This document shows positions 1-64,000 of a stretch of DNA of 64,000 bases, piece after piece. Numbering within the stretch: the first letter of the stretch is position 1; each line of letters opens with the position of its first letter. The position numbers were made by a program, and so were the translations under genes. The notes beneath the pieces are model-generated. The model was not told where the DNA came from, ran no database searches, and saw only the letters and a list, made by a program, of their open reading frames with translations. Origin of the DNA: an archaeon (GTDB taxonomy: Archaea > Nanobdellota > Nanobdellia > Pacearchaeales > GW2011-AR1). The DNA lies in the NCBI GenBank assembly GCA_030605415.1, contig JAUWIJ010000003.1, positions 4,441 to 68,440 on the forward strand, written 5' to 3'.

Positions 1-1074
1 TTGAATTTGTGAGGGTACCAGCGAAGCGTCCGACCACCGACCGCCCGACGAAGTGTAGACAGAATCTACACTGAGCGATTCCTCAGTCAAAGTTCCAGTC
101 TTATCCGTACAAATCACCGTCGCTCGACCCAAAGTCTCCGCCGCAGGCAGTCGCCGAATTAAAGTATTAACCTTATGCATCTGCTTAATCGCAACCGCCA
201 GACTAATCACAATAATCGCAGGAAGCGCAGAAGGAATAGCCGCAATAGCCAAACTAACAGAAACCAAAAACATCTCAAGCACCCCAATCCCAGAATAAAC
301 CCCAATCCCAAAAGCAAAAGCAACTATCACCAAAATCGCAATCGAGATATTTCTGGAAAAAATATTTATCTTCTTCTCGAGTGGCATAATCTCATCCTCG
401 GTTTTCTGAACTAATTCAGCCAATTTCCCAAATTCAGTTCTGTGTCCAGTTTCAACAACAACGGCCGTAGATTTTCCTCTGGCAATAGATGTCCCGGCAT
501 AAATCATATTTTTCCTGTCCGCCAAAACCACATCACTCTTCAAAGTTCCAGTCAACTTATCAACCGGAAAACTTTCTCCACTTAAAACAGCCTCGTTAAC
601 TTGTAAATTTTCCAAACTCAAAATTCGGCAGTCCGCCAAAACCTTATCGCCAACATTCAGAAAAATAATATCACCCGGAACCAACAACCCAGAATCAATT
701 TCCATCTGAACTCCGTCTCTCAAAACCATAGCTTTATATCTTAAACTTTTTCGCAACTTTTCAATAATTTCTTCAGCCTTGTATTCTTGCACAAACCCAA
801 TCCCAGCATTCAGAAAAACAATAGCTCCAATCACAACAGCGTCAATAAAATGTCCAATCATCGCCGATATAACTGCGGCAACAATCAAAATATAAATCAA
901 CAACGAATTAAACTGTTTCAGAAAAATCATCAACAAACTCTTGCCCTTATATTTGTGAATAACATTTTTCCCAAACTTTGCAAATCTCTTTTGTACCTCA
1001 CCCTTGGTTAGCCCATTTTCAGAACTGTCCAAATTTTTTAACACCTTCTCGCGAGATTGAATATGCCAATCCAT
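1..1074 (-). CDS. P-type cation-transporting ATPase, N-terminal ~358 aa (3' part runs off the window)
   Basis: Absent from the ORF track because there is no stop in the window. Reverse translation from ATG at 1074 gives MDWHIQSREKVLKNLDSSENGLTKGEVQKRFAKFGKNV. Revcomp of 61-120 reads TVICTDKTGTLTEE, the DKTGT phosphorylation motif. The + ORFs 175..414 and 787..1011 are antisense shadows. Confidence 0.85.
   Translation of the reverse strand, partial: MDWHIQSREKVLKNLDSSENGLTKGEVQKRFAKFGKNVIHKYKGKSLLMIFLKQFNSLLIYILIVAAVISAMIGHFIDAVVIGAIVFLNAGIGFVQEYKAEEIIEKLRKSLRYKAMVLRDGVQMEIDSGLLVPGDIIFLNVGDKVLADCRILSLENLQVNEAVLSGESFPVDKLTGTLKSDVVLADRKNMIYAGTSIARGKSTAVVVETGHRTEFGKLAELVQKTEDEIMPLEKKINIFSRNISIAILVIVAFAFGIGVYSGIGVLEMFLVSVSLAIAAIPSALPAIIVISLAVAIKQMHKVNTLIRRLPAAETLGRATVICTDKTGTLTEESLSVDSVYTSSGGRWSDASLVPSQIQ
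6..52 (+). repeat. GC-rich mosaic element inside the ATPase CDS (TTTGTGAGGGTACC + CCAGCGAAGCGTCCGACCACCGACC)
   Basis: The same two modules recur at 5067, 10762 and 61839, and at 32868, 48723 and 62375. The element lies just after the DKTGT motif in the protein. Confidence 0.75.
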
Positions 1075-1157
1075 AAATTACCTAAGATATATTACATTAT
1101 AAATTTACCCCCAAAAACCATAACTCCTCAATCCAAAAGTTTTATAATATAACAAAC

Positions 1158-1165
1158 TTTATAAA
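1158..1165 (+). promoter_or_regulatory. TATA-box-like TTTATAAA upstream of the 1189 operon
   Basis: It lies 24-31 nt upstream of ATG 1189. The same motif and spacing recur at many genes here. Confidence 0.5.
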
Positions 1166-1188
1166 GTTTAATAGAGGTGTAACACTAC

Positions 1189-1398
1189 ATGGATGCAAAA
1201 AAGAAGTTGACGATTTTGGTTATAGTTGCAGTAATTCTTGCGATAACGGCAATAGTGTTAAATATTGCAGATTCAGAAGTTCCGACGACAAGAAGCTCAT
1301 CTGATGCCGACCAAAGTAGTGGGGGAGTTATCGGAGTTGATATAATACCTGGAGAAGTTGAAGATAAATTATTAGAAGAAACGGCGGGGCAACCATGA
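1189..1398 (+). CDS. small membrane-anchored protein (one N-terminal TM helix, acidic tail)
   Basis: 69-aa ORF with hydrophobic LTILVIVAVILAITAIVL. Its stop overlaps the next start (ATGA at 1395), so it is the first gene of the operon. Confidence 0.5.
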   Translation: MDAKKKLTILVIVAVILAITAIVLNIADSEVPTTRSSSDADQSSGGVIGVDIIPGEVEDKLLEETAGQP

Positions 1399-1985
1399 AA
1401 TTAGATAACACAGAAATAATAAGTTACATATCGATAGCGGTTATAATCATATCGTTATTTTTTATAGGTGCAGAAATTACGGGATACGCAGTAACGGAAA
1501 ACGAGACGGCAATAGTCAATGTTACTATTTCGACATCAGCTGCATTAGAGTTTACTACAGCTCTTCTTGATTTTGGTTCTGGTTATGTAAATGCGGGGCA
1601 GGCAGGGGCGACAATAAATAGCGACGGAACCGTTACTGACGGAACATGGGCAGTGCAAAATGGGGAATTGGTGCTAGATAATATAGGAAATATAAATTTA
1701 AGTTTAACATTGTCAACAAATAAGACTGTAGCTGATTTTATTGATGGCTTAAATCCAACATTTAAAGCAAAAGTATCAGATACTGCCGGTAATACCGGGG
1801 CGTGTACTGGTACTCAAACATTTAGTTCGTACGCAGAAGTTAATCAGACTCTTCAAACAGCATGTGGAAAGTTGGCATTTGGCGGAGACTTCGACGAAAT
1901 TGATATTAACTTTGAGCTATACATTCCTAACGACGCGGAAGGTGCAAAAACGATAGGAATAATTGCTATAGGTACTACGCTGTAA
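1395..1985 (+). CDS. secreted or anchored beta-rich surface protein, candidate filament or pilin-like subunit
   Basis: 196 aa with an N-terminal TM/signal (ISIAVIIISLFFIGAEITGYA), followed by Thr/Asn/Gly-rich beta-type sequence. No family was recognised with certainty. Confidence 0.45.
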   Translation: MKLDNTEIISYISIAVIIISLFFIGAEITGYAVTENETAIVNVTISTSAALEFTTALLDFGSGYVNAGQAGATINSDGTVTDGTWAVQNGELVLDNIGNINLSLTLSTNKTVADFIDGLNPTFKAKVSDTAGNTGACTGTQTFSSYAEVNQTLQTACGKLAFGGDFDEIDINFELYIPNDAEGAKTIGIIAIGTTL

Positions 1986-2033
1986 AGTTGATGGGAACTG
2001 TAAATTTATAAACAATAATTTCTTAATTAGCTA

Positions 2034-3179
2034 ATGAAGAGGAATATTATTTTAGGATTATTTTTGTTGGTGATTATTTTTGCAGAAATAATTTCTGCAG
2101 GAGGAGTGGGAATTAGCCCGGTATATTACAAAGAGTTTTTTGAGCCAAATTTAGAAAAGAATTTTACTTTCAATGCTTTTAATACAAAAGCAGAGGAGGG
2201 AGTAAATATTTATGTCAAAGGAGACCTCGCAGATTATGTTACATTAAGTAATGCGTATTTTTTGGGTGGTGGAGAATTTATAGTTACAATAAAACTGCCG
2301 ACAAAAATTGAGAAGCCAGGAACGCATGAAATAATCATAGGTGCAATAGAGGCCAAGAGCGAAATAGAAGGAGCAACTCTGGGTGGAATTGCGGCAATAC
2401 AGGGACGAATCGACATACTGGTTCCCTACCCAGGAAAATATTCCGAATCAACATTTACAATAAATAATATTAACGAAGGGGAATCAGCAACTTACGAAAT
2501 AGAAACTGAAAACTTAGGGAGCCAATATTTAGATATAAAGACCACAATTGAAGTTTATAAAAATAATATGTCAGAAAAAGTTTTGACAAAAAAACTAAAA
2601 GAAATAAATCTTAAACCAAAAGAAATCTTCAGCGTAATCGAAACAATAGATACTCGAAATCTCCCTCCCGGAGACTACCAAGCTCTCGCAATAATCGACT
2701 GGGGACAAATAGATAAAATAAATCAAACTTTCCGAATCGGAGAATTCTTAGTTGAAATTATCGACTATGATTATCAATTCGAAGAAAACAAAATCAACGA
2801 ATTCAACATAGAAATACAAAATAAATGGAACACAAAAATAGACAAAATATTCGCTACAGTATCGATAACAGATGAAGGAAGATTTCTGAATAGTTTCAAA
2901 ACAGTTTCGGTAGACACGGCACCATGGGAAACAAAAAATCTAACAAGTTATTTCGATACCACAGGACTTGAAACAAAAAGGTATACTGCGAATATCGTTT
3001 TGAATTACGGCGAAGAAATCTCAAGCAAACTAATAGCAATTTACATAAACGAATCTCCGAAAGAGAGATACGCAAAATATATTATAATAGCAACAATAAT
3101 AGCTCTAAGTATAATAGCAACATTCATCTACTTAATATTAAAAATAATAAAGCTAAGAAAAAATGCAAAGAAAAAATAA
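2034..3179 (+). CDS. secreted protein with tandem Ig-like (CARDB-like) domains and a C-terminal TM anchor
   Basis: 381 aa. It has a signal peptide, then GVGISPVYY, then NEGESATYEIETENLG-type beta-sandwich sequence. The C-terminal TM is IIIATIIALSIIATFIYLIL, followed by KLRKNAKKK. Confidence 0.5.
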   Translation: MKRNIILGLFLLVIIFAEIISAGGVGISPVYYKEFFEPNLEKNFTFNAFNTKAEEGVNIYVKGDLADYVTLSNAYFLGGGEFIVTIKLPTKIEKPGTHEIIIGAIEAKSEIEGATLGGIAAIQGRIDILVPYPGKYSESTFTINNINEGESATYEIETENLGSQYLDIKTTIEVYKNNMSEKVLTKKLKEINLKPKEIFSVIETIDTRNLPPGDYQALAIIDWGQIDKINQTFRIGEFLVEIIDYDYQFEENKINEFNIEIQNKWNTKIDKIFATVSITDEGRFLNSFKTVSVDTAPWETKNLTSYFDTTGLETKRYTANIVLNYGEEISSKLIAIYINESPKERYAKYIIIATIIALSIIATFIYLILKIIKLRKNAKKK

Positions 3180-3564
3180 AATCCTGTTGTCATCATTAAT
3201 AATTGTAGGAGTTGTATTTGTTTTTATGAATAGTTTAGTATTGAGCAAGGAAGTGATTTCAACGGAGTTCGTCTTGGGTGAAAATATGGGCTTTGACTTG
3301 TCGCCAGGAAAATTAAACTTCGGACAGATAGTTCCCGGCAATAGTGCATCAAGAGAAATAACAATAGAAAATAATTTTGATAAAAAAATAAAAATATCAA
3401 TAAAATCTTCAGGAGAAATATCAAAAAATATAATTGTTTCGGAGAATAACTTTATCCTAAATCCTTCAGAATCAAAAAATATAACATTCTCTGCATATAC
3501 TGACGGACTAACAGAATTCAGAAGTTATAACGGAAAAATAATTATTATATCCAAAAGAGCTTAA
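3163..3564 (+). CDS. small secreted Ig-like (PapD/ASH-like) domain protein
   Basis: 133 aa with a signal/TM, then LNFGQIVPGNSASREITIEN, which is typical of single beta-sandwich domains. It overlaps the previous gene by 17 nt. Confidence 0.4.
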   Translation: MQRKNKILLSSLIIVGVVFVFMNSLVLSKEVISTEFVLGENMGFDLSPGKLNFGQIVPGNSASREITIENNFDKKIKISIKSSGEISKNIIVSENNFILNPSESKNITFSAYTDGLTEFRSYNGKIIIISKRA

Positions 3565-3576
3565 ATTGGTTTATTC

Positions 3577-3624
3577 CTAGAACTCAGACCGCTTCACTTT
3601 TAGAACTCAGAATCCCCACTCAGA
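3577..3624 (-). repeat. short AGAACTC-type element remnant
   Basis: The sequence ctagaactcagaccgcttcacttttagaactcagaatcc resembles revcomp of the Pop5 insert (cagaactcagaccgcttcgctctcagaactc). Confidence 0.6.
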
Positions 3625-3688
3625 TTAAAAGTGTTCATTTCTGTGGAGAATCGGAAAGATTAATAAATAACTAAGTTTTGTTAAAACT

Positions 3689-4459
3689 ATGAAAAAAGAG
3701 AGTTGGGAAGTGGCTTTGGATAAGTTTCTTATACCTTGGAAGAAGAACAAAGAGGTAAGCGGAATTATTGTTTGCGGAAGCTATATTACAGGCAACCCGA
3801 CAAAACACTCTGACGTTGATATCTACATAGTCTTAAAAAAAGAATGTAAATGGGAAGAAAGAGGAAACAAGATTGTGGATGGAATTTTAATGGAGTATTT
3901 TGCAAGTCCTCCGAGGCAGATTAAAAAAAATTTAGAATCCGATTTTAAAAAAAGAGAACAAATTGATGCACATATGATTTACACTGGAAAAATCATATTA
4001 GACAAAGAGGGCGGATTAAGAAAATTAAAGAAACTATCAAAAAAATACTTGAATAAGAAATTTGGAAAAATGACTCGTTATATGTATGAATTGGGAAAAT
4101 ACGATCTTTTTGATATGTCCGATAATTTAGAAGAGGTATACCTTAGAAAAACTCCAGATTTTAACTTTGTATATTTTAACTTTCTTGAAGATGTTTTTTC
4201 AATATATTCCGAATTCTTGAGTTATTATAAAATTAAAAAAGATAATGTTTATAGATTCTTAACCGATAAAGAAAATAGAAAGAAATATTTAATATCTGAT
4301 TTTCCAGATAAAGTATTTTTAAGAAATTTTGTTTTAGCAATAAAAGAAAGGAATGAAAAGAAGATGTTAAGAAAATTTGTTGAACTGTCAAAATATGTTC
4401 AGGACAAAATGGGTGGTTTTGATATAGATGGATGGAAGTTTAAATCTAGTGCAGAATGA
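3689..4459 (+). CDS. Pol-beta superfamily nucleotidyltransferase (KNTase/ANT-like)
   Basis: CGSYITGNPTKHSDVDIYIV matches the GS...DxD nucleotidyltransferase motif, and there is a helical C-terminal half. Confidence 0.6.
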   Translation: MKKESWEVALDKFLIPWKKNKEVSGIIVCGSYITGNPTKHSDVDIYIVLKKECKWEERGNKIVDGILMEYFASPPRQIKKNLESDFKKREQIDAHMIYTGKIILDKEGGLRKLKKLSKKYLNKKFGKMTRYMYELGKYDLFDMSDNLEEVYLRKTPDFNFVYFNFLEDVFSIYSEFLSYYKIKKDNVYRFLTDKENRKKYLISDFPDKVFLRNFVLAIKERNEKKMLRKFVELSKYVQDKMGGFDIDGWKFKSSAE

Positions 4460-4610
4460 ATACAAACTAGAAGCTCTGTCTCCCACTTAAAATAGGTCAA
4501 ATCAGCAACCTTTTTAGAGAACTGTTTTTTCTAAATAAATTCGGATAAAAATTATTGTACTTAATTTCTCAAACATGGAACACTTTTTCGTTTTCGGTAG
4601 AAATCCTAAA

Positions 4611-4859
4611 TTATCTTCCAACGTGTCCATAATAGCGCCTTCTCTTTTCCATTCTCTCTTCTATTAACTTTATACGCTCTTCATAGTTCTCCTTCCACAT
4701 CGTTTTAAATGTTTTTGGAGTTGGTTCCAAATTTTTCAGATATTCTAAGCGACGCTCATCATCAGAAGAATCCGCAGAATATACCTCTTTAGACATAACT
4801 TTATCAACCAAAAATTTTGAAGTGTCTTGCTTATTCTGAGCTATTGTTTCATCTTCCAT
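4611..4859 (-). CDS. hypothetical protein (83 aa from the internal ATG)
   Basis: The ORF track extends to 4943, but ATG 4859 (MEDETIAQNK) has a TATA-like box 22-30 nt upstream. Confidence 0.4.
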   Translation of the reverse strand: MEDETIAQNKQDTSKFLVDKVMSKEVYSADSSDDERRLEYLKNLEPTPKTFKTMWKENYEERIKLIEERMEKRRRYYGHVGR

Positions 4860-4880
4860 ACTTATTATAAAATAAAATAC

Positions 4881-4889
4881 TATATAAAT
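4881..4889 (-). promoter_or_regulatory. TATA-like box (TTTATATA on the minus strand) for 4611..4859
   Basis: Spacing is 22-30 nt from ATG 4859. Confidence 0.4.
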
Positions 4890-4961
4890 CTTTCGGTGTG
4901 TTATCACTTTAAAGTAAGTCCTCCACTCCATTTTCAATCGCAATATCCTCGATGTTGCTAT

Positions 4962-5100
4962 CCCACAAATCCCAAATTCCTCGCCAGTCCCATCCCCCGT
5001 CCCCAGCTCTGAGTTCTAAGTTCTCATCCCTGAGTCGGCGTGCCCCAACCCATTTTCCCCTTGTATCTGTGAGGGTATCTCTACGTTCTCAATTCTGAAC
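4962..5100 (+). repeat. composite GC-rich mosaic element
   Basis: It reads CACAAATCCCAAAT, then CCCCGTCCCCAGCTCTGAGTTCTAAGTTCT, then GAGTCGGCGTGCCCCAACC...TTGTATCTGTGAGGGTATC. Confidence 0.8.
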
Positions 5101-5105
5101 GTCGC

Positions 5106-5972
5106 TCAAACTCCCTCTTTGGCTCCCTCTCCAACCGAAACACTTTCACTTTCTTTGGCACTTTCAGCTCGTTTCAACTTAACTTCCTCATCAGCCTTTT
5201 CAGCCAAAGTTCTCATTTTTTCCTCAATTGCACTCTCTCCAGATTTCAACTCACTCTCTTTCTTCTCTCGGGCAAGTCTTTTCTTTCGCGGTTCTTCCAA
5301 AATCAATTTCTCCCCAACAAAATCTTCAAGACTAGGCAACGGTTTATCAATCTTGTATGCCTTCATATATTCCCTTGCCATCAACCAAAAGAATAACCCA
5401 AGCGACTTATTCGATTTATTATTTCCAATCATCACGACATCAATATTCGCAGTGTGATTATTAGTATCGCAAACGCCAACGACGGGAATTCTAATATTCT
5501 TCGCATCCGCCAGAGCATTCTTATCTAACCACGGGTCGCAAATAACAATCATCTTGGTTTCAATAAAATCATCCAGCACAGTATTGGTCAAAACCCCCGA
5601 CGGATATTTCTTCGTATAAGTTCGAACCCCAGTTAATTCAGCAAACATTTTTGCCGCCCTCCAGCCAGCCTCTCTTTTACAAACCAAAGTCCAATCACTC
5701 GGCTTGAATCGCTTAATAAAATCGATACCATCAGCCAATTTTTTATCAACCAAAAGTGTGTTCAAAATCGCAAGACCATCCAGCCTTCTCCTATAAACAT
5801 ATTTTCTCATCGTCGGCGTAATAACCTTTGTCCCCAAATACGACGCCGTCTTAATATAATCCTCAAGAGGAGTCAAAATCGTCTGGTCTTCTTTCTTATC
5901 GCCAACATTTTGTTTATCAGATGACTCGTCTACATTAACATCTTTTATAGTTTCTTCTTTTTTGTCCGCCAT
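5106..5972 (-). CDS. rps2: 30S ribosomal protein S2 (uS2) with Lys/Glu-rich N- and C-terminal extensions
   Basis: The core contains LGTKVITPTMRKYVYRRRLDGLAILN and VVGVCDTNN. The tail is a low-complexity KKRLAREKKESELK sequence. Confidence 0.9.
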   Translation of the reverse strand: MADKKEETIKDVNVDESSDKQNVGDKKEDQTILTPLEDYIKTASYLGTKVITPTMRKYVYRRRLDGLAILNTLLVDKKLADGIDFIKRFKPSDWTLVCKREAGWRAAKMFAELTGVRTYTKKYPSGVLTNTVLDDFIETKMIVICDPWLDKNALADAKNIRIPVVGVCDTNNHTANIDVVMIGNNKSNKSLGLFFWLMAREYMKAYKIDKPLPSLEDFVGEKLILEEPRKKRLAREKKESELKSGESAIEEKMRTLAEKADEEVKLKRAESAKESESVSVGEGAKEGV

Positions 5973-6175
5973 TTTAATAGATTATAATTCCGTTCAGGAG
6001 TTTAGAGAATTTCCGAAGAAATTTTCTCCACGAAACTTCTTTGAAGTTACTTTAGCTATTTTGGAGAAACCAAAATAGATTCACGAAACTTCTTTGAAGT
6101 TACTTAACGCTACTACCCGTTTCCGAGCCCCGCACCTGAAACATATAATGGATGAGAAATTTTAGTTTATAAGTT
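5973..6175 (-). promoter_or_regulatory. long structured 5' leader of rps2 with a distal TATA (TTTATAAG 6166-6173)
   Basis: There is no properly spaced TATA next to the ATG. A 26-nt direct repeat cacgaaacttctttgaagttacttta (one substitution between the copies) occurs at 6029 and 6082, each copy containing the hairpin AACTTC-TTT-GAAGTT. A 9-bp hairpin ctattttgg/ccaaaatag lies at 6056-6078. Confidence 0.4.
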
Positions 6176-6186
6176 TACCGATGACT

Positions 6187-6325
6187 CACAAATCCCAAAT
6201 CCCCGTCCCCAGTTCGGAGTTGGGAGTTTGTAGTTGATAGTTAATAGCCCCCCCGCTTCCCCGTTCCCTGCCCCCACTCCCCACCCCCAACTCCAAACTA
6301 CCAACTACGAACGCAAAAGCGTTCG
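6187..6325 (+). repeat. composite GC-rich mosaic element between rps2 and eno, overlapping the eno stop
   Basis: It contains CACAAATCCCAAATCCCCGTCCCC, GAGTTGGGAGTTTGTAGTTGATAGTT, the 28-mer AGCCCCCCCGCTTCCCCGTTCCCTGCCC (identical at 46163), CCCAACTCCAAACTACCAACTAC, and the hairpin GAACGC-AAAA-GCGTTC. Confidence 0.85.
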
Positions 6326-7576
6326 TTCAATCATCATCACTCTACGAAGTTTGATAAGCCTCTCTCGTCCAAAAATTCCAGTCTTGATAAATTGTCCTCC
6401 GAATCCGATACAATAATCTGCGAGAATATTATCCATCGTTTCTCCTGACCTATGTGAAAAAATCATAACAATATTATTCTTCTTGCAAAATTCCACAACT
6501 TTTTTCACTTCCAAAATGGACCCAATCTGATTCGGTTTAATAATCACAGCATTAATCGCTTCTCCCCGAACCGCCCGATGAACTCTTTTTAAATTTGTCG
6601 TCGTCAAATCATCCCCAACAATCAAAGTCTTACTTTTCTTTATTTCTGCAATGCCATTCGAAATTTCTTTAAATCCGGAAAAATCTTCCTCCTGCATTCC
6701 ATCTTCAACATAAAAAATTCCAAACTTTTTCACCAACCTCTCAATATAATCCGCCTGGTCAACCTTGTCCCGAATCAAATCTTTATTTTTATATCTATAA
6801 TAACTTTTATCATAAAATGTAGACGCTGCAACATCCAACCCAATCCTTAATTTATATCTTTTCGCAACAGTCTTTAAAATTTCAAGCACCTCTTCATTCG
6901 TTTTACCTGTCATCCAAGCCCCCTCATCATTTCTCTCCCTCCTCCATTCCCCAAACTTACCCCCAACCCCCAACCCCCAACCCCCAACCGGTTTTTGAAC
7001 CAAAACCTTCTTCGAGTACTCATAAGCTCTCAAATTCACAGTCACCGCTCGACCAAAAGTTTTCTCTTTCGGAATTAACAAAAACTCTTGAAAGTCAGGA
7101 CGTTTTCCATTAATAGTTTTAGAATGCAATCCTCCACCAATACAATTCCCGACGGGCATCGGCATCTTCGGTCGCAAACCATCATTCACATCATCATTAA
7201 TAAACTCCCACAATTCCTTTCCATTATCCGCGGCAGCCGCCTTCAAAAACACGCCTTCCATCGCATAATTTACATTCCCCCCAAACCTTCCAAACTTCGC
7301 CTCGAACCGTCGCATCAATTCAACAATCTGTTTCAAGTGCGCAATCCTTTTAATAATAAAATTTTTGTGCTTCAACTTCGGGCAAAAAACCCGCAACATT
7401 TTCATACTCCGTTCAATTCCCTTCGCATTATAACTCGCGACCTCACTCTTTCCTTTAGACTTTCCCGACGGTGCCGAACACTTAAATTTCCCTTCATATG
7501 TTACAATCTCAATTTGTATGCTTTTTTCTCCACGGGAATTTTTTACAAAACGGGGTAACACTTCTTTAATAAACAT
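6305..7576 (-). CDS. eno: enolase
   Basis: SHRSGETMDN matches the enolase signature (SHRSGETED). The N-terminal is RGEKSIQIEIVT, and the gene sits in the conserved archaeal rpoK-eno-rps2 neighbourhood. Confidence 0.85.
   Translation of the reverse strand: MFIKEVLPRFVKNSRGEKSIQIEIVTYEGKFKCSAPSGKSKGKSEVASYNAKGIERSMKMLRVFCPKLKHKNFIIKRIAHLKQIVELMRRFEAKFGRFGGNVNYAMEGVFLKAAAADNGKELWEFINDDVNDGLRPKMPMPVGNCIGGGLHSKTINGKRPDFQEFLLIPKEKTFGRAVTVNLRAYEYSKKVLVQKPVGGWGLGVGGKFGEWRRERNDEGAWMTGKTNEEVLEILKTVAKRYKLRIGLDVAASTFYDKSYYRYKNKDLIRDKVDQADYIERLVKKFGIFYVEDGMQEEDFSGFKEISNGIAEIKKSKTLIVGDDLTTTNLKRVHRAVRGEAINAVIIKPNQIGSILEVKKVVEFCKKNNIVMIFSHRSGETMDNILADYCIGFGGQFIKTGIFGRERLIKLRRVMMIERTLLRS
6961..6988 (+). repeat. 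(CCCCAAC)x4 perfect heptamer array inside eno
   Basis: Read directly from the sequence. It encodes VGGWGLGVGG in frame. Confidence 0.95.
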
Positions 7577-7598
7577 ACCATAAAAAGAAGAAAAGATA

Positions 7599-8684
7599 TT
7601 ATAAACTTATTTGTCCACGACTATATTCATCACCCAATCTTTTCATTAGTGTTTTTACCGTTATGAATTTCCCATCAGAATCTAGACAACTTTCACGGGT
7701 AGCTCTATAGGCATTGGTGCCGGCAAAAGCAAACCCCTTGTCTAGATTTCCCTTCACCGCATTAACCAAGGCATCAATAATACAATATTGGGATTTTTTT
7801 GAATTACACGTTCGAAGACAATTCCAGCGACAATTAAAATCATATTTTTCCCCTCTATCAATTTTCTCCAGAAACGGATTTAAAATTGCTCTCCCAGGCA
7901 TTCCAACAGGACTACTAATTAGCACTATGTCTTTTTCGTCAGCCCTAAGATGTTCATTTTTAAAATTATCATGAGCATCACACTCTCTTGTCGCAACAAA
8001 TCTTGTAGCCATCTGAACTCCAGACGCACCCCACCCTCTCGCTTTTTGGATATCTCCCCCATAATAAATCCCTCCGGCAACAACAACCGGTCTGTCAAGT
8101 CCATTAGCATATTCAACAACACTTCTAGCTATACTCTCAAGTGAAGAAGCCGTTCCATTAATTAAATCATCATACTTAAAACCCAAATGTCCTCCGGCTT
8201 TTGGGCCTTCTACAATAAATACATCAGGAATTACGAAATATTTCTTTTCCCATTTTCTCGTAATTAATTTTGCAGCTCTTAAGCTGGAAACAATAACTCC
8301 GGATTTAGTTTTTCCACCTTTTAAAAATTTTGGGAAATCCAAAGGAAGTCCTCCCCCATTAATAATCAAATCGACCTCTTCTTCTACAGCCGCCTCAGCT
8401 AAATTATCATAATCACTTAATACTCTCATCAAATTTACACCAATAACGCCATCAGACATTTTACGGGCTGCGCGAATTTCATCCCTCAACGCTTTAGCAT
8501 TAGTCTTAGCATAATTCCCAGAATATCCATGCAATAATCCCAGCGCAACCCCTCCAATAATCCCAGCACCACCTTCATTCGCAACAGCACTAACCAGACG
8601 CCGACCAGAAACACCAACGCTCATACCTCCCTGAATCAAATTAATCTCCAAGTCCCCAATCTTAAAAGTAGGCAAAGCTCCCAT
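7599..8684 (-). CDS. nitronate monooxygenase / FabK-like FMN oxidoreductase family protein
   Basis: IQGGMSVGVSG..AVANEGGAGIIG and VVAGGI..G are typical of the NMO (2-nitropropane dioxygenase) TIM-barrel family. Confidence 0.7.
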   Translation of the reverse strand: MGALPTFKIGDLEINLIQGGMSVGVSGRRLVSAVANEGGAGIIGGVALGLLHGYSGNYAKTNAKALRDEIRAARKMSDGVIGVNLMRVLSDYDNLAEAAVEEEVDLIINGGGLPLDFPKFLKGGKTKSGVIVSSLRAAKLITRKWEKKYFVIPDVFIVEGPKAGGHLGFKYDDLINGTASSLESIARSVVEYANGLDRPVVVAGGIYYGGDIQKARGWGASGVQMATRFVATRECDAHDNFKNEHLRADEKDIVLISSPVGMPGRAILNPFLEKIDRGEKYDFNCRWNCLRTCNSKKSQYCIIDALVNAVKGNLDKGFAFAGTNAYRATRESCLDSDGKFITVKTLMKRLGDEYSRGQISL

Positions 8685-8729
8685 TATAATAATATATTCA
8701 GTCCACTTAAAAAACCTATAGGTAACAAA

Positions 8730-9140
8730 TTACTCTAATCCTTCCTTAACTTTTTCTTCGACACCAACATCACTTACCTCGGGCTCTTCACCAGAATCCG
8801 CAAGTTTCATCATATCTCCACTCTCAGCAATATCCTTAACCTCTTCCTTCATTGCCTGTTCTTTCTGTGCATCTGACGCTTTCGTTTCCTCAACCTTAAT
8901 TTTATCAAGACTTTCTTCCCTGCGCTTAGGCATCGGTCTACTAATAGAAATCGGCAAAACACCAGAATCAAGTTCCCTTTCCGCGATTTTCAAAGGGTCA
9001 TAATTAACACTATCCAATTCCTCTTCGCTCATATTAACCAATAAAGGTGCATCCATAGAAATTTGCAAACCCCGAGCTCCAATAATCCTCGCTCGTTCAT
9101 ATTTAGAAAATTCGTGTGATTCCATTTTACTTGAAAACAT
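8730..9140 (-). CDS. rpoK: DNA-directed RNA polymerase subunit K (Rpo6) with an acidic C-terminal extension
   Basis: SKYERARIIGARGLQISMDAPLLV is the Rpb6/RpoK core. ATG candidates are at 9140 and 9125, next to the rrp42 stop. The track start 9185 is probably too long. Confidence 0.75.
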   Translation of the reverse strand: MFSSKMESHEFSKYERARIIGARGLQISMDAPLLVNMSEEELDSVNYDPLKIAERELDSGVLPISISRPMPKRREESLDKIKVEETKASDAQKEQAMKEEVKDIAESGDMMKLADSGEEPEVSDVGVEEKVKEGLE

Positions 9141-9957
9141 ATTCCTTAATCTTAAGGAACATCTCTGTCCATTTATCTTCAGCAAGCTTTAAAATAGTTT
9201 CCATGTCCTCATCGTTGATAGTACCAGCTTTTCCTTTCTGCATAGCAGTAATCCTCGGCTCCCCTTTATTGTCACCAATAGCAATAGTCAATCTAAATTC
9301 CGAAATAGCTTCCTCATCTTTTCCAACATCTGCAACAATCTTCCCGCCAATCTTATGAAAAGTCATACTGAAAGCAGTAACTTCTTTATTTAACGGAATG
9401 CCATCTTTACTAAATCCGTCAATCTTATCTTCTTTTGCATTATAAACCGGCATTCTCGCTCGTCCAAGTGCAATCAGAGCAGCCAGTCCGGCAACATCCA
9501 ACAAATTACCATCATCATTAATTGCCATAATATCTACAAAAACTTGCCAAACCTTCTCCCCTTCCTTAATGCAAAGCTTCTTAAAATCAATAAAACCAGA
9601 CTCCCTAATTCCTCTGTCAATAACTCTGCTAAGCTCAATAGCATTAATCCCCGGTCTGCCAATATCAAACTGTTGCGAAGCCATAGGATGCAATTCCGCA
9701 CTAGTCATAAAAGTTCCCTCGTCGGGAGAATCAGGATACGGAGTAGCTACAGCCAAATGAACACCAGCATAAACCTCAGTCTTTCCAAATTTCACCTTAA
9801 CGGCAGACGCAGAATTTTCGCTAACTCCATCTTCTACAATAATCTCTCTATATTCCTCAACCGTCCGACCATCAAGTCTTTTACCTTCAGACAAATAAGC
9901 CTCGATTTTCTCTTTCTGCAAATTAGGTATAATAAAATTACTCATTGCTACCCCCAA
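9127..9957 (-). CDS. rrp42: exosome complex subunit Rrp42 (RNase PH-like, inactive)
   Basis: It has a 276-aa RNase PH fold (GKRLDGRTVEEYREI) and lies directly downstream of, and overlapping, rrp41. Confidence 0.85.
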   Translation of the reverse strand: MGVAMSNFIIPNLQKEKIEAYLSEGKRLDGRTVEEYREIIVEDGVSENSASAVKVKFGKTEVYAGVHLAVATPYPDSPDEGTFMTSAELHPMASQQFDIGRPGINAIELSRVIDRGIRESGFIDFKKLCIKEGEKVWQVFVDIMAINDDGNLLDVAGLAALIALGRARMPVYNAKEDKIDGFSKDGIPLNKEVTAFSMTFHKIGGKIVADVGKDEEAISEFRLTIAIGDNKGEPRITAMQKGKAGTINDEDMETILKLAEDKWTEMFLKIKEYVFK

Positions 9958-10657
9958 TATTCTTTAATGCTTCCATCTGAACTTTCAAAATTTCATTACA
10001 TGCCTTCTTCGCCATTTCCATAGTCTCCTTAAATTCTGGAATCGAAATCTTACCATCCAACTGCAAAAGAGCGACATTTTTAGTCCTCGAAGTAACAACA
10101 ACAGGAATATCAGTAGAACCTTCTCCCTCATGATAATCAGAATCCTCGTACTTGTCAAGATCCACAACTAAAGTCTTATCTATTTTTCCGACACCAATAG
10201 CAGAAACCATCTCCTTCATAGGAATCCCAGCATGAGCCAAAGCCATTGCGGCAGCGTTCAAACCTGCAACTCTGGTTCCCGCATCAGCTTGAGGAATTTG
10301 AATAAAAACATCAACAACAGTATTTGGAAAACCACTTAAATCAACAACCGAACTTAAAGCCCACTCGCTAACCTTCGAAATTTCCTCACTCCTTCTATTT
10401 GGACCTGGCCGAATTCTATCACTAACTGAAAAAGGCATCATCCCATACGAAACTCTTAAGATACCCGTCTGAGCATTCTGTAAATGTTGAGGATGCAAAG
10501 TTCTCGGACCCCGAACAACCGCGATAGCTCTCGTTTTCCCTGTTTCAAACATAGCCGAACCATCAGCCGACGGAACAATTCCAACCTTCGCACTCATCGG
10601 TCTAACCTCATCCATCTTCCTTCCGCTATTTCGTTTTGTATATAATCCTTTAGCCAT
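9938..10657 (-). CDS. rrp41: exosome complex exonuclease Rrp41 (RNase PH)
   Basis: GRKMDEVRPMSAKVGIVPSADGSAMFETGKT is the RNase PH N-terminal signature. Confidence 0.85.
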   Translation of the reverse strand: MAKGLYTKRNSGRKMDEVRPMSAKVGIVPSADGSAMFETGKTRAIAVVRGPRTLHPQHLQNAQTGILRVSYGMMPFSVSDRIRPGPNRRSEEISKVSEWALSSVVDLSGFPNTVVDVFIQIPQADAGTRVAGLNAAAMALAHAGIPMKEMVSAIGVGKIDKTLVVDLDKYEDSDYHEGEGSTDIPVVVTSRTKNVALLQLDGKISIPEFKETMEMAKKACNEILKVQMEALKNIGGSNE

Positions 10658-10689
10658 TTTTCAATCCTCCATCCTTTAATTTTCTAAGT

Positions 10690-10776
10690 CTACTACCAAC
10701 TACCAGAGAGGTAAAGCCTCTCGAACTACTTAGGGTCTGCCCCAACCTGTCTTTCTTTTGTATTTGTGAGGGTACC
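10690..10776 (+). repeat. GC-rich mosaic element between rrp4 and rrp41
   Basis: It contains CTACTACCAACTACC, the hairpin GAGAGG-TAAAG-CCTCTC, and GGGTCTGCCCCAACC...TTTGTATTTGTGAGGGTACC. Confidence 0.8.
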
Positions 10777-10782
10777 ACTAAC

Positions 10783-10807
10783 TGCAATGAAATTTCCGAT
10801 TTCATTG
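10783..10807 (-). terminator. 10-bp hairpin overlapping the rrp4 stop codon
   Basis: The hairpin is gcaatgaaat-ttccg-atttcattgc. Function is not established, since archaeal termination normally uses oligo-T. Confidence 0.3.
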
Positions 10808-11524
10808 CTCCCCTCCATCTGTATCTTCTGCAATGATTTCAACACTGCCAGTTTTCAAACCAAGTTCCCTAATAAAATTTTCAACTTTTTTAGTCAGACC
10901 AGCGACAGTAACATTGTCTGCAATAAACTCGATAATTTTTCTTGCGGTAACTTCACTATCAGTATCCTTTCCATAAATCCAAACCTTGCCATTTTGCCCA
11001 ACCGTAATATCACACCCAGTAGCACCTTTAATTAATTTCACCATGCTTCCTTCTTTCCCAATAATTCTGGGAACTTTATTCGGACCAACTGAAATAATCA
11101 TACCGCCACCAATTTTTCCATATCCTCTCATTTTCATTGAAACATCAACGCCCCGAGACTTGACATCCCAAACCTTAATAATTACAGATTCTCCGAAATC
11201 CAAAAATTCCTGCATCTCGTTTTTATTAATATATCGTGGCACTTCAGCAACCGGCAAAAACGCGTTCTGTGCTCCGCCGAAATCAATCAGCCACCCATTA
11301 AATGTAATATCTACAATCGTTCCAATAATTGTATTTCCACGTCGAGGATAGTAAGCCCCGGAGATAGGAGAAACTCTGACATGTTTCTCAAAAACATTAA
11401 CAATACCATACACACCTGCAACCACGTCATCACCATCTCTATAAACACCGTCGCCAGGCAAAAATTCGTTCCCGGAAACTATCGTCTCACCCGGAATAAC
11501 AATTTGTCTTTTTTCAGCTACCAT
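10802..11524 (-). CDS. rrp4: exosome complex RNA-binding subunit Rrp4 (S1 + KH)
   Basis: QIVIPGETIVSG..FLPGDGVY is the N-terminal/S1 part and GKEGSMVKLIKGATGCDITVGQNG is the KH part. The track start 11560 is TTG. The ATG at 11524 (MVAEKRQ) is preferred. Confidence 0.85.
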   Translation of the reverse strand: MVAEKRQIVIPGETIVSGNEFLPGDGVYRDGDDVVAGVYGIVNVFEKHVRVSPISGAYYPRRGNTIIGTIVDITFNGWLIDFGGAQNAFLPVAEVPRYINKNEMQEFLDFGESVIIKVWDVKSRGVDVSMKMRGYGKIGGGMIISVGPNKVPRIIGKEGSMVKLIKGATGCDITVGQNGKVWIYGKDTDSEVTARKIIEFIADNVTVAGLTKKVENFIRELGLKTGSVEIIAEDTDGGEQ

Positions 11525-11628
11525 ATTATTTTTAGATAATCTATAATTTTTTACTATCAATTTTTCTTATCTTATAATTATTTTTACAAAAAACTCTTTA
11601 TAAACTTTACTACTCAATTTTTCTAGTT

Positions 11629-11898
11629 TTAAAAATAAAAACATTCTTTAAAGTGAGAATCAATGACATTCACCAGATCAGAATTCTTAACTCTTAATTC
11701 TGCAGAGCCATCACCCCTTCCAAAAAATTTCACAATACCAAATATTGCACATTCTTCAAAATTTTCAGAACTTCCATCGTCTATTGTAAATTCAGTTCTT
11801 CCGAGATAACTATTAAGACGATATCCATTCTCTTTTAAATACGAACTCAAATTGCCTAACTCCATAGAACTTACTTCATATATTGTAGTCTTCTTCAT
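11629..11898 (-). CDS. hypothetical protein (89 aa)
   Basis: Clean ORF with a TTTTAAAG box 21-29 nt upstream of the ATG. No recognisable family. Confidence 0.4.
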   Translation of the reverse strand: MKKTTIYEVSSMELGNLSSYLKENGYRLNSYLGRTEFTIDDGSSENFEECAIFGIVKFFGRGDGSAELRVKNSDLVNVIDSHFKECFYF

Positions 11899-11950
11899 GA
11901 TAATATAATAAGAGTTCTCTTTAAAACAATTTGTATCCTAAATAATATAC

Positions 11951-12619
11951 TTATTTAATCTCCTCACTCAATACACTCCCCTGCGTCGCTCCATTAATCT
12001 TGTCATAAAAATCAAAAATCAAACCAGCCGGCATCTCAACCACAACTTCCAAATCCCCATTATCTTTCCAATTTTCCTCAATCATAAATTCTTTAACAAT
12101 ACCATAAGCTTTCCCAGTATGCAAAGCTGGAACAGTCAGCTTAACTTTTTTCATTTCAATCTTAATAGGTAATACTTTAGATAGTTGGTCCAAAATTTCA
12201 GAAACCTGCGCCTCGACGGGTTTATTTTTAACATTAACACGCGCCTCGCCTAACGCCTTCATAATTCTATCAGGTGTATATGGCCGACCCTCGGGCGATA
12301 CAGCATTGCTCGCCAAAAAATCAACAACCTGTTTATATTTAACATTATGTTCAGACTTCATCGATTCCGCCGTCCGCACAACCTCACCATCCTTAATAAT
12401 TTTCTCAGCGACCGCCATCATATCACTCGTTCCAAAAAAATTCTCCAAATCAATAACCGCAGCTTTCTCCCCCGCTTTCAAATTATGAAAAATCTCATCA
12501 GTCAAAACGGCAACCCCAAGATTTCCCTCACCCCTCCGAACTTTCATCGCCTCATCCAAATCAACAAGTATCTCAAAATTCTTCCCGCCTTTCTTTACTC
12601 GTGCCGTAGTTTGTGTCAT
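11951..12619 (-). CDS. SBDS/Sdo1 ribosome maturation protein
   Basis: ARVKKGGKNFEILVDLDEAMKVRRGEG is the SBDS N-terminal FYSH domain. The gene holds its conserved position in the exosome superoperon. Confidence 0.85.
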   Translation of the reverse strand: MTQTTARVKKGGKNFEILVDLDEAMKVRRGEGNLGVAVLTDEIFHNLKAGEKAAVIDLENFFGTSDMMAVAEKIIKDGEVVRTAESMKSEHNVKYKQVVDFLASNAVSPEGRPYTPDRIMKALGEARVNVKNKPVEAQVSEILDQLSKVLPIKIEMKKVKLTVPALHTGKAYGIVKEFMIEENWKDNGDLEVVVEMPAGLIFDFYDKINGATQGSVLSEEIK

Positions 12620-12653
12620 ATTATAATTAAAAGTTTTATGTTTAAATAGTTAT

Positions 12654-12950
12654 TTAATGATTTAAAATTAAATCAGAATCATCACGAAAATTATTATAGG
12701 AAGGAGATTTATTCCATTTTTCTATTTTTGCTATCCCATATATAGACAAGCATGTAATTGGAGATATTAAAGTAGCATATACTGCTAGTGCTTTAGGCTT
12801 CCACCCTTTTTGCTGTAAAGCATGAGGTATTCTTTTTCCATTTAATTCAACAATCCTAGCTAAATCACTATTTTCAAATTTTCTTCCACTAGAACTATAA
12901 TTAACTTTTTTAGAAAATTCCAAGTCATTAATATATTTTCTCAGTCCCAT
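12654..12950 (-). CDS. hypothetical protein (98 aa)
   Basis: ORF with its own TATA at 12972-12980. No family recognised. Confidence 0.4.
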   Translation of the reverse strand: MGLRKYINDLEFSKKVNYSSSGRKFENSDLARIVELNGKRIPHALQQKGWKPKALAVYATLISPITCLSIYGIAKIEKWNKSPSYNNFRDDSDLILNH

Positions 12951-12971
12951 AAAACTTCAAACTAAATTTAC

Positions 12972-12980
12972 TTTATAAAA
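12972..12980 (-). promoter_or_regulatory. TATA-like box for 12654..12950
   Basis: TTTTATAAA on the minus strand, 22-30 nt upstream of ATG 12950. Confidence 0.45.
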
Positions 12981-13033
12981 ATTATTACACTACACTTTTA
13001 ATTCCTCAGCGCGAAAACAGAGCGCAAAAAATT

Positions 13034-13064
13034 ACTACCAACTACCAACTACCCACTACCAACT
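13034..13064 (+). repeat. (ACTACCA)-type heptamer array abutting the psmA stop
   Basis: The sequence actaccaactaccaactacccactaccaacta was read directly. Confidence 0.85.
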
Positions 13065-13758
13065 ATTCCAATTCCTTTCCACTAACTTTCTTAATCTTTC
13101 CCTTACTCAAAATCCCAGCATCAAATCTATCAACATTAAAATCATCTCCCTGAATTTCCTTAAATATTTCCAAAGCCAGCTTAATTCCCTCTTTTAAACT
13201 CATTCCTTCTCGGTATTTTTCTCGCAACAATTTCTTAATAGCGTCGTCATTTTCACCAATAGCATTTGCTTTATATTTTAAGTAGTTGCCGGTAATATCT
13301 GTCGTATACAAAACCGGTTTTCCATTAAACCCCGCAAACATCATCGAAACGCCGAACGGTCTTGCCCCGCCATATTGTGTAAACTGTTGCTTAACATCAG
13401 CAATATCCCGAACAATAGATTCCGTGCTCGGAGCCGAGCCATAAGTCACCCAGTGCTGTTGCGCCAAAATTCTCGCTCTCTCAATCAAAACTCTCGCGTC
13501 AGAACTAATTCCCGCCGACACCGCAATAATATGCTCGTCAATTTCATTAATTTTATTTGCCGATTCTTCGATTATTAGAATATCCTTTTTTCGTCTGTCT
13601 GAAACAATCACGACGCTATCTTTGCAAACAATTCCAATCGAAGCAGAGCCAAGTCTAATCGTCTTCTCCGCGTATTCTACTTGCAAAATATGTCCATCAG
13701 GCGCAAACATTGTCGCCGCCCGGTCATATCCCATTTGCTGGTGCTGTATATCGTCCAT
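13063..13758 (-). CDS. psmA: proteasome subunit alpha
   Basis: YDRAATMFAPDGHILQVEYAEKTI is the canonical alpha-subunit N-terminus. Confidence 0.9.
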   Translation of the reverse strand: MDDIQHQQMGYDRAATMFAPDGHILQVEYAEKTIRLGSASIGIVCKDSVVIVSDRRKKDILIIEESANKINEIDEHIIAVSAGISSDARVLIERARILAQQHWVTYGSAPSTESIVRDIADVKQQFTQYGGARPFGVSMMFAGFNGKPVLYTTDITGNYLKYKANAIGENDDAIKKLLREKYREGMSLKEGIKLALEIFKEIQGDDFNVDRFDAGILSKGKIKKVSGKELE

Positions 13759-13858
13759 TTTTGTTTATCGAAAATGGTGTGAAGGTTTTGCAAACCTACT
13801 CCCATATTATAAATTGAAAACTTACCTTAATAAAATTTGTTATACTCCATTTTTAAAA

Positions 13859-14233
13859 CTATCTTTTCAACCCCTTCAATGTCCCGCTAACTTTTTCAAT
13901 CTTAATTCCCGCCAAAGCCAACGCCGCTCTAACATCCTCCAACGATTTCACTAAACAACTACCAATAATAAATTCCCGTTCCCCCTCCCCCGTCCCCCTC
14001 TGAAATCTGAGTTCTGAGTTCTGAGTTCTGGACTTCCCGTCCACCGAGTTCTGAGAGCGAAGCGGTCTGAGTTCTGAGTTCTGAATTTCCATATAAGCCG
14101 ACTTCGCAAATCCAAGTGTTCCAACATATTCCAAAATCGCAGATTCAACTTTCGCGTTACTTGCTTTAACTAAAAAATACCTTCTCTTATCTCGAGCCGA
14201 CGGTTTAAGTTTTAGCTTTTTTATTTTTACCAT
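13859..14233 (-). CDS. RNase P protein component 2 (Pop5/Rnp2) interrupted in frame by a ~37-codon repeat element
   Basis: LKPSARDKRRYFLVK is the Pop5 N-terminus, and the gene holds its superoperon position next to psmA. The ATG is at 14233 (the track start 14260 is GTG). Confidence 0.7.
   Translation of the reverse strand: MVKIKKLKLKPSARDKRRYFLVKASNAKVESAILEYVGTLGFAKSAYMEIQNSELRPLRSQNSVDGKSRTQNSELRFQRGTGEGEREFIIGSCLVKSLEDVRAALALAGIKIEKVSGTLKGLKR
13977..14088 (+). repeat. GAGTTCT-type element inside the Pop5 CDS
   Basis: It shares an identical 31-mer (ccccgtccccctctgaaatctgagttctgag) and an identical 28-mer (ctggacttcccgtccaccgagttctgag) with revcomp of intergenic 17367-17490. Confidence 0.9.
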
Positions 14234-16991
14234 GTTTCTTATTTTTTCTTTTTTTACCACGTTTTTTCTTAGACTTCAAAGTTTTTAACTTCTTCCTATT
14301 TAATCTAATAACAACTGCAAGAACCGAAATCAAAACAATAACCAAAATAACTACCACCCAAAAATAATCTTTAACCACTAAAATTTCAGTTTCAACAATT
14401 CCACTATCCATTGTGTGATAAATATTTTCTTCTTTATTACTCTCATCAACCTCAACCTCTTTTACAATCTCTTCAAAAATTCGCATCACGCTAATATTCG
14501 CCTTGCTATATTTAATTTCATTTAGCTTAACATAAAAATCATAATAGTTTGGAGAACTTAAATTTAATTTTATTTCTTCGCCAACGGTCAGTGTCAAATA
14601 AATAGGTTCACTCTCAACTATAATATCGACTGAGTTAGATTCAACTTTTAAAACTTTCAACGAATGTTTACCTGAAGCCAATCCAAAACTAATCTTATCT
14701 TTTGCTTTCAATTTAACAGAGTAGCCAGAAATCATTTCTGAATTATCTACAGAATATATTTTTATGCTAGAGCTACCTCCACTTGAACTTGAAATAACAG
14801 GAGGTGAATTTATTGTAAATGAAATTGTGGAAGAATTCCCAACGTTCCCTGCACCGTCAGTGCAATTGACATAAGCATTATGGGTCGCAACATTTAGACC
14901 GGAAACAGAAATAAGATTTGTGCCGGAATTGTTAATAGCACTTGTATTCAAAGTTCCATTGCCATCAACATAAACACTGCAATTAGAAACAGGATTTGAA
15001 TCGGAAACATCAAAGCTAAATTCAATAGTGGTAGATGTTCCATCCGCAACCCCAGACAAATTAATTAGCGGTGGCGTTGTATCATAAATTATTGTAAAAT
15101 TATTTTCTGCCGAAGAATTATAAGAGGCATTATTAATCCCCAAACAATTCCAGAGATAATTATCTTCTTCTATAAAAGTCCAGTTAAAAATCGTCCCGTT
15201 ACTTATTCCGTTAATATTTTTAGTAGTTGTATTAATTAAATCCCCCGTCGAATTCCACAAATAAAAAGTTACATTAGAAAGATTATGAATTCCCTCAGAA
15301 GTCAAGTTACAAACAAAATCAGTTTCATTAACATTGGTATAACTGTTATTTTCTGGACTAGTCAGATTTACAACAACACCCCCAATGGTTAAAGTATAAT
15401 TAGCCGCATTTCCCAAATTCCCCTCGACATCACTAACTAAACAATTCCATAAATAAGTTCCTTCGGACATATTATCCAAATCAAAACTCGTTTCATTCGC
15501 AGTCCCAGTCAAATTATTCGTTGCATTACAATAAAGCCCCATAGAATTCCAAACCTTCAAGGTTACATTCGCTAACTGCCAATCCGTCGCATTGCAAATA
15601 AAAGTCTGATTAACGGTTAAATTAATATGATTATCAGTAGGAGAAACTAAGATTACATTTGGAGCATCAATATCTAAAGAAAGAATGGCAGAATATACAT
15701 CTATCCGGGAAAAGTTGTTAGAGCTTTCGTTAAATTGTACTCCTGTGTCATATAATACATCTTCAACTTCGGATGGGGTTTTTGTTTGTCCGCTCAAACT
15801 TAAATATTGATTAATTATTGCAATTGCTCCAGCAACCATTGGAGTTGCCATTGAAGTGCCGGACATCTCCGAATAATTTTTAGAATATCCCCAACCATTT
15901 AGATAGACATCTCCAAGGGGCATTGTTGAGTTAATTAAATGACCAGGAGCAAATAATTTTGTTATAAAATTCCTATTAGAAAAATCTGAGATATTATCAT
16001 CTTTATTAACCGAAGAAATAGGTGTCGCGTTTTGAATACACGCAGGAGAAGAAATAGCACTATCCCAATTTTCATTTCCTGTTGCAACTACCACTGAAAT
16101 ATTATTAACGACCGCATTATTGATTCTTTCTGTAAAAAGATCTCTGCCACAACCAGCAGAAATATCAAATGTATCACAATATGAAGGATATCCCTCAATA
16201 GTTTCATTACACCCAAGACTCATACTTATAACAGAAATATTATTAATAAGTGAATTATTTATACACCAATCGATTCCAGCTATCACATCACTTGTATAGC
16301 CATTTCCATTAACATCTAAAACCTTAATTCCAATGAGATTCGTTTCTCTGGCAATTCCGAAGATTTCTCCACTAGCCCCGACGATTCCTGCAACATGAGT
16401 GCCATGTCCGTTATCATCAGTAATAGAACAATTTTCAACACACCCCTCTCCAGAAATACAATCAATATTACAAGTTAAATTCTTTTCAGTCAAATCTGGA
16501 TGTGAAAAATCAACCCCCGTATCAATTACACAAACTGTTTGAGTCACCCCAGTTAAATTTATTCCTAAAACTTTCAATGACCACGTCAAACTTGCATTTG
16601 TAATATCAATAGATTCTTTCAAAAAGGATTTGACAGGATAATCATATGAAATTTGTTTTATATTCTTTTTTTCTATTAATTTTTCAATATCTCTCTTTGT
16701 TAAATCAGCAGAAAACATTCCTTTAAATTGATGTCTTATTTTTTCTTTTCCAATTTCCTCAACTATTTTCTCTTTTAGATTATTTAGACTTAAATCTTTA
16801 AAATTTGAGACATCTTCATCCTTAACATCTTCATCCAACCTAACAATAACTCTTACTTTTTCTTCCCCAGAATTAAATTTTTCCAAAATATTTTTATCAA
16901 TTTTTCCTTCAAAATCTTTTTCAGAAAAACCAATTTCCAAACCAAATACAAAAACAAACAGAATAAGAACTATAATCAACCTTTTTTTCAT
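14205..16991 (-). CDS. subtilisin-like serine protease (S8), secreted, with a C-terminal TM anchor
   Basis: The catalytic triad contexts are VCVIDTGVDFSHPD, HGTHVAGIV and SGTSMATPMVAG. It has a signal peptide, a propeptide-like N-terminus, and a long N-x-S/T-rich repeat region. The TM is followed by a KKKRGKKRKNKK tail. Confidence 0.9.
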   Translation of the reverse strand: MKKRLIIVLILFVFVFGLEIGFSEKDFEGKIDKNILEKFNSGEEKVRVIVRLDEDVKDEDVSNFKDLSLNNLKEKIVEEIGKEKIRHQFKGMFSADLTKRDIEKLIEKKNIKQISYDYPVKSFLKESIDITNASLTWSLKVLGINLTGVTQTVCVIDTGVDFSHPDLTEKNLTCNIDCISGEGCVENCSITDDNGHGTHVAGIVGASGEIFGIARETNLIGIKVLDVNGNGYTSDVIAGIDWCINNSLINNISVISMSLGCNETIEGYPSYCDTFDISAGCGRDLFTERINNAVVNNISVVVATGNENWDSAISSPACIQNATPISSVNKDDNISDFSNRNFITKLFAPGHLINSTMPLGDVYLNGWGYSKNYSEMSGTSMATPMVAGAIAIINQYLSLSGQTKTPSEVEDVLYDTGVQFNESSNNFSRIDVYSAILSLDIDAPNVILVSPTDNHINLTVNQTFICNATDWQLANVTLKVWNSMGLYCNATNNLTGTANETSFDLDNMSEGTYLWNCLVSDVEGNLGNAANYTLTIGGVVVNLTSPENNSYTNVNETDFVCNLTSEGIHNLSNVTFYLWNSTGDLINTTTKNINGISNGTIFNWTFIEEDNYLWNCLGINNASYNSSAENNFTIIYDTTPPLINLSGVADGTSTTIEFSFDVSDSNPVSNCSVYVDGNGTLNTSAINNSGTNLISVSGLNVATHNAYVNCTDGAGNVGNSSTISFTINSPPVISSSSGGSSSIKIYSVDNSEMISGYSVKLKAKDKISFGLASGKHSLKVLKVESNSVDIIVESEPIYLTLTVGEEIKLNLSSPNYYDFYVKLNEIKYSKANISVMRIFEEIVKEVEVDESNKEENIYHTMDSGIVETEILVVKDYFWVVVILVIVLISVLAVVIRLNRKKLKTLKSKKKRGKKRKNKKHGKNKKAKT

Positions 16992-17025
16992 GTTAATAAC
17001 TGAGAAAAATTATATATAAATATTC

Positions 17026-17322
17026 TTATTTTACACCCACACATTCTCCATTAATGTATTCACATGATTCAATTTTACAATTAAACATTGCCATACAAAA
17101 TTGATTTTCAGGACATTCGGACAAATTTACAGAATAGTCATCCACTTCATTTTCTAAAACACATTTCTCTTCTCCTCCCATATTACAAGGGCAACATGTA
17201 GTTTGAATTTTCACACACTCCACCTCCTCCTCGCTATTGTACTCCCCAACAAACCAAAAAAATCCTGCGACTAATAAAATTCCCACAATGACAATTGTTC
17301 CGATTAGACCTCTTTTATTCAT
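17026..17322 (-). CDS. small Cys-rich membrane-anchored or secreted protein
   Basis: 98 aa with an N-terminal TM and 12 Cys in ~65 residues. It lies immediately upstream of the S8 protease on the same strand. Confidence 0.45.
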   Translation of the reverse strand: MNKRGLIGTIVIVGILLVAGFFWFVGEYNSEEEVECVKIQTTCCPCNMGGEEKCVLENEVDDYSVNLSECPENQFCMAMFNCKIESCEYINGECVGVK

Positions 17323-17360
17323 ATCAAATTAAGAATATTCGTTATTAAAAATATTGCTAT

Positions 17361-17676
17361 TGGACGAGAACTCAGAACTCGGTGGACGGGAAGTCCAGAT
17401 CTCAGAACTCCAACGAGAACTCAGAATTCAGATCTCAGAACTCCAACGAGAACTCAGATCTCAGAACTCAGATTTCAGAGGGGGACGGGGAGCTGGGGGC
17501 GGGGGGCACGCCCCCGGAGGGTAGGGCTTTTGGGAGTGGTGGTTCTAAGCTCTAAGAGTGAATGAAATGAACGGTCTGAGTTCTGAGTTCTAGGGAGTGG
17601 AACGACCTCTAAGAGCGAATGAAATGAGCGGTCTAAGTTCTAAGTTCTCAGTTCTGTTTTGAGCAAGAGACGAGCG
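17361..17676 (+). mobile_element. MITE-like foldback element, copy A (AGAACTC arm, GC-rich core, GAGTTCT arm)
   Basis: The ends tggacgagaactcag ... gagcaagagacgagcg match copy B at 44331-44563. The ~108-nt core 17501-17608 is near-identical to 44433-44541. No ORF. Confidence 0.65.
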
Positions 17677-17730
17677 AAAAACAATAACATTAAACTTTAA
17701 AAACTCCGACGTCCACAAATTTCTAGCAAG

Positions 17731-19062
17731 ATGGTGAAAATACACACAGTTGGCGGGTTCTCGGAAGTTGGAAAAAATATGGTTGTCCTTGAGTTGGAAG
17801 AAGATGCATTTATTTTTGATGAAGGATTTTTCTTGCCGGCAATCGTATCAATGCAGGAACGAGACAAGGTTATGACCGAGCGACGATTAAAATCAATTAA
17901 GGCTGTTCCAGAAGATTCTGTAATTAATAAAATTAAACATAAAGTTAGGGCTCAGTTTATCAGTCACGCACACCTCGACCACGTCGGCGCAATTCCTTTT
18001 TTATCAGATAAATACAATGCACCGATTTATGGAACTCCGTTCACAATGCAAGTTTTAGATTCCTTATTGAACGACAACGACATCGTCCTTAAAAACAAAA
18101 CTTTTGCAATAAAGCCAAACACTACGTTTTATATTAATGGTAAAAACAGAAAATACAAAGTAGATTTTATAAACATAACCCATTCAACAGCACAGTGTCT
18201 AATGATTGCAATTCAAACACCGAAGGGAGCAATTATTTACGCAAACGATTTCAAACTCGATGACACCCCAGTTTTAGGACTAAAACCGAATTATAAGAGA
18301 CTAAGAGAAATAGCAAAAGAAGGCGTTCTGGCTTTTGTGGTAGATTCTCTCTATTCTGGCTCCGAAAGAAAAACTCCCTCTGAAAAAGTAGCAAGGGTTT
18401 TACTTGAAGAAGTTTTATTAACAATCCAGAACAGAAATGCCGGAATGATTGTAACAACATTTTCTTCCCACATTGCCAGACTGAAGTCAATTGTCGAATT
18501 TGGAAAAAAGTTAAATCGGGAAGTGGTTTTACTGGGAAGAAGTATGGACAAGTATTCAACCGCCGCAAAAAATGTAGGCATCGCACCTTTTCTAAACGAC
18601 ATAAAAATTTCAAAATACCGAAGACAAGTAGAAAAAATTTTACACAAAGTGGAAAGAAGAAGAAAGGATTATCTAATTGTTTGCACCGGGCATCAGGGCG
18701 AACCTGGTTCAATACTAGAAAGATTATCGCGACATCAACTTCCATTTAGATTAAATAGGGACGACAGCATCGTTTTTTCATCCAGCGTAATCCCCTCTCC
18801 AGTCAATATAGAACAATTTGCAAAGATGGAAGCTCGCCTTAAAAAATCCAAGCCAAGAATTTTTAGGGATGCTCATGTTTCTGGACATGGAGGCAGAGAA
18901 GACCTTCGGGATATTATGCAAATAATAAATCCTCAACATGTTATCCCATCTCATGGCGGACTCGACAAAACACGACCAATGGCAGACTTGGTAAAAGAAT
19001 TGGGCTACAAGCTCGGAAAGCAATGCCACCTAATGCAAGATGGAGGCATTCTAAAATTGTAG
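17731..19062 (+). CDS. rnj: archaeal RNase J (metallo-beta-lactamase / beta-CASP ribonuclease)
   Basis: The motif is SHAHLDHVGAIPFL, with beta-CASP region motifs (HVSGHGGREDL). The 443-aa size is typical of aRNase J. Confidence 0.8.
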   Translation: MVKIHTVGGFSEVGKNMVVLELEEDAFIFDEGFFLPAIVSMQERDKVMTERRLKSIKAVPEDSVINKIKHKVRAQFISHAHLDHVGAIPFLSDKYNAPIYGTPFTMQVLDSLLNDNDIVLKNKTFAIKPNTTFYINGKNRKYKVDFINITHSTAQCLMIAIQTPKGAIIYANDFKLDDTPVLGLKPNYKRLREIAKEGVLAFVVDSLYSGSERKTPSEKVARVLLEEVLLTIQNRNAGMIVTTFSSHIARLKSIVEFGKKLNREVVLLGRSMDKYSTAAKNVGIAPFLNDIKISKYRRQVEKILHKVERRRKDYLIVCTGHQGEPGSILERLSRHQLPFRLNRDDSIVFSSSVIPSPVNIEQFAKMEARLKKSKPRIFRDAHVSGHGGREDLRDIMQIINPQHVIPSHGGLDKTRPMADLVKELGYKLGKQCHLMQDGGILKL

Positions 19063-19436
19063 CATCACCAACCCCAAACCGAGAAGAAGAATTAATCGGC
19101 GGATTAAAAAACGCACTCGACCGAGGAGAAACACTGACAAAGGCAAAACAAAGTTTCATTAGTGCAGGATACAAACCAGCCGAAGTTGCAACGGCAGTTC
19201 AAAAAATACCAACAGCAACTTCACAAATCGGAAGACAAATGGTCGCACCATCTGAAACTCCAACTAAACCACAGGGAACTCCAGCAGAAGCAAACTCTTT
19301 ACCAATAAATCCGATAGTGACGACAGGGCAACAAAAAACCCTCTCAAAAAAATTCATAATAATCCTAATCTCTATTGCGGTAATAATTCTAATTGGTGCT
19401 GCGGTTCTGGGGATTTTCTGGAATAAAATATTTTAA
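19023..19436 (+). CDS. hypothetical protein with a C-terminal TM anchor
   Basis: The ORF overlaps the rnj end by 40 nt. The TM is FIIILISIAVIILIGAAVLGIFW. The start codon is uncertain. Confidence 0.35.
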   Translation: MPPNARWRHSKIVASPTPNREEELIGGLKNALDRGETLTKAKQSFISAGYKPAEVATAVQKIPTATSQIGRQMVAPSETPTKPQGTPAEANSLPINPIVTTGQQKTLSKKFIIILISIAVIILIGAAVLGIFWNKIF

Positions 19437-20113
19437 TGGAAATTTACCAGCCCGCCGAAGATTCATATTTTTTCGCAGATTTTTTAAAAAAATACCTCAC
19501 TACCAACTACTCACTACCAACTACTCACTATTTGGATATGGGCTCTGGCTCTGGAATTCTATCTGAAACTGCATCAAAATTTTTAGACAAAAAAAACATT
19601 TTAGCCACCGATATAAATTCATCTGCAATAAAATTATTAAAACAAAAAAAGATTAATGCAATCAAAACAAATCTTTTTGAAATTTTTGGTAGAACAAGTC
19701 GTGCTTCACAAATCCCAAATCCCAAATCCCTCGTCGCTCCCCTCCCCTGCCCCACAAATCCCAAATACCAAATACCAAATCCCTCGCTTGCAAATCCCAA
19801 ATCCCGAATACCAAATCCCTCGTCTATGTCCCAAATCCCTCGTTTCGACCTAATAACTTTCAACGCACCCTATCTCCCTCTCGATTCACGCGAACCAAAA
19901 TCATCACAACTTGCAACAACTGGCGGGAAAAAAGGCGATGAAATTTCACTAGAATTTTTAAAGCAGGCAAAAAAACATCTGAACAAAAACGGCAAAATAT
20001 TTCTCCTGATTTCGAGTCTAACACCAATGGATAAAATAAAAAGGTTCAATCCGAAAATAGTTGCAAAGAAGAAAATATTTATGGAAGAGTTATTGATATT
20101 AGAGTTTAGCTAA
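19436..20113 (+). CDS. HemK/Mtq2-like SAM-dependent methyltransferase with two repeat-derived inserts
   Basis: Motif I is LDMGSGSGILS and motif IV is FNAPYLP (a variant of NPPY). Confidence 0.6.
   Translation: MEIYQPAEDSYFFADFLKKYLTTNYSLPTTHYLDMGSGSGILSETASKFLDKKNILATDINSSAIKLLKQKKINAIKTNLFEIFGRTSRASQIPNPKSLVAPLPCPTNPKYQIPNPSLANPKSRIPNPSSMSQIPRFDLITFNAPYLPLDSREPKSSQLATTGGKKGDEISLEFLKQAKKHLNKNGKIFLLISSLTPMDKIKRFNPKIVAKKKIFMEELLILEFS
19498..19530 (+). repeat. (CACTACCAACTACT)x2 array inside the methyltransferase CDS
   Basis: Read directly. It encodes LTTNYSLPTTHY. Confidence 0.85.
19707..19842 (+). repeat. CCCAAAT-type array inside the methyltransferase CDS
   Basis: CACAAATCCCAAATCCCAAATCCCTCG is followed by variants. 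It encodes QIPNPKS...QIPNPS...RIPNPS between motif I and motif IV. Confidence 0.9.
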
Positions 20114-20662
20114 ATATTTTTTAACAGAAATAAAAGCAACTGAGACTCCCACAATAGCAGTCAAAAGAACAATTAAAATATTTCTCAACAATGAATCTAC
20201 AGAAATCAAAGCAAAGTTCAGAGCATAAATTCCAAAAACATAGAGAACAAAATAATAAATATAAATTGACAATGTTTTCCATTCTGTCACCTCGCTATCC
20301 TCAATAACTTCCCTCAAATAAACTGCAATCGCAAAACCAATTCCGATTAGAACTAAAGCAGTAGTCAGGGCAGGAATAACTACTAAAACCCGAGTAATAA
20401 AATCTCCAATAATTGGAACAGAAAATTTACTAAGAGAAATTATTAAAAATGTGATATAAATTGACCATTTAATAACTATAATAATTAACCTGACAAAACT
20501 ATCCCGAATTTTTTTATTAATATCTATTGCTTTGATGAGTTTTAATAATAAATGAGAAACTAAATTTGCAAAAAGAATACCAAAAAGTAAAATTCCTATA
20601 GCTAAAAAAATTTCAAATAACAGACTTCCTATAGTATTTGTAACCATCCAGTTAAATAACAT
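20099..20662 (-). CDS. integral membrane protein (about 5 TM), unknown function
   Basis: Hydrophobic 187-aa ORF. No family recognised. Confidence 0.45.
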   Translation of the reverse strand: MLFNWMVTNTIGSLLFEIFLAIGILLFGILFANLVSHLLLKLIKAIDINKKIRDSFVRLIIIVIKWSIYITFLIISLSKFSVPIIGDFITRVLVVIPALTTALVLIGIGFAIAVYLREVIEDSEVTEWKTLSIYIYYFVLYVFGIYALNFALISVDSLLRNILIVLLTAIVGVSVAFISVKKYLAKL

Positions 20663-20696
20663 ATTTTATACAATATTTCTCCATTTAAAAGGTTGA

Positions 20697-21482
20697 TTAT
20701 TTAAAATAATCCCCTTTTCTTAATTTATTAATAATATGATTCATGGCAACATTTTGCTTATTTTTATCTTTTGATTTTTGATTAGAATGGACTCTATAGA
20801 CATAAGCATTCAATGGCAAATGTTTTATCTTGTAACCAGCACCAATAATTTGTAGCCAAAAATCGAAATCCTCTATATCTCTAAGCTCTTCATCCATTCT
20901 AATTCCATCGTCGATAATCTTCCTTCTAAAGATAGCGCTAGACGCAGGTATATATTCAGTGGGATTCAATATTTGAAAAGCCTCTTTTATTTTTAAAAGT
21001 TTTTTATTATCATTATAAATATCCTTTAAAATTTTAAGAGGTTCATTAATATTTTCAAATTCTACAGATTTTTGAAATTTCTTTGTGCTATTATCCATAC
21101 GATAAATAAAAATATTGCCATAAACCATATCAATTCCATCATTTTTATCCAAAAAAGCTACCTGTCTTTTCAACCTTCCCGAAATATTTATATCATCCGA
21201 ATCAAATAAAGCGATGTAATTTCCATTAGCTAAAGTAAATCCGTAATTAATAACACTCTTTTTCCCAAGATTTTCATTATTTTTGTAAGCCCTTACGCGA
21301 TTATCACGTTTCGCATATTTCTCCAATATCTCAAAAGAATTATCCTCAGAACAATCATCAATAGCAATTAGTTCAAAATCATAAAAATCATCTTTTAAGA
21401 AAGATTCAATAGTTTCATCAAGATATTTTCCAACATTATAAACAGGAATAATTATAGACAATAAGGATTTTTTATTCAACAT
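20697..21482 (-). CDS. family 2 glycosyltransferase
   Basis: LSIIIPVYNVGKYLDETIESFL and IAIDDCSEDNS are GT2 signatures. Confidence 0.8.
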   Translation of the reverse strand: MLNKKSLLSIIIPVYNVGKYLDETIESFLKDDFYDFELIAIDDCSEDNSFEILEKYAKRDNRVRAYKNNENLGKKSVINYGFTLANGNYIALFDSDDINISGRLKRQVAFLDKNDGIDMVYGNIFIYRMDNSTKKFQKSVEFENINEPLKILKDIYNDNKKLLKIKEAFQILNPTEYIPASSAIFRRKIIDDGIRMDEELRDIEDFDFWLQIIGAGYKIKHLPLNAYVYRVHSNQKSKDKNKQNVAMNHIINKLRKGDYFK

Positions 21483-22869
21483 TTTTTCCCTCTATATTTT
21501 CAAAAAAATTACTTAAATCAACATTTTTATCAGTTCCTTTCTTAATCAACATACAATAAAAATCAAAAGTCTGTTTTGCAATTTTGCTCCAAAAATATTT
21601 CTTAACTTTTTCTGATGCGCGACGAGAATATTTTTCCATAAGTACTGGATTATCTTTTAATTTAATAATGGAATTAATAAAATTAAATGGTTTTGGGGAA
21701 ATAATTATACCAGCATTACCTAACATTTCAGGAATTCCACCAACATTTGAACCAATCACAGGTTTGCCAAAAAGCATTGCTTCGAGTACCGTCGTAGGAA
21801 ACGAATCATATATTGAAGGCTGAATAAATATTGTAGATTCAAAATATAATTTCGCAATTTCATCTCTGGATAAATGAGCTTTATGCCAGATTAACCTTTT
21901 TGGATATTTTTTTTCTAATTTTTCTAATTTTTCTCGTATCACCATCATTTCTTCCATCATATTATTTTCTTCCAGGGATGAGACTATCTCAAATATTATT
22001 TCTTTATCGCGCGAAAGAGTTCCTTCGACTATTTCAGGCAATAATCCAATTCCTTTTTCCATGCTAAATCGACTGATATACAAAATTTTTCTCTCATTTT
22101 TTCTCTCAAATGTTGTATAAATCTTGCTGTCAACTCCGTTCGAAATCACAAAGATTTTTGACTCATTAAGATTATAATTTTTCACTATTAATTTTTTCAA
22201 AACCTCAGACACCGTGATGACAGAGTCCGCACAACTTAAAGCACTCTCCTGCCATTTTGAAACTTTCAAAAATTTACGTCTTTCTTTAGACATAAATTTT
22301 AATCTGATTTTTTCAATTGAATGAAGAGTATGTATCCATTTAATATTCAATAACTGCTTTGTCATTAATGCACCATTATAATTTGTATGAGAATGCACTA
22401 AATCAAATGGGCTATTGCTATGTTCTTTCACAATTTCATTAACAACTTTGGCATCAAAAATCATTAATGAAAGATTTTTTTTAATCAAATAGTCATCCGT
22501 TTGGATTCCATGAGAGGTATTTATTCTATGAATTACCAACTTGCCACTATTTTCAAAAAAATCAACTGTATATTTCTTATCCCCTATCGTAAAAATATGA
22601 ATTTCACAGCCTAACTTGGTTAACTCTTTATATAAATTAAATACATGTAAAGCTACTCCATTATCCGAAATACCCTTTTTATCCACATATTCAGACGTAA
22701 TTACTGCAATTTTTAGAGGTTGCCTAATTAATTTCCTAATATTAAAAATAAAATTATTAAAAAAAGTCATCCCAAAAGAAAACCTTTTTTCAGAATATTT
22801 ATATTTTTTTTTCTCAGTACCATCTGGTTCATCTTCTTCTGAATCCGAACTTTCATGGGCTTTTGCCAT
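21472..22869 (-). CDS. family 4 (GT-B) glycosyltransferase
   Basis: The C-terminal half contains FIQPSIYDSFPTTVLEAMLFGKPVIGSNVGGIPE (E-x7-E region). It overlaps the GT2 gene by 11 nt. Confidence 0.75.
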   Translation of the reverse strand: MAKAHESSDSEEDEPDGTEKKKYKYSEKRFSFGMTFFNNFIFNIRKLIRQPLKIAVITSEYVDKKGISDNGVALHVFNLYKELTKLGCEIHIFTIGDKKYTVDFFENSGKLVIHRINTSHGIQTDDYLIKKNLSLMIFDAKVVNEIVKEHSNSPFDLVHSHTNYNGALMTKQLLNIKWIHTLHSIEKIRLKFMSKERRKFLKVSKWQESALSCADSVITVSEVLKKLIVKNYNLNESKIFVISNGVDSKIYTTFERKNERKILYISRFSMEKGIGLLPEIVEGTLSRDKEIIFEIVSSLEENNMMEEMMVIREKLEKLEKKYPKRLIWHKAHLSRDEIAKLYFESTIFIQPSIYDSFPTTVLEAMLFGKPVIGSNVGGIPEMLGNAGIIISPKPFNFINSIIKLKDNPVLMEKYSRRASEKVKKYFWSKIAKQTFDFYCMLIKKGTDKNVDLSNFFENIEGKNVE

Positions 22870-23030
22870 TACCTAAACAAACCAAATCGCCTTAAAAAGC
22901 TAACTAATGCCTATTTCAAATCTTTGGAAAGAATAAAAAAGTTCAATCCACTACACAAACACACCCAATAAATCACAACTATATTTAAATATCTCACACA
23001 ACTTCTCAAATGTAAAATGGTGAAACAATT

Positions 23031-24227
23031 ATGATAAAATTCGCGCATCTGGCAGACTGTCATTTAGGTAGTTGGAGACAGGAAGAACTGCAAAAACTAA
23101 ATTTTCAGTCTTTTCAGAAAGTCATAGATAGATGTATTCAGGAAGAGGTTGAATTTATTTTAATCTCAGGTGACCTTTTCGACTCAGCATATCCCCCAAT
23201 AGAAATTTTAAAGGAGTCATTTGCAGAATTCAAAAAAGTTCATGATGCCAAAATACCAGTTTATTTAATCGCAGGTTCTCACGATTTTTCCGCATCAGGC
23301 AAAACATTTCTTGATGTTTTAGAGAAAGCTGGCTTCTGCAAAAACATAGAAAACTGGCAAACAGAAGAAGACGGGAGAATAAAACTAAAATCCCATATGC
23401 ACAATGACATTGCAATTTATGGATATCCCGGCAGAAAGTCAGGAATGGAAATTGAAGACCTGTCTAAAGTATATTTTGATTCATTTCATCCATTCACAAT
23501 TTTTATGATTCATACCACAATCAAAGATGTCGTCGGAACAATCCCAATGGAATCAATCGAAAAGCAAAAACTCCCTCTCGCAAATTACTACGCAATGGGA
23601 CACATCCACCAAGTCTTCGAAACTCGGGAAGCCAACTCTTGCTATGTTTACCCTGGACCAACATTCCCAAATAATTTTCAGGAACTATCTGATTTGCAAT
23701 ATGGCAGTTTCCAACTAACCGAATTTGACGGTGCAAACATAAAAACAAAAAATATCAAAATTCCACTAAAAGAAGTTGCTTCAATAGAAATAGAAATAGA
23801 TAACGGTTTAACTGCAACTCAACAAGTAATCGACGAGCTCGACAAACTAAATCTAAGAGACAAAATTGTTTTATTAAAATTGAAGGGAACCTTAACTCAA
23901 GGCAAAACAGGAGACATCCGTTTTAACGAAATAGAGGAATTCATAAAAAAGAAAGAGGCATTTGTTTCTCTTCGTAATATTTCATCAGTCAAAATTCAGG
24001 ATTCCGAATTTGAAATAGAATCATTTCCAACCGATAATGTCGAAAGTATCGAACGACAAATTCTCGGAGAATACTCACAAAAAAATCCAGCTGATTTTAA
24101 CAAACATCTTCCTCAACTAATGACTGCGCTTTCCGCCGAAAAGAATGAGGACGAAAAATCGAGCATTTACGAAGATAGACTTTTATCTGAACTAAAAAAT
24201 ATATTAAATATTAACCAGATGTTATAA
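23031..24227 (+). CDS. mre11: DNA double-strand break repair nuclease Mre11
   Basis: The phosphoesterase motifs are HLADCHLG, GDLFD, GSHD and GHIH. The gene is coupled to rad50 (TAATG overlap). Confidence 0.85.
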   Translation: MIKFAHLADCHLGSWRQEELQKLNFQSFQKVIDRCIQEEVEFILISGDLFDSAYPPIEILKESFAEFKKVHDAKIPVYLIAGSHDFSASGKTFLDVLEKAGFCKNIENWQTEEDGRIKLKSHMHNDIAIYGYPGRKSGMEIEDLSKVYFDSFHPFTIFMIHTTIKDVVGTIPMESIEKQKLPLANYYAMGHIHQVFETREANSCYVYPGPTFPNNFQELSDLQYGSFQLTEFDGANIKTKNIKIPLKEVASIEIEIDNGLTATQQVIDELDKLNLRDKIVLLKLKGTLTQGKTGDIRFNEIEEFIKKKEAFVSLRNISSVKIQDSEFEIESFPTDNVESIERQILGEYSQKNPADFNKHLPQLMTALSAEKNEDEKSSIYEDRLLSELKNILNINQML

Positions 24228-26269
24228 TGTTATTTAAAAAATTAACAATCCAAAATATCAGAAGCTACGAGAACCTGACAATCGAATTTCCAAAAGGCTC
24301 AATTCTTTTTGCGGGAGATATCGGTTCAGGGAAAACATCTATTCTTCTTGGGTTACAATTTGCACTTTTTGGTTTACAACCGGGGCAGAAAGGAACTTCA
24401 ATTTTAAGACAGGGAACTGATAACGCATATGCATGTTTGGAGATAGAGGTAGACGGAGAAATTATAACGCTCGAACGAACAATCAAAAAATCAAAAAATG
24501 GTGGAATAACCCAAGATTTGAACGCTATTACAATTGGCACGATGCGCACAGAACTTTCAACTTCTGAAATGAAAGACAGAGTAATTAAAATTTTAAACTA
24601 TCCAAAAGAGTTCGTCAAAAAATCAAACCTCCTATACAAATTTACCGTCTACATTCCACAGGAAGAAATGAAATCAATTATTCAGGAAAGACCAGAAATT
24701 CGACTTGATACCTTGCGACACATATTCGGAATCGATCGTTACAAGCGGATAAAAGACAACACGCAAATACTTTTGCAGAAACTCAAGGAGACAATAAAAA
24801 TCAAAGAAATTCTCGCATCAGAACTTAATCTTTTAAAGGAAAAATTTACATTGGAAAACGAGAAAAAAATTACACTGGTTAGGGAAGCGAATAATCTAAA
24901 TTTAGAATATCAAAACCTTATTTTAACAAAACAAAAGAGTGAGAATAAACTTACATCAAGTCAAGGCTTGATAGATGAAAAAAGGGAATTAGATTCAGAA
25001 TTGGGAAAATTAGAGGTTTTTCTTCAAGGCAAAAAAGATTTGGAATCTCGAATGAAAAAAGAAATTGTTTCAATGCAAAGGCAAACCCGTGAAAAATCGG
25101 ACTTTTCAGAAAATAGATTGAGCGCAGTTTCAGAATTATTAGAAAAACACAGAAAAATCCTTGACGAGGCAAACTCGAAATTCTTGGAATTATCTTCCCA
25201 GATTTCCGTTTTAAATTCTAAAAAAGAAAGACCGCTAAATCTCAAAAATAAAATAACATCCTTAGAAAATTGTCCAACCTGTCTACAGACTGTAAGTCAA
25301 AATCATAAAAACAGAATTGAAAAACAAACCCAATATGACATCGAAGAAATTAATCGCGAACTCGAACAAAAAATCCAGCAGAATCAAATATTGGTTAGCG
25401 AAATTGAAAACGAGAAAAAATTAGTACGAGATTACGAAATCGACAAAAATAATCTTCGGCAAGACAAGATAAAATATGAACACCAAAAAACTATCGAAAT
25501 AAAAATTAAGTCAGATGTATTTATTCTTGATAGGACATCAAATGAAATTAGCGAACTTCAAAACCAAATTAAAGAACTCCGAATAAAAATTCAAACATTT
25601 GCACAGTCTCAAGAAATTTTTGATTTGACCAAAAAAGCATTTCAAGAAATAAATGAAATCTCTCGGACGAAAGAAATTACCATGGCAACAAAAAATAAAG
25701 AACTGGAACTTTTGAGAATTAAACTTCAGGAACTTTCCGCAGAAATTCAAAATAAAGAACAAATTAGGGAAGATATCAATCATTTAAGGGGACTACAGGA
25801 TTGGATTCAGGAAAAATTTATAACAATGATAAATTTTACCGAGAAGAATGTGATGGTAAAACTCCGGAATGAATTTTCAACAATTTTCACAGAATGGTTT
25901 TCAATACTGGTTCCCGACTCTCTTTCTGTCCGTCTCGACGAGGATTTTACTCCAATAATTACAAATCAAGATTATGAAATCGACTATGATTTTCTTTCAG
26001 GCGGAGAACGAACCGCAACGGCACTGGCTTACCGACTTTCACTAAATCAGGTTTTAAATTCAATGTTATCAAATATAAAAACAAAAGATATAGTAATTTT
26101 AGATGAGCCCACCGACGGATTTGCAACCGAACAAATTGACAAGATGCGGGATATTTTTGAGCAACTTAAAGCCGAACAAATAATTTTAGTATCTCACGAA
26201 GAAAAAATCGAGGGGTTCGTCGACCACATAATTAGAGTTAGTAAAAATGGGGTTAGTAGAATTGAGTGA
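24227..26269 (+). CDS. rad50: DNA double-strand break repair ATPase Rad50 (short coiled coil)
   Basis: Walker A is GDIGSGKTSIL, the zinc hook is CPTC, the signature motif is LSGGE, and Walker B is VILDEPTDG. Confidence 0.85.
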   Translation: MLFKKLTIQNIRSYENLTIEFPKGSILFAGDIGSGKTSILLGLQFALFGLQPGQKGTSILRQGTDNAYACLEIEVDGEIITLERTIKKSKNGGITQDLNAITIGTMRTELSTSEMKDRVIKILNYPKEFVKKSNLLYKFTVYIPQEEMKSIIQERPEIRLDTLRHIFGIDRYKRIKDNTQILLQKLKETIKIKEILASELNLLKEKFTLENEKKITLVREANNLNLEYQNLILTKQKSENKLTSSQGLIDEKRELDSELGKLEVFLQGKKDLESRMKKEIVSMQRQTREKSDFSENRLSAVSELLEKHRKILDEANSKFLELSSQISVLNSKKERPLNLKNKITSLENCPTCLQTVSQNHKNRIEKQTQYDIEEINRELEQKIQQNQILVSEIENEKKLVRDYEIDKNNLRQDKIKYEHQKTIEIKIKSDVFILDRTSNEISELQNQIKELRIKIQTFAQSQEIFDLTKKAFQEINEISRTKEITMATKNKELELLRIKLQELSAEIQNKEQIREDINHLRGLQDWIQEKFITMINFTEKNVMVKLRNEFSTIFTEWFSILVPDSLSVRLDEDFTPIITNQDYEIDYDFLSGGERTATALAYRLSLNQVLNSMLSNIKTKDIVILDEPTDGFATEQIDKMRDIFEQLKAEQIILVSHEEKIEGFVDHIIRVSKNGVSRIE

Positions 26270-26283
26270 TTAGAAACACTTAG

Positions 26284-26401
26284 CTCACCAGAGATACCTA
26301 CTGGGTGAAAACCTCGGTTTTTAAAAGTTCAACCAAAACCTTTATCTCACCAGAGATACCTACTGGGTGAAAACCTCGGTTTTTAAAAGTTCAACCAAAA
26401 C
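26284..26401 (+). repeat. perfect 56-nt direct repeat x2 separated by 6 nt
   Basis: ctcaccagagatacctactgggtgaaaacctcggtttttaaaagttcaaccaaaac occurs at 26284-26339 and again at 26346-26401. Confidence 0.95.
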
Positions 26402-26431
26402 TTTTAAAAACCAAATTCCGCCCATATATCT

Positions 26432-26686
26432 ATGGAAATTAAGATTCTAAAAGATGAGAAAAATAAGCTGGATGTGGAATTATCCAGTTTGACCATAGCA
26501 GAAGTTCTTAGAGTCTATCTAAACAAAGAAGGCGCAAAATTAGCGGTTTGGAAACGGGAACACCCGACGAAAAATCCGGTTCTACACATAGAAGCAGACA
26601 ACCCCAAAAAACTCTTGAAAAAAGCAATCGCAACACTGGAAAAAGAAATTGACAGTATAGTAGACGAATTCAAAAAGTTAAAATAA
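26432..26686 (+). CDS. rpoL: DNA-directed RNA polymerase subunit L (Rpo11)
   Basis: 84 aa. LTIAEVLRVYLNKEGAKLAVWKREHP fits the Rpb11/RpoL pattern. Confidence 0.7.
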   Translation: MEIKILKDEKNKLDVELSSLTIAEVLRVYLNKEGAKLAVWKREHPTKNPVLHIEADNPKKLLKKAIATLEKEIDSIVDEFKKLK

Positions 26687-26731
26687 TTCTAACATATAAA
26701 TCCTTTTAATCTCAACCCACTCAATAAGTTT

Positions 26732-27472
26732 ATGACAACCCAATCAAAAATTTCCACAGGTTCATTAGATTTGAACAAATTTCTTTCCGGCGGATACGAA
26801 ACCGATATCATCACAACGCTCTACGGTCCAGGTGGTTCAGGCAAATCAAACCTTTGCATCATCACCGCAGCTTTTCAGGCGCAAAAAGGAAACAAAATAA
26901 TTTTTGTAGACACGGAGGGAGGATTTTCCACAGATAGATTTAGGCAGATTTATCAGGGGACAAAAGAAGAAATAGAAACAGCATTGCAAAACATTTTACT
27001 TCTAAAGCCAACATCTTTTAAAGAACAAGAAGCCGACTTTCAAAAATTATTGACTCACATAAAAAAAGAAAATATATCACTGATTATTATAGATTCAATA
27101 GCAATGCTTTATCGACTTGAACTTGGGGATGCGATAACTTCAAAAGACAGCGAAAAAATTTCCGAAGTAAACAGAAAACTCGCAAAACAATTAAGGTCAC
27201 TAAACGAAATTGCCAGAAAACAAAATATCCCAATTATAATAACAAATCAAGTATATGCGTCGTTTACCCAAAACTCCGAAGACAAAAACTTCGAACGGCA
27301 GGTTTCAATGGTTGGTGGCGACCTTTTAAAATATTGGAGCAAGTGTTTAATAGAACTCAAAAGCTATGGCGGCAGAAGAAAAATTATTTTAAAAAAGCAT
27401 AGAAGTCTTCCCGTTAAAGAACTGGCCTTTGAAATCGTTGAAGCTGGGATTAGAAAGCGGGGAATTTTTTAA
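26732..27472 (+). CDS. radB: RadB-type RecA-family ATPase
   Basis: TGSLDLNKFLSGGYE..LYGPGGSGKSNLC (Walker A) and VDTEGGFSTDRF. There is no N-terminal HhH domain, so RadB is preferred over RadA. Confidence 0.7.
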   Translation: MTTQSKISTGSLDLNKFLSGGYETDIITTLYGPGGSGKSNLCIITAAFQAQKGNKIIFVDTEGGFSTDRFRQIYQGTKEEIETALQNILLLKPTSFKEQEADFQKLLTHIKKENISLIIIDSIAMLYRLELGDAITSKDSEKISEVNRKLAKQLRSLNEIARKQNIPIIITNQVYASFTQNSEDKNFERQVSMVGGDLLKYWSKCLIELKSYGGRRKIILKKHRSLPVKELAFEIVEAGIRKRGIF

Positions 27473-28275
27473 TCAAAGGGGGAAACAAATTTAATTTTTC
27501 GTTCATTTTTAGGTATATTTACAATTATGGATTTTGCCATTTGTTCATCAACTAATTTATTGCCAACATAAACTTGAGTTTCTTTTGGTCCTGGTCCTCC
27601 AATATATATTCTTCCCGAATAATTTGTTGTCCAAATTGTTCCCTTTTTGCCATTATTATCAAAAGGAGAATGTCCAGAACGAAAAAAAACACCAGAATTT
27701 ATTTCAAGATAATTGCCAAAATCAATCTGTTCCCCTTTTTCTGGATTCCAAATTGCTCTTCCTTTATTCCATTTTTCATCAGAGAAAACAAATAATTGCT
27801 CAACAGGAACACAAAGGCATCTAAAAGATTTATTTAAATAAAATTTGCATTCTTCCTTAATTATTCCAGTTTCTGTAGGCAAATTCCCATAAACAGAAAG
27901 AATTTTTTGACCTTTGGATTTTGCAATATAGTCCATGAATTTTTTAACAGCGGGAACCTTATCAAATACAGAGGAGTCCCTTTTCGATTTCATATTAACT
28001 GAATGCGTATATCCTCCGGCAAAATTCCTTAAACAATAGTCCATAAATCTGTCTTCCAATTTTTCTCCATTAATCAAATGCCTATCAATTTCTATTTCTA
28101 ATTTTCCTCTTTGGTCTAATAATTTTTCAGAAGGTGAGACATCTTTATCAGCATAAATTTTTTCTATTTTTGTTTGAACCCCTATCAATTCATTAAATTT
28201 TTTCTCTAATGTTCCTTTATAAAATATTGGACAAGTAAATCCATTTTTAAATAAGGGTTGACTTCTTGCTTCCAT
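27469..28275 (-). CDS. hypothetical protein (268 aa)
   Basis: Clean ORF with a TATA at 28297-28306. No family recognised. Confidence 0.4.
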   Translation of the reverse strand: MEARSQPLFKNGFTCPIFYKGTLEKKFNELIGVQTKIEKIYADKDVSPSEKLLDQRGKLEIEIDRHLINGEKLEDRFMDYCLRNFAGGYTHSVNMKSKRDSSVFDKVPAVKKFMDYIAKSKGQKILSVYGNLPTETGIIKEECKFYLNKSFRCLCVPVEQLFVFSDEKWNKGRAIWNPEKGEQIDFGNYLEINSGVFFRSGHSPFDNNGKKGTIWTTNYSGRIYIGGPGPKETQVYVGNKLVDEQMAKSIIVNIPKNERKIKFVSPFD

Positions 28276-28296
28276 AATTACTAAAATAAACTCCTC

Positions 28297-28306
28297 TTTA
28301 TAAAAA
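28297..28306 (-). promoter_or_regulatory. TATA-like box for 27469..28275
   Basis: TTTTTATAAA on the minus strand, 22-31 nt upstream of ATG 28275. Confidence 0.45.
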
Positions 28307-28316
28307 TTATTATACT

Positions 28317-30581
28317 CTACTTCTTCCCAACCTTCTTCTTAACCACCTTCTTAACCACCTTCTTTTTTTCAGCATGATTCACAATTTTCCCATCAACAAT
28401 CTCAACCTCGCCACTCGCCAACTTTGCCTTAAACTCAGCTTTCTTTTTCTGCAACTCTTCATTCGTCGAACACTCAGAGTTAAAACAAAACTTCCACGGT
28501 GCTCTACCTTTTTGAAAACTAACAATTAGAGGAAACCCGCATTCCCCACACATTTCCAACTCCTCCCCCTCCGAACCCCGCTCCCCAGCTCCCACCCCCC
28601 GCGTCCTCGCAGGACGCATCATTCCTCTCGGTGGCAAAGAATAAGTCGTTTTACAATCAGGGTAAGCGTCGCACGAAACAAAATATCTCGAAAATCTTTT
28701 CCCATACATAACCCTCAATTTTCCCTTATGGCACACAGGACACTCAGACATAGTATTTGTTTCCTTCTCCTGTTCCCATACAATCGCATTCGCATCAGCC
28801 AAACTCTTTCCCATCGCATCCAGATTTCTAGTCATCCCCTTCGCAATTTTCGTTACCGATTTCTTCGCCTCATCCAAAATCTTTTTCTCTTTTTTCGCCA
28901 AATTTTTCTTTCCCTTCAACCCCTCGATTTTTTCCAACTCTTCAGTCATCTCTCTCGTCAACTCTTCATCCAAAATAATCGGCGCATACTTCCCGAGCGT
29001 TTCAACCATTTTCATTCCAAGCTCCGTAACTTCAATACTTTTTTCTCTAACATATCCACGAGAATACAAAGTCTCAATAATTGCCGCCCGAGTTGCCTTC
29101 GTTCCAAGTCCTCGCTTTTCTAATTCTTTAACCAACGAAGCAGCAGAATACCGACGAGGTGGCTTAGTTTCTTTTTCCTCCGTCCGAATTTCCAGAACAT
29201 CAACATTGCCATCTATCGTAGGCACATTTGACTCTTTCGTGGAATGCGAATAAACATTCATCCAACCTTTCTCTTTAATCTGCACGCCTCTCGCCTTAAA
29301 ATCTAAATTGTTAACAACAACTTTAATATTTTTATTTTCAACTTTCGCCGAATCGCAAAAACAAGAAATAAATCTTTTCACAATCAAATCATAAATTTTT
29401 TTATCCCTTTCAGCAATCTTTTTAGCCTCGCCTGTAGGATAAATCGCAGGATGCGCCGGGTCGGTCTTTTTTCCCTCGGTCGGTTTCGCATTAACGGCAT
29501 ACTTAACCTTCGATGTCCATTTTTTCAACCGTTTCAAAATTTTTCCATAACCAATAGATTTATCATACTTCTGACTTGAAGTTCTTGGATATGAAATAAG
29601 TCCAGAGAGATAAAGATTCTGTGCCGCCTTCATGGTCTGCGAAGGAGTCCACCCGCAATTTTTATAAGCCTCAATTTGCAAAGTCGTCAAATCAAAAGGC
29701 GCGGGCGGAGCAACAACATCTTCTTTAATTATAGTAGATGCAACTCCGCTTTTCCCCTGCAAATGCTTAAACTTCAACAACTCACCTTTATTAAAAATAT
29801 CTTTCGGATGCTTAACCTCGACTTTCTGATTCTTAATATCTTTCACTTGCAAAAATATCTGCCAATATGGTTCCGACTTAAAATCCATAATCTCTTTCTC
29901 TTTATCTGCAACAATTTTTAATGCAGGACCTTGCACCCGACCAATCGACAAAATCCTAAAAGTCCCAGTTGAAGACAGCGCTTTCATTAAACCTCTCGAC
30001 AAGTTAATTCCATAAAACCAATCAATATAATGTCGGGTTTCTCCCGCAATCGCCGCGCCCCAATTAAGCGTCGGCAACAAATTCTCAAACGATTCATCCA
30101 ACGCCTCTTTAGTCAACAAAGAAAACTTCATCCTGTTAACATCTTTCTGCTTACAAATAAAACGCGCGACATTCCACCCAATAACCTCGCCCTCAACATC
30201 AAAGTCCGTCGCTACAATAAACTCATCGGCTTCTTTTGCTAATTTTTTTAAGACGTTCAAATATTTCTTCGTAAAAGCCCCACCCTTTTTCTGATGTGCA
30301 GGTTGCCACTTAACCTCAAAATTAGGAAACGGTCCCCTCTTCGCAATCTGCTGAATCCCAAACAAATGCCCAACCGCGCACCCAACAATATATCTTTGCT
30401 TCCCCTTGTAAAATTCATAATACGAAACCTTATCTTTATTAGTAATTTTCTCGTCCGTCGCCCCACTTAACGCCGCCGCAATTTTCGCCGCCGCCGCCGG
30501 TTTCTCCGTAATAATTAGGGTAGTGTTTTTGCCCTGACTTTTTTGGGGTACATTATTATGTGTAGTTTTCTTTTTTGTCAT
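28317..30581 (-). CDS. topA: type IA DNA topoisomerase with C-terminal zinc ribbons
   Basis: Toprim motifs are LIITEKPAAA and DFDVEGE. The active-site Tyr context is ISYPRTSS. The Zn ribbons are CPVCHKG...CDAYPDC and CGECG. Confidence 0.9.
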   Translation of the reverse strand: MTKKKTTHNNVPQKSQGKNTTLIITEKPAAAAKIAAALSGATDEKITNKDKVSYYEFYKGKQRYIVGCAVGHLFGIQQIAKRGPFPNFEVKWQPAHQKKGGAFTKKYLNVLKKLAKEADEFIVATDFDVEGEVIGWNVARFICKQKDVNRMKFSLLTKEALDESFENLLPTLNWGAAIAGETRHYIDWFYGINLSRGLMKALSSTGTFRILSIGRVQGPALKIVADKEKEIMDFKSEPYWQIFLQVKDIKNQKVEVKHPKDIFNKGELLKFKHLQGKSGVASTIIKEDVVAPPAPFDLTTLQIEAYKNCGWTPSQTMKAAQNLYLSGLISYPRTSSQKYDKSIGYGKILKRLKKWTSKVKYAVNAKPTEGKKTDPAHPAIYPTGEAKKIAERDKKIYDLIVKRFISCFCDSAKVENKNIKVVVNNLDFKARGVQIKEKGWMNVYSHSTKESNVPTIDGNVDVLEIRTEEKETKPPRRYSAASLVKELEKRGLGTKATRAAIIETLYSRGYVREKSIEVTELGMKMVETLGKYAPIILDEELTREMTEELEKIEGLKGKKNLAKKEKKILDEAKKSVTKIAKGMTRNLDAMGKSLADANAIVWEQEKETNTMSECPVCHKGKLRVMYGKRFSRYFVSCDAYPDCKTTYSLPPRGMMRPARTRGVGAGERGSEGEELEMCGECGFPLIVSFQKGRAPWKFCFNSECSTNEELQKKKAEFKAKLASGEVEIVDGKIVNHAEKKKVVKKVVKKKVGKK
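28556..28617 (+). repeat. GC-rich element inside the topA zinc-ribbon region
   Basis: The sequence is ccaactcctccccctccgaaccccgctccccagctcccaccccccgcgtcctcgcaggacgc, including the palindrome GCGTCCT-CGC-AGGACGC. It encodes ARTRGVGAGERGSEGEELE. Confidence 0.7.
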
Positions 30582-31387
30582 TATATATTATCCAGAGGAG
30601 ACTTTATATTTTTAATTGATGCTTGAGAAATATGTGTATAAATTTGTGTCGTCTTAATATCGGAGTGTCCGAGAAGTTTTTGTATAATTCTCAAATCAGT
30701 TCCTTGTTCAAGCAAATGAGTCGCAAAAGAATGACGAAGCAAATGTGGATAAACTCTTTTTTTAATACTAGCTTTTTTTGCAGAGTTTTGAACTATTTTT
30801 TGGATGGTGTTTTTTGTGAGTTTTCCTCCACGATTAGACGGAAATAAATTTTTTTCATTAACTAATCCACAATATTTTTTTAATTCTTCAAATAAAGAAT
30901 CCGGAATTTTAACAAATCTGTCTTTTTTACCTTTGGCTAATTCAATATGAATCAAACTCTCTTCAAAATTCAAATTTTTCTTTTTTAAATTAACAATTTC
31001 ACTAACACGCAAACCACATCCATAAAGAAGCTTAATAATGAGTTTATGTTTTATATTTGAGGTGGACTTAATTAATTTTTTCATCTCCTTAGTTGTCAGA
31101 ATTTCCGGAAGAGGACTATTTTTCTTAGGATTAGGAATTTTGACTTTTTGTTTCAAAACATTTTCAAAAAAAAATTTTATTGCAAAAAGATCTTTTCTTA
31201 CACTAGATGGATTTTTCTTTTTCAAATTTAATTGAATATAATTTTTTAGAACATTTTCATTTAATCCTTTATCTTCAGAATAATCAATAAATTTACGAAC
31301 AGAAAGCAAATATCCTTTAACAGTTTGTCTAGAGAAGCTTCTAATCTCTAATTCTCTTTTTAATTTCTCAATTAAACCACCCATCAA
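30581..31387 (-). CDS. xerA: tyrosine recombinase XerA-like
   Basis: The motif is RHSFATHLLEQGTDLRIIQKLLGHSDIKTTQIYTH, with an N-terminal SAM-like domain. Its stop overlaps the topA ATG (TAATG). Confidence 0.85.
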   Translation of the reverse strand: MMGGLIEKLKRELEIRSFSRQTVKGYLLSVRKFIDYSEDKGLNENVLKNYIQLNLKKKNPSSVRKDLFAIKFFFENVLKQKVKIPNPKKNSPLPEILTTKEMKKLIKSTSNIKHKLIIKLLYGCGLRVSEIVNLKKKNLNFEESLIHIELAKGKKDRFVKIPDSLFEELKKYCGLVNEKNLFPSNRGGKLTKNTIQKIVQNSAKKASIKKRVYPHLLRHSFATHLLEQGTDLRIIQKLLGHSDIKTTQIYTHISQASIKNIKSPLDNI

Positions 31388-31437
31388 AAGATAAAAAATA
31401 TTCTAATATATAAAAGTATTGTTTTTACCAGTATTAG

Positions 31438-31469
31438 AAGATTATCGATAATAAACTATCGATAATCTT
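31438..31469. promoter_or_regulatory. 13-6-13 perfect palindrome, candidate dif/XerA site or operator
   Basis: aagattatcgata-ataaac-tatcgataatctt lies 51 nt upstream of the xerA ATG. Confidence 0.4.
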
Positions 31470-31519
31470 ATGTTAATTGCAATAAATTTGGAGTCCTAAA
31501 AAATAAAAAGAGGCTTTGG

Positions 31520-32017
31520 CTAAAGTCTATCGGAAGCAATTCTAAGTCTTTCATTATAGGGGATAAGCAAGTCATCTGGTATTTCAATTCCTTTTTTTCT
31601 TAATACATAGAATCCCATTTGGTCACAAAAATCTTCTTCGCAAAATTTTCCAATTCCGGCTACATCAACCATTTTCTCCAAGTCTTTTCTAAGACCAAGA
31701 TAACAAACAGCGTGAGATTCTTCATGTGCTCTTGTTTTGATTTCAGCTACTTCAGGAGATTGATGATTATAAAAAATAATTGCTTGCCTACTCTCATTCG
31801 TTTCAGAACCTATGTGCAAACCTCCTTGGTTATGTCTTAAAACAGTCATAGGAAATCCTAATTTTTCAATAGTTTCCATATCTGTTTTATGTCCGCTATT
31901 TTGCAGAATTTCTTGAACTGTTTCTATTAAGTTGTCAGTAAACCCCAAATCATGATAAACATCATTAGATGAAATTCTTCCTTCAAAATCCAATATTTGA
32001 AAATATGCATCCTTCAT
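31520..32017 (-). CDS. hypothetical protein with an HExxH motif (possible small metalloprotease)
   Basis: 165 aa. HEESHAV is the only recognisable feature. Confidence 0.35.
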   Translation of the reverse strand: MKDAYFQILDFEGRISSNDVYHDLGFTDNLIETVQEILQNSGHKTDMETIEKLGFPMTVLRHNQGGLHIGSETNESRQAIIFYNHQSPEVAEIKTRAHEESHAVCYLGLRKDLEKMVDVAGIGKFCEEDFCDQMGFYVLRKKGIEIPDDLLIPYNERLRIASDRL

Positions 32018-32129
32018 ACTAATAAATATTAATTAATAGTATTTAAATATTTCGTTTACGTAACCACTTACTAGTTACTAATAAATAAAGTGGCGCCAAA
32101 GCCCATTAATTCTGTATTTTGATTGCTCA

Positions 32130-32340
32130 TTGTATTCGCCTGATTACGGACTCCAAATTTACTTCTTCGCTCCACTTCGTTCCGCTCGACCACGCTGCGC
32201 TCTCGCCTATCGGCTCGGGGCAATTAACAGGAATTTAACGAGAAATGGCTCGGCTCGCCATTTCTCCAAATTTGATTTTCCAGCTCTGTTTCGCTTCGCT
32301 TCACGAGGGAAAATCAAACTTCGTTAAATTCCGATTAGGC
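32130..32340. repeat. GC-rich structured element with nested perfect inverted repeats (ncRNA or MITE candidate)
   Basis: Three stems were read by eye: 32230-32240/32322-32332 (11 bp), 32241-32248/32258-32265 (8 bp) and 32271-32281/32308-32318 (11 bp). A related shorter copy lies at 36556-36628. Confidence 0.55.
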
Positions 32341-32359
32341 GTAATTCAGAAAAAGTCTT

Positions 32360-32695
32360 TTAACCATATAACGCTATTCCAACAATAATTACTAATTCAA
32401 CAACAGCCAGCGAAATATGCGTTAAAAGAATTGGCTTTTCTTCATGAACAAAACCATAAATTGCAGATATTACCGCAACAAAAAAATAAGTAATCCAAGT
32501 TAATAATGAAACTCCTACTGCGCTTTTAAGAGACCAAATAGTATATGCTTGGGGAATAGTCATAATTACAAGAATAATTCCGGCAACAAACATTAAATCA
32601 TCAAGTAATCTTTTCCATTTATTTGGATGCGGATATTTCTCGTGTTTTTGATGTATTCTCTTTCTTTTATTTATGTGATGCATTACTTGAGTCAT
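32360..32695 (-). CDS. PQ-loop / SemiSWEET-like 3-TM membrane protein
   Basis: 111 aa with three TM helices and a TIPQAYTIW PQ motif in TM1. Confidence 0.5.
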   Translation of the reverse strand: MTQVMHHINKRKRIHQKHEKYPHPNKWKRLLDDLMFVAGIILVIMTIPQAYTIWSLKSAVGVSLLTWITYFFVAVISAIYGFVHEEKPILLTHISLAVVELVIIVGIALYG

Positions 32696-32730
32696 ACCAA
32701 TATTTACAATTTAATATTATATATATTTAT

Positions 32731-32903
32731 CGGAGCTTTCAACAAAGCTCCCGATGTTGAAACCCCTAACCCCTAACTCCCAACTGCAACGTCAAAGACG
32801 TTGCCCCACAAATCCCAAATACCCAATCCCAAATCCCTCGCCCCCTTCCTTCTCCCCCCGACTACCGACCAGCGAAGCATCCGAACCCCGACAACCGACC
32901 CCC
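32731..32903 (+). repeat. composite GC-rich mosaic element downstream of the phosphoesterase gene
   Basis: It contains the hairpins GGAGCTTT-CAAC-AAAGCTCC and GCAACGTC-AAA-GACGTTGC. It also contains CCCTAACCCCTAACTCCCAACT, CACAAATCCCAAATACCCAATCCCAAATCCC and CGACCAGCGAAGCATCCGAACCCCGAC. Confidence 0.85.
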
Positions 32904-33506
32904 CTATATTTCCAAAATCTTTCCCTTCCGTCCGACCTGCACAACTTTCGTCTTCCCTATCTTATCCTCAATCCCCTCACCCTCATGAATATGCGCCGCA
33001 ATCAACAAATCAGGTTTAAAATCCTTGACAGCTTTCCTCAAAATCACATCCCCCGGAATTCCAGACAACTCCGCCGTCGTTCCACTCGCATGCAAATGCG
33101 AAACTAAAATTTTCTTCGCCGGTTTCATCTTCTCAAAATTTAGTCTTATACTTTCCAAATCCGCATCATCCAAACTCAATTTCCAATTCGGACTTCCAAT
33201 CCCGGCAATACCAACATCTCCATAAGTCACATAATAATTATGAATACTTTTTCCCTCTCTCGCCAACATCGCACATTCCTCATCAAAATCACAATTCCCA
33301 GGCACAAAAACAACTTTCTGCCCTGCCTTCCGAAACGGCTCCAAAATTCCCTTTTCTCCTTCGCTATACCCATAAATATCCCCAGCCAAAACCACCAAAT
33401 CCACTTTCTCCCGTTTCCCCTTAGCCGACAACTTCTTCGCAATATCCAAACTCCCGTGCAAATCCCCCGCCGCCAATATCCTAAGTTTTTTATTTTTAAT
33501 TACCAT
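32904..33506 (-). CDS. calcineurin-like metallophosphoesterase
   Basis: The motifs are AAGDLHG, LAGDIYG, PGNCD, SHLH and AAHIHEG. Confidence 0.85.
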   Translation of the reverse strand: MVIKNKKLRILAAGDLHGSLDIAKKLSAKGKREKVDLVVLAGDIYGYSEGEKGILEPFRKAGQKVVFVPGNCDFDEECAMLAREGKSIHNYYVTYGDVGIAGIGSPNWKLSLDDADLESIRLNFEKMKPAKKILVSHLHASGTTAELSGIPGDVILRKAVKDFKPDLLIAAHIHEGEGIEDKIGKTKVVQVGRKGKILEI

Positions 33507-33590
33507 GTTATAAATTAATCAAGAGACTTTTTAATTCTTATTAATGATTGAGAAAGAACGTTAATAAAGTTCTTATCGAATTAAAATGAA

Positions 33591-33680
33591 ACTCCCCTTT
33601 CCTCACAAATTCCAAATCCCAGTTCCCAGTTTTCCCCGTCCCCACTACCTACTACCCACTACCAACTAGTCCCGCCGACA
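33591..33680 (+). repeat. GC-rich mosaic element upstream of valS
   Basis: The sequence is CACAAATTCCAAATCCCAGTTCCCAGTTTTCCCCGTCCCCACTACCTACTACCCACTACCAACTAG. Confidence 0.8.
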
Positions 33681-33711
33681 CTTTTTTAAATAGCTTCCCA
33701 TTTCTATCACT

Positions 33712-36093
33712 ATGCCAAAACTATCAGAAATAAAAAACTGGAACATTGAAATAGAAGCAGAAATTACTCAAAACTGGAAAAAGTCAGAGTTCTTCACATT
33801 TAATCCAAAAACAAAAAAGAAAATATATTCAATAGACACGCCACCGCCTTATGTTAATTCGCCAATCCACATGGGACACGCCGTAACTTACTGCTTCATG
33901 GATTTTTTCGCACGATACCGAAGAATGAAAGGAGAAGAAGTTTTATTCCCATTAGGACTGGACAGAAATGGACTTCCGATAGAAATAGCAACAGAAAAGA
34001 AATTTAAAATTTCACCGTTTAAAATTGGCAGAGAAAAATTTGTCCAATATTGCGAGAAACTTTTGAGCGAGGCATCATCAGAATCAACCAACACTTTTGC
34101 AAAACTCGGAATTTCATTTTCATCCTATAAAGAAGGCAATACAATCGGCTCAATTTACAACACCGATTCGCCGGAATACCGAGCGCTAACGCAATCGACT
34201 TTTGCCAATCTCTATAAAAAAGGGTTAATTTACGAAGCATCCCGAATTAATAACTGGGACCCAAAACTTCGAACTACGATTGCCGATTCTGAAATTGATT
34301 ATGAAGAGATACAATCCACATTCAGCGATATTAAATGGACGGTTAAAGAAACGGGCGAAGAAATCGTAATTGGAACAACACGTCCAGAACTAATCGCAAC
34401 TTGTGGAATGGTAATTTATAATCCAAAGGACAAACGATACCAGAACCTCGAGGACAAAACTGCAATTTCCCCAATTTTCAACGAAGAAATTCCAATCAAA
34501 GCACACCCCTTCGCGCAAATTGACAAGGGAACAGGATTAGTTATGATGTGTTCAGCAGGAGACTTGACGGATATCCAATTTTTCCGAGAAATGAAACTGA
34601 CGCCAAGAATTGCAATTGGGCAAAATGGAAAGATGAACGAAAAGGCAGGGGTTCTTGAGGGGTTGAAAGTTAAAGAGGCAAGAGAAAAAATAATTGAGCT
34701 GATAAAAGAAAAAGGATTACTTGTCCAGCAGGAACAGGTGACACATAGAACTCCAATTTCTGAAAGATCAAAAGTTGAAGTTGAGTTTATTGAAATGCCA
34801 GAATTCTATCTCAAGCAAATTGATTTTAAGGATGACATGCGAAGAATAATTAAAGATATAAATTTTTATCCAAAAAATTCAAAGAAAATTTTGGATAAGT
34901 GGATTGATTCAGTTTCGATTGATTGGCCGATTTCTCGACGACGATATTATGCGACACCAGTCCCATTATGGTATTCAGATAATCTGATTGCGTTAGTTCC
35001 GCAAGGAAAATATGTTGAGCCGTGGAGACAAGAACCGCCAAAAGAATCCGAAGTTTTAGATGCAGAAACCAAAAAAGTATTAGGTGTTGTAGCAGATTTT
35101 CCAGAAAATAAATGGACAGGCGAAGAAAGAGTTTTGGACACATGGTTTGACTCTTCAATTTCTGAGTTAAGTATATTGAAATATAAATCAGATGACGATT
35201 TGTTTAAGAAGGCATATCCAGTGACACTTCGACCACAGGGAAAGGAAATCGTTCGGACATGGTTATACTACACAGTTTTGAGAGGATTTTTAGAAACTGA
35301 AAAAATATGTTTTAAAGACGTATGGATTCATCAGCATATTCTTGATGGCAAAGGAAAAAAAATGTCTAAGTCACTAGGGAACGTAATTGACCCTCAACTA
35401 ATTTTAAAAGAGGACGGAGCAGAGGCATTAAGATTTTGGGCAGCAACGGAGGGCGACTTATCAAGAGGCGACTTCACCTGCTCAAAAGAAAAAATCAAAG
35501 CCGAAAAAAAATCTTTAAACAAATTACTAAATATATCAAAATTTGTCTCGATGTTTGAAAAACCAAAAAAGAAACCAAAAATAACAGAACTCGACCAACT
35601 CTTTATTGATTATATTGAAGATATGACGCAAAATATTGACAAAGATTATGAGATCTATAATTTTAATCATCCGGCACAAGATTTAAGAAAATTTTTATGG
35701 GACACATTCGCATCGAATTATATTGAACTTGTAAAAAACAGGGTATATAATGAAAATAAAAAATTTACTAACGAAGAATCAGAATCCGCAAAATATACAC
35801 TCCACTTTTTATTGGAAAGATTACTAATTTTGCTTTATCCGATTATTCCGCAAATTACAACTTTAATTGCGAAAGAAAAAGGGATTAATATGTTAAAGGA
35901 AAAGTGGCCAGAAACAAAACTCGGAAATTCAAATCTTAAGTTAATAGACGAGTTAATTAATTTTAATGGGCAAATTTGGAAAATAAAAAAAGAAAAAGGA
36001 ATTTCTCTCCGAAATCCAATTGAAGGAATTGAAATACCGACGGAACTTGCTGAATTTGAAAAGGATTTAAAAGCGTGTCATAATATATGTTAA
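33712..36093 (+). CDS. valS: class I aminoacyl-tRNA synthetase, most likely valine-tRNA ligase
   Basis: The evidence is IDTPPPYVNSPIHMGH (HIGH region), LGLDRNGLPIE and KMSKSLGNVIDP. The archaeal ValRS-type N-terminus favours Val over Leu or Ile. Confidence 0.7.
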   Translation: MPKLSEIKNWNIEIEAEITQNWKKSEFFTFNPKTKKKIYSIDTPPPYVNSPIHMGHAVTYCFMDFFARYRRMKGEEVLFPLGLDRNGLPIEIATEKKFKISPFKIGREKFVQYCEKLLSEASSESTNTFAKLGISFSSYKEGNTIGSIYNTDSPEYRALTQSTFANLYKKGLIYEASRINNWDPKLRTTIADSEIDYEEIQSTFSDIKWTVKETGEEIVIGTTRPELIATCGMVIYNPKDKRYQNLEDKTAISPIFNEEIPIKAHPFAQIDKGTGLVMMCSAGDLTDIQFFREMKLTPRIAIGQNGKMNEKAGVLEGLKVKEAREKIIELIKEKGLLVQQEQVTHRTPISERSKVEVEFIEMPEFYLKQIDFKDDMRRIIKDINFYPKNSKKILDKWIDSVSIDWPISRRRYYATPVPLWYSDNLIALVPQGKYVEPWRQEPPKESEVLDAETKKVLGVVADFPENKWTGEERVLDTWFDSSISELSILKYKSDDDLFKKAYPVTLRPQGKEIVRTWLYYTVLRGFLETEKICFKDVWIHQHILDGKGKKMSKSLGNVIDPQLILKEDGAEALRFWAATEGDLSRGDFTCSKEKIKAEKKSLNKLLNISKFVSMFEKPKKKPKITELDQLFIDYIEDMTQNIDKDYEIYNFNHPAQDLRKFLWDTFASNYIELVKNRVYNENKKFTNEESESAKYTLHFLLERLLILLYPIIPQITTLIAKEKGINMLKEKWPETKLGNSNLKLIDELINFNGQIWKIKKEKGISLRNPIEGIEIPTELAEFEKDLKACHNIC

Positions 36094-36156
36094 TTGCAAT
36101 TGCAAATTCGGGCTCATAGCGATAATTTTATATAATACATAAATTACTGTCTCAAT

Positions 36157-36537
36157 ATGCAAATCGAAAAAACAATTAGAAATTATCTGAAAGGATTAGA
36201 AGTCGGCTCTGCTGAAGAAATAATAAAACTTTTTTCCCCAGATGCTGTTGTTCATTCTCCTCTTTATGGAGAAATCCAAGCCAAAAAGTTTTATCAAAAT
36301 TTGTTTAAAGATACTTCGAAATCCAAAACTACCTTAATAAATATCTTTGTTAGTCAAAATAATTCTCAAATCGTCGCAGGGCATTTTCGTTATGATTGGA
36401 TTTTGAAAGATGGAACGCCGACTTCTTTTGAATGTGTTGACGTTTTTCGATTTGTTGAAGATGGTAAAATCAAAGAACTGACAATAATTTATGATACTTC
36501 TAAAATCAGAACTTCTTTTGAAGATATGAAAAAGTAA
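36157..36537 (+). CDS. SnoaL/NTF2-like fold protein
   Basis: 126 aa. The N-terminal IRNYLKGLEVGSAEEIIKLFSPDAVVHSP pattern is typical of SnoaL-like proteins. Confidence 0.5.
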   Translation: MQIEKTIRNYLKGLEVGSAEEIIKLFSPDAVVHSPLYGEIQAKKFYQNLFKDTSKSKTTLINIFVSQNNSQIVAGHFRYDWILKDGTPTSFECVDVFRFVEDGKIKELTIIYDTSKIRTSFEDMKK

Positions 36538-36555
36538 CGCTCGAATTTACAATTT

Positions 36556-36628
36556 CTTCGAAAAACTTCATTTTCTTCGACCACGCTACGCTCGGACTTC
36601 GTTAAATTCTGATGATATAAATTTAACG
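36556..36628. repeat. short relative of the 32130-32340 element
   Basis: It shares tcgaccacgct[a/g]cgctc and acttcgttaaattc. It also carries the inverted pair cgttaaatt (36600) and aatttaacg (36620). Confidence 0.5.
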
Positions 36629-36671
36629 CAATATTTTCATCTCCCCATAAATAAATATCTTTAACATTTCA

Positions 36672-37265
36672 TCACCCCAAATAATCCTTCAAAATCTTTT
36701 TCCCCAATTTCTTATTATAAATTTTTAAATATTTCATTAATTTTTTCTCATCAATTTTCTCCCGGAATTTCCCTAAGACATCCTCACTAATTTTTTGTTT
36801 AAATAAAAACATATCAATAAAAGTCTTTTCCAAATCTGAATACGGAAGGCAAAATCCTCCATCATCTAAATAATCAATCCCAAACATAAATTCTTTTTTT
36901 GTGCTTCTAACCAAAACATTTCCCCCAAGGACTTTCCTGATTCCCACCCTGACTTTTTTCGGAGTTATTACTATTGGGATTGTTTCCTGTTCCCATAAAC
37001 CATAAAAACTTAAAGCAGACTGCAAACCCAAATAGGCAGGAAAACAAAGAACTATCAAACTATTATCATTGTGTTTTGTATAATACCCTTTTGCGATTTT
37101 TTTTATCTCCCCGGATTTTAAAAGATTATGAACAACAAGTTTCGCATAATTACTCTTAGAATTTTTTCTTTCAAATCGGACAATTCTCTCTATAGATTTA
37201 AAATCTACGACAAGACTTTTCTCAAATAAATTTCTTATTCTCTCTAAATGTTTGGATTTTCCCAT
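36672..37265 (-). CDS. AbiEi-like antitoxin / transcriptional regulator (type IV TA)
   Basis: An N-terminal wHTH-like region (LVVHNLLKSGEIKKIAKGYYT) is followed by AYLGLQSALSFYGL, which is typical of AbiEi. It overlaps the NTase gene by 22 nt. Confidence 0.55.
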   Translation of the reverse strand: MGKSKHLERIRNLFEKSLVVDFKSIERIVRFERKNSKSNYAKLVVHNLLKSGEIKKIAKGYYTKHNDNSLIVLCFPAYLGLQSALSFYGLWEQETIPIVITPKKVRVGIRKVLGGNVLVRSTKKEFMFGIDYLDDGGFCLPYSDLEKTFIDMFLFKQKISEDVLGKFREKIDEKKLMKYLKIYNKKLGKKILKDYLG

Positions 37266-37897
37266 TTTCTTTTTATGTATTCTTTTAGTTCATTAAAATT
37301 AGGGACAACTCCCTCCAAAAGAAGAACCTTAAGATCTTCTACATCCTCCGGAATATCTTTCTCATCAATTACTTTTTTTATGTTTTTATCAATCAAAGAG
37401 ACATTGCCAACCAACCTCATCAAGAAAAAAACGTCGTAAATATCCCTAATTTTTTTTCTACTAAGATAGGTCTTAATTTTTTCATTTAATAATTGTTCAA
37501 CAGCTAAACCATAAATAGAAATAATAGTCCCATCCACTTTTTCATAATCCAAAAGAACCCCCTTAATATTTTGAAAGGTAGCTTCTAATTTCACAGAAAC
37601 CCGACCATACTTTAGCTCTGAATAAACACTCCTGTCGGAAATTTTCTTCTTCTTAATCTCAAAACCTTTATTTTCCAAATTCTTAAATAATTTCTCTATC
37701 AAACTTTTATTCTTCGGAAAATAAAAATCTAAATCTTCGGAAAATCTTTTCCCACCATAACATCTCCAAATACAGGTTCCGCCATGAAAAACCGTAGAAG
37801 GAATTACTTTAATGGTCTCCTCAATGAGTATATCCTGAGCAAAGGCTATATTTTTATGTAATTCTTTCCTTATTCTGGAAATTAATGGCAATTTCAT
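37244..37897 (-). CDS. AbiEii/DUF1814-family nucleotidyltransferase toxin
   Basis: FHGGTCIWRCYGGKRFSEDLDFY matches the GGT...R.SEDLDF motif of AbiEii. Confidence 0.75.
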   Translation of the reverse strand: MKLPLISRIRKELHKNIAFAQDILIEETIKVIPSTVFHGGTCIWRCYGGKRFSEDLDFYFPKNKSLIEKLFKNLENKGFEIKKKKISDRSVYSELKYGRVSVKLEATFQNIKGVLLDYEKVDGTIISIYGLAVEQLLNEKIKTYLSRKKIRDIYDVFFLMRLVGNVSLIDKNIKKVIDEKDIPEDVEDLKVLLLEGVVPNFNELKEYIKRKWENPNI

Positions 37898-38004
37898 AAT
37901 ATTGACAAAAGTTATACATTTATATATCTTTCGTTACTCTTAGAATAAGGGTGTGCCATAATATCTAACACCAACTTTAATAAACTGATTTCTTATATAC
38001 TCTT

Positions 38005-39099
38005 ATGGATGAAGCACAAAAATTTGAATTAGAATCTCTCGTTGAGGAGTTGGAGAGTTACCGAGGCAGACATACAGAACTAATCACAGTCTTAATTCCA
38101 GCCGGAGCAACGCTGACTCAGACAACAAAACAACTTGAAGATGAAAAGGGAACGGCGACAAATATCAAATCAAGTGGCACAAGAAAAAATGTGATTAATG
38201 CACTCGAGCGAGCGGTTAGAAAATTGAAAGAAATTGGACGAACTCCGGAAAATGGATTGGCGTTATTCTCAGGAAATGTAACAATGGCCGACGGGAGAGA
38301 ATCTCTGGAAGTTTGGGCAATTGAACCCCCTAAAAAATTAAAAATTAAAATCTACAGATGTGACCAGACATTTGTCTTAGAGCCATTAAAAGACATGCTC
38401 GAAACAGACGAAGTTTATGGACTTTTAATTATTGAAAGAAACGAAGCAACAATTGGACTTCTCGATGGGAAGCACATAAAAAAATTGCAGAATATGACAT
38501 CGGGAATTCCGGGAAAAACGCGAGCGGGGGGACAAAGCGCTCAACGTTTCGCCCGTATCAGAGAATCCGCGGCGAAAGAGTTTTTCAAGCGAGTGGCCGA
38601 GGCAATGAAAAAACATTTTTGGGACAATAAAAAATTAAAGGGGATTCTCGTCGGTGGACCAATTCCAACAAAAGATGAATTTTTAGAGCAGGGTCAGTTA
38701 GTAACCGCCCTAAAAGATAAAGTAATCGCGGTGAGAGATATCGGCGGAACTGGAATGCACGGACTTCAAGAACTTGTCGAACGATGCCAAGACATTTTAG
38801 CCGAACAAGAAATCACAAAGCAAAGATTAATTCTGGATTTGTTTTTCGAAAAATTAGCAAAAGAACCGAATAAAGTTTCATACGGCGAAGCCGAAGTCGA
38901 AGACCGATTAAATCGAGGAGCAGTAGAAAAACTAATCATTTCAAAATCGCTTTCAAGAGAAAAAGTCAAAATGTTAGAAAATTTAGCAAAAGCATCATCC
39001 ACAGAAATCCACATCGTAACAAACGAAACCGCAGAAGGAGTTCAGTTTGATAATTTAGGTGGCGTAGCAGGAATATTAAGATTTGAAATTCACGATTAA
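38005..39099 (+). CDS. prf1: peptide chain release factor aRF1
   Basis: It has the NIKS motif (TATNIKSSG) and the GGQ motif (RAGGQSAQRFARIRE). Confidence 0.9.
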   Translation: MDEAQKFELESLVEELESYRGRHTELITVLIPAGATLTQTTKQLEDEKGTATNIKSSGTRKNVINALERAVRKLKEIGRTPENGLALFSGNVTMADGRESLEVWAIEPPKKLKIKIYRCDQTFVLEPLKDMLETDEVYGLLIIERNEATIGLLDGKHIKKLQNMTSGIPGKTRAGGQSAQRFARIRESAAKEFFKRVAEAMKKHFWDNKKLKGILVGGPIPTKDEFLEQGQLVTALKDKVIAVRDIGGTGMHGLQELVERCQDILAEQEITKQRLILDLFFEKLAKEPNKVSYGEAEVEDRLNRGAVEKLIISKSLSREKVKMLENLAKASSTEIHIVTNETAEGVQFDNLGGVAGILRFEIHD

Positions 39100-39149
39100 T
39101 TTATTTTAGCCTAAATATTTATATATAGATTACATCTCCAATTTACTAC

Positions 39150-40412
39150 ATGAATAAAAAACTTTTAACAATTGGAATAATAATTCTTATGGCTACTATA
39201 GTAGTTGCTACAATAGGATTATTTCTTTATCCATATTCCCCAGACCGGCCTCCAAGTACAGATGATACTGGTTCAACTCAACAAGGAATCCAACAAGTTG
39301 TAAATGCAAACAACCAATTTGCTTTTGATTTATATTCAGAATTAAATAAAGATTCAGATAGTAATATTTTTTATTCTCCTTATAGCATCTCTGCCGCTTT
39401 AGCAATGACTTATGAAGGCGCAAAAGGACAAACGGCAGACGAAATGAAATCTGTTTTTCATTTCCCAGAAAATAATATATTAAGACCAAATTTTGCAACA
39501 ATTTATAATAATATTAATGAGGGAAATAATGATTACGAATTAAAAACAGGAAATGCCTTGTGGGTTCAACAAGATTATCCTTTTCTTGAAAATTATACAA
39601 GCAGAGTTGAAAATTATTATGGAGGAAAAACAGCAAATTTAGATTTTATTAAAGAAACAGAAAAGTCCAGACAGACAATTAATAGTTTTATAGAAGAACA
39701 AACTAATAATAAAATTAAAGATTTAATTCCTCAGGGCGTTCTTAATGAGCTGACAAGATTAGTTCTTACAAATGCAATTTATTTTAAGGGAACATGGGAA
39801 TGGGAATTTGACAAATCTGATACTCGTGAACAGGATTTTAAAATAACAGAAAATAATATAGTTAAAGTTCCAATGATGTCCATGAAAAATGATAAAGCAA
39901 TGTTTAATTATGCCGACACTGAAGACTTACAAATCTTAGAATTATCATATAAGGGTGAAGATATTTCTATGTTAATCCTTTTACCAACAGAAAATCTTGA
40001 TAGTATAGAATCTTCTTTAACAACAGAAAAACTTAATGAATACAAAAATCAAATGAAAGAGACAAAATTAGATGCTATTTATTTACCTAAATTTGAATTT
40101 GATTCAAAATATACTTTAAATGAAAATTTGAGGGCTTTAGGAATGCCAACTGCTTTTTCTGACAGCAATGCTGATTTTTCTGGAATGACTGGAAATAGAG
40201 AATTATTTATTAGCGCAGTAATCCACCAGGCTTTTGTCAAAGTTGATGAAAAGGGAACAGAAGCAGCAGCCGCAACAGGAGTTGTAATGCAACTAAAAAG
40301 TGCTCCAATGCCAAAAAATATATTTAGAGCAGACCACCCATTTATATTCATTATACAAGAAAAAGAAACAGGTAATATTTTATTTTTGGGAAGAGTTATT
40401 GACCCTCGATAA
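39150..40412 (+). CDS. serpin (serine protease inhibitor) with an N-terminal membrane anchor
   Basis: The evidence is FYSPYSISAALAMTYEGAKGQT, the hinge DEKGTEAAAATGVVM, and FRADHPFIFIIQE. Confidence 0.9.
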   Translation: MNKKLLTIGIIILMATIVVATIGLFLYPYSPDRPPSTDDTGSTQQGIQQVVNANNQFAFDLYSELNKDSDSNIFYSPYSISAALAMTYEGAKGQTADEMKSVFHFPENNILRPNFATIYNNINEGNNDYELKTGNALWVQQDYPFLENYTSRVENYYGGKTANLDFIKETEKSRQTINSFIEEQTNNKIKDLIPQGVLNELTRLVLTNAIYFKGTWEWEFDKSDTREQDFKITENNIVKVPMMSMKNDKAMFNYADTEDLQILELSYKGEDISMLILLPTENLDSIESSLTTEKLNEYKNQMKETKLDAIYLPKFEFDSKYTLNENLRALGMPTAFSDSNADFSGMTGNRELFISAVIHQAFVKVDEKGTEAAAATGVVMQLKSAPMPKNIFRADHPFIFIIQEKETGNILFLGRVIDPR

Positions 40413-40415
40413 TCT

Positions 40416-40943
40416 TCAAAATATTCTCACAATCCAATTCGGAAAAATTCCCGTATCTCCGCAATGATAAACCTTATGAAAAATCTGATTCCAAATTAAA
40501 TCAACTTTCATTCTATCTTTAATCCAATTATTTTCATTTGTCCATGCTAACTGCGGTGGCTTAAACCTCGTCGGTTTAACTCCAAAACACTCTTCAAAAA
40601 TCTCAACTCCCTCGTCCAAATATTCAAAATCTCGAACAATTCCAAATTCTTCAAACGAATGATAAACCCCATGCATCGCCAATTTTTTATCCCAACTACC
40701 AACTCCCAACTCCGAACCAGATAAAGAAGCTCTCCTCTTTATCTCCTCACACCATTCTCTATCAATCGACACATTTTCAAACTTCGGAATCACATAATAA
40801 ACGTCCGCCCAATCTAATAACTTTTCCTCGCAAAAAATTTCTGGCGAAACATCGTCAAGATGGCTCGGCAAAACCAATCGAACAAAAAATAAACAAATTA
40901 TACACCCAACAAACCCAATCGCAAAATACTGCCAAACCTTCAT
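40416..40943 (-). CDS. DUF2334-like (polysaccharide deacetylase-like) membrane-anchored protein
   Basis: It has an N-terminal TM, LAMHGVYHSFEEFG, and a small repeat-derived insert. The family assignment is tentative. Confidence 0.4.
   Translation of the reverse strand: MKVWQYFAIGFVGCIICLFFVRLVLPSHLDDVSPEIFCEEKLLDWADVYYVIPKFENVSIDREWCEEIKRRASLSGSELGVGSWDKKLAMHGVYHSFEEFGIVRDFEYLDEGVEIFEECFGVKPTRFKPPQLAWTNENNWIKDRMKVDLIWNQIFHKVYHCGDTGIFPNWIVRIF
40691..40718 (+). repeat. CCCAACT/ACTACCA heptamer patch inside the CDS
   Basis: cccaactaccaactcccaactccgaacc encodes SGSELGVGSW. Confidence 0.75.
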
Positions 40944-40993
40944 GAAAAAGGCAAGTCAGCAATCTTTTAAAACTCTTTCATCTAACAAGTTGC

Positions 40994-41563
40994 ATGGATG
41001 AACAACCCGTCAACCCAAAAGTTATTACTGAATCTACAGCAAAAGAATTGGATAATGTTTTTGAAAATAAAGAACGAGATTCGACCGAAAAAGTTGAAGC
41101 CGCACTTTTCATAGCAGGCCGTTTTTTGAGCCTTCAGGAATTAATTATGCTAACAGACGTAAATCCAATTATGCTCAAAGGAATTCTTAATAGACTCGAA
41201 AAAAAATATTCCACAGGAGTTTTAAGATTAATAAGCCGAGGTAATTCGTGGAAAATGGACGTCGCAGAAAAACATCATTATCTAATTAATAAACTGGCAA
41301 CGGGCAACGCTGAATTCACAAAAGCCGAACAGGAAACTCTCGCAATTATTGCATATAAGCAACCAATCAAACAATCAGTGATAATTAAAATACGGGGAAA
41401 TAAATCTTACGACCACATCAAAAAATTCCGTCAGCTCGGTCTTATCACCGCGAAACGAGTCGGACACACCCTCGATATCTCACTCTCCGAAGAATTTTAC
41501 GAATACTTTAATGTGCATGATGTCAAAAAATCAGAACCTAAAGACAAAACAGGAACCGAATAA
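40994..41563 (+). CDS. scpB: segregation and condensation protein B (ScpB)
   Basis: VEAALFIAGRFLSLQELIMLTD is followed by a second wHTH (AEQETLAIIAYKQPI). Confidence 0.75.
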   Translation: MDEQPVNPKVITESTAKELDNVFENKERDSTEKVEAALFIAGRFLSLQELIMLTDVNPIMLKGILNRLEKKYSTGVLRLISRGNSWKMDVAEKHHYLINKLATGNAEFTKAEQETLAIIAYKQPIKQSVIIKIRGNKSYDHIKKFRQLGLITAKRVGHTLDISLSEEFYEYFNVHDVKKSEPKDKTGTE

Positions 41564-42795
41564 TGGAATTTTTAACAATCTTATATCTAACATACACATT
41601 TATAGCGTTCTATTTTCTGATAATATACATTTTAACTTACATTCAAAACCAAAAACAAATATACGAAGTAATCAAGCCCGACAAAATTCGTTCATTAAGT
41701 ATAGTTATTCCCTGCTTCAATGAGGAAAAAAACATCGGCAAAAACATCGAGGCATTCTTAGCATCAGATTACAAAGGGCTAAAGAAATTAATTATTGTCG
41801 ACGACTGCAGCACAGATAATTCTTACGAAATAGTAAAACAGTATGCAAAAAAATATCCAAAAGTTATGGCTTTACAAACGCCGAAAAATACCGGGAGAGC
41901 AGCTGGTGCAAAAAATTTTGGAATTAAATATGTCCGAACCGAATTAATTGGTTTCAGCGACGCAGATTCATTGCCAGACAAAAACGCAATTTTAAAAATG
42001 GTTGGTTTTTTCAATGATTCAAAAGTTGGCGGCGTCACATCAAGAGTATTTGTAAATAATCCGCAAAATTACTTAACAAGAGCTCAGGCAATAGAATATA
42101 AAATAATTGCATTCACAAGAAAACTACTGGGATTTTTAGATTCAATCTATGTAACTAACGGACCGCTCAGCATTTACAGGAAAAAAGCTTTTGACCAAAC
42201 TGGCGGATTTGACGAAAACAATTTAACCGAAGACATCGAACTAACATGGCATCTCGTATCAAAGGGCTGGAAAATCCACATGTCAATTTCGGCAACCGTC
42301 CGCTCATTTGTTCCAACAACGGTCAAAACATGGTTCCGTCAGAGAATAAGATGGAACGTCGGAGGCATGCAAACCGTCGCAAAATACAGAAAAAAAATCC
42401 TTCAATGCGGAATGCTCGGCTACTTTATAATACCCCTCTTCACACTCTCGTGGTTTCTCGGATTAACCGGTCTGCTTTTTCTCAGCTATCGCCTGACTAA
42501 ATACATCATGATGAAATTCCTCGTAGCCAAATATTCTGTAGCCGCTCAGGTTGCAATAATCTCAATGGAAGACATAAATCTCAACCCAAGTATCCTATTC
42601 TTCTTCGGAATGGTTCTGTTCACTTTCGGTTTCATCTACACAATCACCGCCCTCTCTTATTCAAAAGAACACGGACGATTCATAGGACATCCAATCCGCG
42701 ACATATTTATATACTCGCTTTTCTATTTACTTATGTATCCGCCGTTATTAATTATAGCGTTTTATAAATATCTTCGTGGCTACAACACATGGTAA
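41563..42795 (+). CDS. processive family 2 glycosyltransferase (PgaC/chitin-synthase-like, multi-TM)
   Basis: The evidence is SIVIPCFNEEKNI, VDDCSTDNS, FSDADS and the RQRIRW (QxxRW) motif, with N- and C-terminal TM helices. Confidence 0.8.
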   Translation: MEFLTILYLTYTFIAFYFLIIYILTYIQNQKQIYEVIKPDKIRSLSIVIPCFNEEKNIGKNIEAFLASDYKGLKKLIIVDDCSTDNSYEIVKQYAKKYPKVMALQTPKNTGRAAGAKNFGIKYVRTELIGFSDADSLPDKNAILKMVGFFNDSKVGGVTSRVFVNNPQNYLTRAQAIEYKIIAFTRKLLGFLDSIYVTNGPLSIYRKKAFDQTGGFDENNLTEDIELTWHLVSKGWKIHMSISATVRSFVPTTVKTWFRQRIRWNVGGMQTVAKYRKKILQCGMLGYFIIPLFTLSWFLGLTGLLFLSYRLTKYIMMKFLVAKYSVAAQVAIISMEDINLNPSILFFFGMVLFTFGFIYTITALSYSKEHGRFIGHPIRDIFIYSLFYLLMYPPLLIIAFYKYLRGYNTW

Positions 42796-42796
42796 A

Positions 42797-43447
42797 ATGC
42801 TGAAAAGTAAAAAACACGTATTTTGGGAAGCTCTCGCTATGACGATAGTAATTTTTTTAGCAGGAATATTTCTTGGAATATTAATCGAAACAAGTAACTC
42901 AAACAAAATTAGTAATTTATATTTACAATCGGAAATAAGCCTCGCAGATGCAATGGCAAGTTCAGAATTAGCCGAAAATTTCGATTTTAATTGTGATGCA
43001 ATAAAACAAAATAATATTGATTTCGCAGACCGAATTTATGAAGAAGCAAAACTTTTAGAAAAATACGAAGAATCAGGAAAACTAACAGATAGTATGAAAC
43101 TCTTACATAAAAAATACGATTTGTTAAGAACACTTCTTTGGACAAGCAATCAAAATTCTCTAAAAAGATGCAACAATTACAATTTAATAGTTTATCTTTA
43201 CGAGTATGAATCCGAAGATATAATAAAAAAAGCAGTTCAAAATGTTTGGTCAAAAATCATATTAGACGTGAAAATTCAGAACGATGACATTTTACTTTTG
43301 CCAATCGCGGCAGACCAAAATTTGACATCATTAAATCTAATAATCGACAAACACGACATAACACAATTCCCGGCGATAGTAATAAATAACGACAAAATAT
43401 TATATGACCTCGAGAGCGTCGCATCAATAGAAGAATATCTCAACTAA
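42797..43447 (+). CDS. membrane-anchored hypothetical protein
   Basis: The ATG at 42797 lies just after the GT2 stop (the track start 42776 is GTG). It has one TM. The C-terminal FPAIVINNDKILYD is loosely thioredoxin-fold-like but lacks CxxC. Confidence 0.4.
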   Translation: MLKSKKHVFWEALAMTIVIFLAGIFLGILIETSNSNKISNLYLQSEISLADAMASSELAENFDFNCDAIKQNNIDFADRIYEEAKLLEKYEESGKLTDSMKLLHKKYDLLRTLLWTSNQNSLKRCNNYNLIVYLYEYESEDIIKKAVQNVWSKIILDVKIQNDDILLLPIAADQNLTSLNLIIDKHDITQFPAIVINNDKILYDLESVASIEEYLN

Positions 43448-43500
43448 CATATACATCCAATTACATATTTATTTAAAAATAACTTTTTCTTTCTAAATCA

Positions 43501-44280
43501 ATGAGATGCGCGATATGTAAAAAAACTTCAGACGAAATTAAACTATTTGAAGGAATTCACAATGCAGAAATGATAAACGTCTGTGAAGAGTGTGCAGAAT
43601 CTGAAAAAATTCCATTAATCAAGAAGCCATCCGAATCACAATTAAACAAAGCCGACGAGCGTTATTCTGTCCGTGAGCGAATGGAACGAATGTCGGGAAT
43701 GCATGACATCACAGAAATAAGTCACGACCAAACAATTTCACAAGGTAGTCTGGCAAAACTTCGAATCCCGCCAAAAAAACAACACCATGAAGACATCATT
43801 GATAATTACTACTGGACACTAAACATCGCAAGAAGACGGGTGAAAATGAGCGTAGGACAACTGGCTGAAAAAATGAGAGTTGAGCCGCAAATAATTCAGA
43901 AAATAGAAAAAGGGAATCTGCCAGATGACTTTGAAGAAATCTTCATTAAACTTGAAGCTTTTCTTGGAATCAAACTTTTAAAAAACCATAAAGAAAAAAT
44001 TAATTTCGTCCGAACTCGTGACGAAGAACAAGAAATTTTAAATGGTGTTCGGAAGAAAATGAAAATCCCGGAATCATTCAAAGTAGATATTGAAAACAAA
44101 AAAACGCAATTAGACAAACTATCAAAAGGCGAAATCGATTTCTCACGAAAAGACAATTTGTCAGACATAACTCTTAACGATTTGGTTAATATAAAACAAA
44201 AGAAAGAGAAACAAAAAGCCAGAGCGAAAGAAAACGCAATGCTCGGTGACGATTTAGATTTGGAAACTGACGAGTTGTAA
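43501..44280 (+). CDS. zinc-ribbon plus HTH (XRE/MBF1-like) protein
   Basis: CAICKK...CEECAE is at the N-terminus. RRVKMSVGQLAEKMRVEPQIIQKIEKGN is the HTH. Confidence 0.45.
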   Translation: MRCAICKKTSDEIKLFEGIHNAEMINVCEECAESEKIPLIKKPSESQLNKADERYSVRERMERMSGMHDITEISHDQTISQGSLAKLRIPPKKQHHEDIIDNYYWTLNIARRRVKMSVGQLAEKMRVEPQIIQKIEKGNLPDDFEEIFIKLEAFLGIKLLKNHKEKINFVRTRDEEQEILNGVRKKMKIPESFKVDIENKKTQLDKLSKGEIDFSRKDNLSDITLNDLVNIKQKKEKQKARAKENAMLGDDLDLETDEL

Positions 44281-44330
44281 AGTCAATTTCTTAAATGATT
44301 AAATCTTTATCCATAACTCTTAACAACTCT

Positions 44331-44563
44331 TGGCGAGAACTCAGAACTCGACGAGAACTCAGATCTTAGAACTCAGATCTCAGAACTCAGAGGGGGCAAC
44401 CGACGAGGACAGGGATAGGAGAAGCGGGAACGGGGGGGCACACCCCCAGGGGTAGGGCTTTTGGGAGTGGTAATTCTAAGCTCTAAGAGTGAATGAAATG
44501 AACGGTCTCAGTTCTAAGTTCTATAGAGAGTGAAACGACCTGAGTTCTGGGAGCAAAGCGACC
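44331..44563 (+). mobile_element. MITE-like foldback element, copy B
   Basis: It has the same termini and ~108-nt core as 17361-17676. Arms of AGAACTC (left) and GAGTTCT (right) form long imperfect inverted repeats. Confidence 0.65.
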
Positions 44564-44568
44564 TAAAT

Positions 44569-45243
44569 TCATCCCAAATACCGAAGCCGCCCCGGTCGTG
44601 GCTCATAAATCAAACCCTCTTCCAACAGTTTTTTAACCTCAACATTAATCGCATCGGGACTTGCCTCGACATCCATAATTATAGTATCAACATCAATCCC
44701 GCCATCACTCTCGGCATCCCTAATTTTTTGCATAACCTCATTCTTCAACGCAGAATCTTTATTGTCCGTAGCTGGCATATCTTTCCGCGCATTCTGAATC
44801 TCTAACTTCCTAACTAACAGCCACCGAGTATCAACTTTTTTAAGAACTTCGGGAATCATATACAACTCACCATTCCACTCTCTCATATTCCCAATAATCT
44901 GCAAAGTATCTCCCTGCACAATCTCCTTTAACGGTTCAATATCCTCACCAAACGCCTTCAACTTCAACTGTCCCGAAGCATCATCAACCGTCAAAGACGC
45001 AAACTGCTTTACCTCCGAAGGAGGTACTTGCGAAGCGCGACTACCCTCCTGAATAAATTTATCAACACAATTAGCCAAAATATTAACCCGCACAACTTTC
45101 TTATCCCCCAACTCCAAAAACAAAAACCTCCCCTCGTTCATCATCGGCACGCCCTTCAAAACATCTCCAATCCGCAACTTATATGCAATATTTCTTTTCC
45201 TCTGTTCCGTAAAAGGCGCAGGCGCGCTATTTTCCCCTTCCAT
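44569..45243 (-). CDS. RPA32/Rpa2-like OB-fold ssDNA-binding protein with a C-terminal winged helix
   Basis: The OB region is RVNILANCVDKF...LTVDDASGQLKLKAFG...GNMREWNGELYM. The C-terminus is wHTH-like. Confidence 0.55.
   Translation of the reverse strand: MEGENSAPAPFTEQRKRNIAYKLRIGDVLKGVPMMNEGRFLFLELGDKKVVRVNILANCVDKFIQEGSRASQVPPSEVKQFASLTVDDASGQLKLKAFGEDIEPLKEIVQGDTLQIIGNMREWNGELYMIPEVLKKVDTRWLLVRKLEIQNARKDMPATDNKDSALKNEVMQKIRDAESDGGIDVDTIIMDVEASPDAINVEVKKLLEEGLIYEPRPGRLRYLG
45011..45050 (+). repeat. possible small GC-rich insert in the OB-fold gene
   Basis: acctccgaaggaggtacttgcgaagcgcgactaccctcct contains the CCTCC-GAA-GGAGG palindrome and a GCGAAGC core. Its membership of the family is weaker than for the others. 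Confidence 0.35.
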
Positions 45244-45361
45244 ATTTTGAAATATCTCTTAGGGTTTATAAGGATTATTGGGATTGAGTTAGAATAAATT
45301 ACAACATCTAATATAATCAATCCATAAATAATTATTAAACAAAAACACACTAAATTCTTTT

Positions 45362-46054
45362 TTAATAACAACCTCTTTGAGTTGTGGTAGCAGAAGTTGT
45401 AACAGATTTAACATTACAACCATTACAATATTTAACTCCTGGAGCATTAGCACTACATGATTCTGCTGCCTGATTGCTGAACTCATGACTCCCAGTGTTG
45501 CAAGTAATTGGAGAAGAGAAGCTTGCCCTACAAATATAAGGACCAGTGAATTGAGCGTCTCTGTAATACAGCTTGCATGTTGCTGAATTACTGGATGTAG
45601 TACTCCACTCTTTAAATCGTGCCCATCCTGTTGGGCAACTTGCAAATCTGCAGAGTTTATCTCCTCCACTGCTAACCACTGTTCCGCCTAAATTAGTGCA
45701 TTGTGTGCTACTATGAATTCCATAAACTAAATCAAACTGAGTTGAAGTTACTCCGGTTACATCTTTACAAACAACTTTGCCAGTGGTGAAATCAATTTTT
45801 ACAATAGCTTTAGCTCCACAATCATAAACACCGAGTTCTCTTTGAAAGTCATTACATCTCCAACTGCTTCCACTCCATTCTAAAACCTGTCCACTCCCAC
45901 AACCAGCTGGAGGAGCAACTTGAGTTATCAAATGCCCTGGATTTGGAGCAACTCCTGGGGTCAAAGCATAAACAACACCGACGACCAACACAGCAACTAA
46001 CAAAACTATCAAAGTAATATTTTTCTTCCCCAACTCAATTTTCAAACTTGGCAT
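45362..46054 (-). CDS. Cys-rich secreted or anchored protein
   Basis: 230 aa with an N-terminal TM (ITLIVLLVAVLVVGVVYA), then a PNPGH motif and more than 16 Cys. No family recognised. Confidence 0.5.
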   Translation of the reverse strand: MPSLKIELGKKNITLIVLLVAVLVVGVVYALTPGVAPNPGHLITQVAPPAGCGSGQVLEWSGSSWRCNDFQRELGVYDCGAKAIVKIDFTTGKVVCKDVTGVTSTQFDLVYGIHSSTQCTNLGGTVVSSGGDKLCRFASCPTGWARFKEWSTTSSNSATCKLYYRDAQFTGPYICRASFSSPITCNTGSHEFSNQAAESCSANAPGVKYCNGCNVKSVTTSATTTQRGCY

Positions 46055-46085
46055 ATAAATATCAACAATATGTTATATATAAACA

Positions 46086-46250
46086 TTACCCTCACCCCCG
46101 CTTCCCAGTTTGTAGTTGGTAGTCTCCCCTCGCCAGTCAGGAGTTTGGAGTCAGGAATTAGTAGCCCCCCCGCTTCCCCGTTCCCTGCCCAACTCCCAAC
46201 CCCAAACTCCCAACTCCCAACTATCAGCGAAGCTGATAAACCTCTTCGAT
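46086..46250 (+). repeat. composite GC-rich mosaic element downstream of mcm
   Basis: It contains an inverted TACCCTCAC, GTTTGTAGTTGGTAGTC, the shared 28-mer AGCCCCCCCGCTTCCCCGTTCCCTGCCC, (CCCAACT)n, and the hairpin TATCAGC-GAA-GCTGATA. Confidence 0.85.
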
Positions 46251-46256
46251 GTTGAA

Positions 46257-48311
46257 CTACCGCGTCTGTCCAAGAAATCCCCTCTTCGGTCTAAACAAAT
46301 CCCCCGACGCTAACAACTTCCCAACAGCCTCATCAATCTCAGACTGCTTCATTTTACCTTCAAGATATTTATTCAACTCTTCCATCGGAATTCTTTTCCC
46401 AACCCGTTTCTCCAACTCTTCAATCGCATCCTGAATAACACGAATCTTATTTCTCGCCGAAGCAGGATTCCCGGTAATCCTATCAATATCAAAAGTTTTC
46501 GTATCCTTATCGTAACCCACCTGCATCAAATAACTCTTTACCAAATCAATTGCCGCAATCGCATCCTTAATCCCAATTTCTTTCGCTAATCTCATACGAG
46601 CATGCGCCTCCGCCAACCGAACCATCGCTTCCAACTGCCTTGCCCCAATAGGAATCGGCTTACTCGGACCGTCCCCAATCTGTGGCATATTCCGAAGTCC
46701 AACATAAAAATCTTTCATTACCCCCACAGCTTCCTCAGTCAAAACCGGATTATATTTTTGCTTAGCGTACGAAATATATTTTCTCAGTAAATCCTTGTCA
46801 ATAACATCATGATGCGCCTCTTGCCTATGCTCCAACAAAACATGCGTTGCAATCGCCTCATCACCCTTCCTGCTGGGAATATCCCTTATAATAAAAATTG
46901 CATCAAAACGTGAAAGCAAAGAAGGAGATAAATTAATTTGTTTCGGAATAGATTGCAAAGGGTCGAACCGACCAAACTTAGGATTCGCTGCCGCCAAAAC
47001 AGCAGTTTGAGAATGCAAAGTTGCCTGAACGGTCGCCTTTGCAATCGTTATCGTTTGCTGTTCCATTGCCTCGTGCATCGTCGACCTGTCCTCATCGTTC
47101 ATCTTATCAAACTCATCAACACAAACAATACCCTTATTTGCAAGAACCATCGCCCCTGCCTCCAAACCCCAACCCTTCAAAATATCATCCTTAACAACGG
47201 TCGCCGTCAATCCAGCTCCCGTTGTTGACTTACCCGAAACATACCTGGCCTTCGGAGCAACCCCGGCAATAAACCCAAGCATAACCGATTTCGCAACGCC
47301 AGGGTCTCCGACAAGCAAAACATGAATATCCCCCCTCATTTTCGTTCCGTCACTCCGCGTCTTTTTTACTCCGCCAAACAACTGAAACGCCAACGCCTTT
47401 TTAACATCACGATGCCCCCAAATCGAAGGTGCAATACTGTCAACCATTTTTTCCATAAACTCGGGATTCGCAGCCAATTCTTTTATAACTCTCTCATCCT
47501 CCTCATCAATATTAACATCCTCGAAACTTTCCTCCAACGGAATAATATTATTCGTCTCAATCGCCAAATCAAATCTGGTAAGCATCGCCCCGCTCGAAGA
47601 AGAAATCGCAATCTCCTTCAAAATTCCAATAATCTTAACTCTGCTACCAGGCGTTGTTCTCATCTCCATATTAGGGTCAACTAAATCTTCCTTCAGAAAA
47701 ATCGTCATTCGTTTTGGTTGCTCACCGCCGTGCAAGTTGTCAGACGCTTCCTCAATTACCAAAACCTGCGCATCAACCATATCTTTGGACAGTTCCTTAA
47801 ACCCTCCTCGACGACCACACGAACAACGACTCGGTTCCTTAAATTTTTTCTCAATCTGCAAAACCGAAATAATTGTACCACAACTCGGACATTCAAACTT
47901 TGCATTCGTAACCAGCGGTCGGACTTCCGAAGATTGCCGGACAATTCCCTCAATCGCAATCATTTTCCCCAAATGTTTCGAACGGATGTTTCGAATAAAA
48001 AGTTCCTGCTGATGCAAAATACTAGTAAGCCGAACCCTCACATCATTCGGAGCCCATTCTAATTCCTCAAGTGCAACCTCCAATAATTGAATCGTTTCTT
48101 CTGGTCTGTCAATAAGATTTCCAGCCAGCTCAGGCGAATGCGCCGAGAAATCTTCAAAATTAATCGAAACAATTTTCTCCCCCACTTTTGCAATCTTGCC
48201 GAGTTCTTTCCTATTAACCTCAAAAAATTCCTTCGCCTCACTTAAAAAATCATCTTGATTAATAGCATTAGTATTGACACTCTCCTTATTCACCTCGTCA
48301 TCTCCTTCCAT
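46257..48311 (-). CDS. mcm: MCM replicative helicase
   Basis: The Zn finger is CPSCG..CSCG, Walker A is GDPGVAKS, Walker B is CVDEFDKM, and the Arg finger is SRFD. The track start 48368 is TTG. The ATG at 48311 (MEGDDEV) is preferred. Confidence 0.9.
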   Translation of the reverse strand: MEGDDEVNKESVNTNAINQDDFLSEAKEFFEVNRKELGKIAKVGEKIVSINFEDFSAHSPELAGNLIDRPEETIQLLEVALEELEWAPNDVRVRLTSILHQQELFIRNIRSKHLGKMIAIEGIVRQSSEVRPLVTNAKFECPSCGTIISVLQIEKKFKEPSRCSCGRRGGFKELSKDMVDAQVLVIEEASDNLHGGEQPKRMTIFLKEDLVDPNMEMRTTPGSRVKIIGILKEIAISSSSGAMLTRFDLAIETNNIIPLEESFEDVNIDEEDERVIKELAANPEFMEKMVDSIAPSIWGHRDVKKALAFQLFGGVKKTRSDGTKMRGDIHVLLVGDPGVAKSVMLGFIAGVAPKARYVSGKSTTGAGLTATVVKDDILKGWGLEAGAMVLANKGIVCVDEFDKMNDEDRSTMHEAMEQQTITIAKATVQATLHSQTAVLAAANPKFGRFDPLQSIPKQINLSPSLLSRFDAIFIIRDIPSRKGDEAIATHVLLEHRQEAHHDVIDKDLLRKYISYAKQKYNPVLTEEAVGVMKDFYVGLRNMPQIGDGPSKPIPIGARQLEAMVRLAEAHARMRLAKEIGIKDAIAAIDLVKSYLMQVGYDKDTKTFDIDRITGNPASARNKIRVIQDAIEELEKRVGKRIPMEELNKYLEGKMKQSEIDEAVGKLLASGDLFRPKRGFLGQTR

Positions 48312-48364
48312 ATCCAAATCAAGAAATCTCCACTTAAAAATAAACCTATATTCTAAACTATATA

Positions 48365-49315
48365 TCAATTAAATACAAACTCGCTTCTGCCAAAAATCAA
48401 CTCTTCGGTCGTTCTCCGATAAATTCCTACAAATTGCTTCTTACAAAAAACCGCAAACCTATCATCAACTTTAATTTCGCCAACATCACTAATTACACTA
48501 TCTCTAAACAAAGGTCTTCCGATGTGCAATCCCTTAATCGCTTTCTTTTCAATCTCAACAACTGGTAGAACTTGCTTAATCGCATCCTCGGCAGGAATCA
48601 ACATTTTCCGCAAATCACTATCATCTCCAGCCTTCCATTTCCCAACAGCAATCTCAAACTCATCCAGCCGAACAAGTCGTCCGACACTCCGACCATCTAT
48701 TCCCATCCCCTCCGACCATCCGACCAGCGAAGCGTCCGAACACCGACCATCCGCTTCGGAGAATATCCCCGCAGATATTCGACGAAGTTCGCCCATATGC
48801 GCCCCGCCAATCATCTCGCCTAAATCCGAACATAATTTTCTAATATAAGTTCCACCCTCAACTTTGCATTCAAACAAAAAATCCCTGCCGTCCCCTTTCT
48901 TCCGAACACCGAACACCGAACACCGAACACCGGCTTCGAGAAGTCTCCAAAAGAATACTTCTCGTATTCTTTCTTCTCGAAGAACTGCCGACCGATGCGG
49001 AGGAGTTTGTTTAATCTTCCCAATAAAATTTTTATCAATCAATTTCTGCAATTTAGCTATATCCTGTTTCTTATGTGTATGTAAAATTCCGACATAGCTT
49101 TTATCGTGCTTAATAAAATATCCGGCCAACTTACAAGCCCGCCCCAACGTAATCGGCAAAACCCCAGTCACCTTCGGGTCAAGCGTTCCCATATGCGATG
49201 TCTTTTTCAGCTTTAATTGTCTTCTGACAAATTCAGAAATCGAATACGACGTCGGTCCGGCTGGCTTGTCGATATTTATTAAACTGAAATTTAGGAGCCC
49301 TTTGATTGGTTTCAT
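48365..49315 (-). CDS. cbf5: tRNA/rRNA pseudouridine synthase Cbf5 (TruB + PUA) with two repeat-derived inserts
   Basis: The evidence is INIDKPAGPTSYS, HMGTLDPKVTGVLPI, GTYIRKLCSDLG and a C-terminal PUA domain. Confidence 0.9.
   Translation of the reverse strand: MKPIKGLLNFSLINIDKPAGPTSYSISEFVRRQLKLKKTSHMGTLDPKVTGVLPITLGRACKLAGYFIKHDKSYVGILHTHKKQDIAKLQKLIDKNFIGKIKQTPPHRSAVLREERIREVFFWRLLEAGVRCSVFGVRKKGDGRDFLFECKVEGGTYIRKLCSDLGEMIGGAHMGELRRISAGIFSEADGRCSDASLVGWSEGMGIDGRSVGRLVRLDEFEIAVGKWKAGDDSDLRKMLIPAEDAIKQVLPVVEIEKKAIKGLHIGRPLFRDSVISDVGEIKVDDRFAVFCKKQFVGIYRRTTEELIFGRSEFVFN
48676..48765 (+). repeat. CCGAC/CCAGCGAAGCGTCCGAAC element inside cbf5
   Basis: The sequence is gtcgtccgacactccgaccatc...tccgaccatccgaccagcgaagcgtccgaacaccgaccatccgcttcgg. 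It encodes GRCSDASLVGWSEGMGIDGRSVGR. Confidence 0.85.
48902..48932 (+). repeat. (CCGAACA)x4 perfect heptamer array inside cbf5
   Basis: Read directly. It encodes GVRCSVFGVR. Confidence 0.95.
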
Positions 49316-49468
49316 AATACAAATTACGAAAGTAAGTTTTTAATTCTTGCTGATAGTTGAGAGATATAGAAGTATTGTTTTTATCTTTCATTGGGAGGTT
49401 GTTAATAATAAACTGTTGATAACTCAATATTATGTGTAATTCAAAGAAACTTTAATAATTAAAATTCC

Positions 49469-49939
49469 CTAATCCAACTCAAGATAAATTCTATTTGGAT
49501 CCGTTTCTCTATATCTTCTATATCCTGCATTTTGTGCAAATTCATTTCCCAAGACTTCCATTCTTTTTACTAAACCCTGACATTCATCAATTTTTTGCAA
49601 GGCAGACTTTTTAACCGTGGATGAACATGAAATATATTGTGTCAATAGAGAATCTAATTCATCATATTTCTCTCCCATTTTTGGGAATACATTATTTTTC
49701 AATTCTTTTAATATGTCAACAGGAAATACATCATCTAACAAATTCAAATCCATTTTTTGAAATCTTGTAGAAATCTTTCCGTAACGAGCTTTAGTTATAT
49801 CCCATAGTCTTTGTCTATATTTTTTATTCGCTTGAACTTCTTCTTCAATTATATCTAAAGCCATTTTAAATATAGTATTAGATGAACCGTACCGCCCAAC
49901 GTCCACTATTCTCCACAAATCTAATTCTTCTTGTTCCAT
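49469..49939 (-). CDS. hypothetical protein (~156 aa)
   Basis: The ATG at 49939 (MEQEELD) has a TTTTATAAATAT box about 25-36 nt upstream. The track start 49954 is TTG. Confidence 0.4.
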   Translation of the reverse strand: MEQEELDLWRIVDVGRYGSSNTIFKMALDIIEEEVQANKKYRQRLWDITKARYGKISTRFQKMDLNLLDDVFPVDILKELKNNVFPKMGEKYDELDSLLTQYISCSSTVKKSALQKIDECQGLVKRMEVLGNEFAQNAGYRRYRETDPNRIYLELD

Positions 49940-50059
49940 ATTACCATTCGACAACGGTATCTATTTTATAAATATATCGACTTGAGTTTTTATATTTTTC
50001 ATAACGGCTCACTTTGTTTATCTAAAAGAAGGTTTTTTCTGAACTTCTTCAAATTTGCT

Positions 50060-50160
50060 ACACAAATCCCCGTCCCCTTCCCCCCCCTTGCCCTCACAAA
50101 TCCCAAATCCCCAATCCCTAATCCCTATTCCCCCTCAACCACCCCTTCCTCTCCCCTTCC
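50060..50160 (+). repeat. C-rich mosaic element overlapping the 3' end of the alkylation-repair gene
   Basis: It contains CACAAATCCCCGTCCCC and CACAAATCCCAAATCCCCAATCCCTAATCCC. Confidence 0.8.
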
Positions 50161-50813
50161 TCAAACCTCTCAATAGCATATCTCAAAGTCGTCCTCGGCA
50201 ATTCATCATAATTCTCCCTCAAAAACTTTTCCAAAACATCCTTATTCTTTTTCCCAACCTCTCGCAACATCCATCCAACTGCCTTATGAATCAAATCATG
50301 TTTATCTTTCAACAAAATTTTAGAAATCTTCAGCGTATCAACAAGTTCCCCCTCGCGAATAAAAGCAAAAGTCGAAACAATCGCAATCCGCTTCTCCCAC
50401 AAATTTTCAGACTTCGCCAACTTGTATAAAATTCCCCTATCCTTCTTAAGCAAATAATCGCCTACAATCTTCGGCGCTGACAAATCAACCAAGTCCCAAT
50501 TATTCACACCCTTAGTATTGGCCAAATAAAAATCGTAAACAATTTTCTTATCATCTCCCTTATATTTATCAACCAAAATCAATAACCCAACCATTCTCTC
50601 GTCGTGAATTTCAGAACCCAAAAGCATCTCAACGTCATCCAACAAAATTCTCTCACTTGCCAATTTCGCAATCACCCTCTGTTGCGGAACGGTCAACCCA
50701 AGAAAAATATCCCCCTCACCATACTCCCCCTTACCCGTTTTAAAAAATCCCTGCAAAATTTTAGCTTTTTCCTTATTTGAACACCTCCTTATCTCTTCCC
50801 GTAACTTCTTCAT
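50118..50813 (-). CDS. DNA alkylation repair protein (AlkD-like HEAT-repeat family)
   Basis: The N-terminal KEKAKILQGFFKTGKGEYGEGDIFLGLTVPQQR matches the DNA_alkylation family. The last ~14 aa are encoded by the repeat element. Confidence 0.65.
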   Translation of the reverse strand: MKKLREEIRRCSNKEKAKILQGFFKTGKGEYGEGDIFLGLTVPQQRVIAKLASERILLDDVEMLLGSEIHDERMVGLLILVDKYKGDDKKIVYDFYLANTKGVNNWDLVDLSAPKIVGDYLLKKDRGILYKLAKSENLWEKRIAIVSTFAFIREGELVDTLKISKILLKDKHDLIHKAVGWMLREVGKKNKDVLEKFLRENYDELPRTTLRYAIERFEEGERKGWLRGNRD

Positions 50814-50842
50814 AAAACTAAATAGAACTTGTGATTAAAAAC

Positions 50843-51592
50843 CTACTTCTTCAAACTCTTCCGAACGGGCATAGTTTTTTTCGCGTGCTTTCCCTGTGCA
50901 GTGTGCTGAATTTTTTTTGCCGCGACTTTTTCAGCTTTGGCATCTCTTTCAGCGCCAGCTTTCTTAGTTTCTTTCTCCTCTACTTTATCATCAACACCAT
51001 CCTTGTCTTTGTCAGCTTCAACGGGTTCTTTCTCTTTCTTTGGTGCTTTGGCCTTACCCTCAACAGCTTTACTCCTCCGCTTCTCAGCCCATGCCATCTT
51101 ATATCCAACAGCCTCAGGAATCTCAGCCAACTCGACATAAACAATCCCGTCAACCTTCTTAGCCTTCACCTTAATTTTATTCGCCGGTTTCTTAATTCCC
51201 CTAAACCACAATTCATTATTCAAATACATATCAATCTTAACTTTTTTCAAATCCCTATCGCGAACCTTCATGTGCTTAACCATAAATTCTTTCAAAACTC
51301 TAATAGCTTTCTTGGCTCTTCGATAACGCGGAACATTCAAAACACCCTTCTTTAAAGGCACAATATATTCTCTCTCAAGTTCAACCTTAGACTCAACCTT
51401 CTTTTCCTTTTTCGAAACCTTGGCAACTGCGGGCTTTGATTCTTTTTTAGTTTCTTTCTTAGTATCCGTATCTTCAACTTTTCCCTCACTCTCAGCAATA
51501 GCTTTTTTATTCTCCTCATTATCTTTAAATTCTTCCAGCTTCTTAATTCCCTTATCTTCTTTCTCAACCGTAGTTTTTGTTTCTTCTGCCAT
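50843..51592 (-). CDS. rpl31e: 50S ribosomal protein L31e with long Lys/Glu/Ala-rich N- and C-terminal extensions
   Basis: The core is EREYIVPLKKGVLNVPRYRRAKKAIRVLKEF...NNELWFRGIKKP. Confidence 0.75.
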   Translation of the reverse strand: MAEETKTTVEKEDKGIKKLEEFKDNEENKKAIAESEGKVEDTDTKKETKKESKPAVAKVSKKEKKVESKVELEREYIVPLKKGVLNVPRYRRAKKAIRVLKEFMVKHMKVRDRDLKKVKIDMYLNNELWFRGIKKPANKIKVKAKKVDGIVYVELAEIPEAVGYKMAWAEKRRSKAVEGKAKAPKKEKEPVEADKDKDGVDDKVEEKETKKAGAERDAKAEKVAAKKIQHTAQGKHAKKTMPVRKSLKK

Positions 51593-51807
51593 TATCCTAA
51601 ATGTTTTTTAGCCATCTTCCTCGGTTTAATTTTTAACTTACTTCTCTGCCACGCTCTCTTAACATGAGTAATTTTCGACGGATGAACCTTTTTACCCTTG
51701 CCAAATTTCTTAATAACTGTCCAAAACGGCGCCCACTTAGTCTGCTTCTTAGCTCTATCAAGATGCCTTTTTTTACTACTTCGCATTTTAGATTTACGAC
51801 TTGCCAT
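51592..51807 (-). CDS. rpl39e: 50S ribosomal protein L39e
   Basis: A basic 71-aa protein. WAPFWTVIKKFGKG...HVKRAWQRSKLKI fits L39e. Confidence 0.7.
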   Translation of the reverse strand: MASRKSKMRSSKKRHLDRAKKQTKWAPFWTVIKKFGKGKKVHPSKITHVKRAWQRSKLKIKPRKMAKKHLG

Positions 51808-52358
51808 TATTCTTTGTCCTCCTTAATTTCTTCCTCAGTTGCTTCCTCAACTTCTTCTTTTACACTTTGATTTGCAACTTCTGCAGATTCTACTTTGGGT
51901 TTACTTACAACTTTTAAATCATCAAAATCCAAATCTTCACTTTTTTCGACCTCAACAGAATCCAATAAATCTCGCCCTGCCGCAGTCAATCTCCTACCAT
52001 GTTGTAATCTTAAAACTTTCTCAACTAATCCAGCCGCCTCAGCCTGTTGTAAAATAACTCTAATAATTTTCCCGCCTGACTTCTTGAACTTATCGGGCTT
52101 TCCACCCCTGTCTTTTCTCGAGCCATACCGGGTCCTTAACTTTCCAACACCAACGACACCCTTAATATACAACTGCCTCAAAATTGACGCCGCTCTGGTA
52201 TACCAAAAATCGTCATCAACCGGCGGTCTCTCTCGTGAAACACCAGACTTAACATACATAGCCCATTCAGGAACTTCAAATTCCTCAATCTTTTTAAGCG
52301 CCTCAGCTAAAGCCGGAATAAATTTCACAGGGTCTTTCGTAAATATTGTCTTTGCCAT
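51807..52358 (-). CDS. rps19e: 30S ribosomal protein S19e with an acidic C-terminal extension
   Basis: The evidence is PEWAMYVKSGVSRERPP, WYTRAASILRQLY and GGKIIRVILQQAE. Confidence 0.9.
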   Translation of the reverse strand: MAKTIFTKDPVKFIPALAEALKKIEEFEVPEWAMYVKSGVSRERPPVDDDFWYTRAASILRQLYIKGVVGVGKLRTRYGSRKDRGGKPDKFKKSGGKIIRVILQQAEAAGLVEKVLRLQHGRRLTAAGRDLLDSVEVEKSEDLDFDDLKVVSKPKVESAEVANQSVKEEVEEATEEEIKEDKE

Positions 52359-52525
52359 TTTTGTATTCAGGCTCTCTTCTCAGAGATAGATAAGCCGAAG
52401 CTCATTAACCTAAATTGATTGAGAAAATTTGATTTATAAACTTACCGCTATAATTATAATTATAATTATCCCATCAATACCAGTAAAAAAGATAAAGTTA
52501 AAAACTAAAAACGATTACAAATTAT

Positions 52526-53197
52526 ATGTGTTTCGCACCATATATTTCACTTTCGACGTTTATAATAGAATTTACACTAGCTATTTTTTTCTTATTAAAA
52601 AACCCTAAAGACAATTTGAATAGAGTTATTTCTTTAATTTCTTTTTTACTAGGATTTTACCAACTCAATGAATTTTTGATTTGCGTAACTGAATTTAATT
52701 TATTCACTAAACTTGCCATGATTACCACTACAATTCTTCCGGCTTTAGCAATTTCATACGCATTGATTATATCAAGAAAAAAAATAAAATTTTATTGGCA
52801 TATGTTAATATATTCCCCTGCTGTATTTTTTATTCTAATGTTTATATTTTCCAATTATTATAAGCAATCTGCAATTTGCTCAACAGTATTTATTCAATAT
52901 CCGTTTCTAGGATTGTTAGGAAAATTTTTCGCACTATACTATCTTTTATATATAATCGCATCCGTAGCTATATTTTATTTTGCTTCAGCAACAACTAAAT
53001 CAAAATCTGACAGAAAAATATCTTATTTAGGAATGTTTGGGGTGTTTATATTTACAATACCGACTTTTATATTTTTATTATTTCTTCCAACTTTTCAAAT
53101 TAAATTCCCAAGTATTCTTTGCGAATTTGCATTATTACTCGCAATAGAATTTATCTTTGTATTATACTATAAAGAAAAACATAAATTAAAATATTAA
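52526..53197 (+). CDS. polytopic membrane protein (about 7 TM), unknown function
   Basis: Hydrophobic 223-aa ORF. No family recognised. Confidence 0.45.
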   Translation: MCFAPYISLSTFIIEFTLAIFFLLKNPKDNLNRVISLISFLLGFYQLNEFLICVTEFNLFTKLAMITTTILPALAISYALIISRKKIKFYWHMLIYSPAVFFILMFIFSNYYKQSAICSTVFIQYPFLGLLGKFFALYYLLYIIASVAIFYFASATTKSKSDRKISYLGMFGVFIFTIPTFIFLLFLPTFQIKFPSILCEFALLLAIEFIFVLYYKEKHKLKY

Positions 53198-53220
53198 TTT
53201 ATAAACTACCGCCAATCACA

Positions 53221-53517
53221 TCAAAACAACATACCTTCTAATTCCCTTATTCTTGCCTTAGCCAGTGCCCATCCAAATTCCTCTATAGGCACAGAAGAAT
53301 TTTCTGATTCATAGTCAGTTCCTTTAAGATTAAGATACCCTAATCTAATCTCTGTAGTGCTGGCGTTCGCCCACTCACTCATTATTCCTCTATTAAGAAA
53401 AATATAATTTTTTCCAATAATAACATCATATTCATCAGTGCCAGACGCAGACTTATGAATTCTAATCTTCCCATCGTTATATAATATCCCGCCTTCTAAA
53501 ACAAAATCATCAGCCAT
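53221..53517 (-). CDS. hypothetical protein (98 aa)
   Basis: The track start 53529 is GTG. The ATG at 53517 (MADDFVLEGG) sits 22-31 nt from a TATA box. Confidence 0.4.
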   Translation of the reverse strand: MADDFVLEGGILYNDGKIRIHKSASGTDEYDVIIGKNYIFLNRGIMSEWANASTTEIRLGYLNLKGTDYESENSSVPIEEFGWALAKARIRELEGMLF

Positions 53518-53538
53518 AGTATTAAACACTAAAACTTA

Positions 53539-53548
53539 TTTATAAAAA
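53539..53548 (-). promoter_or_regulatory. TATA-like box for 53221..53517
   Basis: TTTTTATAAA on the minus strand. Confidence 0.45.
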
Positions 53549-53564
53549 TTTGTATCCTGCAAAA

Positions 53565-53819
53565 CTATCTTTGCATCTTCCGATACTTAATAATCGTCAT
53601 CACGTATCCAACCAGTTTGTAACTATATTTTGGTCCCAACGATTCAACCAACTTTTTTGCAATTTTTTCAGCCTCGGATTTATCCCGACACGCCGATTTT
53701 AAAATAGAAACCTTCACCAACTTCTCATTCTCAAAAATAGATTTAACCTGCTCAATGAATGTATCACTAAGTCCATTTTTCCCTAATTGTAATTTTTTAA
53801 TTTGTTTCATTTTTTTCAC
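53565..53819 (-). CDS. CRM-domain (YhbY-like) RNA-binding protein
   Basis: LQLGKNGLSDTFIEQVKSIFENEKLVKVSIL is the CRS1/YhbY signature. Confidence 0.7.
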   Translation of the reverse strand: MKKMKQIKKLQLGKNGLSDTFIEQVKSIFENEKLVKVSILKSACRDKSEAEKIAKKLVESLGPKYSYKLVGYVMTIIKYRKMQR

Positions 53820-54189
53820 GCAACTTCTCTTCGAACCTCAAAATATCACTTTTCTTAACTTTTATATTCTTTTGCTTTTTAACTTTCCAACTTCCTGCTT
53901 TCATTTTCAACGACTTATTCATATCACCCCGCAAAAATTTGCCCACAATAATATCTCTCTTTCCACTTCTCCAGTCCTGAGAATATTTCGCGCAAAAAAT
54001 GGCAGCCTCTTTAATATTTTTTCCAGAAGGGTCTTCGCCGACATTAACAAACGGACTTCCGGGTTCAGATGTATGTAGTAAAATATCTTTCATTCCAGCA
54101 TCCCAAACCAACTTATCATTATTCTCCGCACTCTTACCGCCGAACACACGCAATCCCGACGATGTCACATATTCCCTAAAATTAACCAT
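53797..54189 (-). CDS. DUF814 / NFACT-R domain protein
   Basis: The evidence is SSGLRVFGGKSAENNDKL and HTSEPGSPFV. It overlaps the CRM gene by 23 nt. Confidence 0.55.
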   Translation of the reverse strand: MVNFREYVTSSGLRVFGGKSAENNDKLVWDAGMKDILLHTSEPGSPFVNVGEDPSGKNIKEAAIFCAKYSQDWRSGKRDIIVGKFLRGDMNKSLKMKAGSWKVKKQKNIKVKKSDILRFEEKLREKNETN

Positions 54190-54228
54190 AATCTCACCAA
54201 GAAAAAGAACTTTATAATCTATTCTATT

Positions 54229-54849
54229 TTAAAAATCATCTTCCCCACTCTCTTTCCGTTTCTTCTCTATCTCCTTAATTCTTCTAAGAGCGGCCCTCAC
54301 ATTCTTATTTAACTGAACTATAGAATCATCTAATTGCGCCTTATTTTTCGTTCCCGTACAAACCAATTTCCCATTCGAAAAAAGCAAAAAAGTCGCAGTC
54401 GGATATTCCAACTTATAAACTAAACCAGGAAACTGCTCAGGTTCATATTCAGTATTTTCCAATTCAAGGGCAAGAGTATTCAAATTCAAATTCAAATTAA
54501 TTGCTCCCGAAGCAACAATATTTTGCACGGTAATCTTAGGCTTAACCACAACATGTACCCCAATCTTTTTCAACTGCTTAATAACCTGCTGAACAACATC
54601 ACGAACTTGCACAATCGATTTCGTTCCCGTACAAACCAAATTACCAGAACTAAAAACTAAAACCGCAGATTTCGGTTTTTTAATTCTCAAAACCAAACCG
54701 GGAAAAGTATCAGGATTATATTCAGTATTCGGCTGCGTCCTCGCTAATGTCGTCAAGGAAACTTCTTTTTCAAGCGAAGTAGTCGCAACAATATTTTGAA
54801 TTTTCAATATAGTATCTTTCTTAGAACTGCTTTTTTTCGCTACTGTCAT
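54229..54849 (-). CDS. tbp: TATA-box binding protein
   Basis: It has two TBP repeats (IQNIVATTSL... and VQNIVASGAI...), each with FPGLV and LVCTGTK. Confidence 0.9.
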   Translation of the reverse strand: MTVAKKSSSKKDTILKIQNIVATTSLEKEVSLTTLARTQPNTEYNPDTFPGLVLRIKKPKSAVLVFSSGNLVCTGTKSIVQVRDVVQQVIKQLKKIGVHVVVKPKITVQNIVASGAINLNLNLNTLALELENTEYEPEQFPGLVYKLEYPTATFLLFSNGKLVCTGTKNKAQLDDSIVQLNKNVRAALRRIKEIEKKRKESGEDDF

Positions 54850-54870
54850 ATAATATTATAAAAAATTCCG

Positions 54871-54878
54871 TTTATAAA
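54871..54878 (-). promoter_or_regulatory. TATA-like box for tbp
   Basis: TTTATAAA lies 22-29 nt upstream of ATG 54849. Confidence 0.45.
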
Positions 54879-54924
54879 GGCTTTGATTTTGTCGACGAGC
54901 AACTATTTATAATATTTTACTATT

Positions 54925-57261
54925 TTACTTCTTCGCCTCTTCCTCAACTTCCTTAATCGTCGCCACATCTCCGACTCCCCTATCACTTCTCAGTTGAATA
55001 ATACGAGGAAATCTCAAAGCATAACCCGAAGAATAAGTCGGCGACTTTTGAATGTTCTGATATTGAACCGTAATAACAATCTCGGGCTTAACTTTAATTC
55101 TCCGTCCTTTAGTTTCAATCAACAACTTTTCTAACATGTCTGTCATCTCAACAAAACTCAAACCCTGCTCTGGCAATTCCTTCAGCCCCGTCGACACTTT
55201 CCCAACTCCAAGCAACTCGTCATTGCCATGCGATATTTTTATATTCTCAATCTCCTCTAAAACTTCTGGTACCTTCTTCAAGCACCTTCCAAAATGAAAC
55301 TTATCTTTATAAATTTTAAATTTTGCATTCAATCCCTTCGCATTTCTTTCTCCCGCCTCAAATGCAATAATAGGATCATTTCGAGAATGAATTACAATAA
55401 AATTATCACAGTGAGATTTAATCTTTTCAAAATCATAAAGACCAGCCTCATAAAACCCATGTGTATTTTTCTCTCGACTTTTCTTAATATCAGTAGGGTT
55501 ATTCGTCCCAATCAAAATTACTTTTTTAATTCGTCTCCCTTTAGATAACCTTTCCAGCCACCTCATAATCGCAACTCCTCCTCGAGAATGCCCAACTAAA
55601 ACACTATTTTCATTAGGATTAATCTTATCCAATTCCTCAAGCCACTCGCTTAAAACAGGATCATTAGTTTTTGGCAAATCTGGAGCAACAAATTCAAAAC
55701 CTTTCTTCTTGACTTCTTTACCAAGCCAAGGATACCATGCATCATTTGATGTCATCTTTTTTCCATGCATAAAAACAACATTATCTAAATTGTTTGCCGA
55801 AGGCAACTCTCCTTCGAACCCCGAACCCCGAACCCCGAATTCCGAATTCCGACACGCAACATCAAACGAAGTCAACCACCCCGCTCGCTTTCCAGTTCCC
55901 CATTCAGCACCGGTAATTACCAAATCGAAATCTTTATCTTCAGGTTTCAGTTTAACAGCATATCCAATCCGAGCCCCCGGTTTATATGGCGCCTCCAAAC
56001 TTTTCCCCATCAAACCTTCCTGATTATCATTCAATGCCTTCTCATAAAATTTCTCAACCACTTTCCCATCATCAGTAATAATTTGTTTCGCCAGAACAAT
56101 CTTAAATTTTTTCTCCTGCACAATTCGTTCAATCAAATGTCGTCTCTCGGCAAACGGCGTTGCAATCAAACTATTCCCATCATAATAAACAATGTCAAAA
56201 ACAACTAACTCAATCGGCAACGACTTCCTCATTTCAGCAATTCCATATTTCCGCCGAATCCTCTGACTAATCGCCTGAAAGTCCGTATACTTTTTCGTCA
56301 TCGCATACCCTTCTTGGGTCTTACCAGCAGGTGCAAACCCAACCGCTTCAGCGTCGAGAATAAAACTATTCCCCTTAACATGATTTTCAACATACTCAAC
56401 AATTTCAGGAAATTGCGTCGTCACCTCTTCCAGTCGTCGGGTAAAAATTTTAATCCTTCCATCGCTTTCCTTATTAATCATAACCCTAAATCCATCATAC
56501 TTGTATTCAAATGCCGCGGGGCGACCGACAATTTTAAACGCATCTTCAACGTCCTTCGCCTTCGGAAACAACATAACTTTTATGGGTTTCCCCGGCTCCA
56601 ATTTAATTTTCTCCAACGAATCATCACACGCTCTCTCAAAAACCTCAGCAAAATCCGTAGCCCTGTCATACGCCTTCTGAACTTCTTTAACACAAGTCTT
56701 TTTATCTTCCAAATTTTTCGGCTTAAAACAATACATAGCAATCGCATCCCTCAAAATACCAGACCCAACACCAATTTTCAAATCACCCAAAACAGTCCGC
56801 ACAATATACCTTGCCTCTTTCGGCGTCGCTGAGTGCAACAAATCAACAATAAACCCAACCTTCAAATCAACCGTTCCATTTCCCTCAATCGTCGGCAACT
56901 TCCGTAAATTATCCATAACTTTCTCAACACTTAACTTTTCAGAAAACAAAGCCGTCTGCGTTTTCCTTTTCTTTAAAATTGATTCTGCAACTTTTCCTAA
57001 ATCTCCAAGTTTTTTAAACTCATCAACAACTTCTGCATCATTAATTCCAGCCGCTCTCCCAATTGCCCGAATCACCAACTGATGCGAAATTCCCAATTCT
57101 CGATTATCATAATCCGCAAACAACCGACCCTGCAATAAATAAATCAACTCAGGTTTATCCTTAATATTCCCCAGAAAACTCGCAAGTATATCCGTCTTTT
57201 CCAAGCCCTTCGACGTCGATTCCAACGCTTCATAAATTTCACATATCTTCGAATAGTCCAT
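54925..57261 (-). CDS. lig: ATP-dependent DNA ligase carrying an inserted alpha/beta-hydrolase domain
   Basis: It has a DBD N-terminus, the adenylation motif EYKYDGFR, EGLMGK, and the OB domain and motif VI (YALRFPRIIQLRSDR). It is 778 aa, versus roughly 550-600 aa for typical archaeal ligases. Confidence 0.9.
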   Translation of the reverse strand: MDYSKICEIYEALESTSKGLEKTDILASFLGNIKDKPELIYLLQGRLFADYDNRELGISHQLVIRAIGRAAGINDAEVVDEFKKLGDLGKVAESILKKRKTQTALFSEKLSVEKVMDNLRKLPTIEGNGTVDLKVGFIVDLLHSATPKEARYIVRTVLGDLKIGVGSGILRDAIAMYCFKPKNLEDKKTCVKEVQKAYDRATDFAEVFERACDDSLEKIKLEPGKPIKVMLFPKAKDVEDAFKIVGRPAAFEYKYDGFRVMINKESDGRIKIFTRRLEEVTTQFPEIVEYVENHVKGNSFILDAEAVGFAPAGKTQEGYAMTKKYTDFQAISQRIRRKYGIAEMRKSLPIELVVFDIVYYDGNSLIATPFAERRHLIERIVQEKKFKIVLAKQIITDDGKVVEKFYEKALNDNQEGLMGKSLEAPYKPGARIGYAVKLKPEDKDFDLVITGAEWGTGKRAGWLTSFDVACRNSEFGVRGSGFEGELPSANNLDNVVFMHGKKMTSNDAWYPWLGKEVKKKGFEFVAPDLPKTNDPVLSEWLEELDKINPNENSVLVGHSRGGVAIMRWLERLSKGRRIKKVILIGTNNPTDIKKSREKNTHGFYEAGLYDFEKIKSHCDNFIVIHSRNDPIIAFEAGERNAKGLNAKFKIYKDKFHFGRCLKKVPEVLEEIENIKISHGNDELLGVGKVSTGLKELPEQGLSFVEMTDMLEKLLIETKGRRIKVKPEIVITVQYQNIQKSPTYSSGYALRFPRIIQLRSDRGVGDVATIKEVEEEAKK
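55222..55845 (-). other. ~208-aa in-frame insertion in the ligase OB domain: YdeN/RBBP9-like serine hydrolase fold
   Basis: The insertion lies between FDVACRN and DELLGVGKVSTG. It contains VVFMHG, WYPWL and the nucleophile-elbow-like VGHSRGG. Confidence 0.7.
55815..55856 (+). repeat. (CGAACCC)x3 (CGAATTC)x2 heptamer array at the N-terminal junction of the ligase insert
   Basis: Read directly. It encodes SEFGVRGSGFEG. Confidence 0.95.
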
Positions 57262-57291
57262 TGTAAAATAAGTAGATGTGAGTTTTTATAT

Positions 57292-57771
57292 TTACTCCAA
57301 TTGTTCTTTTTTCAAAACAAAAATCTTTTCTGTGTTCAAAGATTCCCATCTCATGGAAGTAGAATAAAATAAATCGACTTCAGGATTTTTTGATAAAATA
57401 CTCTTATATAAATTCTGATCATACGACGATATATTTTTATTTTCAGACTCGAAAGTCATATTTTCTTTACTCATAACGTTATAATAGGGAACTAATAATT
57501 TTCCAATTTGCTTAGATACTTGTCTCGAGTCAAATATTTCATCATTAATATATATCTCTCGTCTACTCTCAAATCTCCCATAAGGAAAAGATTTTTTCAT
57601 ATGAAATGAAAAAATATCTCTTGTAAAACATGGAATAACATCAAAAGGACTCTTTCCCGATTCAATCTGTTCTAACATATCTAAAGCATCACTATCCTCC
57701 AGGCAAACTTCCGCCCAATTATAATCATCATAAACAAAATAGGGAACTGTAATGATGTCGGTCTCTATCAT
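57292..57771 (-). CDS. hypothetical protein (159 aa)
   Basis: Clean ORF. No family recognised. Confidence 0.4.
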   Translation of the reverse strand: MIETDIITVPYFVYDDYNWAEVCLEDSDALDMLEQIESGKSPFDVIPCFTRDIFSFHMKKSFPYGRFESRREIYINDEIFDSRQVSKQIGKLLVPYYNVMSKENMTFESENKNISSYDQNLYKSILSKNPEVDLFYSTSMRWESLNTEKIFVLKKEQLE

Positions 57772-57874
57772 AGATATTAAATCATTTGTATCTTTTTAAG
57801 GATTGTTACACTTTACCATAGACTATATTAATTCATTACTAAACATTTATAAAAAAAATAATTCTTAATTCTTC

Positions 57875-58192
57875 ATGGATGTAACAGACGCAAACTTTGA
57901 AACTGAAGTTATCGAAAAATCAAAAACAACTCCAGTTCTGGTAGATTTTTGGGCAAGCTGGTGCGGACCGTGTGTGATGCTAAAACCGGTTCTTGAAAAA
58001 ATTGCAACAGAATATGAAGGCAAATTTATTCTAGCAAAAGCAAATTCAGACGATAACTCGAACACAGCAGAAAAATTCGGCGTGATGTCAATCCCGGCAG
58101 TAAAACTTTTCAAAAACGGCAAAGTAGTAGATGAATTCGTTGGCGTGCAGCCCGAAGTAACAATCAAACAATGGCTCGACAAGAAATTGTAA
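57875..58192 (+). CDS. trxA: thioredoxin
   Basis: The active site is WASWCGPC, and VPAVKLFKNGK is the Trx fold. Confidence 0.9.
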   Translation: MDVTDANFETEVIEKSKTTPVLVDFWASWCGPCVMLKPVLEKIATEYEGKFILAKANSDDNSNTAEKFGVMSIPAVKLFKNGKVVDEFVGVQPEVTIKQWLDKKL

Positions 58193-58516
58193 TTATCTAA
58201 TAAAATATTCAATCTTATTTCTTACTTTCTCATAAAACTTTTTTTCAAGTCGTGCCAATTTTTTAATAATAATTCTTTCATCAATTGCAAAAATCCTATG
58301 AGGCTTAACCCAACTTTTGAATGGTAATGTCCCGTCGCTAAATGAATTTTTATTAATTAAAACGCCATCCATTGGTCTATTGGAAGTAATCAGGCAACAA
58401 ATTTTATCTCCGCCTTTCAAGTTTTTATTCGAAATAATTATCGCGGGTCTTTTCTTAGCGCCAGTTAAATCCGAGTAAGGAAATGGAATTAAAATAATAT
58501 CTCTTTGTTTAAACAT
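58193..58516 (-). CDS. PemK/MazF-family toxin
   Basis: The evidence is RDIILIPFPYSDLTGAKKRPAIIIS and CCLITSN. Confidence 0.8.
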   Translation of the reverse strand: MFKQRDIILIPFPYSDLTGAKKRPAIIISNKNLKGGDKICCLITSNRPMDGVLINKNSFSDGTLPFKSWVKPHRIFAIDERIIIKKLARLEKKFYEKVRNKIEYFIR

Positions 58517-58739
58517 TATTCCACCTTTCGTCGGTCTCGTTGTCCCAATCTTTTTTCAAAACTTCTTCCGACGCCAACATAGTCATAATGCCCTCGCTGT
58601 TTTTATCATTCTCAATTTGATTAAGTTCTGCAATTCTTTGCCGAATAACCTTTCTAATAAACTCGCTCCATTTAATTTCAGAATATTTTTTCATTAAATT
58701 ATAGGTTTCAGTCTCAATCGATAACGTGACATTTGTCAT
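58509..58739 (-). CDS. antitoxin (RHH-like) for the MazF-type toxin
   Basis: 76 aa. It overlaps the toxin start by 8 nt. The N-terminal VTLSIETETYNLMKK has a strand-helix pattern. Confidence 0.55.
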   Translation of the reverse strand: MTNVTLSIETETYNLMKKYSEIKWSEFIRKVIRQRIAELNQIENDKNSEGIMTMLASEEVLKKDWDNETDERWNNV

Positions 58740-58778
58740 AATTAATTAAGTGACATCACTTATTTAAACTTTTCGACA

Positions 58779-58825
58779 CACAACCCGAAGCCACAATCAA
58801 ACAATGGCTCGACGAGAAATTGTAA
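58779..58825 (+). pseudogene. orphan copy of the trxA 3' end (codes ..QPEATIKQWLDEKL*)
   Basis: cacaacccgaagccacaatcaaacaatggctcgacgagaaattgtaa compares with native 58145-58192. Confidence 0.85.
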
Positions 58826-58850
58826 ATTAATTATTTTTTCTAAAATTCTG

Positions 58851-58903
58851 TCGGTAGTCGACTTTCCCTGCCCCCACAAACCCCAAATACCTCGCGAAGC
58901 GTG
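58851..58903 (+). repeat. GC-rich mosaic element remnant between the two orphan trxA ends
   Basis: The sequence is tcggtagtcgactttccctgcccccacaaaccccaaatacctcgcgaagcgtgt. Confidence 0.7.
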
Positions 58904-58950
58904 TGCAACCCGAAGCCACAATCAAACAATGGCTCGACGAGAAATTGTGA
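58903..58950 (+). pseudogene. second orphan copy of the trxA 3' end
   Basis: It shares an identical 43-nt run (caacccgaagccacaatcaaacaatggctcgacgagaaattgt) with 58779-58825. It differs from the native copy at 5 of 48 positions. Confidence 0.85.
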
Positions 58951-58956
58951 TTTAGT

Positions 58957-59502
58957 TTAAGGTTTAATTGGAATAGCTTGTTTTAATAGTCTTAGTAATT
59001 TATCTTCTTTAGAAACATACCCAGAAGATGAAAATCTTTTACCCTCCAAATAATTATAAACAATTTCTGCATCATCTAAAGCATCTGATGTGTAAGGATT
59101 AGATCCCATAAATAGAGTTTCACCAACTCTTCCACTATCTATTTTAGAAATTTCAATTAAAGGTTTTAGATTTACAGGATCTACATAAACAGGGGATTGA
59201 CATCTGTAATGCATAACAATTTTTTCATCGGGCTCAAATTCTGCATCATCATTTGCTTTCCAGTATTGTCTAAATGATTTTGTTCCCAATACTCTAAAAA
59301 AAATTTGCTTATCAAAAACACCATTGTATTTTAATTCATCAATTGCCTGATTAAATACATCCTCTCTTTTTACCTGTTCCATCCAAAAATCCTTTTTTAT
59401 AACAACTCCAAAACAATCATAATTTCTTGAAAAATTAGAATCAACATAAATTATATCTCCTAAAGAATATTTTCTAACGCTTTTTTCTTTTAAGCTAACC
59501 AT
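58957..59502 (-). CDS. hypothetical protein (181 aa)
   Basis: ORF with a TATA at 59524-59533. No family recognised. Confidence 0.4.
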   Translation of the reverse strand: MVSLKEKSVRKYSLGDIIYVDSNFSRNYDCFGVVIKKDFWMEQVKREDVFNQAIDELKYNGVFDKQIFFRVLGTKSFRQYWKANDDAEFEPDEKIVMHYRCQSPVYVDPVNLKPLIEISKIDSGRVGETLFMGSNPYTSDALDDAEIVYNYLEGKRFSSSGYVSKEDKLLRLLKQAIPIKP

Positions 59503-59523
59503 TAAAGTGAGCTAGATTCCTAG

Positions 59524-59533
59524 TTTATAAAAA
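59524..59533 (-). promoter_or_regulatory. TATA-like box for 58957..59502
   Basis: TTTTTATAAA on the minus strand, 22-31 nt from the ATG. Confidence 0.45.
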
Positions 59534-59566
59534 TTATTATAGTAGAGTTATTAACATCCCACATTT

Positions 59567-59764
59567 TTACTTTCTAGGTATAATTATCCAGGCAATTAAA
59601 TAAGCAAGAATTCCTGTCCCGTATCCAAACACAAAAAGCACCCATAATAATCTTACCAACACAGGGTCAATTTTAAAATAATCAGCAATCCCCGCACAAA
59701 CTCCCGCAATTATAGAATCCTTCTCAGACGCCCGATACAATCTCCTTATTTTCTTTTTTGCCAT
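59567..59764 (-). CDS. PspC-domain membrane protein
   Basis: RLYRASEKDSIIAGVCAGIADYFKIDPVLVRLLWVL matches the PspC domain. Confidence 0.7.
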   Translation of the reverse strand: MAKKKIRRLYRASEKDSIIAGVCAGIADYFKIDPVLVRLLWVLFVFGYGTGILAYLIAWIIIPRK

Positions 59765-59805
59765 AATATAACATAGAAAACTAATTTATAAAATTATGTA
59801 AATTG

Positions 59806-60237
59806 CTAAATACTCTTAATTTTTCTCTGAAATTTTATTTTTTCTCCCTGATGATCAAAAATAATAATAAATTTATCGAAAAATCCATTCCTTCCCAAAA
59901 TCATCGGAGCTTTGGTTTCTTGCATTATTACTTCCACAGGAACATCTCTAAATTTATAATTTTCATGAGAATTTTGAATTTTAATGCTCATTTTAGTTTT
60001 TAATGTTTTTACTTGCCCGCCGATTCCATTTGCGATAGTTTCTTTTCCACTCAAATCCAAACCAATCAATTCCGCTAAATCTCTCGGGATAACAGAAACA
60101 TCCGCCCCAGAATCTACCAGAGCCATAGTCTGAATCCAGCCAGGACCATTTCCCTTAATTTCTATAGGAATATGTGGCAATTTCGCCTCAACTCCATCGG
60201 CTCTTTTCTGCAATTTATACTTAAAAATAATCGCCAT
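59806..60237 (-). CDS. retropepsin-like aspartic protease
   Basis: ALVDSGADVSVIP is the D-S/T-G-A active-site loop, and there is a later ILGRNGFF. Confidence 0.75.
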   Translation of the reverse strand: MAIIFKYKLQKRADGVEAKLPHIPIEIKGNGPGWIQTMALVDSGADVSVIPRDLAELIGLDLSGKETIANGIGGQVKTLKTKMSIKIQNSHENYKFRDVPVEVIMQETKAPMILGRNGFFDKFIIIFDHQGEKIKFQRKIKSI

Positions 60238-60238
60238 C

Positions 60239-60439
60239 TTAAAAAATCATTGTTTGTTCTTCAGGAACTCTAGCAATCATAATCTTCTTTTTAGGATATT
60301 TCTCTTGAGCCTCTTCAAATGTTTTTTTTGCGTTATCCCCGAACGAAACAATATTTTCCTCACAAATAGCTATCCACTTGCCCTTAAAATTTTCTAAATT
60401 AGAACTCATAAAAACATTATAATTTGATTCTTTAGTCAT
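60239..60439 (-). CDS. DUF5678-like small protein
   Basis: 66 aa with FKGKWIAICEENIVSFGDNAKKTFEEAQEKYP. Only 1 nt separates it from the protease gene. Confidence 0.55.
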   Translation of the reverse strand: MTKESNYNVFMSSNLENFKGKWIAICEENIVSFGDNAKKTFEEAQEKYPKKKIMIARVPEEQTMIF

Positions 60440-60460
60440 ATAAACTTTAAGTGAAACTTA

Positions 60461-60468
60461 TTTATAAA
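60461..60468 (-). promoter_or_regulatory. TATA-like box for the DUF5678-protease pair
   Basis: TTTATAAA lies 22-29 nt upstream of ATG 60439. Confidence 0.45.
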
Positions 60469-60485
60469 CTCTCCCTTATAAAATT

Positions 60486-61052
60486 CTAGTTGCCTCTTCT
60501 TCTGTTTGCTCTCAACGACGGTCTAACTTTTGGAGCTTTAACCGTACTGTGTCTCAATCCTCGAGCCTTTCTTCCGGCGGAACTAATTCCCCGCAAAGCT
60601 CTTTTCTTCGGAGCTTTAACAAAATCACCCAACTGCTTATCGTTCTTAATTTCAGGAGCCGAACGGTCAACCAAAATCACCTCGTAAAAATAATGCATTC
60701 CATCTTTTCCAACCTGATAAGAATTCAAAACTTCCATATTACTAAATTTCCTTGCAACCTTTTGTTCCGCAATCTCTTTATAATTCATCCTCAGATTTTT
60801 TCTAATATGCAATCTCTTCGTCCGCCTCGCTTTATTAGGACGTGTTCTTTTATGCCCGCCTCGTTTAATCTTAACCCTGACAACAGTCACACCCTTCTTT
60901 GCCTTATATCCCAAAGCCCGAGCCCTGTCCAACCTCAACGGTTTTTCAACCCGAGTAATCGCACCGCACTTCCGCCACTCAATCATTCTCGCTCTAAGCA
61001 ACTTCACGTCCGGCTTCTTCCACGCCTCTCTCAAATATTTTACAATTCCCAT
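60486..61052 (-). CDS. rpl15e: 50S ribosomal protein L15e
   Basis: The evidence is YLREAWKKP, RARMIEWRK and RLDRARALGYKAKKGVTVVRVKIKRGG. Confidence 0.9.
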   Translation of the reverse strand: MGIVKYLREAWKKPDVKLLRARMIEWRKCGAITRVEKPLRLDRARALGYKAKKGVTVVRVKIKRGGHKRTRPNKARRTKRLHIRKNLRMNYKEIAEQKVARKFSNMEVLNSYQVGKDGMHYFYEVILVDRSAPEIKNDKQLGDFVKAPKKRALRGISSAGRKARGLRHSTVKAPKVRPSLRANRRRGN

Positions 61053-61307
61053 ATTCTCTTTATCAAAAATTCCTTTTTAAATCTTTCAGTAAAAAGTTTA
61101 AACGTGAGATATCTTCGATGTTACTCTTTAAAGTTAATCATCTTAAATTTTCTCTCGAAAACCTTCTGCGCAAAAAGCACATCTACTTACCAGAACATCC
61201 TATATTGTGTTGGAGAAAAATTGAATATGAATCAACTAAATGTTGAATATGAATTGTGGGTTGTGCGATGTAAAGTCGCGGATTGATGAAAGGAGTTAAT
61301 ATAAAAA

Positions 61308-61523
61308 TCACAAAAGATTTTCTAAACCTTTTAATGTTATACTTATTATTGCTACATTATAAAATGTTAATCCAATAATTTCAGCAGTACCTTTCATAAG
61401 ATATTTTGGAAGTTTGTTTGAGTTATCTAAATTTGAGACTCCATAAACATATCTTGTTATATATTTCATTGCTCCAAGTATCGGAACAAAATCTTTTGCT
61501 TCCAATTTAGGTTTACTTGTCAT
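61308..61523 (-). CDS. small hypothetical membrane protein
   Basis: 71-aa ORF with one hydrophobic segment. Weak support. Confidence 0.3.
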   Translation of the reverse strand: MTSKPKLEAKDFVPILGAMKYITRYVYGVSNLDNSNKLPKYLMKGTAEIIGLTFYNVAIISITLKGLENLL

Positions 61524-61654
61524 AACTTTTCTAAAAATCCAAACTATTTAAACTTTTCCATCTGTTACCATTTTCTAATTACTTCAATTTTCTCCCACTA
61601 ATAATGTTGTGAATAATGATAATTAAATCAAAAAATCCTTCAACACAATTTTAA

Positions 61655-61788
61655 ATCAGATGCCTCCAAAGTATCGGTATTATGTTTAGCCCTGTCCATT
61701 TTCAGGACCCTGAACCTCAATAGGTGAGCTGTTACGCTTTCTTTAAATGATAGCTGCTTCTAAACTTACATCCCCAGTGTCTCAGGTT
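61655..61788 (-). rRNA. isolated 23S rRNA-like fragment (GTPase-associated centre H42-H44 and following, about E. coli 1040-1165)
   Basis: The minus strand reads GGGAUGUAAGUUUAGAAGCAGCUAUCAUUUAAAGAAAGCGUAACAGCUCACC...GGGCUAAACAUAAUACCGAUACUUUGGAGG. From memory, the E. coli sequence is GGAUGUUGGCUUAGAAGCAGCCAUCAUUUAAAGAAAGCGUAAUAGCUCAC...GGGGCUAAACCAUGCACCGAAGCUGCGG. There is no flanking rRNA sequence. Confidence 0.7.
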
Positions 61789-61811
61789 CAAATCAATGAG
61801 CCCGCCGTGAT

Positions 61812-61851
61812 GAGTCTGCCCCAACCAATTTTTTTATATTTGTGAGGGTAT
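61812..61851 (+). repeat. GTCTGCCCCAACC...TTTGTGAGGGTA module
   Basis: The sequence is gagtctgccccaaccaatttttttatatttgtgagggtat. The same ~45-nt module occurs at 5032-5079 and 10733-10776. Confidence 0.85.
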
Positions 61852-61965
61852 TTACTCAAAAAATACATCTCAAAATTATAAATAAAAAATCAGAACGCAT
61901 AATTTTTCAAAGCGTTTTCCTCGCACAGGACTATCCTGTCTTCAAATCAATGAGCCCGCTGTGAT
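61851..61965 (+). repeat. 115-nt unit, copy 1 (tRNA-Ile 3' flank plus 15 nt of the tRNA)
   Basis: tttactcaaaaaatacatctc...cacaggactatcctgtcttcaaatcaatgagcccgctgtgat is almost identical to 62083-62199. Confidence 0.9.
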
Positions 61966-62048
61966 GGGTCTGCCCCACCCAATCTTCTTTTATATTTGGT
62001 AGGGTACAGCGTGCCCCAACCTAATTTAAAAATATATTTGTGAGGGTA
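61966..62048 (+). repeat. two tandem GTCTGCCCCA(A/C)CC...TTTG(G/T)(T/G)AGGGTA modules
   Basis: They lie at 61966-62007 and 62008-62048. Confidence 0.85.
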
Positions 62049-62082
62049 TTGAACACTGTTCAAATCAATGAGCCCGCTGTGA

Positions 62083-62199
62083 TTTACTCAAAAAATGCAT
62101 CTCAAAATTATAAATAAAAAATCAGAACGCATAATTTTTCAAAGCGTTTTCCTCGCACAGGACTGTCCTGTCTTCAAATCCAAATGAGCCCGCTGTGAT
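62083..62199 (+). repeat. 115-nt unit, copy 2, running into the intact tRNA-Ile
   Basis: It differs from copy 1 at two substitutions and one 2-nt indel. Confidence 0.9.
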
Positions 62200-62258
62200 T
62201 TGAACACAGGACCTCTGCCTTATCAGAGCAGCGCGCTACCTGGCTGCGCCACGGGCTC
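62185..62258 (-). tRNA. tRNA-Ile (anticodon GAU), 74 nt, no encoded CCA
   Basis: Folded by hand. The acceptor is GAGCCCG/CGGGCTC and the D stem is GCGC/GCGC. The anticodon stem is CTGCT/GGCAG with loop CTGATAA. The T arm is CTGTG-TTCAAAT-CACAG and the discriminator is A. Confidence 0.9.
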
Positions 62259-62292
62259 ATATAAATATTAACAGAAAATTCAATTTATAAAA

Positions 62293-62420
62293 CTAACCCC
62301 CTACTCTTAGTTGATAGTCTTTAGTTTGTAGTCAGTAGTCTCCCGCTTCCCCCGCCCCTAACTCCTAACCCCGACCAGCGAAGCGTCCGAACTCCGACCA
62401 CCGACCTCCTCGCCCCTATC
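62293..62420 (+). repeat. composite GC-rich mosaic element between tRNA-Ile and the next gene
   Basis: It contains TAGTTGATAGTC..TAGTTTGTAGTCAGTAGTC, CCCGCTTCCCCCGCCCCTAACTCCTAACC and CCGACCAGCGAAGCGTCCGAACTCCGACCACCGACC. Confidence 0.85.
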
Positions 62421-63030
62421 CCCTCAACTCAACAATTACTTTCTCTTTCTCAATATGATATTTAATCACTTCGACTTTTAACGGGATAAACTTCACATAG
62501 CATTTATCTTTCGAATACGCTTTGATTTCCAGTCCAGTAGCCAATTCCGTCAAAACAACATCTTCCTTTCTCTGAACTCCGGGCGCTTCAATCTCATAAA
62601 CAATTGTATCCGCAATTCTCCGAACTTTCGACTCAACCTCAACACTAGGCAGACCCACCCGTCTTTTAGCTTCTTCCTCTGAAACATTGGACAATATTTT
62701 TCTCCTCTGTGGAACCCCAGAAACAATCTGTCCCATCTGCGGAACGCCTCTCGCAATCTGAATCTTAATTCCCTTAGGTATTCCCTGACCATTACCAAAA
62801 TTAACACCATCCATCTGTTTCTCTAACTGCTTAACCAAAGAATTCATAATTTTCTCAACTCCAAATGGTAATTTCAATTCTTCCTGTACTCTCTCGTTAG
62901 AATCATCCTGTCCCAACATTCCAAAATCTTTTTGTTCCTGCTCCACCTTAAATGAACTCCCACAATACGGACAATAACTAAATTGACGCTCGATTTTTTT
63001 CGCACATGACGGACACTTTCTTTTAAACAT
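62416..63030 (-). CDS. zinc-ribbon protein with a C-terminal HSP20/alpha-crystallin-like domain
   Basis: CPSCAKK..CPYCG is at the N-terminus. The C-terminal YEIEAPGVQRKEDVVLTELATGLEIKAY...KVIVEL resembles the sHSP fold. Confidence 0.45.
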   Translation of the reverse strand: MFKRKCPSCAKKIERQFSYCPYCGSSFKVEQEQKDFGMLGQDDSNERVQEELKLPFGVEKIMNSLVKQLEKQMDGVNFGNGQGIPKGIKIQIARGVPQMGQIVSGVPQRRKILSNVSEEEAKRRVGLPSVEVESKVRRIADTIVYEIEAPGVQRKEDVVLTELATGLEIKAYSKDKCYVKFIPLKVEVIKYHIEKEKVIVELRG

Positions 63031-63054
63031 CCTTTACCAACGATTCCCTTCTAT

Positions 63055-63999
63055 TTAAACATAATGCTCTACCTTTTTAACAAGATGCTCTAAATTGTGA
63101 ACTTCCCGAACAACACCTCGCATCGGACTGAATTCCCTAATAAGATAATGAGATGAAAATTTCTTAACATGTCGAACTTCTTTCAAATATTTAATGCCAA
63201 ACATCGCTACAAAAAGTCGCCCAATTCCAGAAATTAAAAAGATGAACAACATTGTACTCATAAAAGAAATTCCAATCCATGCAACTATCGAACCGAGACA
63301 CGCCCCGATAAACGTACCGACACCAACAATCAAATTCATATAAGAAACTCCGAAACCTCTTTTTCTTTGACGCACCGCATCATAAACATAATTATTCACA
63401 GCCAAGTTATAACCAGCCCACGCAAAACCGCCAACAATCGAAGGCAGAAATAGTAAATATAATTTAATATTTAAATCCCCATCAATAAAACTAGAAGCAA
63501 TCCATAACAATGGCGTCGTAACAATAAGCCAAGAACAAACCCGAAGCAATTTAACATTTCCAAATCTATCAGAAAATTTCCCCAACAAAGGTAAAAATAT
63601 TAGTTGAAAAACAATTGAAGAAACAGTAATCAACATATACCAGATGTAAGAGAACTCAAGATTTCTCAGCATGTAAACCGCCCAAAACGGACCAGCAATT
63701 CCTACCGCAATGCTGAAAACTCCTCTAAACAATGTAAACCTTCCGAACGGAGTTAATGGAGCCATCTTCAAAAATTGCAAGAATGAAAACCCGTCCTTTT
63801 TTCGAACCTTTAATCTGGGTTCATATTGTCTCCTTAAAATCGTCCACGAATAAAATTTCGCCAACGCACCCAAAACAAATAAAATTCCAAATCCCAAAAG
63901 AATCCAACCCAAAACATCTCCCCCAGTACCCATCTTTTTTGTACAATCCAATATAACAGCACCAATAATCATAGTTACTATACCAAAAAATCCCATCAC
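63055..63999 (-). CDS. MFS-like membrane transporter (N-terminus may continue beyond the window)
   Basis: A multi-TM protein with LGKFSDRFGN, which resembles MFS motif A. The ORF starts 1 nt from the window edge. Confidence 0.5.
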   Translation of the reverse strand: MMGFFGIVTMIIGAVILDCTKKMGTGGDVLGWILLGFGILFVLGALAKFYSWTILRRQYEPRLKVRKKDGFSFLQFLKMAPLTPFGRFTLFRGVFSIAVGIAGPFWAVYMLRNLEFSYIWYMLITVSSIVFQLIFLPLLGKFSDRFGNVKLLRVCSWLIVTTPLLWIASSFIDGDLNIKLYLLFLPSIVGGFAWAGYNLAVNNYVYDAVRQRKRGFGVSYMNLIVGVGTFIGACLGSIVAWIGISFMSTMLFIFLISGIGRLFVAMFGIKYLKEVRHVKKFSSHYLIREFSPMRGVVREVHNLEHLVKKVEHYV

Positions 64000-64000
64000 C

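What the first reader, a model, noticed from the sequence alone, without database searches (positions are those of the whole stretch)
61785..62258. tRNA-Ile followed by three partial copies of its 3' end interleaved with small elements
The 15-17 nt tgagcccgctgtgat(tt) is the 3' acceptor strand plus the T-stem strand of the tRNA. It recurs at 61797, 61951 and 62068 downstream of the intact gene. Its flank is a 115-nt unit duplicated at 61851-61965 and 62083-62199. Between the copies lie one, then two GTCTGCCCCAACC...TTTGTGAGGGTA modules. Serial integration into a tRNA 3' end with target duplication is classic for archaeal integrative elements. Here the inserted DNA is only tens of nucleotides. 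The mosaic modules may therefore be the mobile unit themselves, or the scars of excised elements.
Basis: partly seen in the sequence, partly recalled or inferred. Interest (0 to 1): 0.7.

Follow-up and report, generated by a model that had tools for sequence, protein, structure and literature searches.

The report
Hairpin elements stacked behind tRNA-Ile
Behind the isoleucine tRNA gene of this tiny (DPANN) archaeon lies a real stack of about 100-base hairpin-shaped inserts, each closed by a copy of the tRNA's last 15 bases; relatives show the same thing at several tRNA genes, pointing to an undescribed family of small elements that settle at tRNA gene ends.

Summary
tRNA-Ile(GAT) lies on the minus strand at 62185-62259. 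Its last 15 nt recur at 62069-62083, 61951-61965 and 61797-61811 (4 matches, 0.07 expected by chance).

Between the copies lie two 98%-identical units ("A") and three hairpin modules ("P").

In 80 related DPANN loci, 20 of 86 tRNAs carry a copy of their own last 12 nt downstream, and none upstream. The copies track each host's tRNA sequence.

The A core is a conserved rod hairpin of about 80 nt:
- 90% of cells are paired, and 16 of 18 pairs show compensatory changes.
- It has two tandem G·A motifs.
- All 14 strong matches in about 0.9 Mb of related DNA lie beside or inside tRNA genes (Ile and Gly); weaker matches follow further Ile, Gly and Phe genes.
- Nearly all copies run in the tRNA's orientation.

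Empty sites exist, and a 96%-related genome lacks the tRNA-proximal unit.

P is not tRNA-specific: it occurs three more times in the window.

Best reading: small non-autonomous hairpin elements inserted one after another at the T-loop/3' end of tRNA genes. Each insertion duplicates the tRNA end, and local duplication adds further copies. No recombinase was found apart from the housekeeping XerA. I judge this a new variant of tRNA-targeted integration.

The parts
62185..62259 (-). Intact tRNA-Ile(GAT). T-arm CTGTG/TTCAAAT/CACAG, acceptor 3' strand CGGGCTC, discriminator A at 62185.
   Evidence: ARAGORN; Rfam tRNA 66.4 bits; 100% identical to the tRNA of relative L003.
62267..62298 (-). Conserved block upstream of the tRNA with a TATA-like TTTATAAA about 29 nt before the tRNA 5' end; probable tRNA promoter (inferred).
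   Evidence: Conserved at 84-97% in L003, L004, L006, L007, L034 and others; sequence.
62084..62180 (-). A unit 1. It comprises an inverted T-arm copy (S2, 62165-62180, GATTTGAAGACAGGAC), a direct T-stem copy (S3, 62156-62163, GTCCTGTG), a rod hairpin (62086-62156) and an AA tail.
   Evidence: Repeat D1; nhmmer E=6e-24; model R2 71 bits; the minimum-energy fold equals the family consensus.
62069..62083 (-). Partial tRNA copy 1 (nt 59-73, exact).
61966..62068 (-). P-type unit. It comprises an inverted T-loop (62058-62066), the palindrome TTGAACAGTGTTCAA (62049-62063, whose right arm is a direct T-arm piece), P1 (62012-62047), CGCTGT, and P2 (61971-62005) with a GACCC tail.
   Evidence: The homologous unit lies directly after the tRNA in L003.
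61951..61965 (-). Partial tRNA copy 2 (exact).
61851..61950 (-). A unit 2. S2 at 61933-61948, S3 at 61924-61931, rod at 61854-61924. It is 98% identical to A unit 1.
   Evidence: 64 bits; fold.
61812..61850 (-). P3 hairpin module (core 61817-61849 plus GACTC tail), inserted between A unit 2 and copy 3.
   Evidence: model R1 58.4 bits.
61797..61811 (-). Partial tRNA copy 3 (ATCACGGCGGGCTCA, one mismatch); the most distal copy.
61661..61796 (-). An inverted T-loop piece (TTGATTTGAA) runs into a fragment of archaeal 23S rRNA. Rfam matches model positions 1157-1270, the helix 42-44 / GTPase-associated-centre region. Rfam limits are 61685-61795; similarity by eye continues to about 61661.
   Evidence: 78.6 and 72.5 bits against a gathering score of 50. 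No counterpart in 80 related loci. The 3' junction is confirmed in two other assemblies.
61622..61641 (-). Degenerate tail of an older A unit (GAAGGATTTTTTGATTTAAT, 80% to the A 3' arm).
   Evidence: Repeat family D4; reading.
10738..10773 (-). P module unlinked to any tRNA, 29 nt after the stop codon of an exosome Rrp4-like gene.
   Evidence: 55.7 bits; context.
5041..5076 (-). P module unlinked to any tRNA, 30 nt after the stop codon of the ribosomal protein S2-like gene.
   Evidence: 50.4 bits; context.

Best explanation
The region is an accretion array. It was built by repeated, orientation-specific insertion of very small non-autonomous hairpin elements (the A family: about 100 nt per unit, about 80-nt rod core) at the T-loop/3' end of the tRNA-Ile gene.

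Each insertion leaves an intact tRNA and pushes a copy of tRNA nt 57/59-73 downstream. This is the attL/attR, or target-duplication, outcome. Successive events, plus local duplication of whole units (A1 and A2 are 98% alike), produce tRNA - unit - 15-mer - unit - 15-mer and so on.

The element carries its own look-alike of the T-arm: an inverted piece (S2), a direct piece (S3), and then the rod sitting where the T-loop would be. I take this to be its half of the recombination site. The tRNA T-arm palindrome would be the docking site for a recombinase supplied in trans.

The P modules are a separate, genome-wide REP-like hairpin repeat that also landed here. The 23S rRNA piece is a captured fragment joined at a TTTGAAC microhomology.

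Shown: the anatomy, the family, its conserved fold, its strict tRNA linkage, filled and empty sites, and co-variation of the copies with the host tRNA.

Inferred: mobility, the order of events, the type of recombination (reciprocal att-type with a roughly 115-nt circle slightly favoured over staggered-cut target duplication), and the enzyme.
For: 1. The copies are far beyond chance.

2. The pattern is directional and general. Of 86 tRNAs in 80 related loci plus the window, 20 have a copy of their own last 12 nt (at most 1 mismatch) within 450 nt downstream. None has one upstream and one has an antisense copy. An inverted T-loop 9-mer lies within 45 nt downstream of 15 of 81 tRNAs, and of none upstream or in a far control window.

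3. Copies match each host's own tRNA: CACAG/CGGGCTC in the window, CTCAG in L007 and L028, CCCAG/CGAGCTC in L076 and L014, CCTGG/CATCCTC in L024.

4. Filled and empty sites both exist. L015, L020, L021 and L023 have the tRNA directly followed by the L15e promoter. L007 has one unit. L003 (96% L15e identity) lacks A1, although the unit that follows it is homologous to the window's second unit.

5. A is a discrete family. nhmmer and model R2 give 14 strong matches at 55-89 bits, all beside or inside tRNA genes in about 0.9 Mb. They include tRNA-Gly in L012 and a disrupted tRNA-Gly T-loop in L017. Weaker matches lie after tRNA-Gly in L052 and tRNA-Phe in L080. Each is followed by that tRNA's own end.

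6. The fold is conserved: 90% of cells paired against 29-51% in slid controls, 16 of 18 pairs with changes on both sides, and 0 of 500 shuffles reaching the observed values. The single-sequence fold gives the same rod.

7. Core phylogeny does not follow locus. L017 Gly and Ile copies are 81% alike, whereas the adjacent L076 units are only 58% alike. That argues for movement between tRNA loci and for independent arrivals at one locus.

8. Both orientations occur (L016 and L017b are antisense) but with a strong bias, as expected for insertion of DNA.

9. L014 has a 137-nt direct repeat, running from T54 through the A unit to a second 15-mer. It brackets an 800-nt cargo gene.

10. There is precedent for a 15-bp duplication next to the T-loop-coding segment of a tRNA gene (PMC5137440).
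Against: - No dedicated recombinase, transposase or Cas1 was found in the window or next to arrays in relatives. Thirty ORFs were scanned with Pfam, and only an XerA equivalog turned up.
- No copy of A was found on viral contigs or away from tRNAs, so no autonomous partner or free form is known.
- The invariant tandem G·A motifs and the excess of G·U over A·C cells (33 against 10) point to a fold on one strand. That fits an RNA function at least as well as a DNA site.
- The co-varying inverted T-arm piece (S2) is not explained by a simple target duplication.
- The duplication ends exactly at the discriminator base, which a blind staggered cut would not predict.
- Insert sequences in more distant relatives are diverse.
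Confidence: 0.55

Rival explanations
1. The units are functional parts of the tRNA primary transcript, either a co-transcribed small RNA or a cis-acting trailer. The rod would be a structured RNA. The inverted T-arm piece, the direct T-stem piece and the copy of the tRNA end would pair with, or mimic, parts of the tRNA. That could steer folding or processing, or release the rod by tRNA-processing enzymes.
For: - The fold is conserved by compensatory changes, with two invariant tandem G·A motifs.
- G·U cells outnumber A·C cells 33 to 10 on the tRNA-sense strand.
- 18 or more of about 20 copies are co-oriented with the tRNA.
- No promoter of their own and no clear terminator lie between the tRNA and the unit.
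- The flanks stay matched to the tRNA even where adjacent cores are only 58% alike.
Against: - Many close relatives with the same tRNA lack any unit: L021, L022, L025, L052.
- Copy number ranges from 0 to at least 4.
- Antisense copies exist in L016 and L017b.
- The window's A units contain two T6 runs, which should terminate archaeal transcription inside the rod (established knowledge of oligo-T termination).
- The copy of the tRNA end is identical to the tRNA, not complementary, which is what duplication gives.
- No Rfam family matches, and the box spacing rules out a C/D guide.
Confidence: 0.2
2. Full-size viruses or plasmids integrated one after another into tRNA-Ile through a tyrosine integrase, and later decayed to stubs of about 100 nt between att copies.
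For: - The partial tRNA copies lie downstream only and start within the T-loop, as classic attR sites do.
- Accessory genes between tRNA-Ile and L15e vary among relatives.
- L004's unit is a hybrid: its left T-arm piece is of the host type and its right copy is of another type, as in an attR.
Against: - No integrase or other mobile-element gene was found in any of the loci inspected.
- Random decay would not preserve an 80-nt fold through compensatory changes.
- Decay would not leave near-identical stubs at Ile, Gly and Phe genes.
- The viral collection holds no matching att.
Confidence: 0.1
3. No mobile element is involved. The T-arm palindrome stalls replication, and template switching or slippage creates inverted and direct partial duplications together with filler DNA, which then expand as tandem repeats.
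For: - Inverted-plus-direct duplications of the T-arm (S2, S3) resemble template-switch products.
- The rRNA piece is joined at a microhomology.
- Tandem near-identical units occur in L028, L077 and the window.
Against: This does not explain a homologous structured core shared by different tRNA loci and by species whose L15e proteins have diverged to about 80% identity. It also does not explain the strong orientation bias.
Confidence: 0.07
4. An assembly artefact: mis-joined or collapsed repeats.
For: Short-read unitig assemblies of the same sample break at 61748 and 62376, on either side of the array. The junction between copy 3 and the rRNA piece has no independent confirmation.
Against: - The same architecture is present in more than 15 genomes assembled from metagenomes by different studies and assemblers.
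- The two A units differ at a few positions and have different neighbours.
- The junction of the rRNA piece with unique DNA is identical in two other assemblies.
Confidence: 0.03

Closest known systems
Integrative elements that target tRNA genes through tyrosine integrases (archaeal SSV- and pNOB8-type, bacterial genomic islands); tRNA fragments scattered by a recombinase-bearing element in Caldiarchaeum (PMC3293823)
   Same: Insertion at the 3' part of a tRNA gene. The gene stays intact, and a partial copy that starts in or near the T-loop is left downstream. Serial occupation of one tRNA is possible. Orientation is fixed.
   Different: Here the inserts are about 100 nt with no genes and no integrase. 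The same core family sits at Ile, Gly and Phe genes, each with the matching tRNA end. The insert is a conserved hairpin.
Casposons (Cas1-solo transposons), e.g. Aciduliprofundum boonei at tRNA-Pro (PMC5137440)
   Same: A 15-bp direct duplication at a tRNA gene end. The T-loop-coding palindrome just upstream acts as the recognition 'leader'. Repeated insertion at the same site is possible in principle.
   Different: The casposon duplication overlaps the tRNA by only 5 bp, whereas here it lies wholly inside the tRNA (nt 59-73). No Cas1 or PolB is seen. Units are about 100 nt instead of several kb. An inverted T-arm piece accompanies each unit.
Small palindromic mobile repeats without their own transposase (MITEs, REP/BIME, Rickettsia palindromic elements, mitochondrial GC clusters, PMC4478555)
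   Same: Size of 40-150 nt, hairpin shape, many copies, spread within genomes, and no coding capacity. The P module fits this kind well.
   Different: The A family is strictly tRNA-linked and orientation-biased, and it comes with a duplicated tRNA end. It also keeps invariant non-Watson-Crick G·A motifs, which simple terminal inverted repeats would not.
Integron attC sites and cassette arrays, also reported in archaea including Nanoarchaeota (PMC9668308)
   Same: Recombination sites conserved in single-strand fold rather than in sequence, with conserved mismatches. They form arrays of short units, and small accessory genes sit between sites (L014).
   Different: No IntI gene. The attC core motifs RYYYAAC/GTTRRRY are absent by inspection. 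The array is anchored on a tRNA T-arm rather than on attI.
Mobile or non-canonical archaeal tRNA introns and split or permuted tRNA genes (PMC4090602, PMC3218864)
   Same: Small elements that occupy T-loop positions of tRNA genes and spread among tRNA genes in one lineage. DPANN relatives here also carry long anticodon-loop introns.
   Different: The units lie outside the functional tRNA. No bulge-helix-bulge motif is visible at the junctions. Antisense copies exist.

Membership tests
tRNA-targeting integrase-borne integrative element | Direct repeat of a tRNA 3' segment bounding the insert, with the intact tRNA at one end | tested here: met
tRNA-targeting integrase-borne integrative element | An integrase gene inside or beside the insert | tested here: not met
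   No such ORF lies between the copies. Pfam on 30 ORFs finds only an XerA equivalog 31 kb away. None is present in the relatives' inserts either.
tRNA-targeting integrase-borne integrative element | One att sequence, meaning one tRNA species per element family | tested here: not met
   The same core family sits at tRNA-Ile and tRNA-Gly (strong matches), with a weak match at tRNA-Phe. Each is accompanied by that tRNA's own end.
Casposon | Target-site duplication of about 14-15 bp next to a tRNA T-loop segment | tested here: inconclusive
   A 15-17 nt duplication is seen at Ile genes, but 10-21 nt at other loci, and it lies inside the tRNA. Precedent.
Casposon | Cas1-type casposase and family B polymerase within terminal inverted repeats | tested here: not met
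   Units are about 100 nt and non-coding. No Cas1 hit appeared among the ORFs scanned. The rest of the genome could not be searched.
MITE / REP-like palindromic repeat | A short non-coding hairpin present in several dispersed copies in one genome | tested here: met
   P has five copies plus one partial copy in 64 kb, three of them unlinked to the tRNA. A has 2 copies in the window and 14 strong matches in relatives.
MITE / REP-like palindromic repeat | Dispersal to many kinds of site, with no strict target | tested here: not met
   For A, all strong matches lie at tRNA genes. P does meet this feature.
Integron attC site | A conserved single-strand fold with conserved mismatches and little sequence conservation | tested here: met
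Integron attC site | R''/R' core motifs RYYYAAC...GTTRRRY and an IntI integrase nearby | tested here: not met
   The motifs are absent by inspection. No IntI was found; XerA reaches only 203 bits on the integron-integrase model against a cut-off of 265.
Archaeal tRNA intron (bulge-helix-bulge) | Located inside a functional tRNA, with a bulge-helix-bulge motif at the exon-intron junctions | tested here: not met
   The tRNA is intact without the units. The 5' junction would lie inside a helix. Antisense copies exist. This rests on inspection only; no dedicated scanner for the motif was run.
C/D box guide sRNA | Boxes C (RUGAUGA) and D (CUGA) with unpaired guide regions of about 12 nt | tested here: not met
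   There is no Rfam match. Only YGAR motifs are present, 7-10 nt apart, and the intervening strands pair with each other.
Ribosomal RNA gene (for the 23S piece) | A full-length LSU rRNA | tested here: not met
   Only model positions 1157-1270 of 2987 are present.

The most novel reading that the evidence does not exclude
The A rods are folded single-strand recombination sites, analogous to integron attC sites, and the T-arm palindrome of tRNA genes is the docking site. Together they would form a miniature capture platform in DPANN archaea, without an integron integrase. It might be run by XerA or by an unknown recombinase. It would stack small DNA modules behind tRNA genes: the hairpin units themselves, stray fragments such as the 23S rRNA piece, and occasional accessory genes such as the nucleotidyltransferase-like cassette bracketed by A units in L014.
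Probability: 0.12. Interest if true: 0.85.

Novelty: new variant of a known kind. Interest (0 to 1): 0.62.

Why it matters
DPANN archaea have tiny genomes, few recognised mobile elements and no genetic tools. If the best reading holds, three things follow.

1. A family of roughly 100-nt elements that home to the T-arm of tRNA genes and keep the gene intact would be the smallest tRNA-targeting insertion system described. It would point to an unidentified recombinase that reads a tRNA T-arm together with a folded hairpin.

2. It would explain why the tRNA-Ile to L15e interval is a hot spot of gene-content variation in this clade.

3. It would give a concrete, testable model for how tRNA fragments, T-loop insertions and disrupted tRNA genes (such as the tRNA-Gly of L017) arise in archaea.

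If the rod is instead a functional RNA, it is an unknown RNA family linked to tRNA maturation. In either case the covariance model built here can be used to annotate the family.

Tried and rejected
1. Metagenome scan with GGGGCAGNCNNATCACAGC.

2. Viral-contig scans for the P-15-mer junction, the 25-mer and an A-core pattern. The first two found nothing. The third gave two chance hits in phage coding DNA with no model match.

3. Three local hairpins in the A core (my first model). A single rod hairpin fits better.

4. C/D box sRNA, K-turn, hammerhead core and attC core motifs. The YGAR motifs resemble parts of these, but spacing, the missing CUGA/RUGAUGA boxes, the missing 3-nt bulge and the missing GTTRRRY exclude membership. 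This was by inspection, and Rfam is negative.

5. tRNA intron or alternative 3' exon. There is no bulge-helix-bulge motif, and splicing would only regenerate the same tRNA.

6. A reverse-transcription stop at m1A58, suggested because the copies start at nt 59. Rejected because the copies are followed by genomic trailer rather than CCA, and because the Gly copies start at nt 64.

7. P modules as promoters. The AT-rich loops are not consistently TATA-like across relatives. As RNA hairpins they are thermodynamically weak, with z-scores from -1.6 to +1.8.

8. Integrase search. Only XerA was found. The long tRNA-L15e interval in L043 holds aminopeptidase-like and other ordinary ORFs (by eye from the translations, not scanned).

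9. Exact-protein look-up of the spurious 40-aa ORF inside A2, tried as a way to find more contigs across the array. It is not on record.

10. A global MAFFT alignment of the window against L003 mis-aligned non-homologous units. The BLAST result and direct reading were used instead.
Full report
**Organism and setting.** The window encodes archaeal ribosomal protein L15e (60486-61052, minus strand). Its closest relatives, at 96-60% protein identity, are metagenome-assembled genomes labelled Pacearchaeota, Woesearchaeota or Nanoarchaeota, that is, DPANN archaea. In most of these genomes tRNA-Ile(GAT) sits just upstream of L15e, usually on the same strand and sometimes inverted. Everything below is read on the minus strand of the window, the strand of the tRNA.

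**Observation.** The window holds one tRNA gene, tRNA-Ile(GAT), at 62185-62259. Its last 15 nt, ATCACAGCGGGCTCA, correspond to nt 59-73. They recur at 62083-62069, at 61965-61951 and, with one mismatch, at 61811-61797. That is four matches where shuffles give 0.07. The finding's coordinates, the duplicated unit of about 115 nt (98% over 99 nt; 96.6% over 118 nt) and the three small modules are all correct.

**Anatomy.** The order of parts is:
- the tRNA, then TTTG;
- A unit 1 (62180-62084);
- 15-mer copy 1;
- a P-type unit (62068-61966), which holds an inverted T-loop, a direct T-arm piece, module P1, CGCTGT and module P2;
- 15-mer copy 2;
- A unit 2 (61950-61851) followed directly by module P3;
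- 15-mer copy 3;
- TTGATTTGAA running into a 23S rRNA fragment (61795-61685 by Rfam, 78.6 bits, model positions 1157-1270);
- a degenerate A tail (61641-61622).

Each A unit begins with GATTTGAAGACAGGAC, the reverse complement of tRNA nt 45-61 with one mismatch (S2). Next comes GTCCTGTG, a direct copy of nt 46-53 (S3). Then comes a rod hairpin of about 70 nt, and finally AAAT plus the rest of the tRNA end. In effect each unit is a second T-arm/3' end whose T-loop is replaced by a hairpin, preceded by an inverted T-arm piece.

**The pattern in relatives.** I ran ARAGORN on 80 related loci plus the window, which gave 86 tRNAs. Twenty have a copy of their own last 12 nt (at most one mismatch) within 450 nt downstream. 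None has one upstream and one has an antisense copy. An inverted T-loop 9-mer lies within 45 nt downstream of 15 of 81 tRNAs, and of none in the upstream or distant control windows.

The copies follow the host tRNA's own sequence:
- CTCAG/CGGGCTC in L007;
- CTCAG/CGAGCTC, three times, in L028;
- CCCAG/CGAGCTC in L076 and L014;
- CCTGG/CATCCTC in L024.

Copy number ranges from 0 to at least 4 (L077). Empty sites, where the tRNA is followed at once by the L15e promoter, occur in L015, L020, L021 and L023, some with exactly the window's tRNA end. L003 has 96% L15e identity and an identical tRNA. It has only the P-type unit right after the tRNA, so the window's A1 plus one 15-mer (116 nt) is an extra insertion at the tRNA-proximal position.

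**The A family.**
- An nhmmer profile and a covariance model (R2) find 14 strong matches (55-89 bits) in about 0.9 Mb. Every one lies beside or inside a tRNA gene.
- Besides tRNA-Ile, the core follows tRNA-Gly(CCC) in L012. There it is flanked by an inverted and a direct T-loop copy and by GGTCCGCGCA, that tRNA's last 10 nt.
- In L017 it sits antisense inside the T-loop of a disrupted tRNA-Gly. In L016 it lies antisense after tRNA-Ile.
- Weaker matches follow tRNA-Gly in L052 and tRNA-Phe in L080, each with a degenerate copy of that tRNA's end.
- RNAalifold gives one irregular rod. On the model alignment 90% of cells are paired, against 29-51% when partners are slid, and 16 of 18 pairs show changes on both sides. 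No shuffle out of 500 reached the observed values for four of the five measures (17 of 500 did for pair types). This alignment is fitted to the model; the independent MAFFT alignment gave 16 of 18 as well.
- The window's A1 folds into the same rod on its own.
- Two symmetric tandem G·A motifs (5'-YGAR on both strands), about 12 layers apart, are invariant.
- G·U cells outnumber A·C cells 33 to 10, so the fold belongs to the tRNA-sense strand, as RNA or as single-stranded DNA.
- Rfam has no match.
- Core similarity does not follow locus. The Gly and Ile copies of L017 are 81% alike, while the two adjacent Ile units of L076 are 58% alike although their tRNA-derived flanks are nearly identical.
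- In L014 a 137-nt direct repeat (T54 to the tRNA end, an A unit, and a second 15-mer) brackets 800 nt holding a nucleotidyltransferase-like ORF.

**The P modules.** These are TACCCTCAC - AT-rich loop - GGTTGGGGCA(GACCC).
- Model R1 finds them only in the closest relatives (L003, L004, L006, L009, L026), and five times in the window. Two window copies lie about 30 nt after the stop codons of unrelated genes (10738-10773 and 5041-5076), and a partial copy lies at 1-22.
- One stem position co-varies (A-T versus C-G).
- As RNA hairpins they are weak.
- P is therefore a genome-wide REP-like repeat, not a tRNA-specific element.

**The rRNA fragment.**
- It covers the helix 42-44 region, fits the archaeal model well, and is absent from all 80 related loci.
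- Its 5' junction lies in TTTGAAC, which is both the inverted T-loop piece and the 5' strand of the rRNA helix. The fragment also contains GGTCCTG and GTTCA, like the tRNA T-arm.
- I read it as a captured piece joined at microhomology, probably inside an older A unit.

**Assembly check.** Two Logan contigs from one sequencing run (SRR12623522) stop at 62376 and start at 61748. An ENA contig starts at 61675. All agree with the window, with at most one mismatch, wherever they overlap it. The repeats therefore break short-read assemblies. The junction of the rRNA piece with unique DNA is independently confirmed, while the interior of the array is not. The recurrence of the architecture in more than 15 independent genomes makes an artefact unlikely.

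**Mechanism.** The evidence fits insertion of small DNA units at the T-loop/3' end of tRNA genes, with the tRNA restored and its old end displaced downstream. The points in favour are the downstream-only pattern, orientation bias with rare inversions, filled and empty sites, arrival of unlike cores at one locus, the same core at different tRNAs, and a core inside a broken tRNA-Gly.

Two sub-models remain.
- (a) Reciprocal recombination between the tRNA T-arm and the element's T-arm look-alike on a circle of about 115 nt. This explains why the copies must match the host tRNA, because the element supplies the working 3' end. It also explains the hybrid unit of L004.
- (b) Staggered cuts with gap repair, as in casposons, which duplicate 15 bp next to the T-loop segment of tRNA-Pro.

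I slightly favour (a).

No enzyme was found. The only tyrosine recombinase is an XerA equivalog beside topoisomerase I, and 30 ORFs scanned gave no transposase or Cas1. The conserved G·A motifs and the strand-specific fold keep an RNA-level function alive as the main rival. The two T6 runs inside the window's rods, the many relatives without units and the antisense copies count against it.

**Novelty.** Full-text searches found no description of such tRNA-linked hairpin units in DPANN or other archaea. The nearest known systems are tRNA-targeting integrative elements, casposons, palindromic mini-repeats and attC sites. Each fails at least one defining feature (see the membership table). I class this as a new variant of tRNA-targeted integration, of moderate to high interest.

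Noticed in passing
window 61661-61795 (-): An isolated fragment of about 111-135 nt of archaeal 23S rRNA (helix 42-44, the L11/stalk-binding region) lies between the tRNA array and a 71-aa ORF. None of 80 related loci has it. It shares GGTCCTG and GTTCA with the tRNA T-arm.
   Followed up: partly
window 62371-62409, 32865-32903, 48720-48749, 17-45 (all read on the minus strand): A third dispersed repeat, GGTCGG(T)GGTCGGA(GT)TCGGACGCTTCGCTGGTCGG, sits in G-rich tracts. At 62371-62409 and 32865-32903 it starts within a few bases of a gene's stop codon; the copy at 48720-48749 lies inside a long ORF. At the window start it abuts the beginning of a P module.
   Followed up: partly
window 10738-10773, 5041-5076, 1-22 (-): P hairpin modules lie about 30 nt after the stop codons of unrelated genes (Rrp4-like, ribosomal protein S2-like), on the coding strand. 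This is a REP-like distribution. They could be 3'-end or terminator-related signals.
   Followed up: partly
window 28317-31384 (-): An XerA equivalog (238 bits, cut-off 220) lies immediately downstream of archaeal topoisomerase I. It is the only tyrosine recombinase in the window.
   Followed up: yes
window 58193-58739, 36672-37897, 59806-60439 (-): Toxin-antitoxin-like pairs lie near the locus: a PemK/MazF toxin with a small upstream partner, and an AbiEii nucleotidyltransferase toxin with a partner. A DUF5678 protein paired with a retropepsin-like aspartic protease lies just downstream of L15e.
   Followed up: partly
L016 2486-2613, L013, L077, L069, L058, L072, L052, L030: Many relatives carry long introns (about 25-60 nt) in the anticodon loop of tRNA-Ile(GAT) or tRNA-Gly(CCC). 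Without its intron option ARAGORN missed or mis-called several of them, for example none in L016 and Leu in L058; with it, L030's tRNA-Gly was still called Ser.
   Followed up: no
L017 2500-2760: A tRNA-Gly(CCC) gene is broken in its T-loop by an antisense A core. It is followed by a degenerate and then a perfect copy of its 3' end, with another small hairpin insert between them. It is either a pseudogene or a very unusual gene structure.
   Followed up: partly
L005, L008, L010, L017, L019, L024, L028, L036, L042, L049, L050, L054: The tRNA-Ile gene is inverted relative to L15e in about a dozen relatives, while the neighbourhood is otherwise kept. This suggests recurrent local inversions at this tRNA.
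   Followed up: no
L028 1-320; L077 downstream of 3333: Contig L028 ends inside at least three 99-100% identical 117-nt A units. L077 has two different 71-nt units alternating twice, each ending with a 21-nt copy of the tRNA (T-loop to end). The arrays may be longer than assembled.
   Followed up: no
window 39150-40412 (+): A full-length serpin (Pfam E=3e-124) is encoded in this small archaeal genome.
   Followed up: no

What the first reader, a model, noticed from the sequence alone, without database searches (positions are those of the whole stretch)
61655..61788. Orphan 23S rRNA fragment covering the complete L11/P0-binding GTPase-associated centre
The minus strand at 61655-61788 matches the 23S region around E. 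coli 1040-1165, including the whole 58-nt GAC (..UUAGAAGCAGCUAUCAUUUAAAGAAAGCGUAACAGCUCAC..). The match is very high where bacteria and archaea are invariant. There is no rRNA sequence on either side. Its upstream end abuts a partial tRNA-Ile 3' end. I see three possibilities:
- A captured rRNA pseudogene fragment.
- A decoy or autoregulatory mimic for L11/P0/L12.
- A separately encoded piece of a fragmented 23S rRNA, which would be the most interesting case.
Basis: partly seen in the sequence, partly recalled or inferred. Interest (0 to 1): 0.72.

Follow-up and report, generated by a model that had tools for sequence, protein, structure and literature searches.

The report
Stray 23S piece beside mobile insertion
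The isolated ribosomal-RNA fragment is real, but it is most likely a slightly decayed passenger: one of two short 23S flanks carried along when a small gene-bearing insertion element that normally sits in the 23S gene was copied into a recombination hot spot next to a tRNA gene.

Summary
The 23S match is real: Rfam archaeal LSU, 78.6 bits, E 2e-20, covering H42-H44. It is not isolated, though. The locus reads 23S piece A (61795-61659), a 458-nt insertion (61658-61201) with its own TATA-like box and an intact 71-aa ORF, then 23S piece B (61200-61149). Several DPANN archaea carry the same insertion family at exactly this site (helix-45 loop) in their full 23S genes. The cassette lies in a variable islet between tRNA-Ile and L15e. 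That islet holds three extra copies of the tRNA 3' end. None of 80 syntenic loci from other species has the cassette. The closest relatives have a 132-aa ORF there instead. The rRNA stubs carry five changes at positions invariant in 30 real DPANN 23S genes. Three more ectopic copies of the same element family, with rRNA stubs of 0-52 nt, exist in other genomes. One of them coexists with an intact 23S gene. The best reading is an ectopic, mildly decayed partial 23S duplicate on which the GTPase-associated centre is a passenger. A split rRNA or a conserved L11/P0 decoy is not supported. The real 23S gene of this genome could not be retrieved.

The parts
62184..62259 (-). Complete tRNA-Ile (anticodon GAT). 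Its 3' end is the repeated att-like core.
   Evidence: ARAGORN; Rfam tRNA 66.4 bits
62059..62083 (-). Extra copy 1 of the tRNA-Ile 3' end plus GATTTGAA (ATCACAGCGGGCTCATTGATTTGAA)
   Evidence: 0 mismatches; 0 expected by chance
61941..61965 (-). Extra copy 2 of the tRNA-Ile 3' end plus GATTTGAA
61787..61811 (-). Extra copy 3 of the tRNA-Ile 3' end (1 mismatch). Its GATTTGAA(C) tail overlaps the start of 23S piece A (TTGAAC microhomology).
61850..61948 (-). Module B, copy 2 (99 nt, 98% identical to 62082-62180). Filler between att-like copies, also present in relatives L043, L062 and L112.
62082..62180 (-). Module B, copy 1
61659..61795 (-). 23S piece A: upper part of H42, complete H43-H44 (GTPase-associated centre), and onward to the 5' strand of helix 45 (...GGAGGCATC). 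Two changes unique among 30 real genes (AAGC>AAGT, GGGCCC>GGGTCC).
61201..61658 (-). Insertion element of a family found in the helix-45 loop of real DPANN 23S genes. It has a 5' TGATTTAAAATT, paired ends ATTGTGTTGAAGGA/TCTCCAACACAAT, an internal promoter block, an ORF, and a 3' (T/A)TCATATTCAA motif.
61545..61552 (-). TTTAAATA, a TATA-like box 22 nt upstream of the ORF start codon. It is part of a ~70-nt promoter-like block also found in L062, L005, L128, L134 and L203.
   Evidence: sequence. Promoter function is inferred.
61308..61523 (-). Intact 71-aa ORF (two hydrophobic stretches, no Pfam family). Homologues at 61% and 54% identity lie in a non-rRNA locus and in a different 23S insertion site.
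61149..61200 (-). 23S piece B: 3' strand of helix 45 and ~45 nt beyond. Three unique changes (AGGCGT>AGATGT, plus a 1-nt deletion).
61053..61142 (-). Resumption of homology with relatives: the last ~10 nt of a 132-aa ORF present in L038, L039 and L062 (GATGATTAAC) plus the L15e upstream region.
60486..61052 (-). Ribosomal protein L15e gene, the downstream anchor of the conserved synteny.

Best explanation
The GAC fragment is the long upstream flank of an ectopic partial copy of the 23S rRNA gene. The copied segment runs from mid-H42 to just past helix 45. It includes a ~458-nt insertion element of the kind that occupies the helix-45 loop of real 23S genes in related DPANN archaea. That element has paired ends, its own TATA-like box and a small ORF. 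The segment was inserted at the DNA level into a variable islet between tRNA-Ile and the L15e gene. This islet is a repeated target of site-specific integration at the tRNA 3' end. The left junction uses a TTGAAC microhomology. The insertion replaced a 132-aa ORF that the closest relatives still have. The rRNA stubs are passengers, or at most homology arms. They are not part of the ribosome and are drifting by C>T and G>A changes. The element's ORF is intact and may still be expressed from its own promoter. Shown: the anatomy, the family relationship of the insertion, absence from relatives, recurrence of ectopic copies elsewhere, and the unique substitutions. Inferred: the direction and mechanism of the copying event, the absence of function of the GAC stub, and expression of the ORF.
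For: (1) Layout is piece A, insertion, piece B. The two pieces are contiguous in insertion-free 23S genes. (2) The same insertion family sits at the same site in full-length 23S genes L002, L005, L007, L026, L034, L129, L136 and L203. (3) The ancestral order, 204-aa gene then tRNA-Ile then L15e, is conserved in dozens of species. None of 80 syntenic loci contains rRNA sequence. L038, L039 and L062 have a 132-aa ORF where the cassette now sits, and homology resumes at 61142. (4) Extra copies of each species' own tRNA-Ile 3' end occur in ~10 species, and the gaps hold varied cargo. This marks an integration hot spot. (5) There are five changes at positions invariant in 30 real DPANN 23S genes: four transitions and one deletion. 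(6) The downstream junction is confirmed independently by Logan contig L119. (7) L118 carries the same insertion (1 difference in ~457 nt) with consensus bases at both exon positions where the orphan deviates, so a more canonical copy exists in the population. (8) Further ectopic copies of the family have rRNA stubs of differing length: L165 (32 + >=52 nt, next to a Fic-family gene), L128 (12 + 28 nt) and L134 (~0 + 30 nt, between RNase P RNA and tRNA-Phe). L128 coexists with an intact 23S (L203) in the same assembly.
Against: The real 23S gene of this genome was not found. Neither the genome collection nor the metagenome collection holds this lineage, so 'duplicate' is inferred rather than shown. 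L118 could be a less-decayed orphan in a sister strain rather than the real gene. The upstream junction (tRNA-end copy into piece A) is supported only by the window contig, because the independent Logan contig L121 stops before the repeat array. The GAC core itself is almost untouched (one C>U that keeps a G-U pair), so a residual RNA-level activity cannot be excluded. The copying mechanism is unknown, and no integrase or endonuclease gene lies nearby.
Confidence: 0.75

Rival explanations
1. Donor cassette. The ectopic copy is a functional reservoir of the insertion element, and the two 23S stubs act as homology arms. They would let the element, with its promoter and cargo ORF, enter an empty helix-45 loop of a 23S gene by homologous recombination or gene conversion, without a homing endonuclease.
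For: Four ectopic copies all keep rRNA sequence on at least one side, and usually both strands of the helix-45 stem. The stubs lie in regions nearly identical across the clade: a 40-mer is shared by 32 species. No insertion ORF has an endonuclease domain. The elements have conserved ends with swapped cargo. The insertion in the orphan is 99.8% identical to L118 while the stubs differ more.
Against: Stub lengths vary from ~0 to 137 nt and L134 seems to lack the upstream arm, which fits imprecise capture as well. My searches required the element's end plus exon sequence, so copies without stubs would have been missed. No transfer event was observed.
Confidence: 0.12
2. Functional GAC mimic. The fragment is transcribed and its H43-H44 domain binds L11 and/or P0, acting as a regulator or decoy.
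For: H43-H44 is complete, and 57 of 58 core positions equal the consensus of real genes. The single change keeps a G-U pair. An A/T-rich TATA-like stretch lies ~45 nt upstream (sequence).
Against: It is not conserved: absent from all 80 syntenic loci and from the closest relatives. It is not linked to L11, L10 or L12 genes. The base of H42 cannot close, and the predicted fold is no more stable than shuffles (z 0.21). All 32 other archaeal exact GAC matches sit in full 23S genes. The high identity is what a recent copy would show anyway.
Confidence: 0.04
3. Split rRNA. The fragment is the only copy of H42-H44 in the genome and is assembled into the ribosome in trans.
For: H42-H44 is a self-contained domain. 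The helix-45 insertion may well cause rRNA fragmentation at that point, as bacterial intervening sequences do. The real 23S of this genome was not seen.
Against: Five changes at invariant positions. The 5' strand of lower H42 is absent. Piece B stops after 52 nt inside a conserved region. Sister species lack the fragment. L118 shows a consensus-type copy of the same region. The analogous ectopic copy L128 coexists with an intact 23S, L203.
Confidence: 0.02
4. Assembly artefact. A 23S contig end was wrongly joined to the tRNA-Ile/L15e region.
For: The region is repeat-rich, independent assemblies break around it (L119 starts inside the GAC, L121 ends before the tRNA), and the left junction is seen only in the window.
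Against: L119, from another sample and assembler, joins piece A (with the orphan-specific GGGTCC), the insertion, piece B and L15e. The shared sequence at the left junction is only 6-9 nt, far below any k-mer size. The orphan has its own private substitutions. Three other genomes show comparable ectopic copies.
Confidence: 0.04
5. In-situ relic. A complete second rRNA operon once lay here and has been deleted down to this piece.
For: The piece lies next to a tRNA gene, as in rRNA operons.
Against: rRNA operons of relatives carry tRNA-Ala, not tRNA-Ile, between 16S and 23S. The 204-aa gene, tRNA-Ile, L15e order without rRNA is conserved in dozens of species. The closest relatives have a protein gene at the spot.
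Confidence: 0.03

Closest known systems
Intervening sequences (IVS) in helix 45 (and helix 25) of bacterial 23S rRNA genes (Salmonella, Campylobacter, Leptospira, Coxiella), some carrying an ORF. Own knowledge; IVSs are mentioned in PMC11270868.
   Same: An insertion in the loop of helix 45 (about E. coli position 1170, inferred from the Rfam model offset). The ends pair into a long stem that extends the rRNA helix. Distribution is sporadic, suggesting horizontal spread. Some members carry a small ORF.
   Different: The host is archaeal (DPANN). The element has an internal TATA-like promoter block and interchangeable cargo ORFs. The excision enzyme is unknown, since most archaea lack RNase III. 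Ectopic copies carrying rRNA stubs are, to my knowledge, not a described feature of bacterial IVSs.
Archaeal rRNA introns: bulge-helix-bulge introns (Thermoproteales, PMC4496867) and group I introns in DPANN LSU genes (PMC6125680)
   Same: Insertions in archaeal 23S genes, often ORF-bearing and mobile. Pacearchaeota and Woesearchaeota LSU genes are known to be intron-rich. One 23S gene used here (L002, ASMP01000002.1) is among the sequences in PMC6125680.
   Different: No canonical BHB at the junction. No group I hit in Rfam. No homing-endonuclease domain in any ORF. The site (helix 45) is not among the LSU sites listed in PMC6125680 (1923, 1931, 2500, 2593).
Insertion sequences in rRNA genes of CPR bacteria (PMC11270868)
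   Same: Many rRNA insertions in ultra-small, reduced-genome organisms. They include long insertions of unknown type, and closely related ORFs at different sites suggest 'ectopic transposition'. Here the 71-aa ORF family occurs at two different 23S sites.
   Different: In that paper 'ectopic' means another rRNA site. Here copies lie outside rRNA genes and carry rRNA flanks. The ORFs are not LAGLIDADG or GIY-YIG.
Integration hot spots at tRNA gene 3' ends (att-site duplications left by integrative elements)
   Same: Direct repeats of the tRNA's own 3' end, tracking each species' tRNA sequence. Gap content varies between species.
   Different: No integrase gene is present in or near the gap. The intervals between repeats are only ~100-150 nt, so these are remnants. 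The rRNA cassette lies after the last repeat and is not bounded by a further repeat.
Ribosomal-protein autoregulatory mRNA mimics of rRNA sites (L1, L10/L12 and L11 operon leaders)
   Same: A copy of an rRNA protein-binding site outside the rRNA.
   Different: Those mimics are short, diverged, conserved across species and sit in the leader of the regulated operon. This one is a near-exact, lineage-specific rDNA copy upstream of an unrelated gene.

Membership tests
Ectopic partial rRNA gene copy (rRNA pseudogene fragment) | Significant homology to rRNA confined to a short segment, with non-rRNA DNA beyond | tested here: met
   Rfam hit on model positions 1157-1270 only. Piece B covers 52 nt. 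The flanks are a tRNA-end repeat and the L15e upstream region.
Ectopic partial rRNA gene copy (rRNA pseudogene fragment) | Absent from the orthologous locus of related genomes | tested here: met
   0 of 80 syntenic loci contain rRNA sequence. L038, L039 and L062 have a 132-aa ORF instead.
Ectopic partial rRNA gene copy (rRNA pseudogene fragment) | Substitutions at positions constrained in functional rRNA | tested here: met
   5 changes never seen in 30 real DPANN 23S genes, all at invariant columns.
Ectopic partial rRNA gene copy (rRNA pseudogene fragment) | An intact full-length 23S gene elsewhere in the same genome | tested here: inconclusive
   The genome is not in the searchable collections. 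L118 shows a consensus-type copy in a related population. The analogous pair L128/L203 lies in one assembly.
Split / fragmented rRNA gene piece | Segment boundaries coincide with complete helices, so the piece can dock in trans | tested here: not met
   The 5' strand of lower H42 is missing (non-canonical pairs in the Rfam alignment). Piece B ends inside a conserved stretch.
Split / fragmented rRNA gene piece | The main 23S gene lacks the segment | not testable with these tools
   The rest of the genome is not available.
Ribosomal-protein regulatory mimic of the GAC | Conserved across related species and linked to the regulated r-protein operon | tested here: not met
   Lineage-specific. The neighbouring gene is L15e, not L11, L10 or L12.
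Archaeal bulge-helix-bulge intron (for the 458-nt insertion) | Two 3-nt bulges separated by a 4-bp helix at the exon-intron junctions | tested here: not met
   The junction folds as exon helix, then an asymmetric loop (GGUUUAAAA / AUAUAG), then a long terminal stem, in 6 of the 7 family members folded (L028 folds differently). Relaxed BHB variants are not excluded.
Group I intron (for the insertion) | Match to group I covariance models | tested here: not met
   No group I hit at E<=10 in the window region, nor at gathering score in L005 or L034.
Helix-45 intervening sequence (bacterial type) | Located in the loop of 23S helix 45 | tested here: met
   In insertion-free genes the site is the 4-6-nt loop of the hairpin GGCAUUC-loop-GAAUGUU. 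The position of about E. coli 1170 is inferred from the Rfam model offset.
Helix-45 intervening sequence (bacterial type) | Ends pair into a stem, with pairing maintained while sequence varies | tested here: met
   Different stem sequences with kept complementarity in the window, L034, L007, L002 and L026. No formal covariation statistic was computed.
Helix-45 intervening sequence (bacterial type) | Excised from pre-rRNA without religation (fragmented 23S) | not testable with these tools
   Needs RNA data.
tRNA-gene att-site array | Direct repeats identical to the 3' end of the adjacent tRNA, species-specific | tested here: met
   Three extra copies in the window. Extra copies matching each species' own tRNA in L039, L040, L042, L043, L050, L080, L081, L112 and L115.
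tRNA-gene att-site array | Integrase gene within the inserted DNA | tested here: not met
   No ORF larger than 71 aa lies between the tRNA and L15e. The neighbouring ORFs are a zinc-ribbon protein, an MFS transporter and L15e.

The most novel reading that the evidence does not exclude
The helix-45 insertions of DPANN 23S genes may be an undescribed class of mobile gene cassette. They have conserved paired ends, a shared ~70-nt promoter block and interchangeable small cargo ORFs. On this reading they spread without an endonuclease, and ectopic copies such as this one, carrying rRNA homology arms, are the donors that seed empty 23S genes by recombination. The orphan GAC would then be a functional homology arm rather than junk.
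Probability: 0.12. Interest if true: 0.6.

Novelty: new variant of a known kind. Interest (0 to 1): 0.35.

Why it matters
For the finding as stated, the result is deflating. The 'orphan GAC' is not a split ribosomal RNA or a conserved regulatory mimic. It is a passenger flank of a copied piece of rDNA.

The context is still useful in three ways:
- It warns annotators that short, very high-scoring rRNA hits in DPANN genomes can be stubs attached to mobile rRNA insertions.
- It documents a family of helix-45 insertions in archaeal 23S genes. They are neither canonical BHB introns nor group I introns. They carry their own promoter-like block and swap small ORFs.
- It shows, in four genomes, that such elements also live outside rRNA genes with bits of rRNA attached. 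This gives a concrete, testable route (recombination through rRNA arms) for how endonuclease-free rRNA insertions might spread.

Tried and rejected
- The exact GAC 40-mer in genome contigs found 37 real rRNA genes but not this genome or any other orphan.
- The insertion-junction 30-mer in metagenome contigs gave 0 hits, so the real 23S of this lineage could not be fetched.
- The GAC 40-mer and the att core in viral contigs gave 0 hits each, so there is no evidence that a virus carried the cassette.
- The thermodynamic fold of the fragment gave z = 0.21, which is uninformative.
- No canonical BHB motif was found at the junction. No group I intron was detected.
- Pfam on the 71-aa ORF, five other insertion ORFs and the 132-aa ORF of L039 gave no family. 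The word-index protein search found only one near-identical cluster. BLASTP of the window ORF against the L034 ORF was not significant (E 0.47), so the cargo ORFs are not all homologous.
- Exact look-up of the L15e protein is not on record. Look-up of the 204-aa protein gave a contig that stops before the tRNA, so there is no independent support for the left junction.
- Literature searches found nothing on ectopic exon-insertion-exon copies in archaea.
- The 18-mer 5'-junction scan returned mostly chance bacterial hits. Only the archaeal ones (L005, L007, L128, L165, L203) were used.
- In one search, L122, L125, L130 and L137 were chance matches inside a conserved protein gene and were discarded.
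- I considered a split-tRNA 3' half as the meaning of the tRNA-end copies. I rejected it because a complete tRNA-Ile lies adjacent and the copies behave like att duplications across species.

Full report
**1. The observation**

The minus strand at 61795-61685 matches Rfam LSU_rRNA_archaea model positions 1157-1270 (78.6 bits, E 1.9e-20, gathering score 50). It matches the bacterial LSU model at 1069-1185 (62.2 bits). The alignment covers the upper part of H42 and all of H43-H44, the GTPase-associated centre. A 40-nt core is identical to 32 real archaeal 23S genes of Pacearchaeota, Woesearchaeota and Nanoarchaeota. BLAST identity to the best of them is 96-97% over 132-133 nt.

The window holds no other rRNA at gathering score and one tRNA, tRNA-Ile(GAT) at 62184-62259. 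The neighbouring genes (S19e, TBP, DNA ligase, L15e) and the matching genomes place the window in a low-GC DPANN archaeon. So the match is real and far beyond chance.

**2.

The fragment is not isolated. BLAST against real 23S genes gives a second match at about 61202-61149. In insertion-free genes this sequence follows the first piece directly (L011: 7036-7168, then 7173-7227).

Between the two pieces lie 458 nt (61658-61201). In seven real 23S genes (L002, L005, L007, L026, L027, L028, L034) an insertion starts at the same nucleotide. L034's is 90% identical to the window through 61615.

The site is the loop of the hairpin GGCAUUC-loop-GAAUGUU. From the Rfam model offset I place it at about E. 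coli 1170, in helix 45 (inference plus own knowledge).

So the locus reads: 23S piece A (61795-61659), the insertion, then 23S piece B (61200-61149).

**3. The insertion element**

Most family members share these features:
- a 5' end GGTTTAAAAT (TGATTTAAAAT in the window);
- ends that pair into a long stem whose sequence differs between members while pairing is kept (window AUUGUGUUGAAGGA/UCUCCAACACAAU, L007 UUGUACUGGAG/CUCCAGUACAA, L026 a stem of about 25 bp);
- a conserved asymmetric internal loop between that stem and the exon helix;
- a TATA-like box (TTTAAATA at 61552-61545), typically about 20-30 nt before an ATG;
- an ORF of 61-141 aa;
- a 3' motif ATCATATTCAA.

L028, at the same site, has different end sequences and a different junction fold.

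The ORFs are mostly unrelated to each other and none hits Pfam. The junction is not a canonical bulge-helix-bulge, and no group I model matches. The nearest analogue I know is the helix-45 intervening sequence of bacterial 23S genes. How the archaeal element is removed from rRNA, if it is removed, cannot be told from sequence.

The window's 71-aa ORF (61523-61308) is intact. It has two real homologues among 1.8 billion representative proteins:
- P0002 (61% identical) lies in a non-rRNA locus, between ~35-nt direct repeats.
- P0003 (54% identical) lies in an insertion at a different 23S site, the GAACGUC|GUGAGACAG region that PMC6125680 lists as LSU/2593.

So the ORF is a genuine, mobile cargo gene.

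**4. The surroundings**

In dozens of related species the order is a 204-aa zinc-ribbon protein gene, tRNA-Ile, then L15e. The tRNA usually lies 40-200 nt upstream of L15e. In the window that gap is about 1,130 nt (62183-61053).

The gap contains three extra copies of the tRNA's last 15 nt plus TTGATTTGAA (62083-62059, 61965-61941, 61811-61787; 0 expected by chance). They are separated by two kinds of filler module. About ten other species also have extra copies of their own tRNA-Ile 3' end in the gap, and the larger gaps carry assorted cargo genes. This is what repeated site-specific integration at a tRNA att site leaves behind, although no integrase gene is present now.

The rRNA cassette starts exactly where the filler modules start, after GATTTGAA(C). 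It overlaps the 23S sequence ...CTTGAACC... by a 6-nt microhomology. On the other side, homology with relatives resumes at 61142 with GATGATTAAC. That is the stop-codon region of a 132-aa ORF that L038, L039 (L15e 96% identical) and L062 still have.

BLAST of whole rRNA operons against all 80 syntenic loci found no rRNA sequence in any of them. So the cassette is a recent, lineage-specific replacement, not an ancestral feature.

**5. Is it decaying?**

I aligned the two rRNA pieces (about 185 nt) with 30 real DPANN 23S genes. They carry five changes never seen in a real gene, all at invariant columns:
- AAGC>AAGT, which keeps a G-U pair in H43;
- GGGCCC>GGGTCC, in the H42 3' strand, whose partner strand is absent anyway;
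- AGGCGT>AGATGT, which counts as two changes;
- a 1-nt deletion.

The four substitutions are C>T or G>A. This is modest, but it points to relaxed constraint.

**6. Is there another copy?**

The orphan locus is seen again in Logan contig L119, from another sample. That contig joins piece A (with GGGTCC), the insertion, piece B and L15e, which rules out a chimera on that side.

ENA contig L118 (562 nt) carries the same insertion with one difference. It has the consensus C at both piece-A positions where the orphan deviates, and it breaks at the borders of the conserved exons. That is what the real 23S copy, or a less-decayed sister copy, would look like. I could not fetch the real 23S of this genome.

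**7. Recurrence elsewhere**

Scanning the genome collection for the element's 3' end joined to exon B, and for its 5' junction, recovered real 23S genes (L005, L007, L129, L136, L203). It also recovered three more copies outside 23S genes:
- L165 has a Fic-family gene, then a 32-nt exon-A stub, the element with a 65-aa ORF, and at least 52 nt of exon B.
- L128 is a complete element flanked only by the two strands of the helix-45 stem (12 and 28 nt), 2.3 kb upstream of a 16S gene.
- L134 has the promoter block, a 95-aa ORF, the 3' end and a 30-nt exon-B stub, between the RNase P RNA gene and tRNA-Phe.

L128 and L203 belong to the same assembly. L203 is a normal 23S through H42-H45 with an element at the same site. 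That element shares the 5' ~110 nt with L128 but has a different cargo ORF.

So ectopic copies with rRNA stubs of variable length recur, and at least one coexists with an intact 23S gene. The window's copy simply has the longest upstream stub, long enough to include the whole GAC.

**8. Verdict on the explanations**

Best explanation (about 0.75): an ectopic, mildly decayed partial 23S duplicate centred on a helix-45 insertion element. It was captured in the tRNA-Ile/L15e hot spot, and the GAC is a passenger.

Rivals:
- a donor cassette whose rRNA stubs serve as homology arms (0.12);
- a functional GAC mimic (0.04);
- an assembly artefact (0.04);
- an in-situ relic of a second operon (0.03);
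- a split rRNA (0.02).

The mechanism of copying is not established. It could be microhomology-mediated capture of an rDNA fragment or a recombination-based spread of the element.

**9. Comparison with the literature**

PMC6125680 reports group I introns, and their co-occurrence with BHB introns, in DPANN LSU genes at sites 1923, 1931, 2500 and 2593. Helix 45 is not among them.

PMC11270868 catalogues rRNA insertions in CPR bacteria. These include long uncharacterised ones, and the paper mentions RNase III-processed IVSs and 'ectopic transposition' between rRNA sites.

PMC4496867 covers BHB introns in Thermoproteales 16S genes.

I found no description of exon-insertion-exon copies outside rRNA genes in archaea. 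The search library is limited, so this absence is weak evidence.

**10. Scores**

The finding as proposed (orphan GAC as a split rRNA or decoy) is not supported, and its core is ordinary: a pseudogene-like rDNA fragment. The attached element family and its ectopic copies are a moderately interesting variant of known rRNA insertions. Interest is 0.35. Novelty is 'new variant of a known kind'.

Noticed in passing
window 61600-61520 (-); L062:5050-5130; L005:2500-2580; L128:~150-225; L134:~6650-6710; L203:~5100-5170: A ~70-nt promoter-like block (GAAAATTGAAGTAATTA..AAATGGTAACAGATAGAAAAGTTTAAATA, then ~20 nt, then ATG) recurs at 85-90% identity upstream of unrelated small ORFs. It occurs in 23S helix-45 insertions, in a 16S-23S spacer (L005) and in the tRNA-Ile/L15e gap of another species (L062). 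It looks like a portable promoter for mobile small-ORF cassettes.
   Followed up: partly
window 61308-61523 (-); L139:1752-1970; L140:1179-1388; L141:1056-1265: The 71-aa ORF belongs to a small protein family (P0002 61% and P0003 54% identical) with two hydrophobic stretches and no Pfam match. It occurs in three settings: a helix-45 insertion, an insertion at the LSU/2593 region of a real 23S gene, and a non-rRNA locus between ~35-nt direct repeats. Its function is unknown.
   Followed up: partly
window 61812-62183 (-); L039-L043, L050, L080, L081, L112, L115 gaps: There is an array of tRNA-Ile 3'-end copies, each followed by GATTTGAA(C), the reverse complement of the T-loop. Two conserved filler modules separate them. 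Module B (99 nt) has two hairpins and a T-run. Module C is a CCCTACC...GGTGGGG palindrome around an A/T-rich loop. Both modules are conserved across species, so they may be more than debris, for example recombination sites, terminators or a small RNA.
   Followed up: partly
window ~62300-62420 (-): A G-rich stretch of ~115 nt (GGGGATAGGGGCGAGGAGGTCGGTGGTCGG...GGGGCGGGGGAAGCGGGAG) lies between the 204-aa gene and the tRNA-Ile promoter region. It is far above the local GC content and much longer than the corresponding spacer in L039. An independent Logan contig (L121) ends ~40 nt past the 204-aa gene, within this stretch.
   Followed up: no
L039:5516-5914; L062:~5492-5890; L038:1-110: A conserved 132-aa ORF (MGKQFYLDWNNHKLWGWEDG...) with no Pfam match sits directly upstream of L15e in the closest relatives. 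In the window the rRNA cassette has replaced it, and only its last ~10 nt remain (61142-61133).
   Followed up: partly
L005:2241-2356; L203:1056-1188: The Rfam tRNA hits next to the rRNA genes are 116 and 133 nt long, and ARAGORN missed the L005 one. They are probably intron-containing tRNAs. The L005 one lies between the 16S and 23S genes; the L203 one is on the opposite strand.
   Followed up: no
window 58193-58739 (-) and 59806-60439 (-): Small gene pairs lie just downstream of L15e. One is a PemK/MazF-like 107-aa ORF with a 76-aa partner (by appearance only). The other is a retropepsin-like aspartic protease (PF13650/PF13975 in L119) with a DUF5678 protein. They may be toxin-antitoxin-like or mobile cargo flanking the hot spot.
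   Followed up: no
L134:6202-6514: The RNase P RNA gene of an archaeal MAG (JBDRGM01) carries a ~70-nt insertion near its 3' end relative to the Rfam model, and lies immediately upstream of an ectopic copy of the helix-45 element.
   Followed up: no
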